Below, in pieces: positions 1-64,000 of a stretch of DNA of 64,000 nucleotides. The notes beneath the pieces were generated by a model. That model was given only the letters and a program-made list of their open reading frames with translations. It ran no database searches and was not told the DNA's origin. Within the stretch, counting starts at the first letter, position 1, and the number at the start of each line of letters is the position of its first letter. The stretch covers positions 1 through 64,000 of the forward strand of contig JAXDHV010000014.1 in the NCBI GenBank assembly GCA_034664295.1, given 5' to 3'. Origin of the DNA: Solirubrobacteraceae bacterium. Lineage in GTDB: Bacteria > Actinomycetota > Thermoleophilia > Solirubrobacterales > Solirubrobacteraceae. Position numbers and translations under genes: made by a program.

Positions 1-1500
1 CTGATGGGAAATGACCGTTCAAGCCGCCGCCGGTTCGAGGGTGACGTGGTGGCCGAGCGCTTCGAGCTTGCAGACGAGGCGTTTGGTGGCGCGGGCGGGG
101 TCGCGACGCTGGAAGTAGTCGCCGCCGAGGTCGTTGTAGAGCTCGCCGTTGGTGAACATGTGCCAGTAGGCGATCAGGATCGAGTGCTTGACCGCGCCCA
201 GCGCGCGGCCGTGGCCGATGCGCGGCTTGAGACGCTGGTACTGCGCGGCGAGGTAGGCGTTTTTGCTGCGAATCGCGGCGAGGGCGGCTTCTTCGAGCGC
301 GATGCCGAGGAACTTCGAGCCTTTACGGGGGCGACCAGAGCGGCGTTTCCCCGCCGATTGGTCGTTGCCGGGGCAGCGCCCGGCCCAGCTCGCGAGGTGC
401 CGGGCGCTGGGGAACCTTGTCATGTCAGCGCCGATCTCAGCGACCATGACCTCGGCGGTGCGGGCGGCGACGCCGGTGATCGTGCTGGCCAGCGCCGGAC
501 GCTGGCCAGCCCGGTAGGGCCCAGCTCCTCCTCGATCGCCAGAGAGAGCCCGTCGATCTGCTCGTTGAGGAAATCGATGTGCGCGAGGATCGCCCCGATA
601 ATCAGCGCGTGGTGCGCCTCGAAGCGACCCTCGAGCGCCTCGCGCAACGCCGGGATCTTCGCGCGCAGCTTGCCCTTCGCGAGTTCAGCGAGCACCGCGG
701 CGTCGGTCGTGCCGGCAACGAGCGCGTCAAGCATCGCGCGACCCGACTTGCCGAGGATGTCCGACGCGACACAGTCAAGCTTGATCCCGGTGTCCTCAAG
801 CGCCTTGTGCAGCCGATTGGCCTCGCGCTGACGCTCAGCGATCTGCGTCTTGCGATACCGCGTCAACGCACGCAACCTCCGCTGCGGCTTGGGCGGCACG
901 AAACTCGCCCGCAGCAGACCGGCCTCCATCAGCTGGCAAAGCCATTGCGCGTCAGACACGTCAGTCTTGCGGCCCGGGACGTTCTTCACGTGCCGAGCGT
1001 TGACGAGCGTCAGCTCAAAGTCGTCTTCGAGGATGTGCCAGACGGGCTGCCAATACACGCCGGTGGCCTCCATCGCTACATGCGTGACCCCGAACGTCGC
1101 CAGCCACGCCGCCAACCCAAGCAGACCCCCGATCGTAGTGGCGAACTCCGCCAGATACGCCTCGCGGCGCCCCGACTCGTCCGGGACCCGCACGCACGCA
1201 GTTACCTGCGCCTTGTGAACGTCAAGCGCGCCGACGCGCTCAAAGATCGTCTCCATCGCTTCGCTCCTCCACGGTCGAGTCCACAGAGCGCCGCCCGGCG
1301 GGGCCTTCGAAACAGACGAGTCTGATGGTCGTGCTCAAAGCAACAGTCCGGGATCCCGGAGAAGGCCCCTGCACCAAACTAACCACGGGCACACAGGCAC
1401 CAAGTCGAAACGCGGCGTCAACAGGCGACCACCAGATCATCCCCCATTTCATCCGCCCGCGGATGTCCGCAGGACACGGCAACTAACCGCGATGTAGCTC
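1..1500 (-). mobile_element. IS110-family insertion sequence, partial at window edge, ends not definable
   Basis: Transposase ORFs 420..1256 and 19..447 (minus) match the IS110/IS116/IS902 transposase N-terminal DEDD domain and C-terminal domain (RFPSARHLASWAG motif). Lower-GC non-coding leader lies at 1257..1500. IS110 elements lack terminal inverted repeats, so boundaries are approximate. Confidence 0.6.
19..1256 (-). pseudogene. IS110-family transposase interrupted by a frameshift near 447-480
   Basis: The N-terminal part (METIFERVGALDVHK...ELGPTGLASV) and C-terminal part (ADMTRFPSARHLASWAGRCPGN...) are in different frames and overlap at 420-447. This is either a genuine frameshift or a sequencing error. 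Confidence 0.7.
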
Positions 1501-1527
1501 TCCTGACCCCGTCTCGAAAGGTCTCCG

Positions 1528-2751
1528 ATGCTCTTCTGGAATGTCCCGGCTCCCGACCAGGCGCTGCTGATCTCGGGATCGCGTCACAAGGACCCGTCGA
1601 CTCAGTTTCGGATCGTCACTGGTCACGGGTCGTTCGTGATGCCGATCAAGCAGAAGGCGCGCTTCCTCTCGCTCGCGCTGCGCGAGTCTGAGGTCAGCGA
1701 GGACTGCGTGACGAGTCAGGGGATTCCCCTCCAGCTGATCGCGGTCGCATTCTTCAAGGTCGGTGACGACGCCGCGTCGATCGCCAACGCCGCCCGGCGG
1801 TTCCTCGACGAGCAGGGCCGGATGGAGGAGCTCTGTGGGCGGATCTTCGCCGGGCACCTGCGGTCGATCGTCGGGGCGCTGACGGTCGAGCAGATCATCC
1901 GCGAGCGCGACCGGGTTGCCACGGAGGTCAGAGAGGGCTCGCAGCCGGAGATGGAGAAGCTCGGGATCGTCGTCGACGGCTTCCAGATCCAGGAGATCGT
2001 CGATCCGTCCGGCTACATCCAAAACCTCGCGGCGCCCCATGCCGCGGCTGTCGCCAGTCAGGCCCGGATCGCGGCGGCCGAGCGCGACCAGGAGGCGTCC
2101 GAGAAGGAGCAGCAGGCCGAGCGCGCGAAGGCCGGCTTCGCGCGTGAGACGTCGATTCAAAAGGCCAGGATCGCAGCCGAGGTCCAGCAGGCCCAGGCCG
2201 AGACCGCCCAGGCCGGCCCGCTGGCGCAGGCGCGGGCGTCCCAGCAGGTGATCGCCGAGCAGACGACGTTGGCCGAGCGGAACGGGGCGCTCAAGGAGAG
2301 GCAGCTGGAGGTCGAGGTCCGACGGCCGGCCGACGCCGAGGCCTACCGGCAAAAGACGCTGGCCGCGGCCGCGCTGGAGACGACCAAGCTCGAGGCCGAC
2401 GGTGAGGCCTACGCTGCGTTGACGACCGCGGAGGCCGACGCCAAGGCGATCACTGCCCGGGCGGGCGCCCTCTCAGGCGAGAACCAGCGGTTGATCGCCG
2501 CGAACACGCTTGTCGAGATGCTCCCCGAACTCGTCGCCGCGGCCGCCCAGGGAATCGAGGGGACCCAGCTGACGATCCTCAACGGAGCCCAGGGCCTCAC
2601 CGATTTCACGTCCGGGCTGGCGGCCGAGGGCCTGACGATCTACGACGCCCTGAGACGGAGCCTCGCGGCCGTCACGGCGCCGGATCGGCCGGGCGCCAAC
2701 TCGGCAGCGCCGCCGTCGCGGGCTACCGTCAGCACCAAGGCGACGGCCTGA
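1528..2751 (+). CDS. flotillin / SPFH (band-7) domain protein, N-terminally short
   Basis: A 407-aa ORF has the SPFH core (PDQALLISG, IVTGHGSFVMPI) followed by a long coiled-coil EA-rich flotillin tail. An in-frame stop at 1495 leaves no room for the usual N-terminal membrane hairpin. Confidence 0.8.
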   Translation: MLFWNVPAPDQALLISGSRHKDPSTQFRIVTGHGSFVMPIKQKARFLSLALRESEVSEDCVTSQGIPLQLIAVAFFKVGDDAASIANAARRFLDEQGRMEELCGRIFAGHLRSIVGALTVEQIIRERDRVATEVREGSQPEMEKLGIVVDGFQIQEIVDPSGYIQNLAAPHAAAVASQARIAAAERDQEASEKEQQAERAKAGFARETSIQKARIAAEVQQAQAETAQAGPLAQARASQQVIAEQTTLAERNGALKERQLEVEVRRPADAEAYRQKTLAAAALETTKLEADGEAYAALTTAEADAKAITARAGALSGENQRLIAANTLVEMLPELVAAAAQGIEGTQLTILNGAQGLTDFTSGLAAEGLTIYDALRRSLAAVTAPDRPGANSAAPPSRATVSTKATA

Positions 2752-2798
2752 AGGCCGGTGCCCGGGTCCCTGTCACCAGCCGAGCCGGCCGGCCGGCC

Positions 2799-3488
2799 TC
2801 AGCTTCCGGCGCACAAGGGTGTCGGGTCGGGCAGCGTCGGGGAGGTGGTGAGCGGCCCGAAACGCGTGACCAGCTTGAGTCGGTTGGCGCCCGGACCGGT
2901 CGTCAGGGAGGTGATCCGGGAGATCAGGTGGGTTGTCGTGTTGATGATGTCGTGCTCGGTGTAGCGGCTGCCGTGCGAGCTGGCCGTGCCCTTGAGGTCG
3001 ACGGTCGAGCCGTGACGGGCTGCGATCGAGAGATGCTCTCCGCGATAGCTGACGAACTGGTCGGGTAGCGAACCGCCGCCCACACGGACGCGCGACCAGC
3101 AGGCCGCGGTTGAGAGTCGCATGTATGTCGTCAGATGCGACGAGGTACTCGCGCGCTTCGAGAGAGATTCGAGTGACGGCATCCCCGGCGCGGTCGTGGT
3201 CTCGTCGAGGCCGAGCTCGGCACCGCCGGACAGGAGAGCAATATCGTGCTGGTGCGCCTGGCGATAGCAACTGCGGTGCTTGGGGTCGAGCCGGGAGGGC
3301 GAGCCCATGATCGTTGAGTTCGTCTGGCCCTTCACGCAGAGAAAGATGTCCCCCGAAAGTTCCGCGGTCGTTCCACCGACCGCTGTCCTGTAGGTGTGCA
3401 CGACGGCGCTCGCGACGGCGTTGGCGCTCGGCCCGCCCGCCGCAGCGGCCGCGGCAAGACCGCCGCCGACGGTTTGGGAGTCGGTCAC
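2799..3488 (-). CDS. hypothetical protein; possible C-terminal half of a purple-acid-phosphatase-like metallophosphoesterase
   Basis: Real-looking codon usage with lower local GC. AVVHTY and AHQHD resemble PAP motifs IV (VxxH) and V (GHxH). The start is set at GTG 3488; an ATG at 3557 would overlap the divergent sigma gene. Confidence 0.4.
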   Translation of the reverse strand: MTDSQTVGGGLAAAAAAGGPSANAVASAVVHTYRTAVGGTTAELSGDIFLCVKGQTNSTIMGSPSRLDPKHRSCYRQAHQHDIALLSGGAELGLDETTTAPGMPSLESLSKRASTSSHLTTYMRLSTAACWSRVRVGGGSLPDQFVSYRGEHLSIAARHGSTVDLKGTASSHGSRYTEHDIINTTTHLISRITSLTTGPGANRLKLVTRFGPLTTSPTLPDPTPLCAGS

Positions 3489-3499
3489 AGTTTCGCGCG

Positions 3500-3960
3500 A
3501 TGTCCGGCATGGGAGGTGTGCGCTTCGATGACCGTGATGACGAGGACCTCTTGGCAATGGTCGCTGATCGTCCGGAGGCGTTCGCGGCGTTATATCGTCG
3601 CTACGAGCGGACGATCCTCTCGTTCCTGGTGCGGCGCGTGCCGAGCGCCGATATCGCGGCGGACCTGCATCTCGAGGTGTTCGCGGCCGCGCTGGGCGGG
3701 CTCCGCGACGGCCGCGGGCCGAGGGGCTCGGTAGCCGCGTGGTTGTTCGGTATCGCTCGCCACAAGATCGCCGACAGCTACCGTCGGGGCAAGGTCGAGA
3801 CGGCCGCGCGGCACGCGCTGGCGATGCAGCCGGTGACGCTCGAGGACGAGGACCTCAAGCGCATCGAGATGCTCCGCGGGCCGCCAGAGATCTTGGGGTG
3901 GCTTGAGGATCTACCGGCCGATCAGCGCGATGCGGTCGTGGCGATCGTCGATGAACGCGC
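3500..3960 (+). pseudogene. ECF (sigma-70 family) sigma factor, 3' truncated
   Basis: Region 2 (DEDLLAMVADRPEAFAALYRRYERTILSFLVRR) and the start of region 4 (LEDLPADQRDAVVAIVDE) are present. The region-4 helix-turn-helix is absent in all frames downstream, and the ORF then runs on as low-complexity sequence to 4327. Confidence 0.5.
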
Positions 3961-4440
3961 CGAACTGGATGTCGATGCCCCACAGCCACCAGCCGTTGGG
4001 GAGCCCGAGCGCGAAGTAGCTGCGCCGCTCGCGTGTTCTCCACCCTCCGATCCACCGGCCGCGACAGAAGATGCTCGTGAAGTGGACCAGCCCGTCATTC
4101 CAATCGTGACTTCCCGGGATCGCGAAAAGCTCGGGGGCCTCGGCGGGAACGCACGGAAGGGCGTCCCGGTACGTCCGAGCATGCGGTTCTCGTACTCCAC
4201 GGCCTTGGGCACCCGATACACCGCGTCGCCGCCCATCACGAGGATCCGCCCCCGCGCGGTCTGGTGCGTCTCGCCGTCCCAGTCAAGCTCGACTTCCTCG
4301 GTCGCCAGGAGCCGGGCCGCGGTGTAGGTCGAGTTCCACCCGTCCCCGAGATCGGCCACATAGTCGAGCCAGAGCTCTGTCTGCCCGGAGCGGTCCGCGA
4401 CCTCGGCCGGCTCACGCGCCTGCAACTCCCGGCTGATCGG
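3920..4440 (-). pseudogene. purple-acid-phosphatase-like metallophosphoesterase fragment (motifs I-III), frameshifted
   Basis: Minus-strand translation gives DLGDGW (GDxG), GGDAVYRV (GDxxY) and IPGSHDW (GNHD-like) in order. A 1-nt frameshift sits in a C5 run near 4165, and there is no N-terminal region and no motif IV/V. It abuts and overlaps the sigma fragment. Confidence 0.45.
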
Positions 4441-4574
4441 AAGCGACGGACGGGCGAACCGGACACGGCCGGGGCGCGTCTCCAGGACCCGCAGCTGTCT
4501 CGGCGATGCCTGCCAGTCTTGCAGCGGGCGTGCCCGATCTCCCGAGAACCGCCTCGGGCCGCCTCGGCCCGGGC

Positions 4575-6572
4575 TCACCGGTAGACGTCGACGTACGGGT
4601 CCGCGAACTCCGGCTTGACGCCGGCGAGACAGGCCGACAGCCTGGTGAACACCGGCGTGACCGGCTCCCCCTGGAGGACGACCGTCTCCCGGCCGAGACG
4701 GGCCCGCAGCCCCGCGCAGGTCTCGCCGCTGCCGATCAGCGACAGCGGGTGGTCGAGGTGGTCCCCCCGGAGCATCACCACGGTCGCCGGGCCGGCCGCG
4801 ATCCCCGCCGACCCGGCGCCGAGGCCGGGCAGTCCGGCCTTCAGGACCGGACCGTCGATCTCGCCGGTTGACGCGTGACGGGCGACGTATCCGTCGCTCG
4901 CGACCGCCAGGCCGACCGCGCACGCCCCGGCCGCGACGACCGCCGCCAGGACGGATCGCGCCGCAGATCGCCCGGCGAGGCGCCTCGCAGATGGGGTGCT
5001 CCCGGCTGCGCTGCCCCCGGCCGGGCGGCCGCTCCCGGATCGGCTGCCTGCCGCTGTGGCTCTCACGGCCAAGCGGGCCAACGCGACAACCGCAAGCCCG
5101 CAGAGCAGGCCGAGAAGCAGCGGCCCCGGCCCCGGGACGAACTGGTGGCCGAGCTTGTCGGTCCTGAAGACAGACCAGCCGATCGACCCGACCAGGACCG
5201 CGTCGACTCCCAGGCGCAGCCCCCGCCCCGCGCCGCCGGCCGACAGCGCCAGGGCGAGCGTGGCGGCGGCGATCGCCGGCAGCAGGTAGCGGGTCGCCCC
5301 CGCCGCGAAGTCGCCCCCGTCGATCCCCGTGTACGGGGCCGCGCCCCAGGCGACGAGTGCGACCCCGGCGACCCCGGCGACGGTCAGGGCCCGGCGCGAG
5401 CGGCGCAGCACAGGGACCGCGAGGCCACCGGCGAGCAGGACGAGGCCGCCGGCCATCGTCTGCAGGTAGTCGCTCCCGTGGGCGGCGATCAGGCCCCGCG
5501 GGTGGCTGAGGAAGCTCGGCTCGAGCCCGACCAGCGACGCCTGGACCGGCGTCCCCCAGGGCGCCGCCTCGAGCGGCCAGAACGGCGACCCGTGGACGAT
5601 CAGGTCCCGCAGCGACCAGACGCCCCCGACCGCGATCGCGACCACCAAGCTGACGACGAGCCGGATCCGGTCGTCCCGGAAGGCTGCTGCCAGCGGCCGA
5701 CGGGCCATCACGGCGAGGCCGACGATCAGGATGCCCGGGGTCGTCTTGGTCCCGAGGCACAGGCCCCCGGCGATCACCGCCGGACCGATCAGGCCCGGCC
5801 GCTCCCGGGCGGCGCTCGCCAGCGCCGCGCAGACCGCGAGCCACGCGAGGGCCGCGATGTCGGTGTCAGGGCCGCAGAGCTGGGCTACGACCAGCGGGAG
5901 GACGCAGATCGCGACGACCGCGAGCGTCCGTTCGACAACCAGGACGCCGAGGTTCCGCAGGGCGACCCAGGCGCCGGTGGCCAGGACGGCGAGCAGCACG
6001 ACCGACCAGATCGAACCGACGACCCAGCTCCGCGAGAGGCCGAGCCCCCACGAGACGAGCACCTCGTTGGTGACCGGGTAGTTGGCGACCGCCAGGCCGT
6101 CGAGGATCTCGACGATGCTCCCCGGCCGGCCGTTCTGGACCCAGGCCGACGCGATTGGCAGGTGGTAGATCAACCCGTCCCCGCCGATCAGCGGCCGCCG
6201 CAGCTGCCAGACGATCCACGCGACCCCGAGACCGCCCAGGCCGCCGACCACGCCGACCGTCCGGACGGCGGCGCTCGCCAGCCACCCGGCGATCGCCCCT
6301 CCGATCGAGACCGCCGGGCGCTCGACCAGCACAAGCGTCGCCGCCCACGTCGCGACCGCCGCGACGCCGAGTGCCGCGCTCGATCCGCCCAGCCCGAACA
6401 GCCCCAGCCCGAGCGACTCGCAGACGGCCGCCGCGCACGCGAGCGTGAAGCCGACCAGCAGGCGCTCGAGCGTCCGCCCGCCGAGCACCGAGGCGACCCG
6501 CCAGGCGCCCGCGCCGAGGGCGAGGACCGCGACCACGAGGAGTCCGTGGTGCGCCAGGACCCCGGCGCTCAC
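4575..6572 (-). CDS. large polytopic membrane protein, putative GT-C-fold glycosyltransferase (paralog 1)
   Basis: About 665 aa with more than 12 hydrophobic segments. Conserved blocks shared with the paralog at 20396..22372 are YHLP, AWVQNGRPGS, YPVTNEV, GTKTT, SPFWP and LEPSFLSHP. The GTG start was chosen by alignment with the paralog's N-terminus. Confidence 0.55.
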   Translation of the reverse strand: MSAGVLAHHGLLVVAVLALGAGAWRVASVLGGRTLERLLVGFTLACAAAVCESLGLGLFGLGGSSAALGVAAVATWAATLVLVERPAVSIGGAIAGWLASAAVRTVGVVGGLGGLGVAWIVWQLRRPLIGGDGLIYHLPIASAWVQNGRPGSIVEILDGLAVANYPVTNEVLVSWGLGLSRSWVVGSIWSVVLLAVLATGAWVALRNLGVLVVERTLAVVAICVLPLVVAQLCGPDTDIAALAWLAVCAALASAARERPGLIGPAVIAGGLCLGTKTTPGILIVGLAVMARRPLAAAFRDDRIRLVVSLVVAIAVGGVWSLRDLIVHGSPFWPLEAAPWGTPVQASLVGLEPSFLSHPRGLIAAHGSDYLQTMAGGLVLLAGGLAVPVLRRSRRALTVAGVAGVALVAWGAAPYTGIDGGDFAAGATRYLLPAIAAATLALALSAGGAGRGLRLGVDAVLVGSIGWSVFRTDKLGHQFVPGPGPLLLGLLCGLAVVALARLAVRATAAGSRSGSGRPAGGSAAGSTPSARRLAGRSAARSVLAAVVAAGACAVGLAVASDGYVARHASTGEIDGPVLKAGLPGLGAGSAGIAAGPATVVMLRGDHLDHPLSLIGSGETCAGLRARLGRETVVLQGEPVTPVFTRLSACLAGVKPEFADPYVDVYR

Positions 6573-6612
6573 GCCGAGCGCCCGATCACGTCGACCCGGC
6601 GACCCGCGGTCC

Positions 6613-7743
6613 TCATCGCCCGAGCAGCTCCCGATAGAGCTCCACGTACGCCTCGGTGCACCGATCGGTCGAGAACCTTCCCGCCCGCGCCCGGCAGGCA
6701 GCGCTCGTCCCCGGGTCCCCGGCCAGCTCGAGCACCTCGAGCAGGGCCCGGGCCAGCGCCCCCGGGTCGTCGCCGTCGAACAGCCGGCCGATCTCCGGCC
6801 GGTCGACGATCTCCGGGATCCCCCCGTCGTTCGAACCGACGACCGGCGTCCCGCAGGCCAGCGACTCGGCCAGGACCAGCCCGAAGGCCTCGTCGCGGGA
6901 CGGGAGCGCCGTGACCCATGCGCTCGCATACGCCCGGCTCAAGACGGCCCGGTCGTCGAGCTCGGCGAGCTCGATCCCCTCGCCCACCGGTGCCGCCGCG
7001 ACGCCCTCCGGGGTCGACGGGCGGCTGAGGACCAGGCGGGCGTCCGGTCGGTCGCGCCGCAGGATCTCGAACGCCTCGACCAGCAGCCCGACCCGTTTGC
7101 GCGGCCGGTCGATCGCCGCCGCGCAGACGATCGTCGGCTGCTGCGCCCGCGGCCCTGCCGGCGCGAACGCCTCGAGGTCGACCCCCGGCGCGATCACCCG
7201 CGGCGTGACACCCAGCCACCGCTCGAACGCCGCGGCCGAGAACCGGCTCAACGCGACGACCGCACCCGAGCCGGCGATCACCCGCTGGAGGATCTCGACC
7301 CTCCGCCGCCGGCTGGCCAGCCCCTGGCGGTGGGGGATCCCCATGTGCGAGAAGACGACCGGCCGCCCGGTCCGCTCGCCCCACCGGACGGCCGCCAGGC
7401 CGTCGGTCGGATACAGCGCGTGGGCGATCTCGTCGTCACCGGCCCGGAGCGCCGCATACGAGAACGGGACGTGCGTCAGGTGGTCCTCGTAGACCCGGCG
7501 GCGCAGCCGGCCGTCGGGTGGGCGCCAGACCCGGACGACCTCCAGGCCGTCCTCGACCTTCCGCGACGGCCGGCCGCGAACGCTGGTGATCAGGCGGGGC
7601 GAGTGCCCCCGGGCGAGCAGCCCGTCGGCCAGCTCGCGGGCGAAGCGCTCGGATCCCCGGCGGACCTCCGGCCAGTAGCACGGGTTCAACAGCGCGACCC
7701 GCAGCCCCGCCGGCCCGGCGTCTCCCCCGTCTGGCCGGCTCAC
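6613..7743 (-). CDS. GT4-family glycosyltransferase (glycosyl transferases group 1)
   Basis: C-terminal EAFGLVLAESLACGTPVVGSNDGGIPE motif. The GTG start overlaps the upstream gene's stop (GTGA). Confidence 0.8.
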   Translation of the reverse strand: MSRPDGGDAGPAGLRVALLNPCYWPEVRRGSERFARELADGLLARGHSPRLITSVRGRPSRKVEDGLEVVRVWRPPDGRLRRRVYEDHLTHVPFSYAALRAGDDEIAHALYPTDGLAAVRWGERTGRPVVFSHMGIPHRQGLASRRRRVEILQRVIAGSGAVVALSRFSAAAFERWLGVTPRVIAPGVDLEAFAPAGPRAQQPTIVCAAAIDRPRKRVGLLVEAFEILRRDRPDARLVLSRPSTPEGVAAAPVGEGIELAELDDRAVLSRAYASAWVTALPSRDEAFGLVLAESLACGTPVVGSNDGGIPEIVDRPEIGRLFDGDDPGALARALLEVLELAGDPGTSAACRARAGRFSTDRCTEAYVELYRELLGR

Positions 7744-8777
7744 AGGAAGACGGTCCGGTGACGGACGCTCCCGGCGGCCATCCCGGCGACCTCGACCACG
7801 TCGAGCGCCAGCGCGACCGGCAGCTCGCTGACCGCCCTGATCCGACCCCGCGGCGACGGGCCGTACGACGGCATCGCCTCGAGCGCCCACGGGACGGCCG
7901 CCAGCGCGCCGAGCACCGGCCGCTTGGTCATCCAGCCGACTGCCGCGCCGGCCACCGCCAGGGCAAGCCGAGCATGGCGGGGCTTCCAGAACCAGCCGCC
8001 GCCGGCGGCCGCCCGCCGGAGCTCGGGGTGGGCGGCGACGACGCCCGGGAGGTCGCGCCAGCGCCAGGCGGCCCTGAACACGCCCCGCAGGGAGACCTCG
8101 TCGACCGCGTGGTAGGTCACCACCTCCGGCGCCCCGACATAGGCGACCCCGGTCGCCCGCGCCCGGCAGGCCAGCTCGACATCCTCGACCCAGTCGAGCT
8201 CGTCGTCGAAGCCGCCGAGCGCCTCGAGGACCGTCCGCGGGTAGACGATGTTGCACGTCTGCGACCAGAGGACCGGCGGATCGATCTCCTGCGAGCGCAT
8301 CCGCGGACCCGCGTGGAGGACCCCCAGCTCGTCGGGATCCGGCCGCGTCGCACCCTGGACGATGGCCCCCGGGCTGGCCCGGGCCGCCGCGAGCGCCGCG
8401 GCGAGCCACTCGGCCGGCGGCCGGCAGTCGTCGTCGGTGAAGGCGATCAACGCCGCCGCGGACGCCCGCCAGGCGATGTTGCGCTTGATCGCCGGCCCGT
8501 GACCGGCCGGAGCCCTCAGCTCCCGGAGGAGACCCGCCCGCGCCAGGGGGTGGGTTTGCAAGAGCTCGCTCGTCTCGGGTCCGCGGCTGTCGTGGCAGAC
8601 GAGGACCTCCCACTCCCCCCGGTCGAGCGTCTGGTCCTCGAGGGCGTTCAGCAGCCACCGCAGCCGCAGCGGCCGATCGTGAGACGGCACGACCACCGCG
8701 ATCGCCGGTCCGTCTCCCGCATCGCGAACGCCGTTCGGGCGAACGGCGTTCGAGCGAACGGCGTTCGAGCGACTCAT
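7740..8777 (-). CDS. GT2-family glycosyltransferase
   Basis: VVVPSHDRP and IAFTDDDC (DxD) motifs. The ATG start overlaps the upstream stop (ATGA). The N-terminus carries three SNAVR-type pentapeptide repeats encoded by 15-bp tandem repeats. Confidence 0.8.
   Translation of the reverse strand: MSRSNAVRSNAVRPNGVRDAGDGPAIAVVVPSHDRPLRLRWLLNALEDQTLDRGEWEVLVCHDSRGPETSELLQTHPLARAGLLRELRAPAGHGPAIKRNIAWRASAAALIAFTDDDCRPPAEWLAAALAAARASPGAIVQGATRPDPDELGVLHAGPRMRSQEIDPPVLWSQTCNIVYPRTVLEALGGFDDELDWVEDVELACRARATGVAYVGAPEVVTYHAVDEVSLRGVFRAAWRWRDLPGVVAAHPELRRAAAGGGWFWKPRHARLALAVAGAAVGWMTKRPVLGALAAVPWALEAMPSYGPSPRGRIRAVSELPVALALDVVEVAGMAAGSVRHRTVFL
8726..8770. repeat. 15-bp tandem repeat x3 (GAACGSCGTTCGRGC), each unit containing a GAACG/CGTTC mini-palindrome
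   Basis: gaacgccgttcgggc gaacggcgttcgagc gaacggcgttcgagc lies immediately 3' (on the plus strand) of the GT2 start. It encodes (SNAVR)-type repeats at the GT2 N-terminus. Confidence 0.7.
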
Positions 8778-10000
8778 GGGACCCCGGCCCCGGCCTCGGT
8801 CGCGACCGCCTGGCCGCGCCCCTCGCCGGTCGGCCGCCGCCGGCCGACCCGCCGGCCGAGCCCCACGGCATGGCGCTCGAGCCCGTACCAGCTCACAGCC
8901 GCGAGGGCTCCGGAAATCGACAGGGCGGCCACCAGGAAAGCTGCCGTGCCGAACCGCTCGGGCACCCGGTGGCGGCTGAGCTCGATCACGACGGCGAGAT
9001 GCCAGAGGTAGAGGCCGTAGGAGATCTGGCCGACCCACCGCAGCCAGCCCGCCCCGAGCAGCCGGCGCACCCAGCCGCGTCCGGCGCTCCCGAAGACGGC
9101 CGGCGCGAGCAGGCCGAGGGCGATCGCCGCCCGCAGCTCGTGGGGCACGACCCAGCCGCTCAGCGTCTTCGGTCCGCCGAAGAGCGCCTGCGAGTGGACC
9201 AGCGCCCAGTAGCAGACGGCCGCCAGGGCCCACGGGAGCCACGGCGCCCGGTCGATCAGGCGCACCCCGCGGGAGTCCCGGCCGGCCAATCCGACCGACA
9301 GGACGGCGAGGCCCATCCCGACCGCGAACAGGTCGACCGACGCCGGGAGTGAGATCAGGGCCGGGTAGTACCGGGGCGAGGCATCCGAGCTCAACTGGAG
9401 CCAGGCGATCTGCCAGGCGATCGACCCGATCGAGAGGACGACGAGGGCGCCGAGCTCGGTGAGCAGGAACGACCGCCGCCCGCGGATCGCGACCCTGCGC
9501 AGCCCCAGCGCGAGCGCGACGAGGCCGATGTAGAAGGTCAGCTCGACGTCGAGCGTCCACGCCTGGGCCATCCCCCGGTCGAGCGTCCGGGTGTCGTAGA
9601 CCTGGAGGAAGCCGAAATACGTCCCGATCCCGTGGAGCGTGAAGACCCCGTCGAGTCCGAGGACGATCGCCACGACGATCAGGGCGAGCCAGTAGGCCGG
9701 CGCGATCCGCAGGACGCGGCGTGCGGCGTACGGGCCGAGGCGCGGGCCGGGGGTCCCGTCGAAGCGGGCCTGGGCGAACGGCCGGTAGAGGAGGAAGCCG
9801 GAGATCGCGAAGAAGATGACGACCCCCTCGGTCGGGAAGCCGGCCGTCCGCTGGGTCAGGTAACCGGCGAGCGACCCGCCGAGGCCGGTCGTGTAGTACG
9901 ACGCGTGGTAGACGAGCACGCTGACGGCGGCGATCGCCCGTAGCGAGTCGAAGGACTCGAACCGCGGTCGGCTCAGCTCGGCCTCCGGGCCCGCAGCGAC
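8774..10000 (-). CDS. acyltransferase family 3 (OafA/OatA-like integral membrane O-acyltransferase)
   Basis: FDSLRAIAAVSVLVYHA near the N-terminus and about 10 TM segments. Its stop overlaps the GT2 start. The start codon is uncertain because there is no ATG/GTG/TTG near the expected position; ATG 10117 would overlap the upstream gene by 145 bp. Confidence 0.65.
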   Translation of the reverse strand, partial: VAAGPEAELSRPRFESFDSLRAIAAVSVLVYHASYYTTGLGGSLAGYLTQRTAGFPTEGVVIFFAISGFLLYRPFAQARFDGTPGPRLGPYAARRVLRIAPAYWLALIVVAIVLGLDGVFTLHGIGTYFGFLQVYDTRTLDRGMAQAWTLDVELTFYIGLVALALGLRRVAIRGRRSFLLTELGALVVLSIGSIAWQIAWLQLSSDASPRYYPALISLPASVDLFAVGMGLAVLSVGLAGRDSRGVRLIDRAPWLPWALAAVCYWALVHSQALFGGPKTLSGWVVPHELRAAIALGLLAPAVFGSAGRGWVRRLLGAGWLRWVGQISYGLYLWHLAVVIELSRHRVPERFGTAAFLVAALSISGALAAVSWYGLERHAVGLGRRVGRRRPTGEGRGQAVATEAGAGVP

Positions 10001-10740
10001 GCGTAGAAGCCGCCCATCGGCTTCTTCGCCTTCGGCCGGTGGATGCCCGTGTGCTTGACCTCGACGAAGCCCGCCGTCCACGGCCAGGCCTTGAGGCAGC
10101 TGAGGTTGGCATGCCACCAGTTGAACTGGGTCACCAGCGGCTCGAAGTGGGCGACCGGACGCCGGGGCGAGAGGATCGTGTCGGTCACCGAGAACGTCTC
10201 CAGCATGATCAGCTCGCCGCCCGGCTTGAGTGCCGCGAGCGCCCGCTCGAGTGCGCGGATCGGGTCACGCAGGTGGAGGAGGATCGCCCCGAGGAAGATC
10301 ACATCGACCGGTCCGCCGACGATCTCGGGCGTCAGGTCGTAGATGTCGCACTCGACCCGCCGGACCTTCGACGAGAGGGCCTCCGAGGCGAGCCGGAAGC
10401 CCCGGCCGAGGCGGATGTCCCAGTCGTTCATCCGGTCGACGAGCTCCGGCCGGCGGTTTGGCGGCCACTCGGCTGCGTCGAGCCGGGCGACGTCGATCGC
10501 GAGGCTCTGCGCGCCGCGCCGCTCGAGCTCGAAGGCCCAGAAGCCGTCGAAGGTGCCGACATCGAGTGTCCGCCGGCCGGTCAGGTCCTTCGGGAGGATC
10601 CTCGGGGCGACCGACCGCAGGTCGACGTTCCCGGGTGTCAGGACCCCCGGCGCGAGCTCGAGCGTGTGGTACCAGTGGGGGTTCGCCGCGACCGCCTCCC
10701 GCGCTCGGGCGGCGGCCTCGGCTTCGGCCGTCGGGCTCAT
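9973..10740 (-). CDS. class I SAM-dependent methyltransferase, CmoB/DUF1698-like (paralog 1 of 3)
   Basis: WYHTLELAPGVLTPG N-terminal block, the SAM-binding motif LDVGTFDGFWAFELERRGA, and LHLRDPIRAL. Paralogs lie at 23396..24238 and 28353..29063. Confidence 0.75.
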   Translation of the reverse strand: MSPTAEAEAAARAREAVAANPHWYHTLELAPGVLTPGNVDLRSVAPRILPKDLTGRRTLDVGTFDGFWAFELERRGAQSLAIDVARLDAAEWPPNRRPELVDRMNDWDIRLGRGFRLASEALSSKVRRVECDIYDLTPEIVGGPVDVIFLGAILLHLRDPIRALERALAALKPGGELIMLETFSVTDTILSPRRPVAHFEPLVTQFNWWHANLSCLKAWPWTAGFVEVKHTGIHRPKAKKPMGGFYASLRARRPS

Positions 10741-10791
10741 CGACTTGCAGCCTAACTCGAAACGTCCGACTATCCTCGCCGCAGACCGCCT

Positions 10792-12000
10792 GTGCGAGCC
10801 CCCCCGAAGAGCCGGATTCGGCGGCTGCGCGCCGGTCGCGTCGCGGTGGTCCTCGCCGGACTGCTCGGGGCGGCGCCGGCCGGCTCGGAGTCATCGCCGC
10901 CGCCCGCCGGCTTGGGCTCTGGCTCTGGAACACGCGCGGCGGGTGCGACCGGCAGGCGGGTGACGATCGCCGTGTTCGGGGACTCGGTCGTCGAGGCGTA
11001 CACGGTCCCCGGCTTCCTGCGGTGGGGCCTCGTCCCGCAGATCGGCGACTCGATGGTCGCCGCCGGGTTCGAGCGGGGCGGGGTCGGCCTGATCCCGGCG
11101 ACGCCGTTTCGGTGGCACTTCAACCACTTCGTCCCCTACAGCGTGAACCCGGCGCCGGCCGACGGCTGGCTGTTGGTCGGCTACGGGCTGGCCGGGAGCG
11201 ACGGGCCGAGCGGCTACAGCGCGCTGGCGTCCTCGCCGGCGGCGAGCGCGACCGCCCCGATCGACGACCCGCTGGTCGGCGTGCTCTACACGAAGAACAC
11301 GACGTCCGGATCGTTCACCGTGACCGCGGGATCCGCGACCTGGACGATCGACGCTCATTCGACCGGGCCTCCGACGCCGGTCGAGACCTGGCTCCAGATG
11401 CCGCCGGGAGCCAGGTCGATCACCGTCCACGGGCCGACCACCGGGACCCTCCTCTTCGACGGGGTCGTCGGCCGCCGCCCGGTCGCGGCCGCCCGGATCC
11501 AGGTCGAGGTCGACAACCTCGGCCATCAGGCCCACCTCCTCGGCCGGGACCTCTCCCCCCGGGTGATCGGCTCCCTGACCCAGCAGCGCTATGACGTCTC
11601 CGTCCTCCTCGGCGGCTACCTCTCCGAGCTGATCGCCGCGTCGCAGCCGGGGACCTACCGGGAGGACCAGTACCTGACGGCGCTGCGCAGGCGGGCCAGC
11701 CTCGTCAGAGCCTACGGCGGCCGCTGCCTGATCGTCGATCCGTCGCCGATCCCCGTCCCCGCGCGGATCGCGGTCCGGTATGCCGCGATCGACAGGCGGG
11801 CGGCGGCGCAGGCAGGTTGTGGCTACAGCCGGGCGCTCGCCCATCTCTGGAGCTCGGCGACGTCGGTCAGGCTGGGCCTGACGTTGGCCGACGACATCCA
11901 CCCGACGGCGGCCGGCTACCGCCTGATCGCCCGGGCGCTCGAGCCCGTGCTGGAGCGGATGACCCGCGAAGTCGTCCGGAACGTGAGTGCAACCCGGTGA
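10792..12000 (+). CDS. secreted SGNH/GDSL-family hydrolase (esterase/lipase or acyltransferase-like)
   Basis: Signal peptide (RLRAGRVAVVLAGLLGAAPAGS), block I VFGDSVVE and C-terminal DDIHPTAAG (DxxH). Confidence 0.7.
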   Translation: MRAPPKSRIRRLRAGRVAVVLAGLLGAAPAGSESSPPPAGLGSGSGTRAAGATGRRVTIAVFGDSVVEAYTVPGFLRWGLVPQIGDSMVAAGFERGGVGLIPATPFRWHFNHFVPYSVNPAPADGWLLVGYGLAGSDGPSGYSALASSPAASATAPIDDPLVGVLYTKNTTSGSFTVTAGSATWTIDAHSTGPPTPVETWLQMPPGARSITVHGPTTGTLLFDGVVGRRPVAAARIQVEVDNLGHQAHLLGRDLSPRVIGSLTQQRYDVSVLLGGYLSELIAASQPGTYREDQYLTALRRRASLVRAYGGRCLIVDPSPIPVPARIAVRYAAIDRRAAAQAGCGYSRALAHLWSSATSVRLGLTLADDIHPTAAGYRLIARALEPVLERMTREVVRNVSATR

Positions 12001-12037
12001 TACACTTTGCTGCGTGCCGACCCGACATCCGCGGCAG

Positions 12038-12280
12038 ATGGTCACCCTGACACCGGAGCGCGCGCGTCTCCTGCACGAGATCGCGGGCCTCGAGGGCGGG
12101 AAGCCCGATCTGGGGGGCCTCGTCGACGAAGGCGCGCGGGCGCGGCTCGAGCGACTGCGGGCTTCGTCGACGCCGGTGCTCGCTGCCCGCCGGCGCCTGG
12201 CGCAACGGATCCGCGAGCGCGCTCTCGACCAGGACCCCGACGCGGCCGACCGGGTCAAGCGACTCGGTCTCGAAGCGTAG
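12038..12280 (+). CDS. vapB: putative antitoxin (VapB-like) of a type II TA pair
   Basis: Small ORF immediately upstream of the PIN toxin. The start was taken at the internal ATG (MVTLTPERARLL...). Confidence 0.45.
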   Translation: MVTLTPERARLLHEIAGLEGGKPDLGGLVDEGARARLERLRASSTPVLAARRRLAQRIRERALDQDPDAADRVKRLGLEA

Positions 12281-12300
12281 GACCCAGTGCTGGCGATCGA

Positions 12301-12375
12301 CGACTCGGCGTGCGCGCGGTGCTGCTGATCGACAACTCGGCGTGCGCGCGGTGCTGCTGATCGACAACTCGGCCT
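12301..12375. repeat. 34-bp tandem duplication covering the vapC start
   Basis: cggcgtgcgcgcggtgctgctgatcgacaactcg occurs twice in tandem. The first copy opens a short abortive ORF (VRAVLLIDNSACARCC stop). Confidence 0.7.
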
Positions 12376-12773
12376 GGGCGCGACTCGGTTCCCCGTCCCT
12401 GGCTGGCGATCGCCGCGCCGAGGTCGCCGAGATGTTCGAGGCCGGTGAGGTGGCTGCCTGCACGCCGTTCCTGCTCGAGGCCGGGTGGTCGGCCCGCAGC
12501 GGACGACACCGCGACGAGATCGTCGCGGATCTGCAACAGCTCCCCCACCTGCGGATCGATGCCGCGGTCGAGGCGGCGGCGGTCGCGGCGCAGGCTGAGC
12601 TCGCACGCCGGGGACATCACCGGAGCGCGTCGCCGTCGGATCTCCTGATCGCTGCGTGTGCCCACGTCAACGGCGTCGGGGTCCTGCACTACGACCGCGA
12701 CTACGACCTCCTCGTCGAGCTGACCGGGCTGTCCTTCGAATCGGAGTGGCTCTCGCCGGCCGGAAGCCTCTAG
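12342..12773 (+). CDS. vapC: PIN-domain toxin VapC
   Basis: VLLIDNSAW...DLLIAACA...VLHYDRDYD is PIN-domain-like. GTG start. A 34-bp tandem duplication copies the gene start and leaves an abortive first copy at 12308..12360. Confidence 0.75.
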   Translation: MRAVLLIDNSAWARLGSPSLAGDRRAEVAEMFEAGEVAACTPFLLEAGWSARSGRHRDEIVADLQQLPHLRIDAAVEAAAVAAQAELARRGHHRSASPSDLLIAACAHVNGVGVLHYDRDYDLLVELTGLSFESEWLSPAGSL

Positions 12774-13405
12774 CCGTACAGCTTCGCGGCGTACCCCGGG
12801 CCGTAATGGGCCTCGAGCTCGGCCAGGGTCGCGTCGGTCCAGTCGATCGCCTTGGCGATCTGCGGGCGCGACGGGACGGCGGTGGGCGCCCAGGTCGCGG
12901 GGTCCCACAGCGCCGAGCGGAGGAATGCCTTCGAGCAGTGGTAGAAGACCTCCTCGAGATCGACGACCAGCGCGAGGGTCGGCCGGTGACCGCGGACGAC
13001 GAGGTCCTCGAAGAAGGAAGCCTCCCGGACGAGCTTGGCCGTCCCGTTGATCCGGAGGGTGTCCGGCCGGCCGGGGATCACGAAGATCAGTCCGACGTGG
13101 GGGTTCTCGAGGACGTTGGCAAACCCGTCGACCCGGCGGTTGCCCGGCCGATCGGGGATCGCGATCGTCCGGTCGTCGAGCACGTGCGCGAGCCCGGGCG
13201 GGTCGCCCCTCGGGCTGACGTCGCAGGTCCCGTCGGCGGCCGACGTCGCGATCAGGCAGAACGGGCTGGCGGCCAGCCACTCGCGGTCGAGCGGGTGCAG
13301 GTGCGGGCGGACCTTCTCGGCGACTCGCCTGACCGGCGTCCCGACCAGGGCTCTCAGCTCGTCCGCATCGGAGACGACCGTCCACGTCTCGTCGCGTGTG
13401 CTCAT
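12770..13405 (-). CDS. pyridoxamine 5'-phosphate oxidase-family (PNPOx-fold, FMN/F420-binding) protein
   Basis: PNPOx-like split-barrel sequence (LIATSAADGTCDVSPRG, GLIFVIPGRPDTLRINGTA). Confidence 0.65.
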   Translation of the reverse strand: MSTRDETWTVVSDADELRALVGTPVRRVAEKVRPHLHPLDREWLAASPFCLIATSAADGTCDVSPRGDPPGLAHVLDDRTIAIPDRPGNRRVDGFANVLENPHVGLIFVIPGRPDTLRINGTAKLVREASFFEDLVVRGHRPTLALVVDLEEVFYHCSKAFLRSALWDPATWAPTAVPSRPQIAKAIDWTDATLAELEAHYGPGYAAKLYG

Positions 13406-13406
13406 C

Positions 13407-14288
13407 TCACCGTCCTTTGACGTCGTCCGCCCGTTCCCGAGACGATGACACAGCCCGGGTCGGGGTGTCCAGCGCCCGCGCCCGGCGGGTGAGCGCGACC
13501 GTGGCCGCACGCAGCTGTGAGCTGTCGACCAGAGGCTCGGGGAACGCCACTCGGGCGGGCGCCCGCCCGCGGGGCGAGTGGACGGTCAGGTCGATGCCCC
13601 GGCGGTCGAGCCCTGTGCACCGGGCCGATGTCGCGTCGGGGTGGCCGCCGAGCGCCCGGCCGATCGCCAGGAGGGCGTCGGCGTGGTCGTCGTTGAGGTG
13701 GGTCACCGCAGATCTCGAGCCGATCGCGACGAGGTCGGGCTCGGCGGCGGCGTAGTCGACGCCGGAGGCCGAGTCCATCCGGCCGTAGCCGCCGACCCAG
13801 CGGACCCGGTCGACCCGCAGGACCCAGACCGAGAAGTCCGAGAAGTCGATGTACACCGCGGCGGCCGGCACCCCGGCGAGGTGCGCGTCGCGGGCGGCGG
13901 TGAGAAGAGCGGCGTCCGCGGGCCTCTCGGCTCGGCCGGCAAGCGTCACGCGGGCGGCCGCGAGCGGGTCCGGCGGGCCGTCGACCTCGGTGATCACGAT
14001 GCTCACGCGCGGATCGCCGGCCAGGTTGCGCCCGTGCTCGGCGAGGTGGGAGAGGCAGAGGACGGGCGAGCCGTCGTCGAGCGCGCCGTAGGTGACCAGC
14101 GACGCCCAGGGATCGCCCCCGGCGCTCAACGTCGCGAGGGCGGCGACGTTCGTCTGGGCGACCAGCGTCCGGGCCTCCTCGGCCGGGGTCAGGCGAGGGG
14201 CGGGCTCGGTCGCGACGAGCGCCGCGGGTACCGACGGAGCCCCGTCGATGATCCCGTGGTCGGGAGCGGGGCGGGTGGTCTGGTTCAT
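13407..14288 (-). CDS. PNPOx-fold protein with C-terminal DUF2470-like domain (HugZ-like)
   Basis: N-terminal TLVAQTNVAALATLSAGGDPWASLV split-barrel domain and a C-terminal DUF2470-like region. Its stop is closely coupled to the downstream start. Confidence 0.6.
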   Translation of the reverse strand: MNQTTRPAPDHGIIDGAPSVPAALVATEPAPRLTPAEEARTLVAQTNVAALATLSAGGDPWASLVTYGALDDGSPVLCLSHLAEHGRNLAGDPRVSIVITEVDGPPDPLAAARVTLAGRAERPADAALLTAARDAHLAGVPAAAVYIDFSDFSVWVLRVDRVRWVGGYGRMDSASGVDYAAAEPDLVAIGSRSAVTHLNDDHADALLAIGRALGGHPDATSARCTGLDRRGIDLTVHSPRGRAPARVAFPEPLVDSSQLRAATVALTRRARALDTPTRAVSSSRERADDVKGR

Positions 14289-14330
14289 GCCGTCAAGCCA
14301 AGCACAATCACCCGAGGACCGGCGATCCTC

Positions 14331-15053
14331 TCAGCGCTCGAAGCGGTAGCCGACCGACCGGACCGTGCGGATCCGGCCGGCGTGCTCGATCCCGAGCTTG
14401 GCGCGAACCCGGCGGACATGGACGTCGACGGTCCGGGTCTCGCCGTAGAAGTCATATCCCCAGACCCGGCTGAGCAGAGCCTCACGGGAGAAGACGTGGT
14501 TGGGGTGGGTGACGAAGAAGTGGAGGAGCTCGTACTCCATATAGGTGAAGTCGACCGGGGTCCCGTCGATTGCCACCTGATAGGTGGTGAAGTCGATCTC
14601 CAGGCCACCGAGCCGGACGACGTCCCCGTCGCCGGCAAGGCCGAGGCGATGGGCGGCGCGGAAGATCCGCATCGCGAGCTCGTCGGCCGACCATGGGGCG
14701 ACGAGCACGTCGTCGGCGAGCGTGAACGGGTTCTCGGTGGCGAGCGCGGCCACCTCGGTGGCGATCAGGATCGGATTTTCGTGGAGCTCGCCCAGCGCTC
14801 GGAGGTCGCTGGCGAGGCTGTTCGCGCGAAGGGGCTCGGCCGGGCCGGCGGCGATCAGGACGACGGCGGGCGGGTCGCTGGAGGCGGCGGCTCGCTCGAG
14901 CTCGGGCGTGGCGTCGAGCGGTCGCCGGACGGGCGTGTAGCCGAGCCGGCGGAGGTCGTCGGCGAGGACGTCGGCGAGGGCGTTGTCGAACGGGTAGACC
15001 CACGCGTCCTTGACGGGCTCACTCCGGCGCCGGGTGCGACGGGGCTCGCTCAC
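14331..15053 (-). CDS. OmpR/PhoB-type winged-helix regulator with degenerate receiver domain (GlnR-like orphan)
   Basis: C-terminal trans_reg_C domain (YMEYELLHFFVTHPNHVFSREALLSRVWG...TVDVHVRRVRAKL). The receiver-like N-terminal half lacks an obvious phospho-acceptor Asp. The GTG start overlaps the GS stop (GTGA). Confidence 0.7.
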   Translation of the reverse strand: MSEPRRTRRRSEPVKDAWVYPFDNALADVLADDLRRLGYTPVRRPLDATPELERAAASSDPPAVVLIAAGPAEPLRANSLASDLRALGELHENPILIATEVAALATENPFTLADDVLVAPWSADELAMRIFRAAHRLGLAGDGDVVRLGGLEIDFTTYQVAIDGTPVDFTYMEYELLHFFVTHPNHVFSREALLSRVWGYDFYGETRTVDVHVRRVRAKLGIEHAGRIRTVRSVGYRFER

Positions 15054-16411
15054 AGGTTCGGCAGGTACCGGCGGCGTTCGAACTCGGTCACGATGTGCTG
15101 GTAGTCGCGCCATTCGCTCCGCTGGTTCGCGGCGTACCAATCGCACAGCCGGTCGCCGAGCGTCTCGCGGGCGAGGGCCGACGCGGCGAACAGCTCGGTC
15201 GCCTCGCGGAGGTCTTCCGGAAGGGCGGGCGCGTCGGCTGGTGGGGCGTCCTCGACCTCGAGGGCGAGCTCGTAGCCCCGTTCGATGCCGCGGAGACCGG
15301 CTGCGAGGAGAACGGCGAACGCGAGGTAGGGGTTGCAGCTGGGGTCGGGTGAGCGGACCTCGATGCGGGCGGCAGTCGGCCGGCCGGGCCGGGCCGACGG
15401 TACGCGGACGAGGGCCTCGCGTCCGTGCCTGGTCCAGCAGACGTGGTCCGGGGCTTCGAAGCTGCCGAGCCGCTTGTAGGAGTTGACGCACGGGTTGGTG
15501 AGCGCCGTCAGCTCACGGGCGTGGACGAGCACGCCGGCCAGGAAGCGCTGACCGAGCTCCGATAGACCGGTGGGACTGCCGGGTTCGTGGAAGAGGTTGC
15601 GCTCGCCCTCGAAGAGCGAGAGGTGGAGATGCAATCCCGAACCGGACTCGTTCTCGAGCGGCTTGGGCATGAACGTCGCGTAGACGCCCTGGTCGTGGGC
15701 GACCTCCTTGACCGTCAGGCGAAACGTGCTGACGGCGTCGGCCATCGCGAGGGCGTTGTCGTGCTGGAGTGAGATCTCGTGCTGGGAGGGACCGACCTCG
15801 TGATGCGACGCCTTGACCGGTATCCCCATCTGCTCGAGGTGCTCGATCGTCTGCCGGCGGAAGTCCGAGCCCTCGTCCCGGGGGGTGAGGTCGAAGTACG
15901 CGCCGCGATCGAGCGGACGCGGGACCGCGCCGTCGTCTGTGAGGGGCTCGAAGAGGAAGAACTCGACCTCGCAGCCGACCTGGAAGGAGTAACCCAGCTC
16001 GGCTGCGGTGGCGAGGACCCGGCGAAGGGCCTCACGGCTGTCGCCGGGGAAGGGCGACCCGTCGGGCATCCGGATGTCGCAGAACATCCGTCCGACCGCG
16101 GCACCCGGACGTCGCCACGGGATGACCTGGAAGGTGCGGGGGTCGGGCAGGGCGATCACGTCGCGCTCGCGCAGACGGACGCTGCCCTCCAGCGAGGAGC
16201 CGTCGATCGAGACGCCCTCCGCGAGGGCCTGCTCGAGCTCGCTGGAGGGAACCGAGAAGCTCTTGAGGGTGCCCATGACGTCGACGAACCAGAAGCGGAC
16301 GAAGCGAACGCTTCGCTCTGCGACGGTCCGCAGGACATAGCTCGCATCGGGGTCTGCCGCGAAGTCGTCCACGACCGGGAGTCTGACGCAACGCCCGGCA
16401 TTCGACCGCAT
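15050..16411 (-). CDS. glutamine synthetase family protein (type I GlnA2/3/4-like, possibly gamma-glutamyl-polyamine synthetase)
   Basis: Beta-grasp N-terminus (VRFVRFWFVDVMG) and catalytic domain blocks (HHEVGPSQHEI, NPCVNSYKRLG, RSPD). Confidence 0.85.
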   Translation of the reverse strand: MRSNAGRCVRLPVVDDFAADPDASYVLRTVAERSVRFVRFWFVDVMGTLKSFSVPSSELEQALAEGVSIDGSSLEGSVRLRERDVIALPDPRTFQVIPWRRPGAAVGRMFCDIRMPDGSPFPGDSREALRRVLATAAELGYSFQVGCEVEFFLFEPLTDDGAVPRPLDRGAYFDLTPRDEGSDFRRQTIEHLEQMGIPVKASHHEVGPSQHEISLQHDNALAMADAVSTFRLTVKEVAHDQGVYATFMPKPLENESGSGLHLHLSLFEGERNLFHEPGSPTGLSELGQRFLAGVLVHARELTALTNPCVNSYKRLGSFEAPDHVCWTRHGREALVRVPSARPGRPTAARIEVRSPDPSCNPYLAFAVLLAAGLRGIERGYELALEVEDAPPADAPALPEDLREATELFAASALARETLGDRLCDWYAANQRSEWRDYQHIVTEFERRRYLPNL

Positions 16412-16702
16412 CGGCCGCGCGGGCCGCTGCGCCCGCTCTCCCGCCCCGCCGTGGTCTCTGGGTCCCGCTTGCGGCACTCGACGGTCGGACGCCGACCGGC
16501 GGCGGCTCCAGGCGCGTGAGAACCGTGAGCCGACGACGATCTCCCCACGCCCGTGCAGTGTGCGGAGAGCCGCAGGCGTTCGGCCGACGGGGCTCCGTGG
16601 TTGCGGTCGATGTCACCACGAAGATCTCTGTGCGCCAGTGAGTGGGATGCGCAATAATCGCCGCGACCAGGGTTGACCCAGCTCAGTTGGGAGGCAGACG
16701 AA

Positions 16703-16849
16703 GTGAGCGGTGCGAGTGGTGATGAGGCAGCGGTCGCTGCCGCGGAGGATTCGCCCGCAGAGAGCCTCCCGTCCGACGCGCAGGAACTTGCCGACGCGCA
16801 GCCGGAGCCGGATTCCCGCGTGACGCCAGACCCACCGCCGGCGCCATGA
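16703..16849 (+). CDS. small acidic protein (48 aa), hypothetical
   Basis: GTG start with a GGGAGG Shine-Dalgarno 8 nt upstream. Its stop overlaps the lysozyme ATG (ATGA). Composition is D/E/A/P-rich. Confidence 0.3.
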   Translation: MSGASGDEAAVAAAEDSPAESLPSDAQELADAQPEPDSRVTPDPPPAP

Positions 16850-17520
16850 AGATCAGCCCTGCGGGTGTCGCCCTGATCAAGGAGTTCGAGGGTTTCACCA
16901 ACGGCGGTCTTCCCTACAAGGACATGGTCGGGGTGTGGACGATCGGCTACGGCCACACCGAGGGAGTCGGACCGAGCAGTCCGCGGCTGACCGAGAAGCA
17001 GGCGAGTGCCCTGCTCGCGAGGGACCTCGACGCAAAGTACGGGCCGCCGGTGAACGCGATCGGCGTGTCACTCACGCAACCGCAGTTCGACGCCCTCGTG
17101 TCATTTGTGTACAACGTAGGGCCGGGCGGCGTCGATTCCTCGACCCGCGTCGGACAGGCGCTGCGGGCGAAGAACTGGCAGGCCGCGGCGGACGGACTGC
17201 TCGCGTGGAACAAGGCCGGTGGAGCTCCGGTCGCCGGGTTGACCCGCCGGCGGCAGGCCGAGCGGGCGCTGTTCCTATCGGTGTCCGATCCGCTTCCCGG
17301 CTATCGCGACGACGAGCGGGCTTGGATCCGGGAGTACGACGAGCTCCAGCGAACCGGCCAGAACCCGGGCCGCCGCGGCGAGTTGCGCAGCGCGATGACC
17401 GCGCGACGCAAGGCGATCTGGCGCGCGGCGCAACCGAAGGCCGCCGGAGGCGACGGCAACGGCTGGACCGTCAACGCCCGCCGCGGCCGCTATGCGTCAC
17501 TGCTCGCAAGAAGCGCCTAG
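16846..17520 (+). CDS. GH24 (T4/phage-type) lysozyme with novel C-terminal domain
   Basis: ISPAGVALIKEFEGF...VWTIGYGHT catalytic region. About 70 C-terminal residues are shared with the M15 peptidase at 18129..18812. Confidence 0.85.
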   Translation: MKISPAGVALIKEFEGFTNGGLPYKDMVGVWTIGYGHTEGVGPSSPRLTEKQASALLARDLDAKYGPPVNAIGVSLTQPQFDALVSFVYNVGPGGVDSSTRVGQALRAKNWQAAADGLLAWNKAGGAPVAGLTRRRQAERALFLSVSDPLPGYRDDERAWIREYDELQRTGQNPGRRGELRSAMTARRKAIWRAAQPKAAGGDGNGWTVNARRGRYASLLARSA

Positions 17521-17550
17521 AACGTCTGCCACCAGCCCGAGGGATGACGC

Positions 17551-18076
17551 ATGAAGAAGCTGAGCACTGACGACCGAGCAGCCGCGATGACCGAGGGGGT
17601 CAGCTTCCATGACGTGCCGATGCCACGGGGACTGGCGTTCGCGATCTCGCACATCGAGTCGCACGGCGCACCCGTCTCGATCTTCTCGGCCGACCGGACG
17701 GTCGCGGCGATCACGGCGCACAACAAGGAGTTCGGGACGACCCTCCACGCCCAGCAGTACCTCTTCGACAACCAGGGCAAGCCCGGGTTCAACCCGGCGA
17801 ATCCGCCGACTCGAACGAGCCACTGCCTACAAGAACACAAAGGGACAGGTCATTTCAGTCGGTGGCAGGATCCCGTGGTACTCGCTCGGGATCGATCTCT
17901 GCGACAGGCGCAAGGTCGAGGACGTCAGCTCGTTCCTGCGGGTCCCACACTCGCTCGGCTACGAATTCGTCCAGCCGTACACGTCCGGTGCGGAGAAGCA
18001 TCATGTGATCAGCGTCAAGAGCCCGATCGCGACGCTCGAGCACTGGAACGTGATCTCCAGGAACCGGACCGCATGA
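17551..18076 (+). pseudogene. hypothetical protein split by a frameshift near 17830-17845
   Basis: Frame A (17551..about 17835) and frame B (about 17838..18076) both look coding. Junction falls in a locally AT-richer stretch. Confidence 0.45.
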
Positions 18077-18128
18077 CCGGCACGCGTCTTCCCCGATCGG
18101 CAGGAGCAGGCGATATGGTGGGCTCACG

Positions 18129-18812
18129 ATGACGCCGGTCGAGATCCACGGTCGTGCCCTCGGTGTCGAGCGCAACGGGGTGTTCAACAGCTCGAACACG
18201 AGCCCCATCCCCGGCGGCCGGCTCTGGCCCGAGGCCGCCCTGACGTGGACGGCGATGCGCAGCGACTATGTCGCCCAGGGCGGCGATCCCGCCGCATGCG
18301 CGCCCGGCGGTCCGCAGTCGAGCGCACGGACGTTCGCCCAGCAGGTCGCACTCAAGGCTGAGTGGGTGAGCCGGGGTCGTCCGCAGAACGCCGCGACGCC
18401 GGGGACGAGCAACCACGGCTGGGGGATCGCCGTCGACTGCCCGAGCTCCCACGCCCAAGCCTGGATCCTGACCCACGGCGCCAACTACGGCTGGTCGCAC
18501 GACGAAGGCGCACTGGTCGGCGAGCCGTGGCACTTCCGATACGTGGGAGCGTCCGCGGCGAGGCTGCGCCAGCTGACGCGAGATCCGTGGGCCGGCTACA
18601 CCGCGAGCGAGCGCCGCTGGATCACCGAGTACGACCGGCTGGCGAAGGATCAGACGAACGCCCAACGGCGCGGAGTTCTCCGCCGGGTCATGACCGAGCA
18701 GCGCAAGCGGATCTGGAAGGCAGCGCAACCGACCGAATCCGGCGGAGACGGCAAGGGCTGGACGGGTGGCCGCACCCGCCGATACAGATCACTCCTCGCA
18801 CGAACAACCTGA
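18129..18812 (+). CDS. peptidase M15 (VanY/LAS-type zinc D,D- or L,D-peptidase) with the same C-terminal domain as the lysozyme
   Basis: SNHGWGIAVD (SxHxxGxAxD) and EPWHFRY (ExxH) motifs. The C-terminus ERRWITEYDRL...RKRIWKAAQP...GGDGKGWT...RYRSLLART is about 55% identical to the lysozyme tail. Confidence 0.8.
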   Translation: MTPVEIHGRALGVERNGVFNSSNTSPIPGGRLWPEAALTWTAMRSDYVAQGGDPAACAPGGPQSSARTFAQQVALKAEWVSRGRPQNAATPGTSNHGWGIAVDCPSSHAQAWILTHGANYGWSHDEGALVGEPWHFRYVGASAARLRQLTRDPWAGYTASERRWITEYDRLAKDQTNAQRRGVLRRVMTEQRKRIWKAAQPTESGGDGKGWTGGRTRRYRSLLARTT

Positions 18813-18834
18813 GCATCAACGGGGGCATCATCAA

Positions 18835-19239
18835 ATGAACATCATCACCGGCCAACGCCCAGACCTGACTCCGGCGCAGCTCGTCTCGGGGATTCCGATC
18901 CTCGCCGAGCTGCTCCACTCCTTCGGGATCTACAACCTCTCCGTCAGCCAGCAGGATTCCCTCGCCCACGCCGCGACCTGGGCGCTGGCCCTGGTGGCCG
19001 GCGACACGATCCTCCGGGTCGGCCGTGGCGTCGCCACCTCGCGAGTGCAGGCCGCCGGAATAGCTGCCGGGGCCGGCGCGATGCCGGTTCTCCCGGTGAC
19101 ACCAGCCGCCGATCCGGCCGCGCCGGCCGGCGACGCGCTGCCCCAGACCGAGGACATCCCGTCCGACGCCCAGGAGTTCGCCGCTCCCCCGCCTGGCTCA
19201 CCGCCCGCCGTCGCACCGGTGGCGCCACCGCGCGCCTGA
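18835..19239 (+). CDS. small membrane protein, holin-like candidate
   Basis: 134 aa with one clear TM segment (ATWALALVAG) and a Pro/Ala-rich tail. It lies directly downstream of the two peptidoglycan hydrolases. Confidence 0.45.
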   Translation: MNIITGQRPDLTPAQLVSGIPILAELLHSFGIYNLSVSQQDSLAHAATWALALVAGDTILRVGRGVATSRVQAAGIAAGAGAMPVLPVTPAADPAAPAGDALPQTEDIPSDAQEFAAPPPGSPPAVAPVAPPRA

Positions 19240-19252
19240 GGGCCCTGGGACG

Positions 19253-20173
19253 ATGAGGAACGGATGGCAGTCGGTCTCCTACGAGACGTGGAGCGCGACC
19301 TGCGACACCCTCCACGCGCACACGCAGGTTCTCGGCAAGCTCGCCGTCGCCCTCGCGCCGCCCGAACCCCAACTCCAGCATGCCGCCCTGCGGCTGACCG
19401 CCCGCGGCTGGGAGACCGGCCCCCTGCCCGCACCCGGCGGCTCGGGTGCGCTGGTCGTCGCGCTCGACCTGCGCACCCACGAGGCGGTCGCCGAGCACAC
19501 CGGCGGCGGTGTCCGCCGCGTCGCGCTCACCCCGGACCGGCCGGTCGGCCAGGTGACACGTGACCTGCTCGCGGCCGTAGCCGAACTTTCCGGCCCGGTC
19601 ACGATCGACCCGACCCCCCAGGAGGTCCCGTGGACGGTCCCGCTCGACGAGGACGACCACCACGCCACCTATGACACCGACAAGGTCGCCTCGTACTTCG
19701 CCGCCGCGGCCCAGGCCGCCCTCGTCCTCGCCGCCTTCCGCGCGCCCTTTCGCGGGCGATCGACTCCCGTCAACGCCTGGTGGGGCTCCTTCGACCTCGC
19801 CGCCAACCTCTTCTCCGGCCTACCGGCCGAGCCGCCGGCCCCGGACTTCATCATGCGCAACTCGATGGACGTCCAAGAGGTCGCCGTCGGCTGGTGGCCG
19901 GGCGATCCGCGCTACGGAAAAGCCGCCTTCTACGGCTACACCCACCCCGCCCCCGCAGGGTTCGCCGGTGCCGAGCTCGCCCCGACCGAGGCCCGCTGGG
20001 AGGCAGCCCTCGGGGAATACGTCCTCGACTGGGACGACGTCTGCGCGAGCCCCGACCCCCACGCGTGCGCACTCGAGTTCGCCCGCTCGGTCTTCCACCA
20101 CGCGTGCACCGTTTGCAATTGGGATCCCGCCCTCTCGGCCACCGCCGACGCGATCCCGCCGCCCGTCGCCTGA
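19253..20173 (+). CDS. conserved hypothetical protein (DUF5996-like)
   Basis: ETWSATCDTLHAHTQVLGKL N-terminal block, typical of a widespread uncharacterised family. The family assignment is from memory. Confidence 0.5.
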   Translation: MRNGWQSVSYETWSATCDTLHAHTQVLGKLAVALAPPEPQLQHAALRLTARGWETGPLPAPGGSGALVVALDLRTHEAVAEHTGGGVRRVALTPDRPVGQVTRDLLAAVAELSGPVTIDPTPQEVPWTVPLDEDDHHATYDTDKVASYFAAAAQAALVLAAFRAPFRGRSTPVNAWWGSFDLAANLFSGLPAEPPAPDFIMRNSMDVQEVAVGWWPGDPRYGKAAFYGYTHPAPAGFAGAELAPTEARWEAALGEYVLDWDDVCASPDPHACALEFARSVFHHACTVCNWDPALSATADAIPPPVA

Positions 20174-20193
20174 CCGGCGCCCGACGACGAGCC

Positions 20194-20325
20194 CTAGTCG
20201 TCGTCGCTGTCGATGCCGAGCAGATCCTCGTCGGCGACCGGCAGGAGCGTCTCCGGATCCTCGTCGTCGAGCAGGTCGTCGGGGTCCAAGGCCTCGGCGT
20301 CGTCCCAGGCTTCTGAAGCCTCCAT
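20194..20325 (-). CDS. small highly acidic protein (43 aa), hypothetical
   Basis: MEASEAWDDAEALDPDDLLDDEDPETLLPVADEDLLGIDSDDD. No clear Shine-Dalgarno. Below the ORF-track size cut-off. Confidence 0.25.
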   Translation of the reverse strand: MEASEAWDDAEALDPDDLLDDEDPETLLPVADEDLLGIDSDDD

Positions 20326-20395
20326 GTCCGGAAGGATAGGCACCGTCCGACGAGTGTCAAGTCCGGCAACCACTCGGCAACGCCGACACTACGAC

Positions 20396-22372
20396 CTAGC
20401 GGCTGCCCGGTCCGTACACGGCGTAGCCGAGATCCCTGAAGAGGGCCCGCTCCCCGGCCAGGCAGCGAGCCGCCGTGAACGCCCGGAAGCCCGGGAAGAC
20501 GAACGTCGTCACGACCACCCACCCGGCCCGCGCCCTCGCCCGCACCGCCCCGCACGGCTCCTGCGCCCCGATCAACTCGAGCCGGTGCTGGAAGCGATCC
20601 CCGACCAGCGTCGCGACCGTCAGGTCGGCCATCGAGATCGTCGCCGACCCGTCGACGTAGCCGGGCTGGCGGTCAAACCAAGCCACCGGCCCGACGAACG
20701 GCGCGTCGGCGGCCGCGACCGACCGCCCGAGGAACCCGCCCGACCCCCACGCCAGGCCGAGCGCGAGCCCCAGCCCCGCGACGATCCCGACACCGGCCAG
20801 AGCAATCCGCCCGGGTCCCCCCCGGCCCACCAGTCCAGCCGCCAACGCCGCCGAGGCCCCGCCCGCCAGGCCGAGCACCAGCCACCCGGCCGGTGGCGTC
20901 TCGATCGACGTCGGCACGTACCTGCTCGCCCCCGCCAGGTTCACGACGAGGCCGGCGCCGAGCAGTCCGAGCGCAACCGTGCAACCCCTGCGACTCGCTC
21001 GCCCCAGCAGGCCGACCGCCACCCCCGCGGCCACCAGCACCGGCAGGACGTAGCGGTTCGTCGACGCCGTCAGCTCCCAGAGCCCGGGGTTCGTCGGTGC
21101 CCCGGTGACCGGCGCGCTCGCCCACCCCAGCAGACCCAAACCGACCGCCCCGCCCGCCAGGACGACGGGCCGCCGGCGGCTGACCAGCGCGCCGAGCAGG
21201 CCCCCCGCGAGGAGGATCCACGCGCCGCCGAGCTGCCATGTGTATGAGTCCCTGTAGATCTTCACCGGCCCATCGATCGTCGCCACCGGCCGCGACAGGA
21301 ACGACGGCTCGAGCGGCACGAGGAAGCTCGGGACCGGATCGCCGCCCCGCAGGCTGAGAAACGGCCACAGTGGCGAGCCGTGATCTAAGAAGTCACGCAC
21401 GTACCAAAGGCCGCCGAGGACCCCCGCCGCGACCACGGCCGGCCCGAGCCAGGCCGACATCCCGAGCAGCCGCCGCCGGTGCACCCACCCACCCGCCAGG
21501 AACACCAGCACCACCTCCGGCGCCACGGTCGTCTTCGTCCCGACCGCCAAGCCGCCCGCGAGCACGCCCGCCGCGAGCAGCCGCGGCCGCTCGATCGAGC
21601 ATGCGACCAGCGCTCCGCAGACCGCCAGCCAGCAGACGCCCGGCAGATCGGTTCCCGCGGTCGGGATCTGCTGGAGGAGGACCGGGACCGTTCCGAGGAC
21701 GCCCACGCAGAGGCCGCCGATCACGGCCGGGACGCGGAGCGCCCGGAGGCCGACCGATCCGGCCGCGAGCAGGAGGAGGTAGAGCATCGGGCTCCACAGG
21801 GTCGGCCCCGCGAACCCCCGCGAGATTCCCGCGATCCACGCGAGCGCCACCTCGTTGGTCAGGGGATAGCTCCCGAACGGGAGGTCGTAGCTCAGCGAGA
21901 CTGTCGATCCCGGCCGGCCGTTGCGGACCCACGCAGCCACGTCGTTGAGGTGGTACAGCGCCGCGTCGATTCCGATCGTCGGGTTCGCGATCAGCCACCC
22001 GCAGATCGCGACCCACCCGCCGGCGGCGGCTCCCCACGCGAGCCGCTCGGCCCGCGTTCGATCAGCCCACCATCCGGCCGCCGAAAGGCGCAGACCCGGC
22101 GGACGGGGACGGCCGGGGGCTGGCCCGGCGAGCGCGAGGCGGGTGAGCGCCCACGTGAGGATCGCTGCCCCCGCCAGCAGCCACGCCGACGATCCGAGCG
22201 AGAACAGACCCAGGCCGAGCGCCTCCAGCACCGCAAGCGACGTCGCGATCGGCGCGGCCGCGACGACGCGCACGAGGCCATCGCCCCCAAGTCGCCCAGC
22301 CACCCGCAGGCCGGTCGCGGCGAGCACGGCGATCGCGAGCACGAGGAGCACCTCGTGTCCTGCACCGCTCAC
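20396..22372 (-). CDS. large polytopic membrane protein, putative GT-C-fold glycosyltransferase (paralog 2)
   Basis: 658 aa. GTG start with a GGAGGG Shine-Dalgarno 8 nt upstream. Shares the conserved blocks of paralog 1 (YHLN, AWVRNGRPGS, YPLTNEV, GTKTT, SPLWP, LEPSFLSRP). Confidence 0.6.
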   Translation of the reverse strand: MSGAGHEVLLVLAIAVLAATGLRVAGRLGGDGLVRVVAAAPIATSLAVLEALGLGLFSLGSSAWLLAGAAILTWALTRLALAGPAPGRPRPPGLRLSAAGWWADRTRAERLAWGAAAGGWVAICGWLIANPTIGIDAALYHLNDVAAWVRNGRPGSTVSLSYDLPFGSYPLTNEVALAWIAGISRGFAGPTLWSPMLYLLLLAAGSVGLRALRVPAVIGGLCVGVLGTVPVLLQQIPTAGTDLPGVCWLAVCGALVACSIERPRLLAAGVLAGGLAVGTKTTVAPEVVLVFLAGGWVHRRRLLGMSAWLGPAVVAAGVLGGLWYVRDFLDHGSPLWPFLSLRGGDPVPSFLVPLEPSFLSRPVATIDGPVKIYRDSYTWQLGGAWILLAGGLLGALVSRRRPVVLAGGAVGLGLLGWASAPVTGAPTNPGLWELTASTNRYVLPVLVAAGVAVGLLGRASRRGCTVALGLLGAGLVVNLAGASRYVPTSIETPPAGWLVLGLAGGASAALAAGLVGRGGPGRIALAGVGIVAGLGLALGLAWGSGGFLGRSVAAADAPFVGPVAWFDRQPGYVDGSATISMADLTVATLVGDRFQHRLELIGAQEPCGAVRARARAGWVVVTTFVFPGFRAFTAARCLAGERALFRDLGYAVYGPGSR

Positions 22373-22699
22373 GGTTGAGCCCTCCCCCACGGCGCGGAGG
22401 CTAGACCATCCAGCCGATTGTGCTACTGTCACTCCGCAGGCTCGGTCCCCGAAGATGGTCATCTCACACGAGATGTCTGCACTGATCGACTGAGCCGAGA
22501 CGGAGCCGACGCGCTCCTCCACACTGCCGGGTCCGGATGTTCCCAAGCGGGCTCGGCCACACCGGCGGCGCTCACCAGTCCGCCAAAGCCAGAGCCGGAG
22601 TCGCCTTGCGCGGCCTGCCCGCTTCGACGCGCTCCGCCTTCCACGCCCGAACGCCGCAGACGTCCGTCTGTGCAGGGCATACGACAGAGAGAAAACATC

Positions 22700-23341
22700 A
22701 TGAATCGCCATCACCAACGGCTCCGCAACGGAATCGTCGCCTCCCTGACCGGCGGCCTCGCCGTCTTCGGAGTCGCGACCGTCGCCCCCGTCGCCGCCAA
22801 TGCCGCACAGGCCTGCACGAGCACGATCAGCGGCGCACACAGCGGTGTGATCAACGTTCCGGCCCAGCAGACACTGTGTCTTCGCAACGCCGTCCAGGAT
22901 GGTGCGGTGAACGTCGCCCCGGGCGGCGGCCTGTCGGTGCTCGGCTCGACCGTCACGGGTGCCGTGACGCTCAAGGCCGGCTACTCGAGCCTGACCTTCT
23001 GCGCCAGCCAGACCGTTCGTGGCGCGATCTCGGCGACCGGCGGCTCCGGTCCGGTCGAGATCGGTGGCGCCGGCCTGCTCGGCTCGCTGTTCTGCCCGTC
23101 CAACACGATCGACGGTGCGGTCACCCTGGATTCCAACCTCGCCGGCGTGACGCTCGCCGGCAATCAGATCAACGGTGCGGTGACGGCCAGCGCGAACCTC
23201 GACGGGACGACGATCTCGGGCAACCGGATCGCGGGCTCCCTGACCTGCACGACGAATGCCCCGCCGCCGACGAACGCCGGCGTGCGCAATGCGGTCGGTG
23301 GCGGCCGCTCGGGCCAGACCTGCTCGGTGCTCACCTTCTGA
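22700..23341 (+). CDS. secreted repeat protein (beta-helix-like G-x-V-T repeats), hypothetical
   Basis: Signal peptide (LTGGLAVFGVATVAPVAANA), periodic roughly 22-aa repeats (GSTVTGAVTL.., NTIDGAVTL.., NQINGAVTA.., NRIAGSLT) and paired Cys residues. Confidence 0.55.
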   Translation: MNRHHQRLRNGIVASLTGGLAVFGVATVAPVAANAAQACTSTISGAHSGVINVPAQQTLCLRNAVQDGAVNVAPGGGLSVLGSTVTGAVTLKAGYSSLTFCASQTVRGAISATGGSGPVEIGGAGLLGSLFCPSNTIDGAVTLDSNLAGVTLAGNQINGAVTASANLDGTTISGNRIAGSLTCTTNAPPPTNAGVRNAVGGGRSGQTCSVLTF

Positions 23342-23395
23342 GCCCGGCCATCCCCCCGGCCGCAGCCGGCCGGGGGGATCGGCGATGATGCCGGC

Positions 23396-24238
23396 GTGCC
23401 GATCGATGCGACCGTCGCGCCGGGTCTCGCCGAGCGGATCGAGGCGATGAGCTGGTACCACACGATGGACCTCGGTCCCGGCCTCGTCACGCCCGGCTTC
23501 TTCGACACCCGGCCGACCGTCGCCCGCGTACCCCTCCCGGAGTCGCTCGCCGGGATGCGCTGCCTCGACGTCGGCACGTGGGACGGCTTCTGGGCCTTTG
23601 AGATGGAGCGGCGCGGCGCCGCTTCGGTCACCGCGATCGACATCGAGGATCCCGCGCGGTGGGACTGGCCGCCCCAGACCCGGGTCGGCGAGCACTACAC
23701 GAGCGGTCGGCAGATCCTCGACGAGTTCAAGGGCGGCGGTCAGGCCTTCGCGCTCGCCCGCGAGGCCCTCTGCTCGCAGGTCGAGCGAGTCGACGTCAGC
23801 ATCTACGACCTCGACCCCGACGTCCACGGCCGGTTCGACTTCGTCTTCCTCGGCAGCCTCCTCCTCCACCTCCGCGACCCGATCCGCGCGCTCGACCGCC
23901 TCCGGGGGGTCTGCGGCGGTGAGCTCGTGATCGCCGAGATGGTCGAGGCGATCCCGTCGTGGCTGCGCCCCCGGACGCCGACCGTCCGCCTCGAGGGGAT
24001 CGAGCGGCCGTGGTGGTGGCAGCCGAACGTCGCCGCCCTCCACCGGATGGTCGAGAGCGCCGGCTTCGAGATCCTCCGGCGGACGCCGATCTACTTCCTC
24101 CCCCACGGCGCCGCCCATCCGAAGGCCCCCCGGCGGGCGATGGTCCGCCTCGCTCTCACCCCGGCCGGCCGAGAGCAGCTGATCGGCGTCTGGCGCGGCC
24201 TCCCCCACGCCGCCGTGCTCGCCCGCCCCGCGGCCTGA
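23396..24238 (+). CDS. class I SAM-dependent methyltransferase, CmoB/DUF1698-like (paralog 2 of 3)
   Basis: WYHTMDLGPGLVTPG, LDVGTWDGFWAFEMERRGA and LHLRDPIRAL. The start could be GTG 23396 or ATG 23446. Confidence 0.75.
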   Translation: MPIDATVAPGLAERIEAMSWYHTMDLGPGLVTPGFFDTRPTVARVPLPESLAGMRCLDVGTWDGFWAFEMERRGAASVTAIDIEDPARWDWPPQTRVGEHYTSGRQILDEFKGGGQAFALAREALCSQVERVDVSIYDLDPDVHGRFDFVFLGSLLLHLRDPIRALDRLRGVCGGELVIAEMVEAIPSWLRPRTPTVRLEGIERPWWWQPNVAALHRMVESAGFEILRRTPIYFLPHGAAHPKAPRRAMVRLALTPAGREQLIGVWRGLPHAAVLARPAA

Positions 24239-24251
24239 TCGGCAGGCGCCC

Positions 24252-25760
24252 GTGAGCGCGAGTCCGCCGCCCGAGGTTCCCGAGGACGCGCCCGACAGAG
24301 TCCCGGCCGAGGCGCTCGGCCTCCGGCGGCGGGCTGCCCGCGGGATGCTGATCAACGCCGTCTTCCTCGCCGGCCTGACGTCCCTCGGCCTGCTCAAGGG
24401 CTTCGTCGTCGCCGCGTTTCTCAGCCGCACCGACTACGGCGTCTGGGGCCTCCTCGTCGTGACGCTCGGAACGCTCAGCTGGCTCAAGCAGATCGGCGTC
24501 TCTGACCGCTATGTCCAGCAGGACGACGACGACCAGGAGCTGGCCTTCCAGCGGGCCTTCACGCTCGAGATCCTCTTCAGCGGGGCCTTCTGCGTCCTCG
24601 CGGCGGTCGTCGTCGGTCTGACCGCCGTCCTCTACGGCCGGGCCGGGCTCCTCGCTCCCGGCTTCGCCCTCCTCCTGACGATCCCCGCCTACATCCTCCA
24701 GTCACCGCTCTGGGTCTTCTACAAGCGGATGGAGTTCCTCCGCCAGCGCCGGCTCGAGGTGCTCGAGCCGATCGTCGGCTTTCTCGTCACGGTCGGCCTC
24801 GCGATCGCCGGCGCCGGCTACTGGAGCCTGATCGTCGGGATGGTCGCCGGCGCCTGGATCGGCGCGCTCGCGATCCTCCGGGCCGCTCCCTACCGGCTCG
24901 CCTTCCGCTACGAGGCGGGGACCGTCCGCCAGTACATCAGCTTCTCCTGGCCCCTCGCCCTGGCCGGGGTCGGCGGGATCATCGTCGCCCAGAGCTCGAT
25001 CATCGCCGGGAACGCCGCCCTCGGGTTGGCCGGTGTCGGCTCGATCGCCCTGGCCAGCTCGATCGTCCTGTACACCACGCAGGTCGACCAGATCGTCAGC
25101 CAGACGCTCTACCCGGCGATCTGCGCCGTCTCCGACAAGCCGGATCTCCTCTTCGAGTCGTTCGTCAAGTCCAATCGCCTCGGCCTGATGTGGGGCGTCC
25201 CGCTCGGCGTCGCGATCGCCCTCTTCATGCCGGACCTCGTCGACTTCGGGCTCGGCGCCCGCTGGCGGCCGGCCCTCGCCCTGATCCAGATCTTCGGCCT
25301 GATCGCCGCAGCCGACCAGATCGCGTTCAACTGGGACGACTACTACCGCGCACGGGCCGACACGCGACCGATCGCGGTCGTGAGCATCGTCACGATGCTC
25401 GCGTGCGTCACCACGGCGATCCCCCTCCTGCTGATCGACGGCCTGACCGGATTCGGAATCGGCATGGCGTTCGCCGCGGCGGTCGGGATCGCCGGTCGGA
25501 TCATCTACATGGTCCGCCTCTTCCCGTCCTTCGGCGTCCTCCGCCACAGCACCCAGGCGATCCTCCCGACGATTCCGGGAGCCATCGTCGTGCTGGTCCT
25601 CCGCGAGCTCGACGGTCGCCGGACGGTCGGCGTCGCGATCGGCGAGGCGGCCGCGTTCCTACTCGTGACGGCGGCCGTCACGCTCTACCTCGAGCGGCCG
25701 CTGCTGCGCGAGGTCACCGGGTATCTGCGCAATGCGCGGGGAGCGGCCGGCGGGGCCTAA
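24252..25760 (+). CDS. Wzx-like polysaccharide/oligosaccharide flippase (MOP superfamily)
   Basis: 502 aa with about 12-14 TM segments, typical of polysaccharide biosynthesis flippases. Confidence 0.75.
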   Translation: MSASPPPEVPEDAPDRVPAEALGLRRRAARGMLINAVFLAGLTSLGLLKGFVVAAFLSRTDYGVWGLLVVTLGTLSWLKQIGVSDRYVQQDDDDQELAFQRAFTLEILFSGAFCVLAAVVVGLTAVLYGRAGLLAPGFALLLTIPAYILQSPLWVFYKRMEFLRQRRLEVLEPIVGFLVTVGLAIAGAGYWSLIVGMVAGAWIGALAILRAAPYRLAFRYEAGTVRQYISFSWPLALAGVGGIIVAQSSIIAGNAALGLAGVGSIALASSIVLYTTQVDQIVSQTLYPAICAVSDKPDLLFESFVKSNRLGLMWGVPLGVAIALFMPDLVDFGLGARWRPALALIQIFGLIAAADQIAFNWDDYYRARADTRPIAVVSIVTMLACVTTAIPLLLIDGLTGFGIGMAFAAAVGIAGRIIYMVRLFPSFGVLRHSTQAILPTIPGAIVVLVLRELDGRRTVGVAIGEAAAFLLVTAAVTLYLERPLLREVTGYLRNARGAAGGA

Positions 25761-25820
25761 GGGGTCTGACGGGGGGCGGGCCTCTTGACGGAAGAGGGGC
25801 GTGGTGTCCCTTTCGGAAAG

Positions 25821-25843
25821 TAGTTGCCAGCGGCTGGCAACTA
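25821..25843. promoter_or_regulatory. 23-bp near-perfect palindrome TAGTTGCCAGcgGCTGGCAACTA
   Basis: Lies 60 nt downstream of the flippase stop in a 725-bp gap without an intact gene. Confidence 0.3.
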
Positions 25844-25899
25844 TCTGTTGAGAGACCGCAATCTCCTCCCCCTCGGGCCCGACCGAGCCACCAGAGAGC

Positions 25900-26320
25900 G
25901 GACGCTCCCCCGACCGCGGGGATCACGTCACCTTGGTCGACCACGCCGCGTCCCAGGTCTTGGCCCGACGATCCCGTCCACCCCGAGTTTCTTCTCCGCC
26001 TGGAACTTCCGGCAGATGGCCTGCGACGCGCCGTCGTAGATGCCGCTCGCCGTGATTCGGCCAGCCTCGATGCGCCATCTGTGCCTGCCACTTGCGACCG
26101 GCTTCGCCGGTCGTCATGGGTGGCTGGTGCAGCGCCCGGCCCGGGAAGGGCGGAGCTGCGTGCGGCGCGGCGGGCGGCGTCGGTCCGGTCGGGGACGCGT
26201 CACCGAAGAAGCTGTCGGACGTCAGCGACACGTCGATGTTGCGACCTTTGAACTGAGGCGGGAGCGTGTTCCGCGGTTGCGGTGAACCCCACTGGGTGGC
26301 GTCGGCCACCCCCGTCGACC
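25900..26320 (-). pseudogene. remnant of a peptidoglycan-binding-domain (PG_binding_1) protein with frameshifts
   Basis: Minus-strand frames give ASGIYDGASQAICRKFQAEKKLGVDGIVGP then, in another frame, KTWDAAWSTKVT (the classic PGBD ending). High GC3 suggests a former coding region. At least two frame changes are present. Confidence 0.35.
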
Positions 26321-26484
26321 GGAGAGTCTCCTCGCCGCGGTCTGATCGAATGAGTCGCCGGTCCCCCGGACGCCGTCGCGTCGATGCTCTCGGCCTGGTC
26401 GACGTCGAGTCCGGACGCGTGGGGGCAACCTATTGACTCACCATCACCCGATGTGTGAGATCGGACACACTCGCCAGACCGCAG

Positions 26485-27342
26485 TCAGCGGGCGCGTCGC
26501 AGCTCAGCAGCCGCCGAGCCGACCACTCGGGCGGCGTACTCCAGGCGCGCCAACCACAAGAGGTCGCGGTCGACCTCGGGGTCCCCACCCCTGCTGGTGA
26601 GTGCCCAGTCGCCCCTCACGGCTGGGGAGGGGTGGCGCCAGTAGCGCCAGCCCACCGCCATCGCCAGGCGGTGGTGGTGTTGATTGCTTGACCACCCGTG
26701 ACGAAACGCCCGCCCCAGGATCGGCCGCAGGCGGGTCTCCGGATCGTGGTGGACGACGGCGTCCGCGCAGTAGGAAAGCTCATGGCCGGCCGCCCGGGCG
26801 CGCAGGCAGAGGTCGACGTCCTCACCGATCTGGAGGTACGCCGGGTCGAAGCCGCCGATCGCCTCGAGCACCGCACGCCGGGCGCCGAGGTTGGCGCTGG
26901 CCGCCCAGTGGCGATCGCGGACGTTGGCCTCCTGATCAAAGCGCCACAGCGCCTCGAGACGCTCGCACGGCCCGGGATCCGCAGTCGCGTCGACGACCAC
27001 CGGACCAGCGACGAGCGGCGCACGACCGAGGCAGGAGACGAGCCCGGCGAGCCAGCCCCGGCCCACCCGGCAGTCGCCGTCGGTGAAGGCGATCAGCGGC
27101 GCCCCGGCCGCCGCGACCCCGACGTTCCGGGCGCGGGCGCGGTTGGCCCACGATTCCGAGATCACCACCGCCCCGCTCGCCCGACCGACCTCGGCGGCCC
27201 GTTCGTCGCGCGATCCGTTGTCGACGACCACGACCTCGAAGCTCGCGCGGTCGAGCGTCTGTGCGGCAAGGCTCGACAGCAGCGCACCGAGGGAGTCTGA
27301 CCCGTCCCGGACGGGAACGACGACGCTGATCTCGAGTGGCAC
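26485..27342 (-). CDS. GT2-family glycosyltransferase
   Basis: ISVVVPVRDGSDSL, VVVVDNGS and IAFTDGDC motifs. Confidence 0.8.
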   Translation of the reverse strand: MPLEISVVVPVRDGSDSLGALLSSLAAQTLDRASFEVVVVDNGSRDERAAEVGRASGAVVISESWANRARARNVGVAAAGAPLIAFTDGDCRVGRGWLAGLVSCLGRAPLVAGPVVVDATADPGPCERLEALWRFDQEANVRDRHWAASANLGARRAVLEAIGGFDPAYLQIGEDVDLCLRARAAGHELSYCADAVVHHDPETRLRPILGRAFRHGWSSNQHHHRLAMAVGWRYWRHPSPAVRGDWALTSRGGDPEVDRDLLWLARLEYAARVVGSAAAELRRAR

Positions 27343-27348
27343 GCGGGG

Positions 27349-28236
27349 TCAGTGGGCCGGGGAGGCCGAGTGCTCGCCGGAGCGGTGGTAGTGCAGGCGC
27401 CCGGCGTCCCTCGCGTAGAGGCAGACCAGGTCGACCAGCGCGAAGAGCGCCTCCTCCGGCCGGCCGGCCCGCGCCGCGGCCAGCAGGTAGTGGGGAACAC
27501 GCCGGACCAGATCGCGCGGAGTCGGACCCGGCGCACTGCCGGCATACCGCTCCTCGAGCCACGCGAGACCCGCCCCGTGGCGGGCGAGCTGGCGGAAGAG
27601 GTCGTAGAAGTGGGCTCGGTTCTCGTGGTCGACGTACGCCTGCGGGCGTGACTCCAGCCGCCAGCCGGCCTCCTGGAGGCGCCAGCAGAGGTCGGCGTCG
27701 CCAGCCGACAGCGCGTAGGTCAGGAATCCGCCGATCCCTTCGAAGGCGACCCGCCGGACCAGGCAGTTGGCCGTCTGGGCATACGGCCGATAAGGATAGG
27801 ACAGCGTGATCTCCTGGTCCATCTTCCGCCGGGCCGAGACGTACCGGGCACACCGCGTCTCGGCGGTTCGCCAGTCGTGGACCCCACCCGCCAGGATCCC
27901 GACGTCCGCCTCAGGCAGCGGCTCGAAGTACCGGTCGAGCAGATCCGCCGGTGGCGCGGTGTCGGCGTCGATGAAGAGGATCCACTCCGCCCGGGTCGCG
28001 GCGACCCCGGCCCCCCGGGCGTGCCAGGACGAGCCGACCTCACCAGCGTGGAGGACCCCGACGCCCGGCGCAAGGACGCCGGCCGGCGGCACGTGGACCG
28101 GTCGGTTGTCGACGAGCAGCAGCTCGTCGTCGGGGCCGACCCGCAGCCGACCGAGCCGCCTGAGCATCTCCTCGAGCTCGTCCTGCGGACCCGCGAACGG
28201 CACGATCACGCTGACGCCCGGCCGCAGAGTGGTCAC
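27349..28236 (-). CDS. GT2-family glycosyltransferase
   Basis: VSVIVPFAG and ILFIDADT motifs. GTG start assumed; the upstream ORF extension is Arg-rich junk. Confidence 0.7.
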   Translation of the reverse strand: MTTLRPGVSVIVPFAGPQDELEEMLRRLGRLRVGPDDELLLVDNRPVHVPPAGVLAPGVGVLHAGEVGSSWHARGAGVAATRAEWILFIDADTAPPADLLDRYFEPLPEADVGILAGGVHDWRTAETRCARYVSARRKMDQEITLSYPYRPYAQTANCLVRRVAFEGIGGFLTYALSAGDADLCWRLQEAGWRLESRPQAYVDHENRAHFYDLFRQLARHGAGLAWLEERYAGSAPGPTPRDLVRRVPHYLLAAARAGRPEEALFALVDLVCLYARDAGRLHYHRSGEHSASPAH

Positions 28237-28352
28237 GGCCGGATTATCGCACCGGTCGTCGACCGCGAAACTCCCCCCCCGGCGTCCCCGGCGTGCGCGG
28301 CGTCCCCGCCGGCTACCGACGTCTCGAGGGTGCCCGGCCATAAGCTGGCGGC

Positions 28353-29063
28353 GTGGAGTTGATCGACAGGGCGCTCGCGGCCAGCTGGTACCACGTGATC
28401 GAGCTCCAGCCGGGAACGGTGACCCCCGGCTGGTTCGACATGCGGCCGTTCGTCCCCCAATACGGGCTGCCGGACCGGCTCGACGGGCTCCGGGTCCTCG
28501 ACGTCGGGACGTGGGACGGATTCTGGGCCTTCGAGCTCGAGCGGCGGGGGGCGGCCGAGGTCGTCGCGCTCGACCTCGACCACGAGGCGGACCTCGACTT
28601 CCCGCCCCGCCGCCGGCCCAGGGAGTTCCCGACCCGCCTGCGGGGCGAGAGCTTCAAGATGGCCCACGAGCTGAGGGGATCGAAGGTCAGGCGGATCGAC
28701 TGCAGCATCTACGACGCCCGGCCGGAGGACCTCGGGACCTTCGACCTCGTCTTCTGCGGGTCGGTGATCATGCACCTCCGCGACCAGTTGCTCGCCCTCG
28801 AACGGATCGCCGCGCTCTGCACGGGGACCTTCGTGTCAGCCGAGGAGTACGACCGTCTCGCCGAGCTGATCCCCTTCCCCGTCTCCCGATACCGGGCCGA
28901 CCGCGACGCAGCCGTCGTCTTCTGGCTGCCGAGCGCCCGCACCTGGCGGCGGATGCTCTGGACGGCGGGGTTCGACCGGGTCGAGGAGAAGGCCCGCTTC
29001 ACGCTCGAGTCGACCAACGGGATCCACGTCCGGCACGTCGTCCACCATGCGCACAAGCGATAG
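28353..29063 (+). CDS. class I SAM-dependent methyltransferase, CmoB/DUF1698-like (paralog 3 of 3)
   Basis: WYHVIELQPGTVTPG, LDVGTWDGFWAFELERRGA and MHLRDQLLAL. Confidence 0.75.
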   Translation: MELIDRALAASWYHVIELQPGTVTPGWFDMRPFVPQYGLPDRLDGLRVLDVGTWDGFWAFELERRGAAEVVALDLDHEADLDFPPRRRPREFPTRLRGESFKMAHELRGSKVRRIDCSIYDARPEDLGTFDLVFCGSVIMHLRDQLLALERIAALCTGTFVSAEEYDRLAELIPFPVSRYRADRDAAVVFWLPSARTWRRMLWTAGFDRVEEKARFTLESTNGIHVRHVVHHAHKR

Positions 29064-29082
29064 CCGCCTGAGGTCTGAGCGC

Positions 29083-30384
29083 TCAGACGATCTTCGGCCG
29101 GTAGCGGACGAGCCGCGGGAGGCGCAGCAGCGCGCGCGGTGACCCGCGGACCTTGAAGCGGCGGCCGAGGATCGGACCGATCGGGGTGAGTCCGCGGGCG
29201 GCAAGATCGATCCAGTCCTTCCAGGAGCTCTCGATCGTCACGTCGGCAGTCGGCGCCTCGCCGGCGACGGGGCGGGCGGTGCTCGAGTCGATCAGGACGT
29301 GCCATGGGAGGGCATCGGTGAACCGCCACTGGATGCACAGCGGCCGGGCACCGGTACGGGTCGGGTCGACCGACGCGGCGACCGTGTCGAAGAAGAGGGC
29401 CTGAACCTCCGGCGTGATGTCCAGCGGCCGGTTCGGCTCACCGAGCACGCCGGCCGCGGTCAGGAGGATCACCCGCCGGGCGATCTCCTCGTCGCCGAGT
29501 GAGAAGTCGACCGGGAAGACCCCGCGGGGCATCTCCTCGACGGGGAAGCCGGCCGCCCGCCACTTGCTGCGGATCGAGCCGATCCCGAAGGCGTAGATGT
29601 CCTCGAGCTCGAACCCGTAGCACCGGGTGTACGAGCGGTCCCAGTTCGGGGGGACGAACACCCCGGCGACGTAGCGGAGGACCTCGGCCATCAACTCGGC
29701 GACCGCCGACTTGCACTCTTCCGACTGGGCGAAGCAGTCGGCCAGGGTCTTCACGCCGAAGCCGATGTGCCGCTGCTCGTCGAGTGAGACCATCGTCATC
29801 CCCTCGCTGAATCCCGGCATCCCCCCCGACTTGGCGAAATGTGCCTCGATGAAGTGCTGGCCGGGCTGGGCGAGGGTCGCCTCCACCACCATGTGGTAGA
29901 GGGCGATCGCCTGGGCGAACTTCGGCAGCGACCGGTCCCTCCGGAGCTCGTCGGCCATCCGATCGAGCCGCTCGAAGACCCGCCGGTATCCCCAGCTCTG
30001 ATCGACTCGGCTGGCGGCGACCGTCTCGGCGATGCCGCCGGTCGAGCCGATCACGTCGGTGAAGAAGCGATGGAAGAAGACCGCGTGGCGCGCCTCGTCG
30101 ACCTGCTGGGTCGTCAGGAAGTACTTCTGATCGAGCGTCGGCGCCGCGTCGATGTACGGCGCCAGACTGACGGCGACCGAGTCCTCGCCGGCCAGGAACA
30201 TCGAGTACAGCCAGACCGCCGACTTCCGCTGGATCTCGCTCAGGCCGGCCCACCCGGCGACGTCTTGCGTGAAGTCGATCGTCGTCGCCCGCCACTGGCC
30301 GTGCTGCTCCCAACGGCGGTAGAGATCGACGTATGAGATCGCGTCGACAGGGCTCGACTGGCCCGGATGAAGCTCTACGGCCAT
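29083..30384 (-). CDS. R2-like (ferritin-like di-metal carboxylate) oxidase fused to a C-terminal SCP2 sterol-carrier domain
   Basis: R2/R2lox metal ligands in order: E (MFLAGEDSV), ExxH (DEARHAVFF), E (MVVEATLAQ), ExxH (DEQRHIGFG). The C-terminal about 120 aa (…KDWIDLAARGLTPIGPILGRRFKVRGSPRALLRL) is SCP2-like. Confidence 0.7.
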   Translation of the reverse strand: MAVELHPGQSSPVDAISYVDLYRRWEQHGQWRATTIDFTQDVAGWAGLSEIQRKSAVWLYSMFLAGEDSVAVSLAPYIDAAPTLDQKYFLTTQQVDEARHAVFFHRFFTDVIGSTGGIAETVAASRVDQSWGYRRVFERLDRMADELRRDRSLPKFAQAIALYHMVVEATLAQPGQHFIEAHFAKSGGMPGFSEGMTMVSLDEQRHIGFGVKTLADCFAQSEECKSAVAELMAEVLRYVAGVFVPPNWDRSYTRCYGFELEDIYAFGIGSIRSKWRAAGFPVEEMPRGVFPVDFSLGDEEIARRVILLTAAGVLGEPNRPLDITPEVQALFFDTVAASVDPTRTGARPLCIQWRFTDALPWHVLIDSSTARPVAGEAPTADVTIESSWKDWIDLAARGLTPIGPILGRRFKVRGSPRALLRLPRLVRYRPKIV

Positions 30385-30517
30385 CGTGACCTCCTCTTGG
30401 ATCCTGTCGGCCGTCCCGGCCCTGACCTTGTCCTGCCAACCTCTGTCGCCGCAGTTTCCCCAGGCATAAAGCGCGCCATGCCAGCCACGACGATAGCGGG
30501 GTCCTCTCGCCCGGCCG

Positions 30518-31129
30518 TCACGCCCGGTGGACGGCCCCGAGGAGGGCGGCGTATGAGCGAATCAGCGCGGCCCGCTCCGCGGCGATCAGCGGGCTGTGCG
30601 GGTCGCATCCGGCGGCGACCCAGGCATCTGACTCGCGCATCGCGACGGCTCGTTGGACCGCGGCGGCGCGGACGGTCTCCGGCGCGACGCCGTAGACGTG
30701 GCTGTAGAGCGCCGCCAGCGCATCGGCCAGGAGATCCACGGTGTTCGGTGCGCTGTCCGTCGAACCGCCCCGCGGGGTGTCCGGCGATCCGCGGTGCTGG
30801 TCGGCTCGGTGGATCGCCCACCATTCGACCTCGAGCCGGGCGGCCTGCTCGACGTCGAACTCCTCACCGTGGCGAACGGCGACCAGGCGGTAGAAGCTCC
30901 GCATGCACCGCCGGGCCAATTCGGGGTCGTTCTCGGGGTACGGCGCCCAAGCCTGGTTGGCCCGCAGGACGAGCCATGCCCCGCGGATTGCGTGCGGCCA
31001 CCGGAGAGCGAAGCCGTGGCGAGTCAGGCCGACCGCGGCCCAGAGGAACGCCGGCCAGTCGCGGAGGTAGTAGGCGACCCACGCGCGGGCTTCGAGCTCG
31101 CCGACGCGGCGCGGGTCGAACGAGCGCAT
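30518..31129 (-). CDS. conserved hypothetical protein
   Basis: Protein-like sequence (ARAWVAYYLRDWPAFLWAAVGLTRHGF...). Internal ATG chosen as start. Confidence 0.45.
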   Translation of the reverse strand: MRSFDPRRVGELEARAWVAYYLRDWPAFLWAAVGLTRHGFALRWPHAIRGAWLVLRANQAWAPYPENDPELARRCMRSFYRLVAVRHGEEFDVEQAARLEVEWWAIHRADQHRGSPDTPRGGSTDSAPNTVDLLADALAALYSHVYGVAPETVRAAAVQRAVAMRESDAWVAAGCDPHSPLIAAERAALIRSYAALLGAVHRA

Positions 31130-31179
31130 CGGGCTCGGTCGGCCGGGGGTCGGTGCGGTGCGCCTTCCACCGTGGCGGC

Positions 31180-32472
31180 TCACCTCTCTGCCCGGTCGGG
31201 CCGGCCGGTTCGTCGGTGCCCTTCGGCCGAGCCGCTCACGTCTGAGATCCTCCCGACCGAGCCGCTCGTGTCTGAGCTCTCCCAGGTTCGGACGGCCTCC
31301 GCGAGGACGGCTTCGACACGGGTGTTGAAGGCGGCGTCGGTGTGCGCCCGGGCGGTCCGCAGTCCCCCGTGGCGAAGCTTCGCCCTCAGCGCGCGGTCAT
31401 CCGCCAGCTGCGTCAGCCGGTCGGCCAGTGCGGCCGGATCCCCCGGGGTGTAGAGCAGGCAGTTCTCGCCGTCCCGGAGATACTCGGCCGATCCGCCGGT
31501 CCCGGTCGCGACGACCGGGCGCTCGCAGGCCATCGCCTCCAACGGGACGAGTCCCCAGGGCTCGGCCCACTCGACCGGGAAGACGAGGACGTCGGCACCG
31601 GCGTAGACGGGGGGCAGGTCGTCGCGCGGGCGCGGCCCGTCGAATGTGACCCGATCGGCCAGCCCGAGGTCGGCGACGAGCTCCCGGAGGGCGAAGAGGC
31701 ATGTCTCGTCTCCCCCACCGACGACCCGCAGGCTGGCCTCGGCCGGTAGGAGGGCGAGCGCACGGATCGCGGTGGCGATGCCCTTGCGAGGATCGATCCG
31801 CCCGACGTAGAGCAGCCGCCAGGCCCACTCGCCGGGAGGCGACGATCCGTCGAGGAAGGTCGGGTCGATTCCCCCGTGAGCGACCTCCGACCGGCCGATC
31901 GCGGGCCACCGCTCGAGTGAGGCACGGCGGGTGTCCTCGGATGCGAAGACGAAGCGGGCGCTCGCCTGGGGGTCGAATCTGGCGGGCAGGCCGGTGACCC
32001 GCTCGAGCAGGTCGGCCGAGACGCCGGGCCGGGTCGCGAAGCGGATCCAGGCATCGACGAGGGGTCCGTAGATCAGCCAGGCGTCGTTGACGAAGGCCAC
32101 GGCCGGAAGCCCCTGGCGGCGAGCCCGCTCCAGCAGGGAGAGCGACATCCCCCCCATCGCCCACCAGGCGACCACGTCCGGCCGGAAGTCCTCGAGGTGT
32201 CGATCGAACGTCGCCGCGTTGTGGCGCTCGAGCCCGAGCCGGGCGCGGGGGCCGAGCCGGGGGAAGACATGGTCGCGCCAGTACCACCGAAGATCCCGAT
32301 GGACGTCGGGTGGGTCTGGAAGGTCGGCTGCGGAGACTTCCCGGTGGTCGCTCGCGAGGACGCGGACGTCATGGCCCCGAGCGCGGAGGTCCTCGACCGC
32401 AGACTGCCACACCAGCTCGTACCCGCCGAGGTGGTGCGGCGGGTACATGCTCCCGACGCAGAGGATCCGCAC
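31180..32472 (-). CDS. GT4-family glycosyltransferase
   Basis: EPWGLVPLEAMACERPVVATGTGGSAEY motif. GTG start. The 3' end contains an imperfect 26-bp direct repeat (SDTSGSVGRISDVSGS). Confidence 0.8.
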   Translation of the reverse strand: MRILCVGSMYPPHHLGGYELVWQSAVEDLRARGHDVRVLASDHREVSAADLPDPPDVHRDLRWYWRDHVFPRLGPRARLGLERHNAATFDRHLEDFRPDVVAWWAMGGMSLSLLERARRQGLPAVAFVNDAWLIYGPLVDAWIRFATRPGVSADLLERVTGLPARFDPQASARFVFASEDTRRASLERWPAIGRSEVAHGGIDPTFLDGSSPPGEWAWRLLYVGRIDPRKGIATAIRALALLPAEASLRVVGGGDETCLFALRELVADLGLADRVTFDGPRPRDDLPPVYAGADVLVFPVEWAEPWGLVPLEAMACERPVVATGTGGSAEYLRDGENCLLYTPGDPAALADRLTQLADDRALRAKLRHGGLRTARAHTDAAFNTRVEAVLAEAVRTWESSDTSGSVGRISDVSGSAEGHRRTGRPDRAER

Positions 32473-32490
32473 CCGCCGGAGGCTACCGGC

Positions 32491-32916
32491 CTAGACGTCG
32501 ACCCCCTGGCCGTGTCGGTAGGCACCGACGACGACGACGATCGCCAGCAGAAATCCGAGATAGGCGCCGACCCCGAGGAAGCTCGTCTCGGCGAAGTACT
32601 TCATCAGGAGGAAGAAGACGACCAGCGCGGCGACGGCGCAGCGGGTCATCGCCCGACCGAGCTGGGTCGTCGGGACCCTCGTCTGCGGACGGAACTCGTC
32701 GAGGGCGAGGTCGACGACGACGGCGATCGTCAGGAGGAGAGCGAGGACACCCCAGAGGGCCCCGGGGGCGGCGGTCGCCCGGACCGAGAAGGAGATCTGC
32801 GCACCGAGCAGGGCGACCGAGCTGTGGAGCCACGGGAGGAAGAGGAGGTCGACGATCAGGAGGATCCCGCCGGCGCCGACGAGCAGGTTGTCGCGACCGA
32901 GCTTCGACAGATCCAT
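32491..32916 (-). CDS. small integral membrane protein (3-4 TM), hypothetical
   Basis: 141 aa with hydrophobic segments throughout. Confidence 0.5.
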   Translation of the reverse strand: MDLSKLGRDNLLVGAGGILLIVDLLFLPWLHSSVALLGAQISFSVRATAAPGALWGVLALLLTIAVVVDLALDEFRPQTRVPTTQLGRAMTRCAVAALVVFFLLMKYFAETSFLGVGAYLGFLLAIVVVVGAYRHGQGVDV

Positions 32917-33021
32917 GTCACTCCCCCGTCTCGGTGCGCCGGCGCCTCGTCGGCCGGCGTCTCGGGGAACCTACCGGCGGGTCCGGTCGGTGGCCAACCG
33001 AGAGCCCTTAGGATGCCCTGA

Positions 33022-34392
33022 ATGGCTCCAGACCCGACGATCTTCAAGGCGTACGACATCCGCGGCCTCTACGACACGCAGATCGACGGGAACGTCGCTC
33101 AGCAGATCGGGAGGGCGTTCGCGATGGTGTTGAGCGAGCTGTCGGGCAAGGAGACCGAGGACCTCAGGGTCGGAATCGGACACGACATGCGCCTGAGCGC
33201 GCCAGGCCTTGCGTGGCGCTACCGGGTGGGACTGATGAAGGAGTGCGTGACGGTCATCGACATCGGCGAGGTCGGCTCGGAGATGCTCTACTACCTCGTG
33301 GGGTCGCGCGAGCTCGACGGTGGCCTGATGTGCACGGCATCCCACAACCCGGCGGAGTACACCGGAGCGAAGCTGGTCCGGGAGGGCGCGCTCGCCCTGT
33401 CGGGCGACACCGGCATCCAGGACATCCGGAAGATCATCGAGTCGGGGACGCTGGGGGCGGCGCGGAACAAGGGCGCCCACGAGGAGCTCGACATCTACGA
33501 GGAGTTCCAGGCGGCGGCGCTCGGCTTCGTCGACGCGGACGCGATCAAGGGTCTTAAGGTCGTCGTCGACGGCGGCAACGGGATGGCCGGACCGATGGTC
33601 GGACCGATCCTGCGGGGCCTGGACATCGAGCTGATCGAGACGTACTTCACCCCGGATGGGAACTTCCCCGGCCACGAGCCGAACCCGCTGCTGCCGGAGA
33701 ACCGGCAGTTCGTGATCGACCAGGTGCGCGAGCACAAGGCCGACCTGGGGATCGCGTGGGACGGGGACGCCGACCGGTGCTTCTTCATCGACGAGACTGG
33801 CCGCTTCGTGGACGGCGACTTCCTGACGGCGCTGCTGGCCGAGTCGCTGCTGGTCAAGAATCCGGGCGAGGCGATCCTCTACGACGTCCGGGCGAGCCGG
33901 GCCGTCGCCGACACCGTGCGGGTGGCCGGAGGGACGCCGCACATGAACCGGGTCGGCCACGCGTTCTTCAAGTCGCGGATGCGCGACGAGGCCTCCCTGT
34001 TCGGCGGCGAGGTCTCGGGTCACTACTACTTCCGCGACTTCTACTGCGCGGACTCGGGGACGCTTCCGGCCCTCCTGATCCTCGAGCTGGTCGCCAAGGC
34101 GGGACAGACGCTCTCTGAGCTGCTCGAGCCGTACCGGTCGACGTACTTCATCTCCGGTGAGATCAACAGCGAGGTCTCCGACGCCGAAGGACGGATCGAG
34201 GCGATCGCCGCGAAATACGTCGACGCCCGGGTGACCCGGCTGGACGGGATCTCGATCGACTATGACGACTGGCACTTCAACGTGCGCTCGTCGAACACCG
34301 AGCCGCTGCTGCGGCTCTGCCTGGAATCCCTCGTCTCCGAAGCGGACATGGAGCGCCGTCGGGACGAGGTCCTCGAGCTGATCAGGTCGTGA
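33022..34392 (+). CDS. manB: phosphomannomutase/phosphoglucomutase
   Basis: Active-site CTASHNPAEYTGAKL and typical alpha-D-phosphohexomutase domains. Confidence 0.9.
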   Translation: MAPDPTIFKAYDIRGLYDTQIDGNVAQQIGRAFAMVLSELSGKETEDLRVGIGHDMRLSAPGLAWRYRVGLMKECVTVIDIGEVGSEMLYYLVGSRELDGGLMCTASHNPAEYTGAKLVREGALALSGDTGIQDIRKIIESGTLGAARNKGAHEELDIYEEFQAAALGFVDADAIKGLKVVVDGGNGMAGPMVGPILRGLDIELIETYFTPDGNFPGHEPNPLLPENRQFVIDQVREHKADLGIAWDGDADRCFFIDETGRFVDGDFLTALLAESLLVKNPGEAILYDVRASRAVADTVRVAGGTPHMNRVGHAFFKSRMRDEASLFGGEVSGHYYFRDFYCADSGTLPALLILELVAKAGQTLSELLEPYRSTYFISGEINSEVSDAEGRIEAIAAKYVDARVTRLDGISIDYDDWHFNVRSSNTEPLLRLCLESLVSEADMERRRDEVLELIRS

Positions 34393-35411
34393 CGGGGACG
34401 GCGGAGCCGCAGGCAACCGCCGCGGCCGCCGGCATCCACTGCCTTGCGGTTCCGACTCCGTTCGCGGTGGGGGCGGTCAACCTCTACGTGATCGAGGACG
34501 ACCCGCTGACGCTGGTCGACGCGGGCCCGAACTCCGGGGTGGCGCTCGACGACCTCGAACGCGGGCTCGAGGGGCTGGGCCACAGGATCGAGGACATCGG
34601 GCTGCTCGTTCTGACCCACCAGCACATGGACCACATCGGCTTGGCGGCGATCATCGCCCGCCGCTCGGGCGGCGAGGTCGCGGCGCTCGACCGGCTCGCG
34701 CCGTACCTCGAGCGCTTCGGCGAGGACATGGAGCTCGACGACCGCTTCGCCGCCCGCCAGCTCCTGCGACACGGCATCCCGCAGGACGTCGTCCACGCAC
34801 TGCGGGCAGTCTCGGCCAGCTACCGGGCGTGGGGGTCGAGTGTCACCGTCAGCCGGCCGCTGGCTGCCGGGAGCGTTCTCCGCCTGCGGGACAGGTCGCT
34901 CGAGGTCCTCCACCGGCCGGGCCACAGCCCGAGCGACACCGTCTTCTGGGACGCCGAGCGGCGGATCCTGATCGGCGGCGACCACCTGATCGGCCACATC
35001 TCGTCGAACCCGCTGCTGACCCGACCGCTGGGTGACACCGGCGAGGAGGACGCGGCATCGCCGAGGCCACAGGCGCTGGTGTCCTACATCGAGTCGCTGA
35101 AGGCGACCCGGGAGATGGAGATCGAGGTCATCCTGGCCGGCCACGGCCAGCCGGTCGTGGGTCACGTCGCGCTGATCGACGAGCGGCTGCGGCTGCACGA
35201 GCGCCGCGCCCAGAAGATCTACGACCTGGTCGGCGAGCGTCCGAAGACCGCCTACGAGATCTCGCAGGCGCTGTGGGGGACGGTCGCCGTAACGCAGGCC
35301 TACCTGACTCTCTCGGAGGTCCTCGGCCACGCGGATCTCCTGCTCAACCGAGGTTTGCTGGTCGAGACGGTGAAGGACGGCCTGGCGACGTTCGAGGTCG
35401 CGGTCGCCTAG
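34389..35411 (+). CDS. MBL-fold metallo-hydrolase
   Basis: THQHMDHIG metal-binding motif. GTG start overlaps the manB stop (GTGA). Confidence 0.75.
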   Translation: MTGTAEPQATAAAAGIHCLAVPTPFAVGAVNLYVIEDDPLTLVDAGPNSGVALDDLERGLEGLGHRIEDIGLLVLTHQHMDHIGLAAIIARRSGGEVAALDRLAPYLERFGEDMELDDRFAARQLLRHGIPQDVVHALRAVSASYRAWGSSVTVSRPLAAGSVLRLRDRSLEVLHRPGHSPSDTVFWDAERRILIGGDHLIGHISSNPLLTRPLGDTGEEDAASPRPQALVSYIESLKATREMEIEVILAGHGQPVVGHVALIDERLRLHERRAQKIYDLVGERPKTAYEISQALWGTVAVTQAYLTLSEVLGHADLLLNRGLLVETVKDGLATFEVAVA

Positions 35412-35438
35412 CCCGGCTTCGACCGCAGGAATCCGACG

Positions 35439-35460
35439 GTCTGTGACCAACTTCACAGAC
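35439..35460. promoter_or_regulatory. perfect inverted repeat GTCTGTGA-n6-TCACAGAC upstream of nos
   Basis: Lies 28 nt after the MBL stop and about 155 nt before the nos ATG. There is no U-tract, so an operator is more likely than a terminator. Confidence 0.3.
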
Positions 35461-35615
35461 AGGGTCGCCGCGGTGCCTTAGGTTCGCCTCATGAGGACAC
35501 CGACAGCGAGCGTCGTGAGCACCCACCGGGGGTCCGATGGCGGGGCGGCTTCGCAGCCGCGGGCCTCGGCTTCCGGGCGCGTGGACTCTCGCTCGGACAA
35601 GGGGCTTTGAGAATC

Positions 35616-36845
35616 ATGACCGCAGCAGCAACAGCAACAGCGACAGCGACAGCAACAGCACCAGGGCCAGAGCACCCGCACGCGCTGGACTTCGCCGAGG
35701 GCCGCGACGACGGGTCCCCGAGCATCGAAGAGGTCCGCGGGTTCTTCGAGCAGTATCGAGAGCACACGAAGATGCCGGCCGAGGAGTACGTGAGGCGCCT
35801 CGCCGATGTCGAGGCCGAGATCGCGATTCACGGCACCTACGTCCACACCACCGACGAGCTCACCGTGGGTGCGCGGCTGGCCTTTCGCAATCATCTGCGC
35901 TGCATCGGCAGGCCGTACTGGCGCTCGCTCGCCGTCCGCGACTGCCGCCACCTGACCTCGGCCGACGAGATCGGCCGCGGTTGTATCGAGCACCTCGAAA
36001 CGGCCGCCAACCGAGGAAAGGTCCGGCCGGTCATCTCCGTTTTCGCGCCGGACGGTCCGCGCGGCCGCGGCCCTCGCGTACGCAACCGCCAGCTGGTCTC
36101 CTACGCCGGATATCGTCTCCCCGACGGATCCGGTCTGGGAGATCCGCAGGGCATCAAGTTGACCGAGCTGGCTCAGAGCCTCGGCTGGTCCCCCGGCACG
36201 CCAGGCCGCTTCGATCTCCTGCCGTTGGTCATCGAGACCCCGGACGGACGGCTCGGTGTCCACGAGATCCCGCCGAGTGCCGCACGCGAGGTCCCGATCT
36301 CTCACCCGACGATTCCGGCGCTCTCCGAGTTGGGGCTGCGGTGGTATGGGTTCCCAACGGTCAGCGACATGGCCCTGTCGATCGGCGGTATCACCTATCC
36401 GCTGGCTCCGTTCAGCGGATGGTACGTCGCGCCTGAGATAAGCGCCCGTGACTTCACCGATCCCCACCGGTACAACCTCCTCCCGCAGATCGCCTCCGCG
36501 TTCGGGCTGGACACCAGGACACGAGGGTCGCTGTGGCAGGACCGCGCGATGATCGAGCTGACTGCGGCGGTCCTGTGGTCCTTTGAGCGCGACGGCATGC
36601 GGATCGACGATCACCACACGGCGAGCGACCGGTTCCACCGTTGGACGCTGGCCGAGAGCCGCCACGGACGAGAGGTCGACGCCGAATGGGCATGGATGAT
36701 TTCACCGCTATCGCCGTCTGCGACGCCTGTGTTTCACCAGACCTACCCCGCACGCCAGCGGTGGCCGAACTTCGTGCGGTTGCCCGGGATCGATGACGAC
36801 ATGCCCAAGGCAACCTGTCCGTACCATGGGCCCGGGCGGACGTGA
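35616..36845 (+). CDS. nos: nitric oxide synthase oxygenase (bacterial NOS)
   Basis: Aligns block by block with Bacillus/Deinococcus NOS: YVHTTDEL, heme-thiolate RCIGRPYW, HIETAANRGKVRPVISVF, LVSYAGY, GDPQ, FDLLPL, EVPISHP, WYGFPTVSDM, GGITYPLAPFSGWY, DHHTASDRF, WMISPLSPSATPVFHQ. The N-terminus carries a (Thr-Ala)n tract. Confidence 0.9.
   Translation: MTAAATATATATATAPGPEHPHALDFAEGRDDGSPSIEEVRGFFEQYREHTKMPAEEYVRRLADVEAEIAIHGTYVHTTDELTVGARLAFRNHLRCIGRPYWRSLAVRDCRHLTSADEIGRGCIEHLETAANRGKVRPVISVFAPDGPRGRGPRVRNRQLVSYAGYRLPDGSGLGDPQGIKLTELAQSLGWSPGTPGRFDLLPLVIETPDGRLGVHEIPPSAAREVPISHPTIPALSELGLRWYGFPTVSDMALSIGGITYPLAPFSGWYVAPEISARDFTDPHRYNLLPQIASAFGLDTRTRGSLWQDRAMIELTAAVLWSFERDGMRIDDHHTASDRFHRWTLAESRHGREVDAEWAWMISPLSPSATPVFHQTYPARQRWPNFVRLPGIDDDMPKATCPYHGPGRT
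35620..35665. repeat. hexanucleotide microsatellite (ACAGCR)n inside the NOS N-terminus
   Basis: gcagcagca acagca acagcg acagcg acagca acagca encodes AAATATATATATA. In-frame unit length is 6 bp. Confidence 0.75.
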
Positions 36846-36867
36846 GCATCGGCTCCGGCAGGCAGTT

Positions 36868-38178
36868 CTAGGCAGGACCCGTCTCGCCGGCGGCGACGGG
36901 CGCTGGGCTCGTGACCCGCAGGCTCAGCAGCTGCTCGACTCGACGGGCTGTCGCGTGGATGCGCTCGGGATGCTCGCCTGGGGTCAGCCGTTCCCGGACG
37001 GAGAGCAGTCCGCACATGTCGAACCCCGCCGGGGCGGCCGCCACGGCATCGCCGACCGCGGCGAGCGGATAGTAGGCGCGGAAGGCGGGATCCTGCGCGG
37101 CCGGGCCCGCCGAGTTCTCCGCGACGATGCCGGTCCGGTAGACGAACCTGATGCACGTGGCCATCCGGCCCGGGTGGCGTTGTCGCGCGTAGCTCGCAGC
37201 CTGATCGGGGTCATGCAGCAGGGCGAGCAGGTGGAGCTCGACGAGATCGATCGCGTGGACGTCGAGGATGTTGCGATAGACGTGGCCACCGCTGATCCGG
37301 GTACTGAACTCCACGACGTGATACCGCCCGTCCCGACCGCGCCGAAGCTCGACGTTGAACAGGGCGTGAACGAGATCGAGTGAGGCCACGAGTGCCGCCA
37401 CGACCCCGACGATCTCCTCCTCGGAGCGGTCGTCTGGCAGCGGCAGCGTGTACAGATCCTCCTCGAAGCACGGGCCCGGGCCGACGTACTTTGCGTGAAT
37501 CCCGCCGAGGTGGAAGTGGCCATCGATCACCACGCCATCGCAGGTCACCTCGTCGCCGGGCAGGTACTCCTCGATCAGGGCCCAGACGTCCGGGAGGTCG
37601 TCGTAGAGGTAATAGACGCGTGAGTTCGCAAAGGCCCGGATGCCCGACAGGGCCGCTCGAACGGCGCGATGATCGCTGGCAAGCACGACGTGGGCGCTGT
37701 TGCCCCCTCGCGTCGGCTTGACGATCCAGGGGCCATCGAGATCGGCGAGCGCGGCGATCGCCGCCTCCTCGTCACGAACCTCCAGGAACGAGGGCGAGGG
37801 TATCGGGTGCTTGGCCAGATGCAGACGCTGGAGGCGCTTGTCCCGGGCGATCGCGTCGGTGGCCGGGCGCGCCCAGGGGACCCCGGCGCGGGCGTTCGCC
37901 TCTCCGACGGCGACGATATCCGCTTCGAGGTAGGTCACCGCGCAGCGGGCGCCGGACTCGTGGATCCGCCGCTCGGTCGCCTCGGCGAGGTCTTCGGTCG
38001 TCGACCCCGAATCGATCAGCGTCACCGTGGCGAACCGCGGGTCGGCGGTTGCCGCCGCCGACTCGCTGACGAGGTGGATCTCCAACCCAAGGCGTGACAT
38101 GCACTCCAGGTGGTCGAATCTCGGGCCGAGACTGTGCCTCATGACGAGGACGACGGGTGTGTTAGTCAGCGCCGACAT
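36868..38178 (-). CDS. ATP-grasp domain ligase (paralog 1)
   Basis: PWIVKPTRGGNSAHV, LIEEYLPGDEV and FNVEL motifs of the ATP-grasp fold. Confidence 0.75.
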   Translation of the reverse strand: MSALTNTPVVLVMRHSLGPRFDHLECMSRLGLEIHLVSESAAATADPRFATVTLIDSGSTTEDLAEATERRIHESGARCAVTYLEADIVAVGEANARAGVPWARPATDAIARDKRLQRLHLAKHPIPSPSFLEVRDEEAAIAALADLDGPWIVKPTRGGNSAHVVLASDHRAVRAALSGIRAFANSRVYYLYDDLPDVWALIEEYLPGDEVTCDGVVIDGHFHLGGIHAKYVGPGPCFEEDLYTLPLPDDRSEEEIVGVVAALVASLDLVHALFNVELRRGRDGRYHVVEFSTRISGGHVYRNILDVHAIDLVELHLLALLHDPDQAASYARQRHPGRMATCIRFVYRTGIVAENSAGPAAQDPAFRAYYPLAAVGDAVAAAPAGFDMCGLLSVRERLTPGEHPERIHATARRVEQLLSLRVTSPAPVAAGETGPA

Positions 38179-39493
38179 CGGGAGTCTGCCTTTCGGTTGA
38201 GAGCCGTGCGGCCATGACGATGAGCGCCACGGCGGTGAAGCCGCCGATCAGACAGACCAGCGGGAGTGCGCTCGAGGCATGCGCGTAGATCAGCGCACCG
38301 CCCGCGGGACCGAGCGCGAACCCGAGCGTCTGGGCTGCCACGAGATAGGACTGATAGCGCGCGACCCTGCCGTCGGGAGCGATGTCGGCCATCGCGTTGC
38401 CTGCGACGGGCGCCAGCAGCATCTCCCCGAAGGTCCAGACCAGGACCCCGCCGGCCACCACGACGGTCGCGCCGGACGCCAGGCATGCCGCCATCCCCGC
38501 GGCGATCAGTCCGGCTCCAAGTCCGAGCGGTACGCGCGGAGACCCGCGACGGGTGAGCGAGCTGATCGGAAGCTCTGCGGCGATCACGATGACCGCGTTG
38601 AGGGCGAGCAGGGCGCCGAAGAGACGCGGGGTGTGTCCGGCCGCGGCGAGGTGCAAGGGCAGGGTCGCGGTGTGCTGGGCATAGACGGCCGCGACGCAGA
38701 AGAAGGCGCTCAGCATGAGCGGGAGCGTGATCGCCGGACCTGCACGGTCCGTCCGGCCCGGCCGAGCAGCGTCGGCCGCGCCCGGGTCGGGGTTGCCCGG
38801 GTCCCACGCGCCGCCGTCGGCCGCGTCGGCCTCGAGTGCACCTGCGGTCGGCGGAGGGCCGGGCGGGGTCCGAGGGAGGCCGACCAGGATCACGAGCGCG
38901 AAGGCGGCGCTGGTCACCGCGTCCACGACGAACAGCGCCCCGTAGGAGTGGGCGGCGATCAAGCCGGCGGTGAGGCCGGCGATCGCAGCGCCGACGTTGA
39001 GGGCCAGACGAAAGAGCGCAAACAGGGGAACGCGCTCCTCCGGGCGGCTGAAGTCGACGAGCAGGGCGCTGGCGGCCGGCACGTAGGATTGGGTGCAGAA
39101 GCCCGACAGACAGACCGCCGCGATGACGGTCGGCCGAGTCGGCGCCAGGGCGACGCACGCAAGGCTCACGGCCGACGCCGCGGCTGACGAGACGAGCGCC
39201 GCGCGCCGGGAGAAGCGGTCGGCGATCCAGCCTCCGGCGAGCGAACCGAGCATCCCGGCGGCGGCGATCGCCGCCAGGATGACCGGCAGGCTGGCGAGCG
39301 CAATTGCCCGGCTCGTCAGGAAGAGAGTGGCGAACGTCGCGAAGTAGGACCCCATCCGGTTCACCAGGACGCCGGCCACGAGGATCCAGACGGGACGCGG
39401 GGCGGTGCGGAGGATCGTCACGACGGAGCGAAGCACCGGCTTCTCGCCGCCGTTCGCCGCCACGGTGGGGATCCGGCGAGGCCGGAGGGGCAT
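38162..39493 (-). CDS. MFS transporter
   Basis: 12 TM segments. Start/stop abut both ATP-grasp genes (TGAn ATG). Confidence 0.8.
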   Translation of the reverse strand: MPLRPRRIPTVAANGGEKPVLRSVVTILRTAPRPVWILVAGVLVNRMGSYFATFATLFLTSRAIALASLPVILAAIAAAGMLGSLAGGWIADRFSRRAALVSSAAASAVSLACVALAPTRPTVIAAVCLSGFCTQSYVPAASALLVDFSRPEERVPLFALFRLALNVGAAIAGLTAGLIAAHSYGALFVVDAVTSAAFALVILVGLPRTPPGPPPTAGALEADAADGGAWDPGNPDPGAADAARPGRTDRAGPAITLPLMLSAFFCVAAVYAQHTATLPLHLAAAGHTPRLFGALLALNAVIVIAAELPISSLTRRGSPRVPLGLGAGLIAAGMAACLASGATVVVAGGVLVWTFGEMLLAPVAGNAMADIAPDGRVARYQSYLVAAQTLGFALGPAGGALIYAHASSALPLVCLIGGFTAVALIVMAARLSTERQTPDVGAD

Positions 39494-40555
39494 TCACGGC
39501 TCCACGGAGAGCGCGCGCCCCGAGACGATCAGGTCGGCCTCGACGGCGTCGAGACGCGCGGCACACTCCTCCTGATCGGAGCCGGTGACGACGGCGAAGG
39601 CCAGCCGGGAGAGGTATTCGCGCGGAGGTAGCCTGAGCTCCTGACCGGGTTCGACGACGCTCTGAAATGACACAAGACCTGGATAGTCGGCATCTGGCCG
39701 CCGGAGTCGCACCTCCTGGATCGCTATGTCCGTCGTCGGATAGAAGAACCGGACCGCGGCAGCACCGCTCACGGCGGCGTGGATCTGAGGCGGCTCGCCC
39801 ATGGCGGCTTCGGCCGCGGCACGGCTGACGTCGACACCGAGCGCCAGCAGCCCGAGATAGGGGATCAGGTCGCCACCCAGGCGGCTGTTGAGCTCGATCA
39901 GGCGGGGACCCCTGGGCGTGAGGCGGAACTCGGTGTGGGTGACGACTCGGTCGAGGCCGACGAGGCGGTGTACACGGCTCACCTGGGCGAGTGCGCCATC
40001 CAAGCCGGCAGTGGGTCGGGGAGGAACGATGTGGCCGAGCTCCTCGAAGTACGGTGCGAGGCCGACGACCTTCTCGGCGACGACGAGCGGTGTCGTCACA
40101 CCCGCGACCGTGATCGAGTCGACGCTGTATTCGGGTCCTTCGAGGTACTCCTCGATCAATACGCCGTCGTAGGAGGAGACCGTCGCACCTATGCGGGCAC
40201 CCGCCGCCGCCAGGAAGGCGCCTGCGATCTCAGCCGGGTCGGAGACGCGAACGACGCCGGCACTACCTCCAAGTCCGCGGGGCTTGAGCACGATCGGGTA
40301 GCCGATCGCCTCCGCCGCGCGAACGGCGGCGGCCAGGTCATGGGCGACGGCGAATCGCACTCCGAGACCCTCGTGTTCGGCGAGCAGAGCCCGCAGCCTG
40401 GCCTTGTCCTTACACGTGCGAATCGCTTCGGAATCGCAATACGGCAAGCCGAGCTCGCCGGCCAGGTCGGCACACAGCTCCACGTAGCGCTCGTCCCAGG
40501 TGAGCAGCCCGGTCGCGCCGGACTCGGCCGCGAGGTCCCTCGCACTCCGCGACAC
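39494..40555 (-). CDS. ATP-grasp domain ligase (paralog 2); true N-terminus probably extends to about 40790
   Basis: GYPIVLKPRGLGGSAGV and LIEEYLEGPEYSVD motifs. In-frame upstream sequence encodes the expected pre-ATP-grasp strand (RALLLVGSGYQAY) but contains no ATG/GTG/TTG. Confidence 0.7.
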   Translation of the reverse strand: MSRSARDLAAESGATGLLTWDERYVELCADLAGELGLPYCDSEAIRTCKDKARLRALLAEHEGLGVRFAVAHDLAAAVRAAEAIGYPIVLKPRGLGGSAGVVRVSDPAEIAGAFLAAAGARIGATVSSYDGVLIEEYLEGPEYSVDSITVAGVTTPLVVAEKVVGLAPYFEELGHIVPPRPTAGLDGALAQVSRVHRLVGLDRVVTHTEFRLTPRGPRLIELNSRLGGDLIPYLGLLALGVDVSRAAAEAAMGEPPQIHAAVSGAAAVRFFYPTTDIAIQEVRLRRPDADYPGLVSFQSVVEPGQELRLPPREYLSRLAFAVVTGSDQEECAARLDAVEADLIVSGRALSVEP

Positions 40556-40798
40556 ATCCGCCCGGTCGTCGAAGTCTGCCTCGACGTGCCAGGTGACGTA
40601 TGGACGCTGCCAGGAGAGGTCCCGCTCGGCTAACAGTGCGACGGGAAAGCGCTCGGCGATCGATCGAAGGCTGTACTCCCGATATGCCTGGTAGCCGCTA
40701 CCGACCAGGAGCAGCGCCCGGCTCGTGCCTGGCAGCGCATCCGCCCCTATGGTCGTTCCTCCGAGTGCATGCAGATGTCTCGCCAGCGGCTCGTCGTG

Positions 40799-40845
40799 CT
40801 CCTTGAGGACGCCGCATTATACGGTCGACGGCCCCGACTTGGCAA
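40799..40845 (-). promoter_or_regulatory. sigma-70-type promoter (-35 TTGCCA, 18 bp, -10 TATAAT) plus AAGGAG Shine-Dalgarno
   Basis: On the minus strand TTGCCA is at 40845..40840, TATAAT at 40821..40816 and AAGGAG at 40804..40799. The -10 box contains the in-frame TAA that caps the ATP-grasp reading frame. Confidence 0.5.
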
Positions 40846-40878
40846 GACTGAGTCTCATCACTTGGTAGCCTTGAGTGA

Positions 40879-41721
40879 GTGGATCAACTCCGCAGGCAGG
40901 TCGACGAGGAGATTCTGAGCGTCGAGAACGTGAGCGTCCGGCTGTCGGGACGGCAGATCCTCCGGGAGGTCGGCTTCGAGATCCGGGCGGGTGAGTTCAC
41001 GGGCCTGATCGGGTCCAACGGAGCCGGCAAGACCACGCTGCTGCGGGTGATCCTCGGGCTCCAGGCAGCGGGCGAGGGCCGGGTTCTCGTGGGTGGTCGG
41101 CCGCGGTCGCGCCGCAATCCGTTGATCGGCTACGTCCCGCAGAAGTTCCTCCTCGACCCGGACATGCCGCTGCGGGCGCGTGACCTGGTCGGCCTGGGTC
41201 TGGATGGCCACAAGCTGGGCGTCGGGCGGCCGTCGCGGACGAAGCGGGCGCTGGTCGACGAGATGCTGCGGGCGGTCGACGCGGAGGACTTCGCCGACGC
41301 GCGGGTCGGCCAGCTGTCGGGCGGCGAGCAGCAGCGGATCCTGATCGCCCATGCCCTGATCGGCCGGCCGCGCCTCCTCCTGGCGGACGAGCCGCTGGCG
41401 AACCTGGATCTCCGCAGCGCCCATGAGGTCGTCGGGCTGCTGTCGCGGATCTCCGCCGAGCAGGGGATCGCGATCCTGATCTCGGCCCACGAGATGAACC
41501 CCCTGCTGCCGGTGCTCGACCGGATCGTCTACCTGGCGGACGGGCGGGCGGCGAGCGGAACCGTCGAGGAGGTGGTCCGCGGGGACGTGCTCAGCGAGCT
41601 CTACGGTCGGCGGGTCGACGTACTCCATGTTTCGGGGCGCGTGTTGGTGGTTGCGGGGACGGGCGACGAGGATTCCCTGGATGACTCGGCCGGCCGCGGC
41701 CGGCTCGAGATCGTCTCGTAG
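40879..41721 (+). CDS. metal (Zn/Mn) ABC transporter ATP-binding protein, ZnuC/MntB-like
   Basis: Walker A GSNGAGKTT, signature LSGGEQQR and Walker B LLLADEP. GTG start. Confidence 0.8.
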   Translation: MDQLRRQVDEEILSVENVSVRLSGRQILREVGFEIRAGEFTGLIGSNGAGKTTLLRVILGLQAAGEGRVLVGGRPRSRRNPLIGYVPQKFLLDPDMPLRARDLVGLGLDGHKLGVGRPSRTKRALVDEMLRAVDAEDFADARVGQLSGGEQQRILIAHALIGRPRLLLADEPLANLDLRSAHEVVGLLSRISAEQGIAILISAHEMNPLLPVLDRIVYLADGRAASGTVEEVVRGDVLSELYGRRVDVLHVSGRVLVVAGTGDEDSLDDSAGRGRLEIVS

Positions 41722-42590
41722 TGCCTGGCGGCGGGCGGGGGGTCGGCCAGGTGTTCTCGGGCTTCATGCTGAACGCGTGGACCGTTGCGACGATCGTCGC
41801 CGTCGTCGCCGGGTTGGTCGGCTTCTTCGTCGTCCTGCGGGGAGCGGCGTTCGTGGCCCACGCGATCCCGAACGGGTCGTTCGCGGGAGCGGCGGGGGCA
41901 AGCCTGATCGGGGTGAGCACGATCGTCGGACTCGGGGTCTTCGCGGTGGTCGGGGCGCTGGGGATCGGGCTGCTTGGCCGGCGGGCCCGCAGTGACGTGG
42001 CGACGGCGCTCGCCCTGGTCGTGATGCTCGGCCTGGGGGCGCTCTTCCTGAGCCTGAGCACCGCGTACGCCCCGGAGATCTACTCGCTCCTGTTCGGCGA
42101 GGTCCTCGGCGTGTCAAGCCAGCAGATCGCGCCGACGCTCGGGCTGGCGGTCGTCTGCGTGGGGGCGCTCGGAGCGATCTACCGGCCACTGCTGCTCTCG
42201 TCGGTGCTCGGCGAGGTCGGTGAGGCACGGGGCGTCAGCCGCTTGCGGGTGGAGCTGTCGTTTCTGGTCGTGGTGGCCCTTGCGACGACGATGACCGTCC
42301 CGGTCGTCGGGACGCTCCTGATCTTCAGCCTGATGATCGGCTCGCCGGGGGCCGCTCGATCGTTCACGAGCAGGCCGGGCCGGGCGATCGGCCTGTCGGT
42401 CGGGATCTCGTTGGTGACGGTCTGGACGTCGATCGCGGCGTCGTATGCGACCGACTATCCGGTCGGCTTCTTCGTCGGCAGCCTGAGCGCCGCGGCCTAC
42501 GGAATCGGCCGGGCCTGGAGCGTTGGCCGCGAGCGGCGGAAGGAGCGCTCGGCCGGGGGGCTGGCGTTCGGCGGGGCCGGACCGTCGTAG
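41721..42590 (+). CDS. ABC-3 family metal transporter permease, ZnuB/MntC-like
   Basis: Eight-TM permease typical of Zn/Mn importers. No binding-protein gene is adjacent. Confidence 0.75.
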   Translation: MPGGGRGVGQVFSGFMLNAWTVATIVAVVAGLVGFFVVLRGAAFVAHAIPNGSFAGAAGASLIGVSTIVGLGVFAVVGALGIGLLGRRARSDVATALALVVMLGLGALFLSLSTAYAPEIYSLLFGEVLGVSSQQIAPTLGLAVVCVGALGAIYRPLLLSSVLGEVGEARGVSRLRVELSFLVVVALATTMTVPVVGTLLIFSLMIGSPGAARSFTSRPGRAIGLSVGISLVTVWTSIAASYATDYPVGFFVGSLSAAAYGIGRAWSVGRERRKERSAGGLAFGGAGPS

Positions 42591-42630
42591 GGCGTCAGCC
42601 GATCCCGTCGTAGGGCGTCAGCCGATCGAT
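42583..42630. repeat. 23-bp tandem duplication at the convergent znuB/rpiB junction
   Basis: ccgtcgtagggcgtcagccgatc occurs twice in tandem, spanning the znuB stop and the rpiB stop. Confidence 0.6.
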
Positions 42631-43055
42631 TCGAGGTGTTCGATGTTGGCCCGGTCGTCGGGCTCGGAGCTCGGCGGGGTCTCAAACCAGGCGTCGAGGA
42701 TCTCGACGAGGACGGCCGGGGTCGTCGTGCGGAGGCTGAGGGCGAGGACGTTGGCGTCGTTCCATCGCCTGGCTCCGGCGGCGGTCTGAGCATCGCCGCA
42801 GAGGGCGGCTCGAACTCCGGCTACCTTGTTGGCGGCGATCGACGCGCCGGTGCCGGTCCAGCAGCAGACGATCGCCTGGTCGGCCACCGAGTCGGCGACA
42901 TCGCGGGCGGCGGCCTCGGCAGACCACGCCCAGTCGTCGCGCTCGGAGTCGGCGAGCGCGCCGTGGAGGATCGCGTGATGGCCCCGCCGTCGGATCTCGG
43001 CGACCAGCTTCCCGGTCAGGTCGGCGGGTTCGTCGGCAGCCAGCGAGATGCGCAT
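42618..43055 (-). CDS. rpiB: ribose-5-phosphate isomerase B
   Basis: MRISLAADEPA...GHHAI... and CCWTGTGASIAANKVAGVRAAL match the RpiB/LacAB family. Confidence 0.85.
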   Translation of the reverse strand: MRISLAADEPADLTGKLVAEIRRRGHHAILHGALADSERDDWAWSAEAAARDVADSVADQAIVCCWTGTGASIAANKVAGVRAALCGDAQTAAGARRWNDANVLALSLRTTTPAVLVEILDAWFETPPSSEPDDRANIEHLESIG

Positions 43056-43117
43056 GTCCCCAGTATGGACTGGTAGCCGCACGCAGGGAAAAGCCGCAGT
43101 CACCTACGCTTCACGAG

Positions 43118-44953
43118 ATGTCAGACCAATGGCCGGGAGTGAGTGCGCGCGGTGTCCTGGACGGCGATGCCGAGGCGCTCGGCGGGCTGTGTGACGGCCG
43201 GGGGCCGTCGGTCGTCGGATACTGCGCGCGCATATGCGGTCCGGAGCGGGCCGTCGAGGCGGCGGCGGCGGCGTTCGCGGCGTTCCGGGCGGGTGCGGTC
43301 CGAGCGCGGGATCCGCTGTCGATCGATCCCGAGGAGCTGCTGCTAGGGCGGACGCGGGCGGCCGCGGCCCAGCGGGCGCCGAAGCCGGCGGCCAGCCTCG
43401 TCTTCGCGGAGATCCCGTGCTCCCAGATCCCGGTGCTCCTGGCCGAGCGGGCGAGCGGCTCGATCTCCCCGGCCGACGAGGATCGCCTTCGTCAGCATCT
43501 GGCGCGGTGCGCGGCGTGCCAGGCGGTCGAGGGGATCCAGGAGGAGGCCGAGCGGACGTACTTCCACCCGACGCTGGACGCCGTCGACCCGGTCAGCCGG
43601 CTGGAGATCATCGACGCGCTGCGGCGTGCGGTGCCCCCGGCGCCGGACGGCCGGACGTGGGTGTCGTTCAACGGCGACCGACCGGACACGCCGGCACCCG
43701 AGATTCAGCAGGCGGTGGTCGGGCCGGGGGAGCCGAGGATTCCGAAGCCGCTGCCCCGGACGGCGGCGGTGAGCGGTCCGAACCTGACGAGCACGCCGGT
43801 CGGACAGCCGCAGGCGACCGGGCCGGCGGCTCCGCCTCCCCAGGCGTCCGGCAATCCCGGCGGGCCGGTGCCGGTGGAGGTCATCCGGAGGAGCACGCTC
43901 GCCGGCGGGGTCGTCCTGCCGCAGCCGACGACCGGCTCCGGAAGCCCGGCTGGGCCGCCGTCGGCGCACCACGAGCCGACGGCGCCGGGACCCACGGCGC
44001 ACGACACGGGGTACGGCCACACCGAGCACGAGACGGCGCGCGGCGGGTCGGCGAGCGGCCCCATGGCGCACGGCGAGTCGGCGAGCGGCAGGCCGACCGG
44101 CGAATGGGACTCGCCGACCGGGGCGATGAGCGCTGTGGACATCGGTGCCGCGCTCGGCTACCACCAGACGGGTGTCGATCCCGCAAGCCAGACGGGCTGG
44201 GCCGACGCAGGCGGGGCGGGTGCCGACCCGGCCGGGCCGGACGACGGTCATTCAGGCCGGCGTCGGCGGATGGCGGTGCCGTTCTCGCCGGCCGGTGGCG
44301 GTCGGGTCACGGTACCCCGGGTCCTCGGGCCGGTTGCCGTGCTCGTGGTCGGGCTCCTGGTCGCCCTGTTCGTGGCCGGGGTCTTCACCAGCGGGTCTCA
44401 CGGCCCGCCCGCGGGTTCAGTGTCCGGCGGCCAGACCAATCCGAGCGCGACGCCCACCGGGACGTCGGCGAGCGGGAGCTCGGCGATCGGGGGAGGCTCG
44501 ACCGGGGGTGGATCGGCCGCGGGGGATGGGAGCACGGCAGCGTCGGCCGGGGTGACGACGGCGGCGTCGCGAGCGGCGGCGAAGAAGCGGGCGGCTGCGC
44601 TCGCACGCAAGCTCCGGGCGGCCGGCGGGACGGGAGCCGCCAAGACCAGCCCGAGTTCACCGGCGACCCCGTCGTCGACCCAGGCGGCCACCGGCACCCG
44701 GGTGACGAGCCCGTCGAGCGGGAGCCGAACGACGAGTCCGACCAGCGGAGGGACGCCGGGCAGCCGGCCGACGAGCCCGACCGGGGGGGCGCCAGCCGCC
44801 AACGTGACGAAGCCGAGCTCGGGGACCGGGGCGCCGACAACGCCGGCGACGAGCGGGCCTGTGACGGTCCACGAGCTGGGTGCCGGGGCCGGAAGCGCTC
44901 GGCCGGTCACTGGGGTCCCGGCGACCGGAGCGACCGGCTACCAACCGGGCTGA
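43118..44953 (+). CDS. zf-HC2 (anti-sigma-factor-type) membrane protein with long Ser/Thr/Gly/Pro-rich extracytoplasmic region
   Basis: HLARCAACQAVEG zinc-finger motif and a single TM segment (VLGPVAVLVVGLLVALFVAGVF) followed by about 200 aa of low-complexity sequence. No cognate sigma gene is adjacent. Confidence 0.5.
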   Translation: MSDQWPGVSARGVLDGDAEALGGLCDGRGPSVVGYCARICGPERAVEAAAAAFAAFRAGAVRARDPLSIDPEELLLGRTRAAAAQRAPKPAASLVFAEIPCSQIPVLLAERASGSISPADEDRLRQHLARCAACQAVEGIQEEAERTYFHPTLDAVDPVSRLEIIDALRRAVPPAPDGRTWVSFNGDRPDTPAPEIQQAVVGPGEPRIPKPLPRTAAVSGPNLTSTPVGQPQATGPAAPPPQASGNPGGPVPVEVIRRSTLAGGVVLPQPTTGSGSPAGPPSAHHEPTAPGPTAHDTGYGHTEHETARGGSASGPMAHGESASGRPTGEWDSPTGAMSAVDIGAALGYHQTGVDPASQTGWADAGGAGADPAGPDDGHSGRRRRMAVPFSPAGGGRVTVPRVLGPVAVLVVGLLVALFVAGVFTSGSHGPPAGSVSGGQTNPSATPTGTSASGSSAIGGGSTGGGSAAGDGSTAASAGVTTAASRAAAKKRAAALARKLRAAGGTGAAKTSPSSPATPSSTQAATGTRVTSPSSGSRTTSPTSGGTPGSRPTSPTGGAPAANVTKPSSGTGAPTTPATSGPVTVHELGAGAGSARPVTGVPATGATGYQPG

Positions 44954-45160
44954 GGGGAGCGTCCGGTCGCCTGAGTGGAGGCTCGGCCGCGCCCAAGGGG
45001 GTCTCAGATGGGTCGAGCCGGGCGGCTGCGTGCAGCCGGGATGGGACACGCGGGCGGCTTGACCTCGGTCACGCCGCGTGAAACCATGGTCTCGCCCAAC
45101 CGCCTGCGCCAGCGAACCGGCTCCCGTCCGGGCGACCGCCCGGGTTTCGAAGGAGACGAG

Positions 45161-45655
45161 ATGATCAACTCACGGCAATCGACAGTCGCCCTGCTCGCCG
45201 GAGCGCTCACGCTGGCAGTGGGGGGATGCGGGGGGAAGACCAAGCACGCGAGTCCGACGACGGCCGCAGCTAACGGTACGACCTCGCCAGGCGGCGAGAA
45301 GTCGGCGGGTACGGTCGCGACGACGCCGTCGGCTCCGGGCAAGACGCCGAAGCCGGCCCGTCCGAAATCCAACAAGCCGTCGCTCGCCGACACGCCGGCG
45401 AAGACGCTGAGCTTCAGCGGGACCGGTGTGAAGGAGATCGGCAAGCCCGACCCCCTGAGAATTCCGACGGCTTCGACGATTCACTGGACCAACGACGGGG
45501 CGATCTTCCAGATCATCCCGGCCAGCCCGAAGGTCCAGTCGCCGGTCAACTCGACCGGCCACAGCGGAACGGCCGCCCTCGGAAAGGGTGCGTACTACGG
45601 GTTCCTGATCAACGCGGTCGGCCACTGGACGGTCAAGATCGTGCCGGGGGCCTGA
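45161..45655 (+). CDS. lipoprotein, hypothetical
   Basis: AAGGAGA Shine-Dalgarno. Signal peptide with lipobox LAVGGC. The 3' end runs into 38-bp tandem repeats. Confidence 0.65.
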   Translation: MINSRQSTVALLAGALTLAVGGCGGKTKHASPTTAAANGTTSPGGEKSAGTVATTPSAPGKTPKPARPKSNKPSLADTPAKTLSFSGTGVKEIGKPDPLRIPTASTIHWTNDGAIFQIIPASPKVQSPVNSTGHSGTAALGKGAYYGFLINAVGHWTVKIVPGA

Positions 45656-45780
45656 GCCCGCCTTCGGCCGTCAAGATTGCGTCCGGGGCCTGAGCCCGCC
45701 TTCCGCGGTCAAGATCGCGTCCGGGGCCTGAGCCCGCCTCCCGCGGTCAAGATCGTGTCCGGGGGCTGAGCCCGGCCTCC
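45631..45780. repeat. about 38-bp tandem repeat, roughly 4 copies, spanning the lipoprotein stop and the pdxT stop
   Basis: Units resemble ggtcaagatcgYgtccggggcctgagcccgccttccgc. Three nested minus-strand ORFs in the track all end with the same ...SPRT(R/Q)S peptide because of it. Confidence 0.75.
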
Positions 45781-46337
45781 TCGAGCAGCCACGCGTGCAG
45801 CCGGGTCTCGCCGGCCAGCTCGGGATGGAAGGCCGTGCCGAGGATGCGCTGCTCGCGAACGGCAACCAGATGCCCATCGACCTCGCCGAGCACCTCGACT
45901 CCCGGACCGGGGTCGAGGATCCACGGCGCCCGGATGAAGACTGCGCGCACCGGGTCGTCGAAGCCGGCGAGGTCGAGATCGGCCTCGAAGCTCCGGACCT
46001 GCCTCCCGAAGGCGTTGCGCTCGCACCGGACGTCGACGACGCCGAGGTGATCCATGTCGAGGATGATCAGGCCGGCGCAGGTCGCCAGGATCGGGTTCCC
46101 GGCGGCGGCGAATTCCCGCAGCGGGCCGGCCAGGCCCTCGCGGTCGATCCCCAGCATCATCGTCGTCGACTCGCCGCCCGGCAGGACGAGACCGGAGAGA
46201 CCGGCGAGATCGGCTGGCACGCGAACCTCCCGGACGGAGACACCAAGGTCACCGAGAACGGCCGCGTGCGCGGCGAAGCCCCCCTGGAGGGCGAGCACCC
46301 CGATCGGCCGGCCGTGGGTCCGCGGGCTCCCAACCAC
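45747..46337 (-). CDS. pdxT: pyridoxal 5'-phosphate synthase glutaminase subunit PdxT
   Basis: IGVLALQGG, LPGGESTTM, catalytic TCAGLIIL and HPE. GTG start chosen inside the upstream 30-bp repeat region. Confidence 0.85.
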   Translation of the reverse strand: MVGSPRTHGRPIGVLALQGGFAAHAAVLGDLGVSVREVRVPADLAGLSGLVLPGGESTTMMLGIDREGLAGPLREFAAAGNPILATCAGLIILDMDHLGVVDVRCERNAFGRQVRSFEADLDLAGFDDPVRAVFIRAPWILDPGPGVEVLGEVDGHLVAVREQRILGTAFHPELAGETRLHAWLLEEAGLSPRTRS

Positions 46338-46408
46338 CGGTTCCCGAACCTGCGGGCTCCCAGCCGCCGGTTCCCGGATCTGCGGGCTCCCGGCCGCGGG
46401 GCCTCTCA
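46323..46408. repeat. 30-bp tandem repeat, about 2.8 copies, between the pdxS stop and the pdxT start
   Basis: cgcgggctcccaaccaccggttcccgaacc / tgcgggctcccagccgccggttcccggatc / tgcgggctcccggccgcggggcctctca. Encodes (REPAAGSPQI)-like repeats in the pdxT frame. Confidence 0.7.
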
Positions 46409-47290
46409 CCAGCCGCGCTGGGCGAGCAGCTGCTCGCCGGCGAGCTTGCGCGTCTCGAGGCTCTCCATCGCCGAGCCGAGCCCCTCGGACGCGGCAGCTA
46501 CCCGCTGGGGGTCGCGGAAGTGCGTGGTCGCCTCGACGATCGCCCGGGCCCGCATCGCCGGATCGCCGGACTTGAAGATGCCCGATCCGACGAAGACCCC
46601 TTCGGCGCCGAGCCACATCATCAGGGCCGCGTCGGCCGGTGTGGCGATCCCGCCGGCCGAGAACAGGACGACCGGGAGGCGGCCGTCGCGGGCGACCCCG
46701 CGGACCAGATCGAGCGGGGCCCCGAGCTCCTTGGCGAGCGCCGGCAGCTCGGACGGATCGGCGGCGGTGAGACGCCGGATCTGGCTGACGATCTCCCGCA
46801 TGTGGCGAACCGCCTCGACGACATCGCCGGTTCCGGCCTCGCCCTTCGATCGGATCATCGCGGCTCCCTCGCCGATCCGCCGGAGCGCCTCGCCGAGGTT
46901 GGTCGCCCCGCAGACGAACGGAACCTTGGAGCCCCACTTGTCGATGTGGTTGGCCTCGTCGGCCGGGGTCAGGACCTCCGACTCGTCGATGTAGTCGACC
47001 TCGAGGGCCTCGAGCACCTGCGCCTCGACGAAATGGCCGATCCTCGCTTTGGCCATCACGGGGATCGTCACGGCGTCCTGGATCTGGCGGATCATCAGGG
47101 GATCGGACATCCGGGCAACGCCGCCGTCCCGCCGGATATCGGACGGAACCCGCTCGAGCGCCATCACCGCGCAGGCCCCCGCGTCCTCGGCGATCCGGGC
47201 CTGCTCGTCGTCGACGACGTCCATGATCACGCCGCCCTTCAACATCTCCGCCAACCCGGCCTTGACCCGGAACGTCGCCTCGTCGGACAT
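46406..47290 (-). CDS. pdxS: pyridoxal 5'-phosphate synthase lyase subunit PdxS
   Basis: [20 protein letters not shown] and [11 protein letters not shown] are canonical PdxS/SNZ motifs. Confidence 0.95.
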
Positions 47291-47710
47291 GCCCCCAGTC
47301 TACTTCGGTCCCCCGGCGGCCAGGCGGACGATCATCGACGGGCTCGAACGCCGGGTCCCTCCGGCCACGTCGCTGCCGGGCGTCGGACACGCGACCACCG
47401 CCTGGGTGACTGACCCACGGGTCTCACGCCGGGCCTGCTCGAGCTCGGCGGCCTGGGCGGAAGCCACTTCGATCTTCGCGGACTGGGCGGAGGCCGTCTC
47501 GATCTGCGCGGTCGGGGCGCAGGCCACGTCGATCTTCGCCCGACACACGAGTCCGTCGGTCCGGTCTTGGCCGACCCGCCGACGATTGGAATCCGGAGTT
47601 CTCGCGGCAGTCGTGGACGGCCGGCGCCCGCCGAGTCCGGCCGTCCTTCGGGGGTCACGGCCGTTGACTGGCCGAGAAGGTCGCGGGAGTGCGGTCCGAG
47701 GAGCCGGACG

Positions 47711-49540
47711 TCAGGGGGCGTCGGCGATGATGTTCGCGACGTTCGGCGTCCCGAAGCCGCTGACGTAGTCCCAGCCGGGCAGGGCGAGATACAGCCCGTT
47801 GGTCCCGATTGTCACGTCGAAGAAGTCCCGCGTCCTGGTCGCGTCGTTTTTCCCGAGCCGGTAGAGCGTCTCGTTGGCGAAGCCATAGCCCCGACCGCCG
47901 GCCGCGCTCTGGTTGATCCGCGCCCAGATCCCCGCCCAGAGTGGCGACGACAGGCTCGTCCCGCCGCCCTGGGAGGCCGTTCCGCCGGAGACGATCTCGT
48001 AGCCGTTGGTCAGGGAGTCACCCGACTGGGCGGCGACGTCCGGGACGCCCCGGCACGGCTGACCGAGGTTCGTCAGCTGGCCGTCGGGCGTCGCGACGCA
48101 CGGCAGGAAGAGACCCGACGTCCCCTGCTGGTAGGCCGGCGCTCCGATCAGCAGGGTGTCGCCGCCGCCGGTGAACGGCCACGCATACTCGGCAAACCGC
48201 GAGGTCGGCGTCGTCGCGTTGGTGTAGAGCACCGTCCCCCCGACCGCCACCGCGTACGGGCTCGACGCCGGGTAGGACGTCAGCGGGACGATCTGGTTGA
48301 GCAGGCCGTTCCCCGGGCCGATCACCGGGAGGACGACGACCGGGCAGGACGATCCGGTGTCGCCGGACGCGGAGAACAGCGTCCGGCCCTCGATCGCCGC
48401 CTGCCGGAGGGTCTGCTCGGCGACGGGTTCGAGGTTGTTCCCGAGCGCCAGTCCCAGCGTCGCGCTCGGATCCTGGCTGGTGTCTCCCGGCAGGCTCAGC
48501 AGGAGCGGATCCAGGGGGGTCCGCTCGCATTCACCGAACGACGCGTCCGCCTGCGCCGGGCCCTGCGGGTCGTTGACCCAAGTGGTCAGGAGATTCTCGA
48601 CGGTCGCGTCGACCAGCGAGTCGCCGAAGTAGAGGGTCAGGCCGCTGACGTCAGGGGCCATCCCGGTCGACGCCTGCGTGTCGATGTCCCACTCCGCGGC
48701 GCCCGACGTATCGGTGAAAGAGCCCGGTCCGACCTGGTGAACGCTCACCGGCACGCTCGGCAGGTTGTGGGACTGCTCGAACTTCGCGAGGTCGCTGATC
48801 GTGCCGGCGCTCGCGCCCGACCCGAAGACGGCGATCGACTGTCCGGCTCCCCGGTAGGCGTCCGGCTGGTCATACACCGACCAGAGGCTCTGCGGCGACG
48901 TCGACCCGAGGTTCGGCAACCCGGTCAGCGAGAGGACGTCCGCGACCGTCCCGAGCAGACCGGCCGTGTGGGCAGGTGTCGTGAAGTGCTGGTAGGTGTT
49001 CAGGCCGACGACCGACGCGACCGGCAGTCCGTTGGGCACCCGCGGTGGGGAGGTGTTCGCCAGGAAGGACGTCCCGCCCGACTTGAAGCGGCGAATCGTC
49101 GTCCCGAAGACCCGCTGAACCTCCGCGACACTCCCGGTCGCGAGGATGTAGTCGCGGGATCCCGACGACGTGTCGAGCGCCAGGCCTCCGGCCCGGAGCC
49201 AGCCGGCCGCGGCGGCGAAGGTGGCCTTCCGGACGCCGAACCGCGCCGCGAAGCCAGCCGGCGAAAGGAACCGTCGATACGACGAGCTGCCCGGCTGGTA
49301 GAGCCGTTGGTAGAGGGCGGCCTCCCCCGCGGGGTTCGGCCGCGCGAGTCCCACCCCGACGCTCATCTGAGCCCGCGGATCCGCAGCGTCGCTCGACAGG
49401 ACGCCGAGCCCGGACATCACGTTCGCCCGCAGTACGCGACGCGGAGCCTGCCCGGCCGCCGGCGCCGCCGCCGGCGCGATCACCAGCGCTGCCGCGGCCG
49501 AAGCGACTGCCCAGCGCACGCCACGAGTCCCAGCTCTCAT
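47711..49540 (-). CDS. secreted S53 (sedolisin/kumamolisin) family serine peptidase
   Basis: Signal peptide and pro-domain. Catalytic-Ser motif GGTSLSSPLWAG and an SGDTGS block. Confidence 0.75.
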   Translation of the reverse strand: MRAGTRGVRWAVASAAAALVIAPAAAPAAGQAPRRVLRANVMSGLGVLSSDAADPRAQMSVGVGLARPNPAGEAALYQRLYQPGSSSYRRFLSPAGFAARFGVRKATFAAAAGWLRAGGLALDTSSGSRDYILATGSVAEVQRVFGTTIRRFKSGGTSFLANTSPPRVPNGLPVASVVGLNTYQHFTTPAHTAGLLGTVADVLSLTGLPNLGSTSPQSLWSVYDQPDAYRGAGQSIAVFGSGASAGTISDLAKFEQSHNLPSVPVSVHQVGPGSFTDTSGAAEWDIDTQASTGMAPDVSGLTLYFGDSLVDATVENLLTTWVNDPQGPAQADASFGECERTPLDPLLLSLPGDTSQDPSATLGLALGNNLEPVAEQTLRQAAIEGRTLFSASGDTGSSCPVVVLPVIGPGNGLLNQIVPLTSYPASSPYAVAVGGTVLYTNATTPTSRFAEYAWPFTGGGDTLLIGAPAYQQGTSGLFLPCVATPDGQLTNLGQPCRGVPDVAAQSGDSLTNGYEIVSGGTASQGGGTSLSSPLWAGIWARINQSAAGGRGYGFANETLYRLGKNDATRTRDFFDVTIGTNGLYLALPGWDYVSGFGTPNVANIIADAP

Positions 49541-49646
49541 GTCTCTCCCTCGCTAAGACCAACGACCTGTCGTCCTCCCTGACCGAACGCGGAGGGTACC
49601 CCGACGCCGTCGCCAGCGTCAACGCCGTGACGGTCGCCGCAACCGG

Positions 49647-50102
49647 TCACCCGCTGACGACGTGGGCGCCGTCGCCCTCGAGGCCGGCACGGAGCTTGTC
49701 GAGCAGCTCGGCCAGGACCTCGGTCTCCTCGTCGGTCAGCCGTGACCGAAGGCGCTTGTCGTGCGCCACGGCACCCGCCCGCAGCCGGTCGAACAATGCG
49801 GCGCCCTGATCGGTCAACTCGACCTGCTGGACTCGTCGGTTGCCTGGATCCCGCCACCGGCGGACGAGCCCCTGGGTTTCGAGTGAGTTGAGGTGGTGAG
49901 TCAGGGTCGCCCCGCTGAGGCCCATCGCCGCGGCCATGCTCGCCTGGTTGTCCCAGTCTCGCGAGCGGACGATCAGGAGGACCTGCCAGGCCGAGGCCGA
50001 CCCACCGGCGTCGGCCATCGCCCGCTCGAAGGCCTGCGAGACGGCGTGGGACGTCCGCGTCAGGCGCAGCCCGATCGGCAGAGAACGGTTCGGTCGGGGC
50101 AT
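49647..50102 (-). CDS. MarR-family transcriptional regulator
   Basis: Winged helix-turn-helix MAAAMGLSGATLTHHLNSLETQGLVRR. Confidence 0.8.
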   Translation of the reverse strand: MPRPNRSLPIGLRLTRTSHAVSQAFERAMADAGGSASAWQVLLIVRSRDWDNQASMAAAMGLSGATLTHHLNSLETQGLVRRWRDPGNRRVQQVELTDQGAALFDRLRAGAVAHDKRLRSRLTDEETEVLAELLDKLRAGLEGDGAHVVSG

Positions 50103-50123
50103 TGCCCGAGACTACCAGAGGAC

Positions 50124-50150
50124 TTGACATCTAAGCCTTAGAGATCTAAC
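50124..50150. promoter_or_regulatory. TTGACA -35 element followed by 13-bp palindrome TCTAAGcCTTAGA in the marR/DUF1707 divergent region
   Basis: TTGACA at 50124..50129 and the palindrome at 50130..50142. A second imperfect inverted repeat ACGTTCG/CGAACGG lies at 50149..50168. The downstream gene has a GGAGG Shine-Dalgarno. Confidence 0.4.
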
Positions 50151-50190
50151 GTTCGTCTTATCGAACGGCTGACGACACGAGGAGGCAAAT

Positions 50191-50634
50191 ATGTCCATTG
50201 CTCCCGACACGGTCCCGCCCGACGCCCCCGACCGGGGGCTGCGGATCGGCGATCACGAACGGGCGGCTGCCGCTGAGCGGCTCTCAGCCCATGCGGCTGC
50301 CGGCCGGCTTGGCATCGACGAGCTCGAGGACCGCCTCGAGCGGGTCAACCGCGCGGTCTTCGCCGGGGATCTGCTCCCGTTGGAGGCTGACCTCCCGGCG
50401 GCTGTCCCCACCGACCCCCACCCCAGGCTGACAGCATCCGCAAGACCTGCCCACCGGCGCCGCGTTCGCCGCCGGCCCCCGCCGGCCCTGATCGTCTTCG
50501 TGTTCGCCGCGGTCCTCGCCAGCCTGCTCGTCGGCCATCCGATCGCCCCGCTCTTCGTCGTCATCGCGCTCGTCTGGCGCTTCGGCGGCCGGCATCTCCG
50601 CGACCGCCAGTTCTTCCAGGCGAACCTCCCGTGA
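50191..50634 (+). CDS. DUF1707 domain membrane protein
   Basis: LRIGDHERAAAAERLSAHAAAGRLGIDELEDRLERV (DUF1707/SHOCT-like) and a C-terminal TM segment. Confidence 0.65.
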   Translation: MSIAPDTVPPDAPDRGLRIGDHERAAAAERLSAHAAAGRLGIDELEDRLERVNRAVFAGDLLPLEADLPAAVPTDPHPRLTASARPAHRRRVRRRPPPALIVFVFAAVLASLLVGHPIAPLFVVIALVWRFGGRHLRDRQFFQANLP

Positions 50635-52259
50635 CCCCCGCCGCGCCAGACGCCGCCGCAGACGCCGGCCGGTCACAGCGCTCGAGCGTGTCCCTGCCGT
50701 TCGCGGCGATCGTCCTCGCGATGCTCCCGGCCGTGCTCGACCAGACGATGCTCGCGACCGCCCTCCCGACGATCGCCTCCGACCTCGGGCGGCTGGCCGA
50801 CGTCTCTTGGGTCGTCAGCGCCTACGTCGTCGCGGCCGCCGCGTCGACCCCCTTGTGGGGCAAGCTCGGCGACCGGCATGGCCGCAAGCGACTGCTCGAG
50901 ATCGTCCTCGTCATGTTCCTCGCCGCGTCGGCCCTCTGCGGCCTCGCGCAGGACATCACCGTCCTGATCGTCTCTCGCGCGGTCCAGGGAGCCGCCGCCG
51001 GCGGACTGATGACGCTCGCGATGGCCGCCGTCGGCGACCTCGTCAGCCCGCGGGAGCGCGGCCGCTACCAGGGCTACATCGCCGCGACCTTCGCGCTCGC
51101 CACGGTCGCCGGGCCGCTGCTCGGCGGCCTGCTCGTCGACCAGGCCAGCTGGCGCTGGGTCTTCTACGTGAACCTCCCACTCGGCCTGGTCGCCTTCGCC
51201 GGACTGCGGTCCAGACTCCCCGTCCCCGTCGTCGAGCCTCCCGCCCACCCTCTCGACGGGGCCGGCGCCGGCCTCCTCGCGGGGGCCACCGGCGGCCTGA
51301 TGCTCGCTTGCGTCTGGGGCGGTCAGCGGTACGCCTGGGACTCGCCCGTCATCCTCGGTCTGATCGCCGCCACCCTTCTCCTCTGCGCCGGCCTCGTCCG
51401 CCGCGAGCGACGTGCCCCCGACCCGATCGTCCCGCTCGACCTCCTCCGCACGAGGACGGTCGCGCTCGCCAGCGCCGTCCTCTTCCTCGCGACGGCCTCC
51501 CTCTTCGCGATCACCGTCTTCGTCCCCGTCTTCCTCCAGACCACGACCCACGCCTCCCCCACCGAGGCCGGCCTGCTCCTCGTCCCGATGATGCTCGGCA
51601 TCACGATCTCGACGATCGCCACGGGTCGCAGCATCTCCCGCACCGGCCGCTACAAGCGCTTCCCGGTCGCCGGCCTCACCCTGATGACGATCGCCCTCGC
51701 CCTCCTCGCCGCACTCGCAGGCAACCCCTCACGCACGTCGACCGGCATCGGCCTCGCCGTCTTCGGCCTCGGCTTCGGGATGGTCGGCCAAGTCCTGATC
51801 GCCGCCGTCCAGAACGCCGTCGACCGCCGCCAGCTCGGCGTCGCGATGGCCACCACCAGCTTCTTCCGGGCCCTCGGCGGCGCCGTCGGCGCCGCCGGCC
51901 TCGGCGCCGTGTTCGCCGCCAACGTCCATCTCTCGAGCCAAGCGGCCCACCCCACCGCCCTAGCCCCGGCCGCCAAGACCCAAATCATCAACGGAGTCCA
52001 AGCCGTCTTCCTGGTAGCCGCCCCGATCGCAGCCCTAGGCCTGGTCCTCACCCTCCTCGTCAAGGAGACCCCCCTGAGCGGCCCCGGTGAGCCCCGTCAA
52101 TCCCAACGGCCGGAAGTCCCCCCACTCGCCAGTCAAGCCGATCGGAAGGCAACCGGTCTGTCGAGCGGAGCGGTACGGCGCGTTCGCGCAGTCCGCAACG
52201 GAGCCCCCTCGAGCGAAGCGAGCAAAGGGGCGGAGGCGCGGCCTGCGCGGACGCGCTAA
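50631..52259 (+). CDS. MFS transporter, DHA2 (EmrB/QacA) drug:H+ antiporter family, 14 TM
   Basis: Motif A region GKLGDRHGRKRLL and 14 hydrophobic segments. GTGA overlap with the upstream gene. Confidence 0.85.
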   Translation: MTPAAPDAAADAGRSQRSSVSLPFAAIVLAMLPAVLDQTMLATALPTIASDLGRLADVSWVVSAYVVAAAASTPLWGKLGDRHGRKRLLEIVLVMFLAASALCGLAQDITVLIVSRAVQGAAAGGLMTLAMAAVGDLVSPRERGRYQGYIAATFALATVAGPLLGGLLVDQASWRWVFYVNLPLGLVAFAGLRSRLPVPVVEPPAHPLDGAGAGLLAGATGGLMLACVWGGQRYAWDSPVILGLIAATLLLCAGLVRRERRAPDPIVPLDLLRTRTVALASAVLFLATASLFAITVFVPVFLQTTTHASPTEAGLLLVPMMLGITISTIATGRSISRTGRYKRFPVAGLTLMTIALALLAALAGNPSRTSTGIGLAVFGLGFGMVGQVLIAAVQNAVDRRQLGVAMATTSFFRALGGAVGAAGLGAVFAANVHLSSQAAHPTALAPAAKTQIINGVQAVFLVAAPIAALGLVLTLLVKETPLSGPGEPRQSQRPEVPPLASQADRKATGLSSGAVRRVRAVRNGAPSSEASKGAEARPARTR

Positions 52260-52263
52260 TCCC

Positions 52264-53151
52264 CTACTTCAACCGAAAAGCCTTGATCCGATCGGCGTAC
52301 TGCTCCTCGTCGCGACTGTAGACCCCGTAGGCGATCGCCTGGATCATCCCGAGCAGAGCCGTATGAGACCGGACGAACGCCGGGCTGTTGGACGAGTAGT
52401 AGAGCTTGATCCGCGCGAGCTTCGCCACCTCGCTCAGGGTCGCGTCGGTGATCGCGATCGTCGGCGCCTTCCGGTGGCGGGCGAGCTTCATCGCCCGCAG
52501 GACCAGCGCGTGCGGCCGGCCGGCCGACAGGCCGATCACCAGCGTGTCGGAGTCGATCCGTCCCAGCCGGCTCAAGGCCTCCTGCGACGGGCTGGCGACC
52601 AGCTCGGCCCGCAGGTCGAGGAGCATCAGGAGATGCCGCAGGTAGCTCGCGAAGAACGCCATCTGGTCGGTCCCGGCGATCAGGATCCGGTTGGCCTGGG
52701 CGATCGATTCGATCGCCCGCTCGATGTTCGCCCGCGAGACCTTCCGCGCGGTCTCCTCGACGTTCACGTGGTCGGCCGCCAAAGCAGTCTCGAAGTCGGT
52801 CTGGTCGAGTGAGAAGAGCGGCGCCGAGAGCGCCCCGTCGGCCCGCGCACCCGGCGCGTTCGCCCGCCGGTATTCCTCCCGCGCCGCGTGCTGGAGCTCC
52901 GGGAACCCGTCGAATCCGAGCGCCTGCGAGAAGCGGACGACCGTCGAGCTCGACGTGTTCGCCCGCCGGGCGAGCTCCTCCGCCGTCTGGAAGGCAGCCT
53001 CGTCGAGGTGGTCGATGATGTACTGGGCGACATCCTTCTGCGACCGCGAGCACTCGTCGAACCGCGACTGGATGTAGGTTGACAGCGTCTGCGGCGGGGT
53101 GCTCCCGCTGCTCCGCGGAGGTGGGGCTGGAGTGGATCCGGTTCGTTTCAT
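52264..53151 (-). CDS. MurR/RpiR-family transcriptional regulator (HTH_6 + SIS domain)
   Basis: HTH SQKDVAQYIIDHL...TSSSTVVRFSQALGF and an SIS domain (ILIAGTDQMAFFASYL). Internal ATG chosen as start. Confidence 0.75.
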   Translation of the reverse strand: MKRTGSTPAPPPRSSGSTPPQTLSTYIQSRFDECSRSQKDVAQYIIDHLDEAAFQTAEELARRANTSSSTVVRFSQALGFDGFPELQHAAREEYRRANAPGARADGALSAPLFSLDQTDFETALAADHVNVEETARKVSRANIERAIESIAQANRILIAGTDQMAFFASYLRHLLMLLDLRAELVASPSQEALSRLGRIDSDTLVIGLSAGRPHALVLRAMKLARHRKAPTIAITDATLSEVAKLARIKLYYSSNSPAFVRSHTALLGMIQAIAYGVYSRDEEQYADRIKAFRLK

Positions 53152-53334
53152 CAGCGAGCGGTTGTTTCGACGGCACCCGCCTGTCTTCCTCCATGCCGGC
53201 CGTGTGATCCGTGGATCCGGTCGACCCGCAAGAAGGTCTGACGACATGCACCGCCCCCTCCGCCCAGCCGCCGGTCCCACCTCGAACCGGTCTCACGCAC
53301 CCTACTCCCGGGCCCCCGACGACCTTCCCACCCG

Positions 53335-54579
53335 ATGAGGATCGCGATCGTCGGCGGGGGCGTCTCCGGCGTGATCGCCGGCGATCTCCTCCACCGCCAG
53401 CACGAAATCGTCCTCTACGAGGCGGCCGACTACCTCGGCGGCCACACGAACACGATCCGCGTCGAACGCGACGACGGAGCCTGGGACGTCGACACCGGGT
53501 TCATCGTCCTCAACGACCGCAACTACCCCAACTTCAACCGCATTCTCGCCGACCACCGGATCGAGATCCAGTCGACCCACATGGGCTTCTCGGTGAAGGC
53601 CGAGGATTCCGACTTCGAGTACGCCGGCACCCCGACCGGTGTCTTCGCCCAACGAACGAACATCGTCGACCCCGCCTTCTGGCGGATGCTCTCCGACCTC
53701 GTCCGCTTCAACCGGGAGCTCCCAGCTCTGCTCGAATCGACCGACCCCGGCCCATCGCTCGGCGAGTGGGTCGACCGCAACGGCTATTCGAAGGTCTTCA
53801 TCGACCGGCTGATCGTCCCCCAGGCCTCCGCCGTCTGGTCGGCCGACCCCGCCTCGATGTGGGCCTTTCCCGCCCGCTTCCTCGCCGAGTTCTTCTCCAA
53901 CCACGGGATGCTCGGCTTCCGTGACCGCCCCCAGTGGCAGACGATCGTCGGCGGATCCCAGACCTACACGCGGGCGCTCAGCGCCCCCTTCGCCGACCGG
54001 ATCCGCCTCGCCACGCCGGTCACCGGGATCCGCCGCGACGAGCACGGCGTCGACGTCCAGGCAGGCGGGTCGACCGACCGCTTCGACGAGGTCATCCTCG
54101 CCTGCCACTCAGACCAGGCCCTCCGTGTGCTCGAAGACCCTTCGACCGCCGAGCGCGACCTCCTCGGGGCCTTCCCCTACCAGCCCAACGAGGCCGTCCT
54201 CCACACCGATCGATCCGTCCTTCCCCGCCGGCGGGCGACCTGGCAGGCTTGGAACTATCACCTCTTCGCCGACCCCCGGCCGATGACCACGGTCACCTAT
54301 TACATGAATCATCTCCAGAAACTGGCCGCTCCGGTCGACTTCTGCGTAACACTCAACATGACCGACCGCATCGACCCCTCCCAGATCATCGAGGTCATCC
54401 CCTACGCCCACCCGGTCTACACCCAGGCCGGCGTCGCCGCCCAGACCCGCTGGTCGGAGATCTCCGGAGTCCGGCGAACCCATTACTGCGGCGCCTACTG
54501 GGGCTGGGGCTTCCACGAGGACGGCGTCGTCTCCGCCCAGCGCGTCTGCCAGGCCTTCGGCTTCCGGGTGCCCTCGTGA
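53335..54579 (+). CDS. NAD(P)/FAD-dependent oxidoreductase (amine-oxidase-like), first gene of the FAD-oxidoreductase/DUF1365/CFA cassette
   Basis: MRIAIVGGGVSGVIAGDLL dinucleotide-binding motif. Confidence 0.85.
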   Translation: MRIAIVGGGVSGVIAGDLLHRQHEIVLYEAADYLGGHTNTIRVERDDGAWDVDTGFIVLNDRNYPNFNRILADHRIEIQSTHMGFSVKAEDSDFEYAGTPTGVFAQRTNIVDPAFWRMLSDLVRFNRELPALLESTDPGPSLGEWVDRNGYSKVFIDRLIVPQASAVWSADPASMWAFPARFLAEFFSNHGMLGFRDRPQWQTIVGGSQTYTRALSAPFADRIRLATPVTGIRRDEHGVDVQAGGSTDRFDEVILACHSDQALRVLEDPSTAERDLLGAFPYQPNEAVLHTDRSVLPRRRATWQAWNYHLFADPRPMTTVTYYMNHLQKLAAPVDFCVTLNMTDRIDPSQIIEVIPYAHPVYTQAGVAAQTRWSEISGVRRTHYCGAYWGWGFHEDGVVSAQRVCQAFGFRVPS

Positions 54580-55376
54580 GCGCCAGCTGCATCTACGAGG
54601 GCTGGGTTCGCCACCGCCGCTACGGCGACGTCGAGCACGCCCTGCGCTACCCCCTCTTCATGGTCTACCTCGACCTCGCCGAGCTCGACACCGTCTTCGC
54701 CGGGATGCCCCTCTGGTCGACCAGCCGCCCCGCGCTGGCCCGCTTCCGCAGGACCGATCACCTCGGTGACCCCGATGTCTCGCTCGACGAGTCGGTCCGA
54801 GCCCTCGTCGCCGAGCGCACCGGATCCCGCCCGGACGGCCCGATCCGCCTCCTCACAAACCTCCGCTACGGCGGCATCTGCTTCAACCCCGTCAGCTTCT
54901 ACTACTGCTTCTCGGCCGACGCCACTCAGGTCGACGCCGTGGTCGCCGAGGTCACCAACACCCCCTGGGGCGAGCGCCACGCCTACGTCATGGCCGCCGA
55001 CCCCGCCCGCCCCCCCGGCGGCGTCCTCAAGGGGCGAATGGCCAAGGAGTTCCACGTCTCCCCCTTCATGGGCATGGACCACACCTATGACTGGCGCCTC
55101 ACCCACCCCGCCGAGAACCTGATCGTCCAGATCGACTCCGAGCGGGCCGGCGTCCTCGCCTTCGACGCGACGCTCTCACTCGAGCGCCGCCCGATCGCCG
55201 CCGGCGTGCTCCTGCGCCATCCGGCGTTGACCCTCCGTGTCGTGGCCCAGATCTACATCCACGCGCTCCGCCTCCGACTCAAGCACGCCAAGTACTTCCC
55301 GAACCCCACCGCAGCCCCCCTGCTCGGGCGCGCCCGGCGCGAATCCGCCCGAATCTCGCGGGAGACGCTCGCGTGA
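54576..55376 (+). CDS. DUF1365 family protein
   Basis: IYEGWVRHRRY...YPLFMVYLDL is the DUF1365 signature. GTGA overlap with the upstream gene. Confidence 0.8.
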   Translation: MSASCIYEGWVRHRRYGDVEHALRYPLFMVYLDLAELDTVFAGMPLWSTSRPALARFRRTDHLGDPDVSLDESVRALVAERTGSRPDGPIRLLTNLRYGGICFNPVSFYYCFSADATQVDAVVAEVTNTPWGERHAYVMAADPARPPGGVLKGRMAKEFHVSPFMGMDHTYDWRLTHPAENLIVQIDSERAGVLAFDATLSLERRPIAAGVLLRHPALTLRVVAQIYIHALRLRLKHAKYFPNPTAAPLLGRARRESARISRETLA

Positions 55377-56611
55377 AGGATCGCGCCGCCCGCCGGCTCG
55401 TCCTCGCCCTCCTCAGCCGGACCCAGCACGGGTCGCTGACGCTCGTCGAGGGGCCCCAGACCCGGCGCTTCGGCGACCGCGAGCCCGGCGGCCCGATGGT
55501 CGAGGTCCGGATCCACGACATCCGCTTCTACCGGGCTCTCCTCCGCGGGTCGATCGGCCTCTCGGAGGCCTACATGGACCGGATGTTCGACTGCCGCAAC
55601 CTCCCCGAGCTCGCCCGGCTCGCCGCCCTCAACATGCCCCAGCTCGACCGCTGGCGGCGGGGGATCCGCCCGCTCGTCGCCCTCCCCCAGAGCGCCGCCC
55701 GCTGGGGCGCACGCAACACGCAGGCTCGCTCGCGCAAGCAGATCTCCGCCCACTACGACCTCGGCAACGACCTCTTCGGGCTGATGCTCGACCCGACGAT
55801 GATGTACTCCTGCGGGATCTTCGAATCCGCCGAGTCGAGCCTCCACGACGCCCAGATCGCCAAGCTCGACCGGATCTGCCAGAAGCTCGACCTCGGGCCT
55901 GACGACCACGTCCTCGAGATCGGCACCGGCTGGGGCGGCTTCGCGATCCACGCGGCCGCCAACTACGGCTGCCGTGTGACGACGACGACGATCTCCGCCG
56001 AGCAGCTCGCGATGGCTCGCGAGCGGGTCGCCGAGGCCGGGCTCGAGGACCGGATCACCCTGCTCCTCGAGGACTACCGCAACCTCCGCGGCAGCTACGA
56101 CAAGCTCGTCTCGATCGAGATGATCGAAGCCGTCGGCTGGCAGTACTTCGACACCTTCTTCGAGCGCTGTGGCTCGCTGCTGGCGCCCGACGGGGCGATG
56201 CTCCTCCAGGCGATCACGATCGACGACAAGGCCTACGAGGTCGAGAAGGCGACCCGCAGCTTCGCCAACACCCACATCTTCCCCGGCGGCTGCCTCCCCT
56301 CCCTCCAGGTGATCTCCCGCTCGCTCGCCCGGACCGGCGATCTCCGGGCGGTCGATCTCGAGGACATCACCGCGCACTACGTGACCACGCTCCGCTGCTG
56401 GCGGGAGAACTTCCTCGCCCAGATCGACCGGGTCCGCGCACTCGGCTACGACGGTCGCTTCCAGCGGCTCTGGGAGCTGTATCTCGCCTACTGCGAGGGT
56501 GGCTTCGACGCCCGGCGGATCAGCACGCTCCAGCTCGTCCTCGCCAAGCCGCGCTTCGTCGCCGGAGCGCTCGCCGGCCGGTCGGCCCTGATCGGCGCTG
56601 CGGCCGACTGA
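55373..56611 (+). CDS. cfa: cyclopropane-fatty-acyl-phospholipid synthase family SAM-dependent methyltransferase
   Basis: HVLEIGTGWGGFAIHAA SAM motif and CFA-synthase blocks. GTGA overlap with the upstream gene. Confidence 0.85.
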   Translation: MKDRAARRLVLALLSRTQHGSLTLVEGPQTRRFGDREPGGPMVEVRIHDIRFYRALLRGSIGLSEAYMDRMFDCRNLPELARLAALNMPQLDRWRRGIRPLVALPQSAARWGARNTQARSRKQISAHYDLGNDLFGLMLDPTMMYSCGIFESAESSLHDAQIAKLDRICQKLDLGPDDHVLEIGTGWGGFAIHAAANYGCRVTTTTISAEQLAMARERVAEAGLEDRITLLLEDYRNLRGSYDKLVSIEMIEAVGWQYFDTFFERCGSLLAPDGAMLLQAITIDDKAYEVEKATRSFANTHIFPGGCLPSLQVISRSLARTGDLRAVDLEDITAHYVTTLRCWRENFLAQIDRVRALGYDGRFQRLWELYLAYCEGGFDARRISTLQLVLAKPRFVAGALAGRSALIGAAAD

Positions 56612-56720
56612 CGGGCCGGGTGGCCACCTCCGCGGTGGCCGCGCGATTCCCGACCCTCCTCGACGACTCCCGGGCCAGTATTCCCCGCGCCGCCGGGGAA
56701 AGGGCTAGGATCGCTGGACT

Positions 56721-57830
56721 GTGTGGGGTCGAGCGGGGATACAGAGCTGGATCGGCCGTAACGCCCGCGCCGCAACCCTCGTCGCGGTCGGCGCACTCGG
56801 CGGCGGGGCGGCCTTCGCCGCGGCTTCGGTGCCCGACGGGAACGGTGCCATACACGCCTGCGTGCTGGCGTCCGGCGGAACCACGATCCCCAGCTCGAAC
56901 CCGGGAGTCGCGAACATCCGGATCATCGATCCCAGCGCCGGCCAGTCGTGCGCCGTCGCCGGCGGCGAGAGCACCGTGTCCGAGATCCCGCTGACCTTCA
57001 ACGCATCCGGTCCGACTGGTCCGGCGGGTGTCGCAGGCCCGAGCGGGGCCAACGGTTCGAATGGGTTGCCCGGGGCGGTCGGTCCGACGGGGGCGGTGGG
57101 TCCGCTAGGGCCGGTGGGTCCGGCAGGGCCGGTGGGTCCGCCCGGGGCAGCAGGTCCGGCAGGGCCGGTGGGTCCGCTAGGGCCGGTGGGTCCGGCAGGG
57201 GCAGCAGGCCCGGCAGGAGCGGCTGGATCGAACGGATCAGCCGGGCCCGTGGGTCCGGCCGGCGCCAACGGATTGAACGGGTTGCCAGGACCGGTCGGGT
57301 CATCCAGCACGACGGACGCCGGGGGAGCGCAGAGCGCGGCGAGCAACATCTTCATCAGGTTGCGGCCGGCGAGCGGGCCGGACATCGGGCCGGTCGCGAT
57401 CGACCATGTGGCGTTCGAGGCGACGACGTCGACGAGCATCGGCTCGGCGTCCTCGGGCGCCGGTGCCGGCAAGGTGAAGTTCGGGGCGCTCGTGCTGCAG
57501 AAGGCGATCGACCCGACGTCGCCCGTGCTGTTCAAGGCGCTCGCCGCCGGCGAGCACTTCTCCCAGGCGACCGTCTTCGTCCGCGTCGGCCGGGGCGTCG
57601 CGCAGACCGACCAGCGCGAGTACCGGATGTCACAGGTCTTCGTCACCAGGCTGGCGCAGGACACCACGACGACAAAGGCCGATGAGACGGTCCAGCTCGC
57701 GTTCGGCGCGATCCAGCTCGTCGAGTTCGTGCTGAGCCCGTCGGGCAAGTCGCAGGGCGTGATCGTCGGCGGCTGGGACCAGGCCAAGAACACGTCGTTC
57801 AAGCCGACGACGCTGCTCCCGGCCCCGTGA
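56721..57830 (+). CDS. secreted collagen-like (Gly-X-Y)32 triple-helix repeat protein with C-terminal Hcp-like (T6SS tube / phage-tube fold) domain
   Basis: Signal peptide [22 protein letters not shown]. An uninterrupted GXY tract runs [16 protein letters not shown]...GLPGPVG. The C-terminus [44 protein letters not shown]...[12 protein letters not shown]...[15 protein letters not shown] aligns with Hcp1 (GGGGAGKVxxxDLxFxKxxDxxSPxLxxAxxxGxH...EY..I.L..V.V.S...E.V.L.F). Confidence 0.7.
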
Positions 57831-57912
57831 ATCACGCCCGCGCCGCGTAGCCGCGCCTGCTGGGCATCGGATGGTGGGGAGAAGCCTGCTCAGCGCTTGA
57901 GGGCTCCGTACG

Positions 57913-58713
57913 TCAACCGGCCCGCTCCCGGCGAGTGAACATCCGCCGGCTTGCGAGATCGAGCAGGACGGCCGGCCCCCGCCCGGCCCGCACCGCCCAG
58001 GCGACCTTCCCCCCGGGCTGGAGGGTCGACCGGTCGCCGACGATCGCCTCGACCACCTTCTCGGCCCACTCGTCGGGCGCCTGGTTCTCCCAGCCGGAGG
58101 TGTCCATGTGGCGCCCGTAGACGGACTCGGTCGCCTCGAGCATGTCGGTCGCGACACCCGGCGTGACCAGGAGGAGCGTGCCCACCCCGGTCCCCCGGAG
58201 CTCCCGCCGCAGCGACTGCGTCAAGGCGACGACGCCTGCCTTCGACGCGGCGTAGGTCGACGCCCCGGGAAGGTGGGCGTACCCGCTGATCGACGCGTTG
58301 TTGACGATCTTCCCCCGCCGGCGCTCGATCATCCCCGGCAGGGCGAGGGCGCTCAGATGGGCGACGGCGAGGAGGTTGACCTGGAACATCGCGTAGACCT
58401 CGTCCTGGTCCTGGTCCTCCAGCAGGCCGCCGGTCATCAGCCCGGCGTTGTTGACCAGCAGGTCGATCGCCCGCTCGTCGCTGGCGAGCTCGCCCCACGA
58501 CCGGTCGATCGCCTCGCGCGAACCGAGATCGATCCGCACGGCGCGCACGTCCGCCGCGCCACCCGCCGGGGCTGAGACGGCCGGCGGGTCGGCGGGCCGG
58601 CGCATGCCCATCAGCAGGAGGCCGAGCGGCTCACGCGCGAGCCGCTGCGACAGGGCCAGGCCGATCCCGCGGTTGGCGCCCGTGACGAGAACCGTGGCGC
58701 CCCGGAGGTCCAT
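57913..58713 (-). CDS. SDR-family oxidoreductase
   Basis: TGANRGIG, NNAG and YAASKAGVVAL motifs. Confidence 0.85.
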   Translation of the reverse strand: MDLRGATVLVTGANRGIGLALSQRLAREPLGLLLMGMRRPADPPAVSAPAGGAADVRAVRIDLGSREAIDRSWGELASDERAIDLLVNNAGLMTGGLLEDQDQDEVYAMFQVNLLAVAHLSALALPGMIERRRGKIVNNASISGYAHLPGASTYAASKAGVVALTQSLRRELRGTGVGTLLLVTPGVATDMLEATESVYGRHMDTSGWENQAPDEWAEKVVEAIVGDRSTLQPGGKVAWAVRAGRGPAVLLDLASRRMFTRRERAG

Positions 58714-59186
58714 CAGCTTTGGGCGATCAGCCGGCCGCCGACCGCGGCGGCCAGGCCGCGGCCTCCCTGGCGCATCACGCAGTCGTGGTTCCAGACGAAG
58801 ACCGGCCGGGCGACCGGGCCGAGCAGGTTCATCCAGGTCGGGGTCGTCCGAACGTGCCAGTCGTAGACGACGGCCGTCCCCGGACCGTCGTACAGCCGCC
58901 AGGTGCCGACCCCCTCGAGCTCACCGGTCGCGTGCCCCTCGATCAGGCGGCCGGGCTCGATCCGGGTGATGCGGATGTCGAAATGCAGGGTGTACGGAAG
59001 CCGGCTCCGCCAGGCGAACCGATCGACCCGGCCGAGACCGTCCGAATCTCCGGGTGCGAGCGGCACGACGCTCTTCACGGCGCCCCACCATTCGGGGTAG
59101 GCGGCCGAGTCGCGCAGGACGTTCCAGACATCGTCGATCGGTGCGTCGACGCACCATGTCGAGAGGAATCCGTACCGGGAGATCAT
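58713..59186 (-). CDS. SRPBCC (Bet v1-like / polyketide cyclase-dehydrase fold) protein
   Basis: VWNVLRDSAAYPEWW is typical of SRPBCC ligand-binding proteins. Confidence 0.6.
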   Translation of the reverse strand: MISRYGFLSTWCVDAPIDDVWNVLRDSAAYPEWWGAVKSVVPLAPGDSDGLGRVDRFAWRSRLPYTLHFDIRITRIEPGRLIEGHATGELEGVGTWRLYDGPGTAVVYDWHVRTTPTWMNLLGPVARPVFVWNHDCVMRQGGRGLAAAVGGRLIAQS

Positions 59187-59211
59187 CGCCGGCGTGCCCG
59201 GTCGGCCGGAC

Positions 59212-59652
59212 TCAGGCGGCCCCGGCCGCCAAACAGTCGGCGCAGAGCCCCCAGATCAAGAGCTGGGCGTGGTCGGGCGAGAATCCCGCGTCGATCGCTG
59301 ACCGCAGGGCCCCCGGCGGGATCTCGGGCCCGTCGAGATCGGCGAGGGCGCCGCAGTTGCGGCAGACGGTGTGGGCGTGGGGGTCGACGTGGGAGTCGAA
59401 GAGGATCGCCCCGGTTCCGGTGCTGAGCCGGCGGACGAGGCCGAGCTCCTCGAGCAGGAAGAGCGTCGCGTATACGGTCGGGATCGCGATCCCGGGGAGC
59501 GCTGGGGAGACGGCGTCGAGCACCTGATCGGCCGTGACGTGCTGTTTGCGAGCGTGGAGCTCGCGGTAGATCACCAGACGCTGAGACGTGACGCGGTGGC
59601 GGCTGGCCCGGAGCTTCGCGCTCAGCAGCCTGTCGGCTGGGTGGGTCTGCAT
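59212..59652 (-). CDS. Fur-family metalloregulator (Fur/Zur/PerR type not resolved)
   Basis: DNA-binding helix SQRLVIYRELHARKQHVTADQV, a metal site HVDPHAHTVCRNCG and a C-terminal CADC. Confidence 0.8.
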   Translation of the reverse strand: MQTHPADRLLSAKLRASRHRVTSQRLVIYRELHARKQHVTADQVLDAVSPALPGIAIPTVYATLFLLEELGLVRRLSTGTGAILFDSHVDPHAHTVCRNCGALADLDGPEIPPGALRSAIDAGFSPDHAQLLIWGLCADCLAAGAA

Positions 59653-59731
59653 TCGACGAAGCCTAGCTGATCGTCGTCTCTAGTTGTTGTTAGGCACACC
59701 TTATTTGAAACCAGATGCTATAACTCAGTCT
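59653..59731. promoter_or_regulatory. AT-rich divergent intergenic region between the Fur gene and the VIT gene, candidate metalloregulator operator
   Basis: tagttgttgttaggcacaccttatttgaaaccagatgctataactcag is sharply AT-rich against a background of about 70% GC. TATAAC lies 9 nt before the VIT ATG. Confidence 0.35.
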
Positions 59732-60382
59732 ATGGCGAGCGCCGAGGAGACAGTCGAGACGCCCTCCGCGTCCCCCTCCCCCCCGCCCTCCGCGTCCCCG
59801 CCGCCCCCGGACTCCTCCCCACCCCCCGCCGACTCCCCCACCGAGCCGCCGCGGGCGGGCCGGGCAACCGGGTCGGGGTCGATCCTTGGACGGCTGCTGA
59901 AGCGGCTGACCCGCACCGACGATGCCGACTTCGTCCTCCAGATCGTCCAGCCGTCGCTGGTCGGGATGATCGACGGAACCGTCTCGACACTCGCGCCGAT
60001 CTTCGCCGCGGCGGTTTCGACCAGCTCGCGCACGGCACTCCTCGTCGGCATCGCGACCGCCCTCGGAGCAGGGGTGAGCATGGGAATGTCTGAGGCCCTC
60101 TCGGATACGGGAGAGCAGACCGGCAGGGGTCCGGCGCTCGCCCGGGGCCTGATCACCGGGGGGGCGACGGCGATCGGGGGGATCTTCCACTCGTTGCCGT
60201 TCATGATCGCCGACGTCAACAAGGCGCTCGCGGTCGCGGGGATCGTCGTGGCGGTCGAGCTGTTCGCGATCGCGTGGGTCCGCCACCGGTTCCTCCACGT
60301 GAGCATGCGCTCTTCGCTGATCGTCGTGACCCTCGGTGGTGCGATCGTCCTGGGCATCGGAGTCATCGTCGGGAGCTCGTAG
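59732..60382 (+). CDS. VIT1/CCC1-family (DUF125) iron/manganese transporter
   Basis: VGMIDGTVSTLAPIFAAA and C-terminal TM repeats typical of VIT-family proteins. The N-terminus is Pro/Ser-rich. Confidence 0.7.
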   Translation: MASAEETVETPSASPSPPPSASPPPPDSSPPPADSPTEPPRAGRATGSGSILGRLLKRLTRTDDADFVLQIVQPSLVGMIDGTVSTLAPIFAAAVSTSSRTALLVGIATALGAGVSMGMSEALSDTGEQTGRGPALARGLITGGATAIGGIFHSLPFMIADVNKALAVAGIVVAVELFAIAWVRHRFLHVSMRSSLIVVTLGGAIVLGIGVIVGSS

Positions 60383-60394
60383 AATCGTCGTGCC

Positions 60395-60886
60395 TTGACG
60401 ACCGCGCCCCAGGTAGCCGCGCTTTCCTTCGACGACATCGACGATGCCGTCAACGCGCTCCGGGCGCGGGGGCTGCGGTTGTCGATCGCCCGGCGGATGG
60501 TCCTCGAGCTGCTCTTCAAGGAGATCGACCCGGTCTCGGCCGAGCACGTCGCCCAGACGCTGGGGATCGACGTGGCGTCGGTCTACCGGAACCTCGAGAT
60601 GCTCGAGCGCCATGGACTGGTCCACCACGTGCATCTCGGCCACGGGCCGGGGCTCTACGTCCTGGTCGGCCGGGGCGAGCACGAATACCTCTACTGCGAC
60701 CGGTGCGCGACTGTCACCCCGCTCGAGCCGGAGCGGCTCGACCCGATCCGCGACCAGCTGCGGGCGAGCTTCGGCTACGAGGTCCGCTTCACCCACTTCC
60801 CGCTGGTCGGCCTCTGCCGGGACTGCGCGGGAGAGGACCGGCCGGCGGCGGTCGACCCGCACTCCTCGCATTCCCACGGGCACTGA
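60395..60886 (+). CDS. Fur-family metalloregulator (second paralog)
   Basis: ARRMVLELLFKE...EHVAQTL HTH, HHVHLGHG, CDRC and CRDC metal-site motifs. Confidence 0.8.
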   Translation: MTTAPQVAALSFDDIDDAVNALRARGLRLSIARRMVLELLFKEIDPVSAEHVAQTLGIDVASVYRNLEMLERHGLVHHVHLGHGPGLYVLVGRGEHEYLYCDRCATVTPLEPERLDPIRDQLRASFGYEVRFTHFPLVGLCRDCAGEDRPAAVDPHSSHSHGH

Positions 60887-60990
60887 GACGGGCTTTCGTG
60901 GACCGGTCGCGGGCCCGCTCGGGCGGGTCGCGGAAGCTCGCCGGCGGGGCGGCCCCGATCACCGCGCTCGCCTGGGATCATCCAGGCGAA

Positions 60991-61064
60991 GGGCCAGTAG
61001 CTCAGTTGGTTAGAGCACCGGGCTCATAACCCGTGGCGCGCAGGTTCGAGTCCTGCCTGGCCCA
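60991..61064 (+). tRNA. tRNA-Met (anticodon CAT; could alternatively be a lysidine-modified tRNA-Ile2)
   Basis: Hand-folded cloverleaf: acceptor GGGCCAG/CTGGCCC, D-stem GCTC/GAGC, anticodon loop CTCATAA, T-stem GCAGG/CCTGC, T-loop TTCGAGT. G1:C72 is paired, so it is not an initiator tRNA. Confidence 0.8.
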
Positions 61065-61233
61065 TTTCGCGCGCAGCCCGAAGGCCACGGCAACCGTCAA
61101 AAGCGCCGGTAGTGGCGTCGGAGCGGTAGGGTAGGGTCAGCCCCAATGGGACCCCCCAGGGGCATTTGGGGTACGTGACGCCGTCGGCAAGCCCAGAAAC
61201 CGTCTAGAACAACGTAGGAGAAGGGAAGGTTCG

Positions 61234-62499
61234 ATGGAGGACTCTAAAGACCGCGCGCTCGGCGCCGGCAAGTTTGTAAGGACGTTGCCGCGATACATGG
61301 CCCGCAGCGGCATGGTCGGGGCAGCGACGATCATCGGTGGACTCGTCATCGGGGCCGCCCCAGCCGGGGCGTTCACGAGTTCGCCACTCTGGACCTGTCG
61401 CGGCAGCGCCCTGTCGGCTTCGGTCAGCGGCCAGAACCGGGTCGAGCCGGTCGTCGCCAACGGCAACCCGAACACGGCGAACGGGGCGAGCCCGAACTAC
61501 GCGCAGTGCGTCAACTCGGATGTCGGCGAGAACAACCTGGCCACGCCGGTCGGTTTGCCCGCCAACTTCGTCTCGGCGCCGACGGCGTTTGCGAACACGA
61601 CGATCACTCCGGAGATCGCGCCGTCGATCAAGCAGACCTTCGTCGTCAAGGCCGGCGTCGAGAACCTCGCCCTCAACCTGGGCGGCGCGACGACGATCCT
61701 CGGGGTCACCGCGGCGAACGCCACGGTCACGGGTACCTGCAAGAACGGAACGCCGACCCTGACTGGGTCAAGCAACGCAGCCGGGCTGACGCTCGGCGGA
61801 TCGCCAATCAACCTCGACCCGCTGCTGACGGCGGTCTCCCAGCTGCTCCAGCCGCTGCAGGAGCTGATCAGCATCAAGGTCAACGAGCAGGTCCGCACGG
61901 CGACCGGCCTCACGGTCAACGCCCTGCACATCACGATCCTCAACGCGAACACCAACAAGCCGGTCGTCGACACGATCGTCGGCCAGGCGGTCGGCGGGTT
62001 CGATCCTGACGTCTGCAACCCGAACAAGCAGTTCACGATCCCGCCGGGCATCAACGGTACGGGCGGGAGCAGCAACAGCTCCAACAGCGGTGTCGGCCTC
62101 TCCAACCAGGCCTTCAACGGCAACATCGGCAGCGCCAACGGGCCGAAGGCGACCTGTGGCCGCCTGACGATGTACTTCGTCGCCAACCACACGAAGTCGT
62201 TGACCGACGTCTACGGCACCCGCCAGGTGACCCGCGGCCGGATCATCAGCTGTGGGACGCATCCGCAGGGGATCGTCGGAGCCAGGATCGACGTGATCCA
62301 CGTCATTCACGGGACGCGCCACCTGGTCAAGACGGGTCTGCGCTCGCGGGGCAAGGGCCTCCTGACGTTGATCCTCCCGCTGAACCTGACGTCGCGGAAC
62401 ATCGAGTACGACTACCGCGGACGGCTGAACTCGACCCACGTGACGTCGAAGCAGACGCTGAGCCTCACCGTGAAGACGCGGGGCGGCACGAAGATCTAG
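61234..62499 (+). CDS. secreted hypothetical protein, lower GC than its surroundings
   Basis: Signal peptide ARSGMVGAATIIGGLVIGAAPAGA. Asn/Thr/Gly-rich, with no family recognised. Lies downstream of the tRNA and is followed by a textbook terminator. Confidence 0.6.
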   Translation: MEDSKDRALGAGKFVRTLPRYMARSGMVGAATIIGGLVIGAAPAGAFTSSPLWTCRGSALSASVSGQNRVEPVVANGNPNTANGASPNYAQCVNSDVGENNLATPVGLPANFVSAPTAFANTTITPEIAPSIKQTFVVKAGVENLALNLGGATTILGVTAANATVTGTCKNGTPTLTGSSNAAGLTLGGSPINLDPLLTAVSQLLQPLQELISIKVNEQVRTATGLTVNALHITILNANTNKPVVDTIVGQAVGGFDPDVCNPNKQFTIPPGINGTGGSSNSSNSGVGLSNQAFNGNIGSANGPKATCGRLTMYFVANHTKSLTDVYGTRQVTRGRIISCGTHPQGIVGARIDVIHVIHGTRHLVKTGLRSRGKGLLTLILPLNLTSRNIEYDYRGRLNSTHVTSKQTLSLTVKTRGGTKI

Positions 62500-62542
62500 C
62501 AACCGCCGGGGCGCGTCGGTACGCGCGTCGCACGACTCACGA

Positions 62543-62578
62543 GAAGGCCCCGCTCCGGCGGGGCCTTCTTCCTTTGTG
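62543..62578 (+). terminator. Rho-independent terminator
   Basis: GAAGGCCCCGC tccg GCGGGGCCTTC stem-loop followed by TTCCTTTGTG, 44 nt after the stop at 62499. Confidence 0.65.
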
Positions 62579-62639
62579 GGGGTCGGCGGACCGAGCAGGG
62601 CGGACCGACCTCGGTGAGCGCGTGTGGTTGGATAGCCGG

Positions 62640-63674
62640 GTGAAGCTCGGCGTCCACATCGGCTACTGGGGCCTCGGTCTGAGCGGCGCCGACCAGCTGG
62701 AGATCGTGCTCGAGGCCGAGCGGCTCGGCTACGACTCGGTGTGGTGCTCAGAGGCCTACGGGTCGGACGCGGCGACGGTGCTCGCGTGGCTGGCTGCCCA
62801 GACGACGACGATCAGGCTGGGGTCGGCGATCTTCCAGATGCCGGGTCGCAGCCCGGCGATGACGGCGATGACGGCCGCGACGATCGACCAGCTCTCGGGC
62901 GGTCGGATGCTGTTGGGAATCGGCTCGTCAGGGCCGCAGGTTGCCGAGGGCTGGCACGGCCAGCGGTTCGCACGGCAGCTCCAGCGGACTCGGGAGTACG
63001 TCGCCGTCGTGCGGATGGCCCTGGATCGGGAGCGGGTGCAGTTCGCCGGGGAGACGCTCGAGCTGCCGCTGCCGGACGGGCCGGGAAAGGCCTTGAAGCT
63101 GACGATCTCCCCCGTCCAGGAGCGGATTCCGATCTATCTGGCGGCGATCGGCCCGAAGAACACGTCGCTCGCCGGGGAGATCGCCGACGGGTGGATTCCG
63201 ATGCTGGTCTCCCCGGAGCACCTCGACGAATCGCGGGGGCTGCTCGAGGAGGGGGCGGCCCGGAGCGGGCGGTCGCTCGCGGGCTTCGACATCGCCCCGA
63301 GCGTGAACCTCCTGATCTCAGACGATGTCGTCGCCGCCCGGGATGCCGTCCGCCCGCTGATCGCCCTCTATGTCGGGGGAATGGGGTCGGCCAGGGAGAA
63401 CTTCTACAACCGCCTGGTCTCCGGGTACGGTTTCGCCGACGCCGCCAGGGAGATCCAGGCGCTCTACCTCGGCGGGGACAGGGCGGCGGCGGTCGCGGCG
63501 GTGCCCGACGGGTTGATCGACGCGGTCTCGCTCTGCGGGTCGGCCGATCGGGTCCGCGACCGGGTCGACGCCTACCGGAAGGCCGGGGTCGGGACCCTCG
63601 GGGTCGCTCCCCTGGCCTGGAGCGCCGAGGCCCGGATCGACCAACTTCGCCTGCTGGCCGAGCTTGCCGGCTGA
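62640..63674 (+). CDS. LLM-class (luciferase-like) F420-dependent oxidoreductase
   Basis: KLGVHIGYWGLG N-terminus and TIM-barrel LLM blocks. GTG start chosen at the conserved N-terminus. Confidence 0.8.
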   Translation: MKLGVHIGYWGLGLSGADQLEIVLEAERLGYDSVWCSEAYGSDAATVLAWLAAQTTTIRLGSAIFQMPGRSPAMTAMTAATIDQLSGGRMLLGIGSSGPQVAEGWHGQRFARQLQRTREYVAVVRMALDRERVQFAGETLELPLPDGPGKALKLTISPVQERIPIYLAAIGPKNTSLAGEIADGWIPMLVSPEHLDESRGLLEEGAARSGRSLAGFDIAPSVNLLISDDVVAARDAVRPLIALYVGGMGSARENFYNRLVSGYGFADAAREIQALYLGGDRAAAVAAVPDGLIDAVSLCGSADRVRDRVDAYRKAGVGTLGVAPLAWSAEARIDQLRLLAELAG

Positions 63675-64000
63675 GCCGCCGGGCCGCCGGCTGCGCCTGC
63701 TGCTCGGGGCGTTCGGTGACCCGGGCCACGCGTTCCCGATCATCGCGCTCGGTCGAGCCCTCCGGGCGCGCGGACACGACGTCACGATCCAGACGTGGGG
63801 CCGGTGGCAGGCGGAGGTCGAGCGTGAGGGGATCGGCTTCTCGCCGGCCCCCGAGTACGAAGTCTTCCCGACGCTCGAGCGTCCGCTGCGGCCCTACGAG
63901 GCGGTCGTCCGGGCAGCCCGGGAGGCGGGGCCGCTGATCGGCGGCCTGCGGCCGGACGCGATCATCGCCGACATCCTCACCCTGGCCCCTGCCCTGGCCG
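63664..64000 (+). CDS. MGT-family (GT1) glycosyltransferase, 5' partial at window end
   Basis: RLRLLLGAFGDPGHAFPIIALGRALRARGHDV is the N-terminal GT-B motif of macrolide/UDP-glycosyltransferases. The TTG start overlaps the upstream stop. Confidence 0.6.
   Translation, partial: MPAEPPGRRLRLLLGAFGDPGHAFPIIALGRALRARGHDVTIQTWGRWQAEVEREGIGFSPAPEYEVFPTLERPLRPYEAVVRAAREAGPLIGGLRPDAIIADILTLAPALA

What the first reader, a model, noticed from the sequence alone, without database searches (positions are those of the whole stretch)
56721..57830. Secreted fusion of a collagen-like Gly-X-Y triple-helix region with an Hcp-like domain in an organism with no T6SS genes nearby
The ORF has a Sec-type signal peptide and an N-terminal Cys-containing region, then 32 uninterrupted GXY triplets ([12 protein letters not shown]...GLPGPVG). 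Its C-terminal roughly 150 aa align convincingly with Hcp1/T6SS tube proteins ([29 protein letters not shown]...EY...V.V..L....[14 protein letters not shown]). Hcp forms hexameric rings, whereas collagen forms trimers; a signal-peptide-exported Hcp-like domain tethered to a collagen stalk is an unusual architecture. It stands alone between a CFA-synthase cassette and an SDR gene. It could be a surface fibre or spore-like filament, a phage-derived tube/fibre chimera, or an adhesin.
Basis: partly seen in the sequence, partly recalled or inferred. Interest (0 to 1): 0.8.

Follow-up and report, generated by a model that had tools for sequence, protein, structure and literature searches.

The report
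Secreted collagen-stalked Hcp-fold protein
This soil actinobacterial gene joins an export signal, a small two-cysteine domain, a long collagen-like stalk and a complete copy of the Hcp tube-protein fold known from type VI secretion systems; it belongs to a large, undescribed family that uses that fold outside any such secretion machine.

Summary
ORF 56721-57830 (+, 369 aa) encodes, in order:
- a Sec-type signal peptide;
- a ~60-aa two-Cys N-module with no match in the libraries searched;
- 33 uninterrupted GXY triplets (Pfam Collagen, E 3e-15);
- a short linker;
- a full Hcp domain (PF05638, E 1.6e-13). Its AlphaFold model (aa 196-369, pLDDT 78) matches only T6SS Hcp crystal structures at the top of the list.

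It is not a one-off. I collected 166 proteins with the same N-module-collagen-Hcp architecture. The species-representative genomes that carry it are almost all Solirubrobacterales or other Actinomycetota soil MAGs. These proteins carry a median of 8 triplets. The window protein and one near-identical relative have about four times that, produced by 18/36/54-bp tandem duplications.

I found no T6SS, contractile-injection or phage genes nearby, no conserved partner gene and no viral homologues. Databases label these proteins "T6SS tube protein Hcp", and the JGI call for this contig keeps only the last 193 aa. I found no paper describing the family.

My best reading is a Sec-exported extracellular collagen-stalked oligomer with an Hcp-fold head and repeat-tunable stalk length. 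Whether the heads form trimers or hexameric rings is untested. It is a new domain architecture built from known modules, and its function is inferred.

The parts
56707..56710 (+). Shine-Dalgarno-like AGGA, 10 nt upstream of the GTG start
   Evidence: Read directly from the sequence. The start position agrees with the aligned N-termini of homologues P0001-P0008.
56721..56825 (+). Sec-type signal peptide (aa 1-35). It has a positively charged n-region (R4, R13, R16) and an Ala/Gly/Val/Leu h-region. The predicted signal peptidase I site is A33-A34-A35 | S36-V37-P38-D39.
   Evidence: Hydropathy peaks at 1.7 over aa 17-35. In the family, A is at -3 in 116/116 members and at -1 in 113/116. A33 is invariant and A35 is conserved in at least 90%. 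AlphaFold predicts a helix over aa 5-26. SignalP was not available.
56826..57005 (+). N-module (aa 36-95): a ~60-aa domain with two conserved cysteines (C47, C77) and the motifs SVPD..G.IHAC and [10 protein letters not shown]. It runs directly into the collagen tract. It matches no described family in Pfam or NCBIfam.
57009..57305 (+). Collagen-like tract (aa 97-195): 33 uninterrupted GXY triplets. Pro occupies X in 18 triplets, and the tract has no charged residues.
   Evidence: Regex count and composition. Pfam Collagen E 3.3e-15. The family median is 8 triplets, and the maximum of 32 belongs to the closest relative. Triplet glycines are preserved against P0001.
57068..57217 (+). Imperfect tandem DNA repeats (periods 18, 36 and 54 bp; 78-83% matches) inside the collagen tract. 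They are the trace of local repeat expansion.
   Evidence: Tandem Repeats Finder. The orthologous proteins P0002-P0009 lack this segment. GC3 in the tract is 0.67, against 0.92-0.97 in the flanking domains.
57306..57338 (+). Ser/Thr/Ala/Gly-rich linker (aa 196-206) between the stalk and the Hcp domain
   Evidence: Residues 1-10 of the modelled fragment (aa 196-205) have pLDDT below 50, and the whole fragment up to residue 11 has no secondary structure. The equivalent linker in the family has a median of 40 aa, with a 5-95% range of 12-67.
57339..57800 (+). Complete Hcp-fold domain (aa 207-360), including the conserved [12 protein letters not shown] loop and the C-terminal GGWDQAKN motif
   Evidence: PF05638 E 1.6e-13. 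PDB sequence hits to Hcp1 proteins align to query residues ~160-165 of 175. AlphaFold model. Foldseek in the PDB returns Hcp or Hcp1-fusion chains only. NCBIfam TIGR03344 scores 30 bits, below its cut-off of 58.9.
57801..57830 (+). Short C-terminal tail [12 protein letters not shown] plus the stop codon. It has no LPXTG motif and no membrane anchor.
   Evidence: The tail is conserved in the close subclade P0001-P0008. It is disordered in the model. Motif absence was read from the sequence.

Best explanation
This is one gene. It encodes a T6SS-independent, Sec-exported extracellular protein of a family found mainly in Solirubrobacterales.

Shown here:
- a signal peptide with an invariant A-x-A cleavage motif;
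- a conserved two-Cys N-module that abuts the collagen tract without a linker;
- 33 GXY triplets;
- a flexible linker;
- a complete Hcp fold.

Inferred:
1. After export and signal-peptide cleavage, the N-module brings three chains into register and nucleates a collagen triple helix about 28 nm long (99 residues at 0.29 nm each). In typical family members the helix would be about 7 nm.
2. The Hcp-fold domains sit at the distal end as globular heads. The flexible linker lets them associate into the ring this fold normally forms. The most economical arrangement is six heads per ring, so two triple-helical stalks per ring.
3. The particle acts as a cell-surface or matrix fibre (adhesin or spacer). 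Its reach is set by GXY copy number, which in this lineage grew about fourfold by tandem duplication.

The protein is not a T6SS tube subunit, despite the database label.
For: Single gene and architecture:
- The ORF, its domains and its fold are established.
- 166 homologues share the same order of parts.
- Purifying selection acts on the N-module and on Hcp, and the triplet glycines are preserved.

Export:
- The A-x-A motif is invariant, with a positive n-region and a hydrophobic core.

Independence from T6SS:
- The species-representative genomes that carry the architecture are almost all Solirubrobacterales or other Actinomycetota. This phylum is Gram-positive (for the lineage; monoderm status from general knowledge).
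- No T6SS, CIS or phage genes occur in the window or in homologous loci, and no partner gene is conserved.
- The score is below the NCBIfam TssD cut-off.

Modular stalk-and-head logic:
- The same N-module + collagen carries other C-terminal heads, including a tail-fibre-type Peptidase_S74 chaperone domain.
- Collagen + Hcp also occurs behind different N-termini, and with chitin-binding CBM_5_12 modules.
- Stalk length varies from 0-3 to 33 triplets, and to about 90 in L006.
- DNA tandem repeats mark the expansion.

Ring competence:
- The whole Hcp1 fold is covered, with 163-174 aligned columns.
- Engineered proteins with a partner fused N-terminally to Hcp1 (GspE-Hcp1 4ksr/4kss, Vps4-Hcp1 6ap1, TrwK-Hcp1 7o42) appear among the hits. 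These show that N-terminal appendages are compatible with Hcp1 assemblies.
- In the profile search with this family's alignment, the multi-domain Hcp proteins most often carry exactly six tandem Hcp domains: 24 with six, against 7, 6, 2 and 6 with five, four, three and two.
Against: - No multimer prediction or experiment was possible, so both triple-helix formation and ring formation are inferred.
- Most family members have only 5-10 triplets, which is short for a stable triple helix without a strong nucleating domain.
- The tract has no charged residues, and no prolyl hydroxylase was seen nearby.
- The N-module model has low confidence (pLDDT 64) and no structural match, so its proposed trimerising or anchoring role is a guess.
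- No anchoring signal was found (no LPXTG, lipobox or C-terminal membrane segment). Surface attachment is therefore unproven, and the protein could simply be released.
- Collagen is three-fold and an Hcp ring is six-fold; this mismatch is accommodated only by assumption.
- The signal peptide was judged from sequence features, not by a trained predictor.
- The window's organism is assigned only through its homologues.
Confidence: 0.5

Rival explanations
1. It is a trimeric fibre with a trimeric head. The Hcp-fold domain has lost ring formation and serves only as a beta-sandwich knob at the tip of a single collagen triple helix. This would resemble BclA of the Bacillus exosporium, or the Scl proteins with the polarity reversed. 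It would act as an adhesin or surface nap.
For: - Collagen imposes three-fold symmetry.
- In other proteins the same N-module + collagen carries heads typical of trimeric fibres, such as Peptidase_S74 in P0215.
- The Hcp domain is divergent: about 20% identity to solved Hcps, and below the TssD family cut-off.
- In this subclade the linker to Hcp is short, about 11 aa.
Against: - Among the top 50 PDB fold matches, all Hcp-type, none is described as a trimer; the only oligomers named in the listed descriptions are hexamers or trimers of dimers.
- In the family at large the linker is long and flexible (median 40 aa), which fits a symmetry mismatch better than a rigid trimeric knob.
- Among multi-domain Hcp proteins, six tandem copies is much the commonest number.
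Confidence: 0.25
2. It is a released carrier or chaperone ring. The Hcp ring binds a cargo, such as a toxin or enzyme, in its lumen as T6SS Hcp does with effectors. The collagen part only provides multimerisation or tethering.
For: T6SS Hcp rings bind effectors in their lumen (general knowledge). The inner-loop motif [12 protein letters not shown] is strongly conserved across the family and in the multi-Hcp proteins.
Against: No conserved neighbouring gene that could encode a cargo was found in 29 loci. The only recurrent synteny is housekeeping: LigD, an EEP phosphatase and a two-component system. In the window the gene sits between lipid-modification and redox genes.
Confidence: 0.1
3. It is a phage-derived tube or tail-fibre chimera, or a remnant of a prophage or tailocin.
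For: PHROG tail-fibre families match the collagen part, and phrog_27303 (function unknown) matches the Hcp part at E 1.4e-12. The Hcp fold is homologous to phage tail tube proteins (general knowledge).
Against: - The tail-fibre PHROG hits cover only the repetitive GXY region.
- tblastn of the Hcp domain against 50,697 phage genomes finds nothing.
- No relative was found in IMG/VR.
- Structural matches to viral proteins are weak (E>=3.5e-4, TM 0.4-0.5), against E 2e-9 and TM 0.6-0.7 for T6SS Hcp.
- No phage genes occur in the window or in homologous loci.
Confidence: 0.03
4. It is an annotation artefact. The real gene would be only the 193-aa Hcp that JGI called for this contig, and the upstream N-module and GXY reading frame would not be translated.
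For: The JGI gene call P0121 is 193 aa and 100% identical to the C-terminal part. JGI also places a 98-aa gene on the opposite strand over the N-module. GC3 drops to 0.67 in the collagen tract.
Against: - The full architecture is conserved in one frame in 166 proteins.
- The N-module has GC3 0.92 and dN/dS 0.24-0.39.
- Triplet glycines are preserved among 13 non-synonymous changes.
- The start codon aligns with those of the homologues and has an AGGA upstream.
Confidence: 0.02

Closest known systems
T6SS tube protein Hcp/TssD (e.g. P. aeruginosa Hcp1 PA0085, PDB 1Y12; B. pseudomallei 4TV4; A. baumannii 4W64)
   Same: The fold is the same over its whole length. The Pfam family is the same (PF05638). 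The GxGAGK loop and the C-terminal GW[DN]xxxN motif are shared.
   Different: - It has a Sec signal peptide, plus about 170 aa of N-module and collagen in front of the fold.
- The host lineage is Actinomycetota.
- No T6SS genes lie nearby.
- It scores below the NCBIfam TssD cut-off (30 against 58.9 bits).
- Identity to solved Hcps is only about 20%.
BclA of the Bacillus anthracis exosporium (general knowledge)
   Same: The layout is N-terminal targeting or anchoring part, then a collagen-like stalk whose GXY copy number varies between strains and sets filament length, then a C-terminal globular beta head. Here copy number varies from about 3 to 33, and to about 90 in L006.
   Different: The BclA head is a trimeric C1q/TNF-like jelly roll. 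Here the head is an Hcp fold, which is normally hexameric. The N-terminal module is unrelated. There is no spore context. No sequence similarity exists outside the GXY repeats.
Streptococcal Scl1/Scl2 and Legionella Lcl collagen-like adhesins
   Same: These are Sec-exported bacterial collagen-like proteins with a globular domain next to the triple helix. The NCBIfam models hit the GXY tract.
   Different: The scores are far below the family cut-offs (63.5 against 325; 49 against 500). There is no LPXTG anchor. The globular domains are unrelated. This tract has no charged residues, whereas the Scl collagen regions are rich in charged residues (general knowledge).
Defence collagens (C1q, collectins, ficolins, adiponectin; general knowledge)
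   Same: They share the order: short N-terminal Cys-containing region, collagen stalk, C-terminal globular head. Adiponectin hexamers are two trimers joined together, which parallels the proposed two stalks per Hcp ring.
   Different: They are eukaryotic and their heads are trimeric. The resemblance is architectural analogy only.
Engineered X-Hcp1 fusions (GspE-Hcp1 4KSR/4KSS, Vps4-Hcp1 6AP1, TrwK-Hcp1 7O42)
   Same: A foreign polypeptide is attached to the N-terminus of an Hcp domain that still assembles.
   Different: These are artificial constructs that use Hcp1 as a hexamerisation scaffold for ATPases. They are cytoplasmic and have no collagen.
Extended Hcp effectors (Hcp-ET; general knowledge)
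   Same: The Hcp domain is fused to another module within one polypeptide.
   Different: In Hcp-ET the extension is a C-terminal toxin delivered by a T6SS. Here the extension is N-terminal, structural and preceded by a signal peptide.
Single-chain multi-Hcp proteins found here (e.g. P0221, 6 x PF05638)
   Same: The Hcp fold is used outside a T6SS context in large, probably secreted proteins, and the loop and tail motifs are the same.
   Different: They carry six tandem domains in one chain and no collagen. Their N-termini look Planctomycete-like or their C-termini RTX-like. I found no description of them in the library searched.

Membership tests
T6SS tube protein TssD/Hcp | Hcp fold / Pfam PF05638 domain | tested here: met
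   PF05638 E 1.6e-13, 51.5 bits against a cut-off of 23.5. In the Foldseek search of the PDB, all top 50 hits are Hcp structures or Hcp1 fusion chains, at probability 1.0.
T6SS tube protein TssD/Hcp | Passes the curated NCBIfam TssD model (TIGR03344) | tested here: not met
   30 bits against a cut-off of 58.9.
T6SS tube protein TssD/Hcp | No signal peptide; exported by the T6SS itself | tested here: not met
   The N-terminus has a positive n-region, a hydrophobic core and an invariant A-x-A motif across the family. This was judged from sequence features, not with SignalP.
T6SS tube protein TssD/Hcp | Encoded with, or in a genome that has, T6SS core genes (TssB/C, VgrG, baseplate, membrane complex) | tested here: not met
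   None were found between 40.8 and 63.7 kb of the window, nor within +/-10 kb in two close orthologous loci. A homology clustering of ORFs within +/-7 kb in 29 loci found no recurrent neighbour, and the one recurrent synteny block, checked in L009, is housekeeping. Whole genomes could not be scanned.
T6SS tube protein TssD/Hcp | Diderm host | tested here: not met
   The genome hits with the full architecture come from Solirubrobacterales or other Actinomycetota MAGs. The window's own organism is inferred from 71-79% identical orthologues.
T6SS tube protein TssD/Hcp | Assembles into hexameric rings that stack into a tube | not testable with these tools
   No multimer prediction was available. 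The only evidence is indirect: full fold coverage, natural six-domain relatives and engineered N-terminal fusions.
Bacterial collagen-like proteins | Uninterrupted (Gly-X-Y)n tract recognised by Pfam Collagen | tested here: met
   33 triplets. PF01391 E 3.3e-15, 56 bits against a cut-off of 27.2.
Bacterial collagen-like proteins | Formation of a triple helix nucleated by an adjacent trimerising domain | not testable with these tools
   The N-module abuts the tract, but its model has low confidence and no structural match.
Scl1/Scl2/Lcl adhesins (NCBIfam equivalogs) | Passes the equivalog cut-off; has an LPXTG anchor (Scl) | tested here: not met
   63.5 against 325, 42 against 400 and 49 against 500 bits. 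The C-terminus ...[10 protein letters not shown] has no LPXTG motif and no membrane segment.
Phage tail tube / tail fibre proteins | Homologues in phage genomes, or a phage gene neighbourhood | tested here: not met
   tblastn against phage genomes gave no match. IMG/VR gave none. BFVD fold hits are weak. The neighbours are metabolic and regulatory genes.
Hcp-ET extended Hcp effectors | C-terminal toxin domain appended to Hcp | tested here: not met
   The extension is N-terminal. Only about 10 aa follow the Hcp fold.

The most novel reading that the evidence does not exclude
The Hcp ring has a second life, independent of T6SS, as a Sec-exported extracellular building block.

In Gram-positive Solirubrobacterales, six heads would close into a ring while their collagen tails pair three by three. 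The tails could form two stalks per ring. Alternatively, tails from three neighbouring rings could meet at three-fold nodes, giving a hexagonal surface lattice or sheath.

The single-chain six-Hcp proteins seen in other phyla would be the covalent version of the same ring.
Probability: 0.2. Interest if true: 0.8.

Novelty: new variant of a known kind. Interest (0 to 1): 0.6.

Why it matters
Hcp is treated as a hallmark of type VI secretion. Automated pipelines name these proteins "T6SS tube protein", and metagenomic surveys use hcp/tssD as a marker of T6SS activity.

A large family of Sec-exported Hcp-fold proteins in soil Actinomycetota, which are not known to have T6SS, means that part of the soil "hcp" signal has nothing to do with T6SS.

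The family also poses a clean structural question: how a three-fold collagen stalk is married to a fold that normally forms six-fold rings. It offers a natural, repeat-tunable stalk-plus-ring scaffold that could be of use in protein engineering. The collagen tract is also an unusual charge-free bacterial collagen.

Tried and rejected
- **Literature.** Six full-text searches found no description of collagen-Hcp fusions, Sec-dependent Hcp in Actinomycetota or tandem-Hcp proteins. The one paper containing all the terms was irrelevant.
- **AFDB fold search.** The afdb50 library was not available.
- **Phage origin.** tblastn against phage genomes, an IMG/VR scan and a BFVD fold search gave nothing, or only weak generic tube-fold matches.
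- **Conserved partner gene.** Clustering ORFs from 29 loci found recurrent neighbours in only about 10 loci of a paralogous subfamily. These were LigD, an EEP phosphatase, a response regulator and a histidine kinase, so the synteny reflects relatedness rather than function. A 916-aa upstream "ORF" there was the antisense shadow of ligD.
- **Other copies.** The window contains no second N-module, Hcp domain or GXY tract.
- **Expression signals.** No sigma-70-like promoter was found, and only one weak terminator-like site, on the opposite strand inside the 3' end of the ORF (57809-57793). The consensus scan is of little use at 70% GC.
- **dN/dS against the closest relative.** There were too few differences in the Hcp part (9) to be meaningful. 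More distant orthologues were used instead.
- **First ORF extraction.** My first extraction from the loci picked wrong frames in several high-GC loci. It was redone with HMM-guided frame choice.
Full report
**1. The observation**

An AGGA motif lies 10 nt upstream.

The translation reads, in order:
- a hydrophobic N-terminus;
- a ~60-aa region with two cysteines;
- an uninterrupted run of 33 GXY triplets (aa 97-195);
- a C-terminal ~165 aa.

Pfam recognises Collagen (E 3.3e-15) and T6SS_HCP (PF05638, E 1.6e-13, 51.5 bits against a cut-off of 23.5). The C-terminal part finds T6SS Hcp proteins among PDB sequences: 4tv4 at 1.8e-10 and PA0085/1y12 at 7e-8. These alignments run almost to the end of the protein.

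An AlphaFold2 model of aa 196-369, built on 100 family sequences, has pLDDT 77.9 and pTM 0.72. Its top 50 Foldseek matches in the PDB are all Hcp structures or engineered Hcp1 fusion chains, with E down to 2e-9, probability 1.0, TM 0.6-0.7 and 163-174 aligned columns.

**2. The frame is real, and the public gene call is wrong**

JGI's annotation of the source contig (metagenome 3300044830, Ga0467055_0000042, 123 kb) calls only the last 193 aa as "Hcp". It also places a 98-aa gene on the opposite strand over the N-terminal part.

Several results contradict that call:
- GC3 is 0.92 in the N-module and 0.97 in the Hcp part.
- dN/dS against orthologues in two Solirubrobacterales MAGs is 0.24-0.48 for both domains.
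- Against the nearest relative (L049), the collagen tract carries 13 non-synonymous changes without losing one triplet glycine.

**3. Export signal**

The N-terminus has arginines at positions 4, 13 and 16, an Ala/Gly/Val/Leu core, and the sequence A33-A-A35 | S-V-P-D. Across 116 family members with the N-module motif, the -3 residue is Ala in 116 and the -1 residue is Ala in 113. The n-region carries a median net charge of +2.

This is the classical signal peptidase I pattern. There is no lipobox cysteine and no twin-arginine motif. I could not run SignalP. At the C-terminus there is no LPXTG motif and no membrane segment.

**4. It is a family, not a one-off**

A scan of one genome per species found 45 loci, of which about 35 carry the N-module + GXY + Hcp architecture. 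Almost all of these come from Solirubrobacterales or other Actinomycetota soil MAGs. That order belongs to Thermoleophilia, Actinomycetota. One locus (L022) has two copies in tandem.

A profile search of 1.84 billion cluster representatives gave 174 hits below 1e-30. About 110 of the best 150 are full-length single-domain matches of 240-340 aa.

The number of triplets has a median of 8 (interquartile range 6-10). The maximum among these proteins is 32, in P0001, the window's near-identical relative. One genomic locus (L006) has about 90. The window protein is thus the long-stalk form of its subclade, whose other members have 7-11 triplets.

The extra segment coincides with imperfect 18/36/54-bp tandem repeats at 57068-57217 and with a lower GC3 of 0.67. 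This points to local repeat expansion.

**5. Modularity**

The N-module runs directly into the collagen tract (...[13 protein letters not shown]). It carries invariant or nearly invariant C47 and C77 and the motif DPSAGQxC. It matches no Pfam or NCBIfam model. Its AlphaFold model is weak and has no structural neighbour.

The same module plus collagen carries other C-terminal heads:
- an unknown ~240-aa beta-rich domain (P0213, P0214, P0216);
- a Peptidase_S74 "chaperone of endosialidase" domain typical of trimeric fibres (P0215);
- several others.

Conversely, collagen + Hcp occurs behind divergent or unrelated N-termini (P0330, P0276, P0292, P0290, P0340, P0297). It also occurs with two chitin-binding CBM_5_12 modules in P0011.

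The recurrent logic is base module, then a stalk of variable length, then an exchangeable head. Between collagen and Hcp the family has a linker with a median of 40 aa; here it is about 11 aa and predicted disordered.

**6. Context**

From 40.8 to 63.7 kb the window encodes ordinary genes: ABC and MFS transporters, MarR, RpiR, an amine oxidase-DUF1365-CMAS cassette, SDR, a polyketide-cyclase-like protein, two Fur-family regulators, VIT1 and a luciferase-like monooxygenase. There are no T6SS, contractile-injection or phage genes.

The two closest orthologues sit in entirely different neighbourhoods. Clustering the neighbours of 29 loci found recurrent genes only in a paralogous subfamily. These were ligD, an EEP phosphatase and a two-component system, which reflects relatedness, not partnership.

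The Hcp domain has no tblastn match in 50,697 phage genomes. The family has no relative in IMG/VR. Fold matches to viral proteins are weak: E>=3.5e-4 and TM 0.4-0.5.

**7. How it most likely works**

Shown:
- one Sec-type pre-protein;
- a conserved N-module abutting a collagen tract;
- a flexible linker;
- a complete Hcp fold;
- independence from any T6SS locus.

Inferred:
1. After export and cleavage, the N-module aligns three chains and nucleates a triple helix of about 28 nm (99 residues at 0.29 nm). Ordinary family members would have about 7 nm.
2. The Hcp domains form the distal heads.

Three indirect results suggest the heads can still form rings.
- The fold is complete.
- Engineered proteins with partners fused to the N-terminus of Hcp1 (GspE-Hcp1, Vps4-Hcp1, TrwK-Hcp1) appear among the hits and are hexameric or trimer-of-dimer assemblies.
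- Among multi-domain Hcp proteins retrieved with this family's profile, six tandem Hcp domains is much the commonest number: 24 with six, against 7, 6, 2 and 6 with five, four, three and two. P0221, for example, has 6 x PF05638 at E 5e-213.

Six heads per ring would mean two triple-helical stalks per ring, with the linker absorbing the 3-versus-6 mismatch.

The main rival is a simple trimeric knob, as in BclA. I could not distinguish the two without a multimer prediction.

The functional reading (surface or matrix fibre, adhesin or spacer) rests only on analogy with BclA, Scl and the defence collagens, and on the exchangeable-head pattern. No anchoring signal was found, so the protein may instead be released.

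**8. Comparison with known families**

The protein has an Hcp domain, but it fails the tests for being a T6SS TssD:
- It scores below the curated NCBIfam cut-off (30 against 58.9 bits).
- It has a signal peptide.
- It has no T6SS neighbours.
- Its host phylum is Gram-positive.

It has a collagen tract, but it is not an Scl or Lcl equivalog: the scores are far below the cut-offs and there is no LPXTG motif. It is not an Hcp-ET effector, because the extension is N-terminal and structural.

The closest analogue in layout is BclA (N-terminal part, repeat-variable collagen stalk, C-terminal head), but the head fold and the N-terminal part are unrelated.

**9. Novelty and score**

Both building blocks are well known, and the proteins exist in databases under the misleading automatic name "T6SS tube protein Hcp". 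I found no paper on the architecture.

I rate it a new variant of known kinds: an undescribed, widespread domain architecture and a T6SS-independent use of the Hcp fold.

Interest is 0.6. A T6SS or bacterial-collagen specialist would be surprised, and the 3-versus-6 symmetry question is directly testable. Function, however, is still inferred, and nothing suggests a wholly new mechanism.

Noticed in passing
P0221-P0227, P0229-P0233 and others; sequences: There are many proteins of about 1000-1500 aa with exactly six tandem Hcp domains in one chain. P0221, for example, has 6 x PF05638 at E 5e-213. Some have a Planctomycete-style LEDRRLLA N-terminus, and others have cadherin/Big_9 and RTX-like C-termini. 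They look like covalent Hcp hexamers used outside T6SS. I found no description in the searched literature.
   Followed up: partly
window 56721-57299 (= L048 2457-2753 minus strand and upstream of 3001): JGI's gene call for the source contig truncates this gene to its last 193 aa (P0121, named T6SS secreted protein Hcp). It also calls a spurious 98-aa gene on the opposite strand over the N-module. The fusion is therefore invisible in the public annotation of this contig.
   Followed up: yes
P0213-P0219, and L008, L011, L012, L019, L021, L034, L036: The two-Cys N-module plus collagen stalk also carries non-Hcp heads: an unknown ~240-aa beta-rich domain, a Peptidase_S74 tail-fibre chaperone domain, and others. 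It occurs outside Actinomycetota too, in Burkholderiales, Chloroflexia and Acidimicrobiia MAGs. The N-module looks like an undescribed domain family that nucleates or anchors secreted bacterial collagens.
   Followed up: partly
L041 9821-10351 (uncultured Hyphomicrobiales): A stand-alone ~160-aa Hcp has what looks like a Sec signal peptide (MFRVLTAIMALFVFALPLTAAS) directly before the canonical DYFLKIEG start. Signal-peptide Hcps may therefore also exist in Proteobacteria.
   Followed up: no
L006 9587-11551 (Solirubrobacterales MAG, 1.27 Mb contig): This family member has about 90 GXY triplets (64 + 5 + 21) and a very divergent Hcp-like C-terminus (HMM E 1.5e-4). It is the extreme of stalk-length variation.
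   Followed up: no
L022 9965-10849 and about 10860-11727: Two N-module-collagen-Hcp genes lie in tandem in one Solirubrobacterales MAG, so the family also expands by gene duplication.
   Followed up: no
window 57009-57305: The collagen tract contains no charged residue at all. X is mostly Pro; Y is mostly Ala, Val, Asn or Thr. Its GC3 (0.67) is far below that of the flanking domains (0.92-0.97). Both features are unusual for bacterial collagens and for this genome.
   Followed up: partly
window 59212-60886: Two Fur-family regulator genes (59212-59652 on the minus strand, 60395-60886 on the plus strand) flank a VIT1-family iron/manganese transporter gene (59684-60382). This is a compact metal-homeostasis cluster just downstream of the finding.
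   Followed up: no
window 20396-24430 (- strand): A 1344-aa ORF has no Pfam match at E<=0.001 and borderline codon statistics (GC3 0.81, GC2 0.59). It may be a shadow ORF or a large uncharacterised protein.
   Followed up: no
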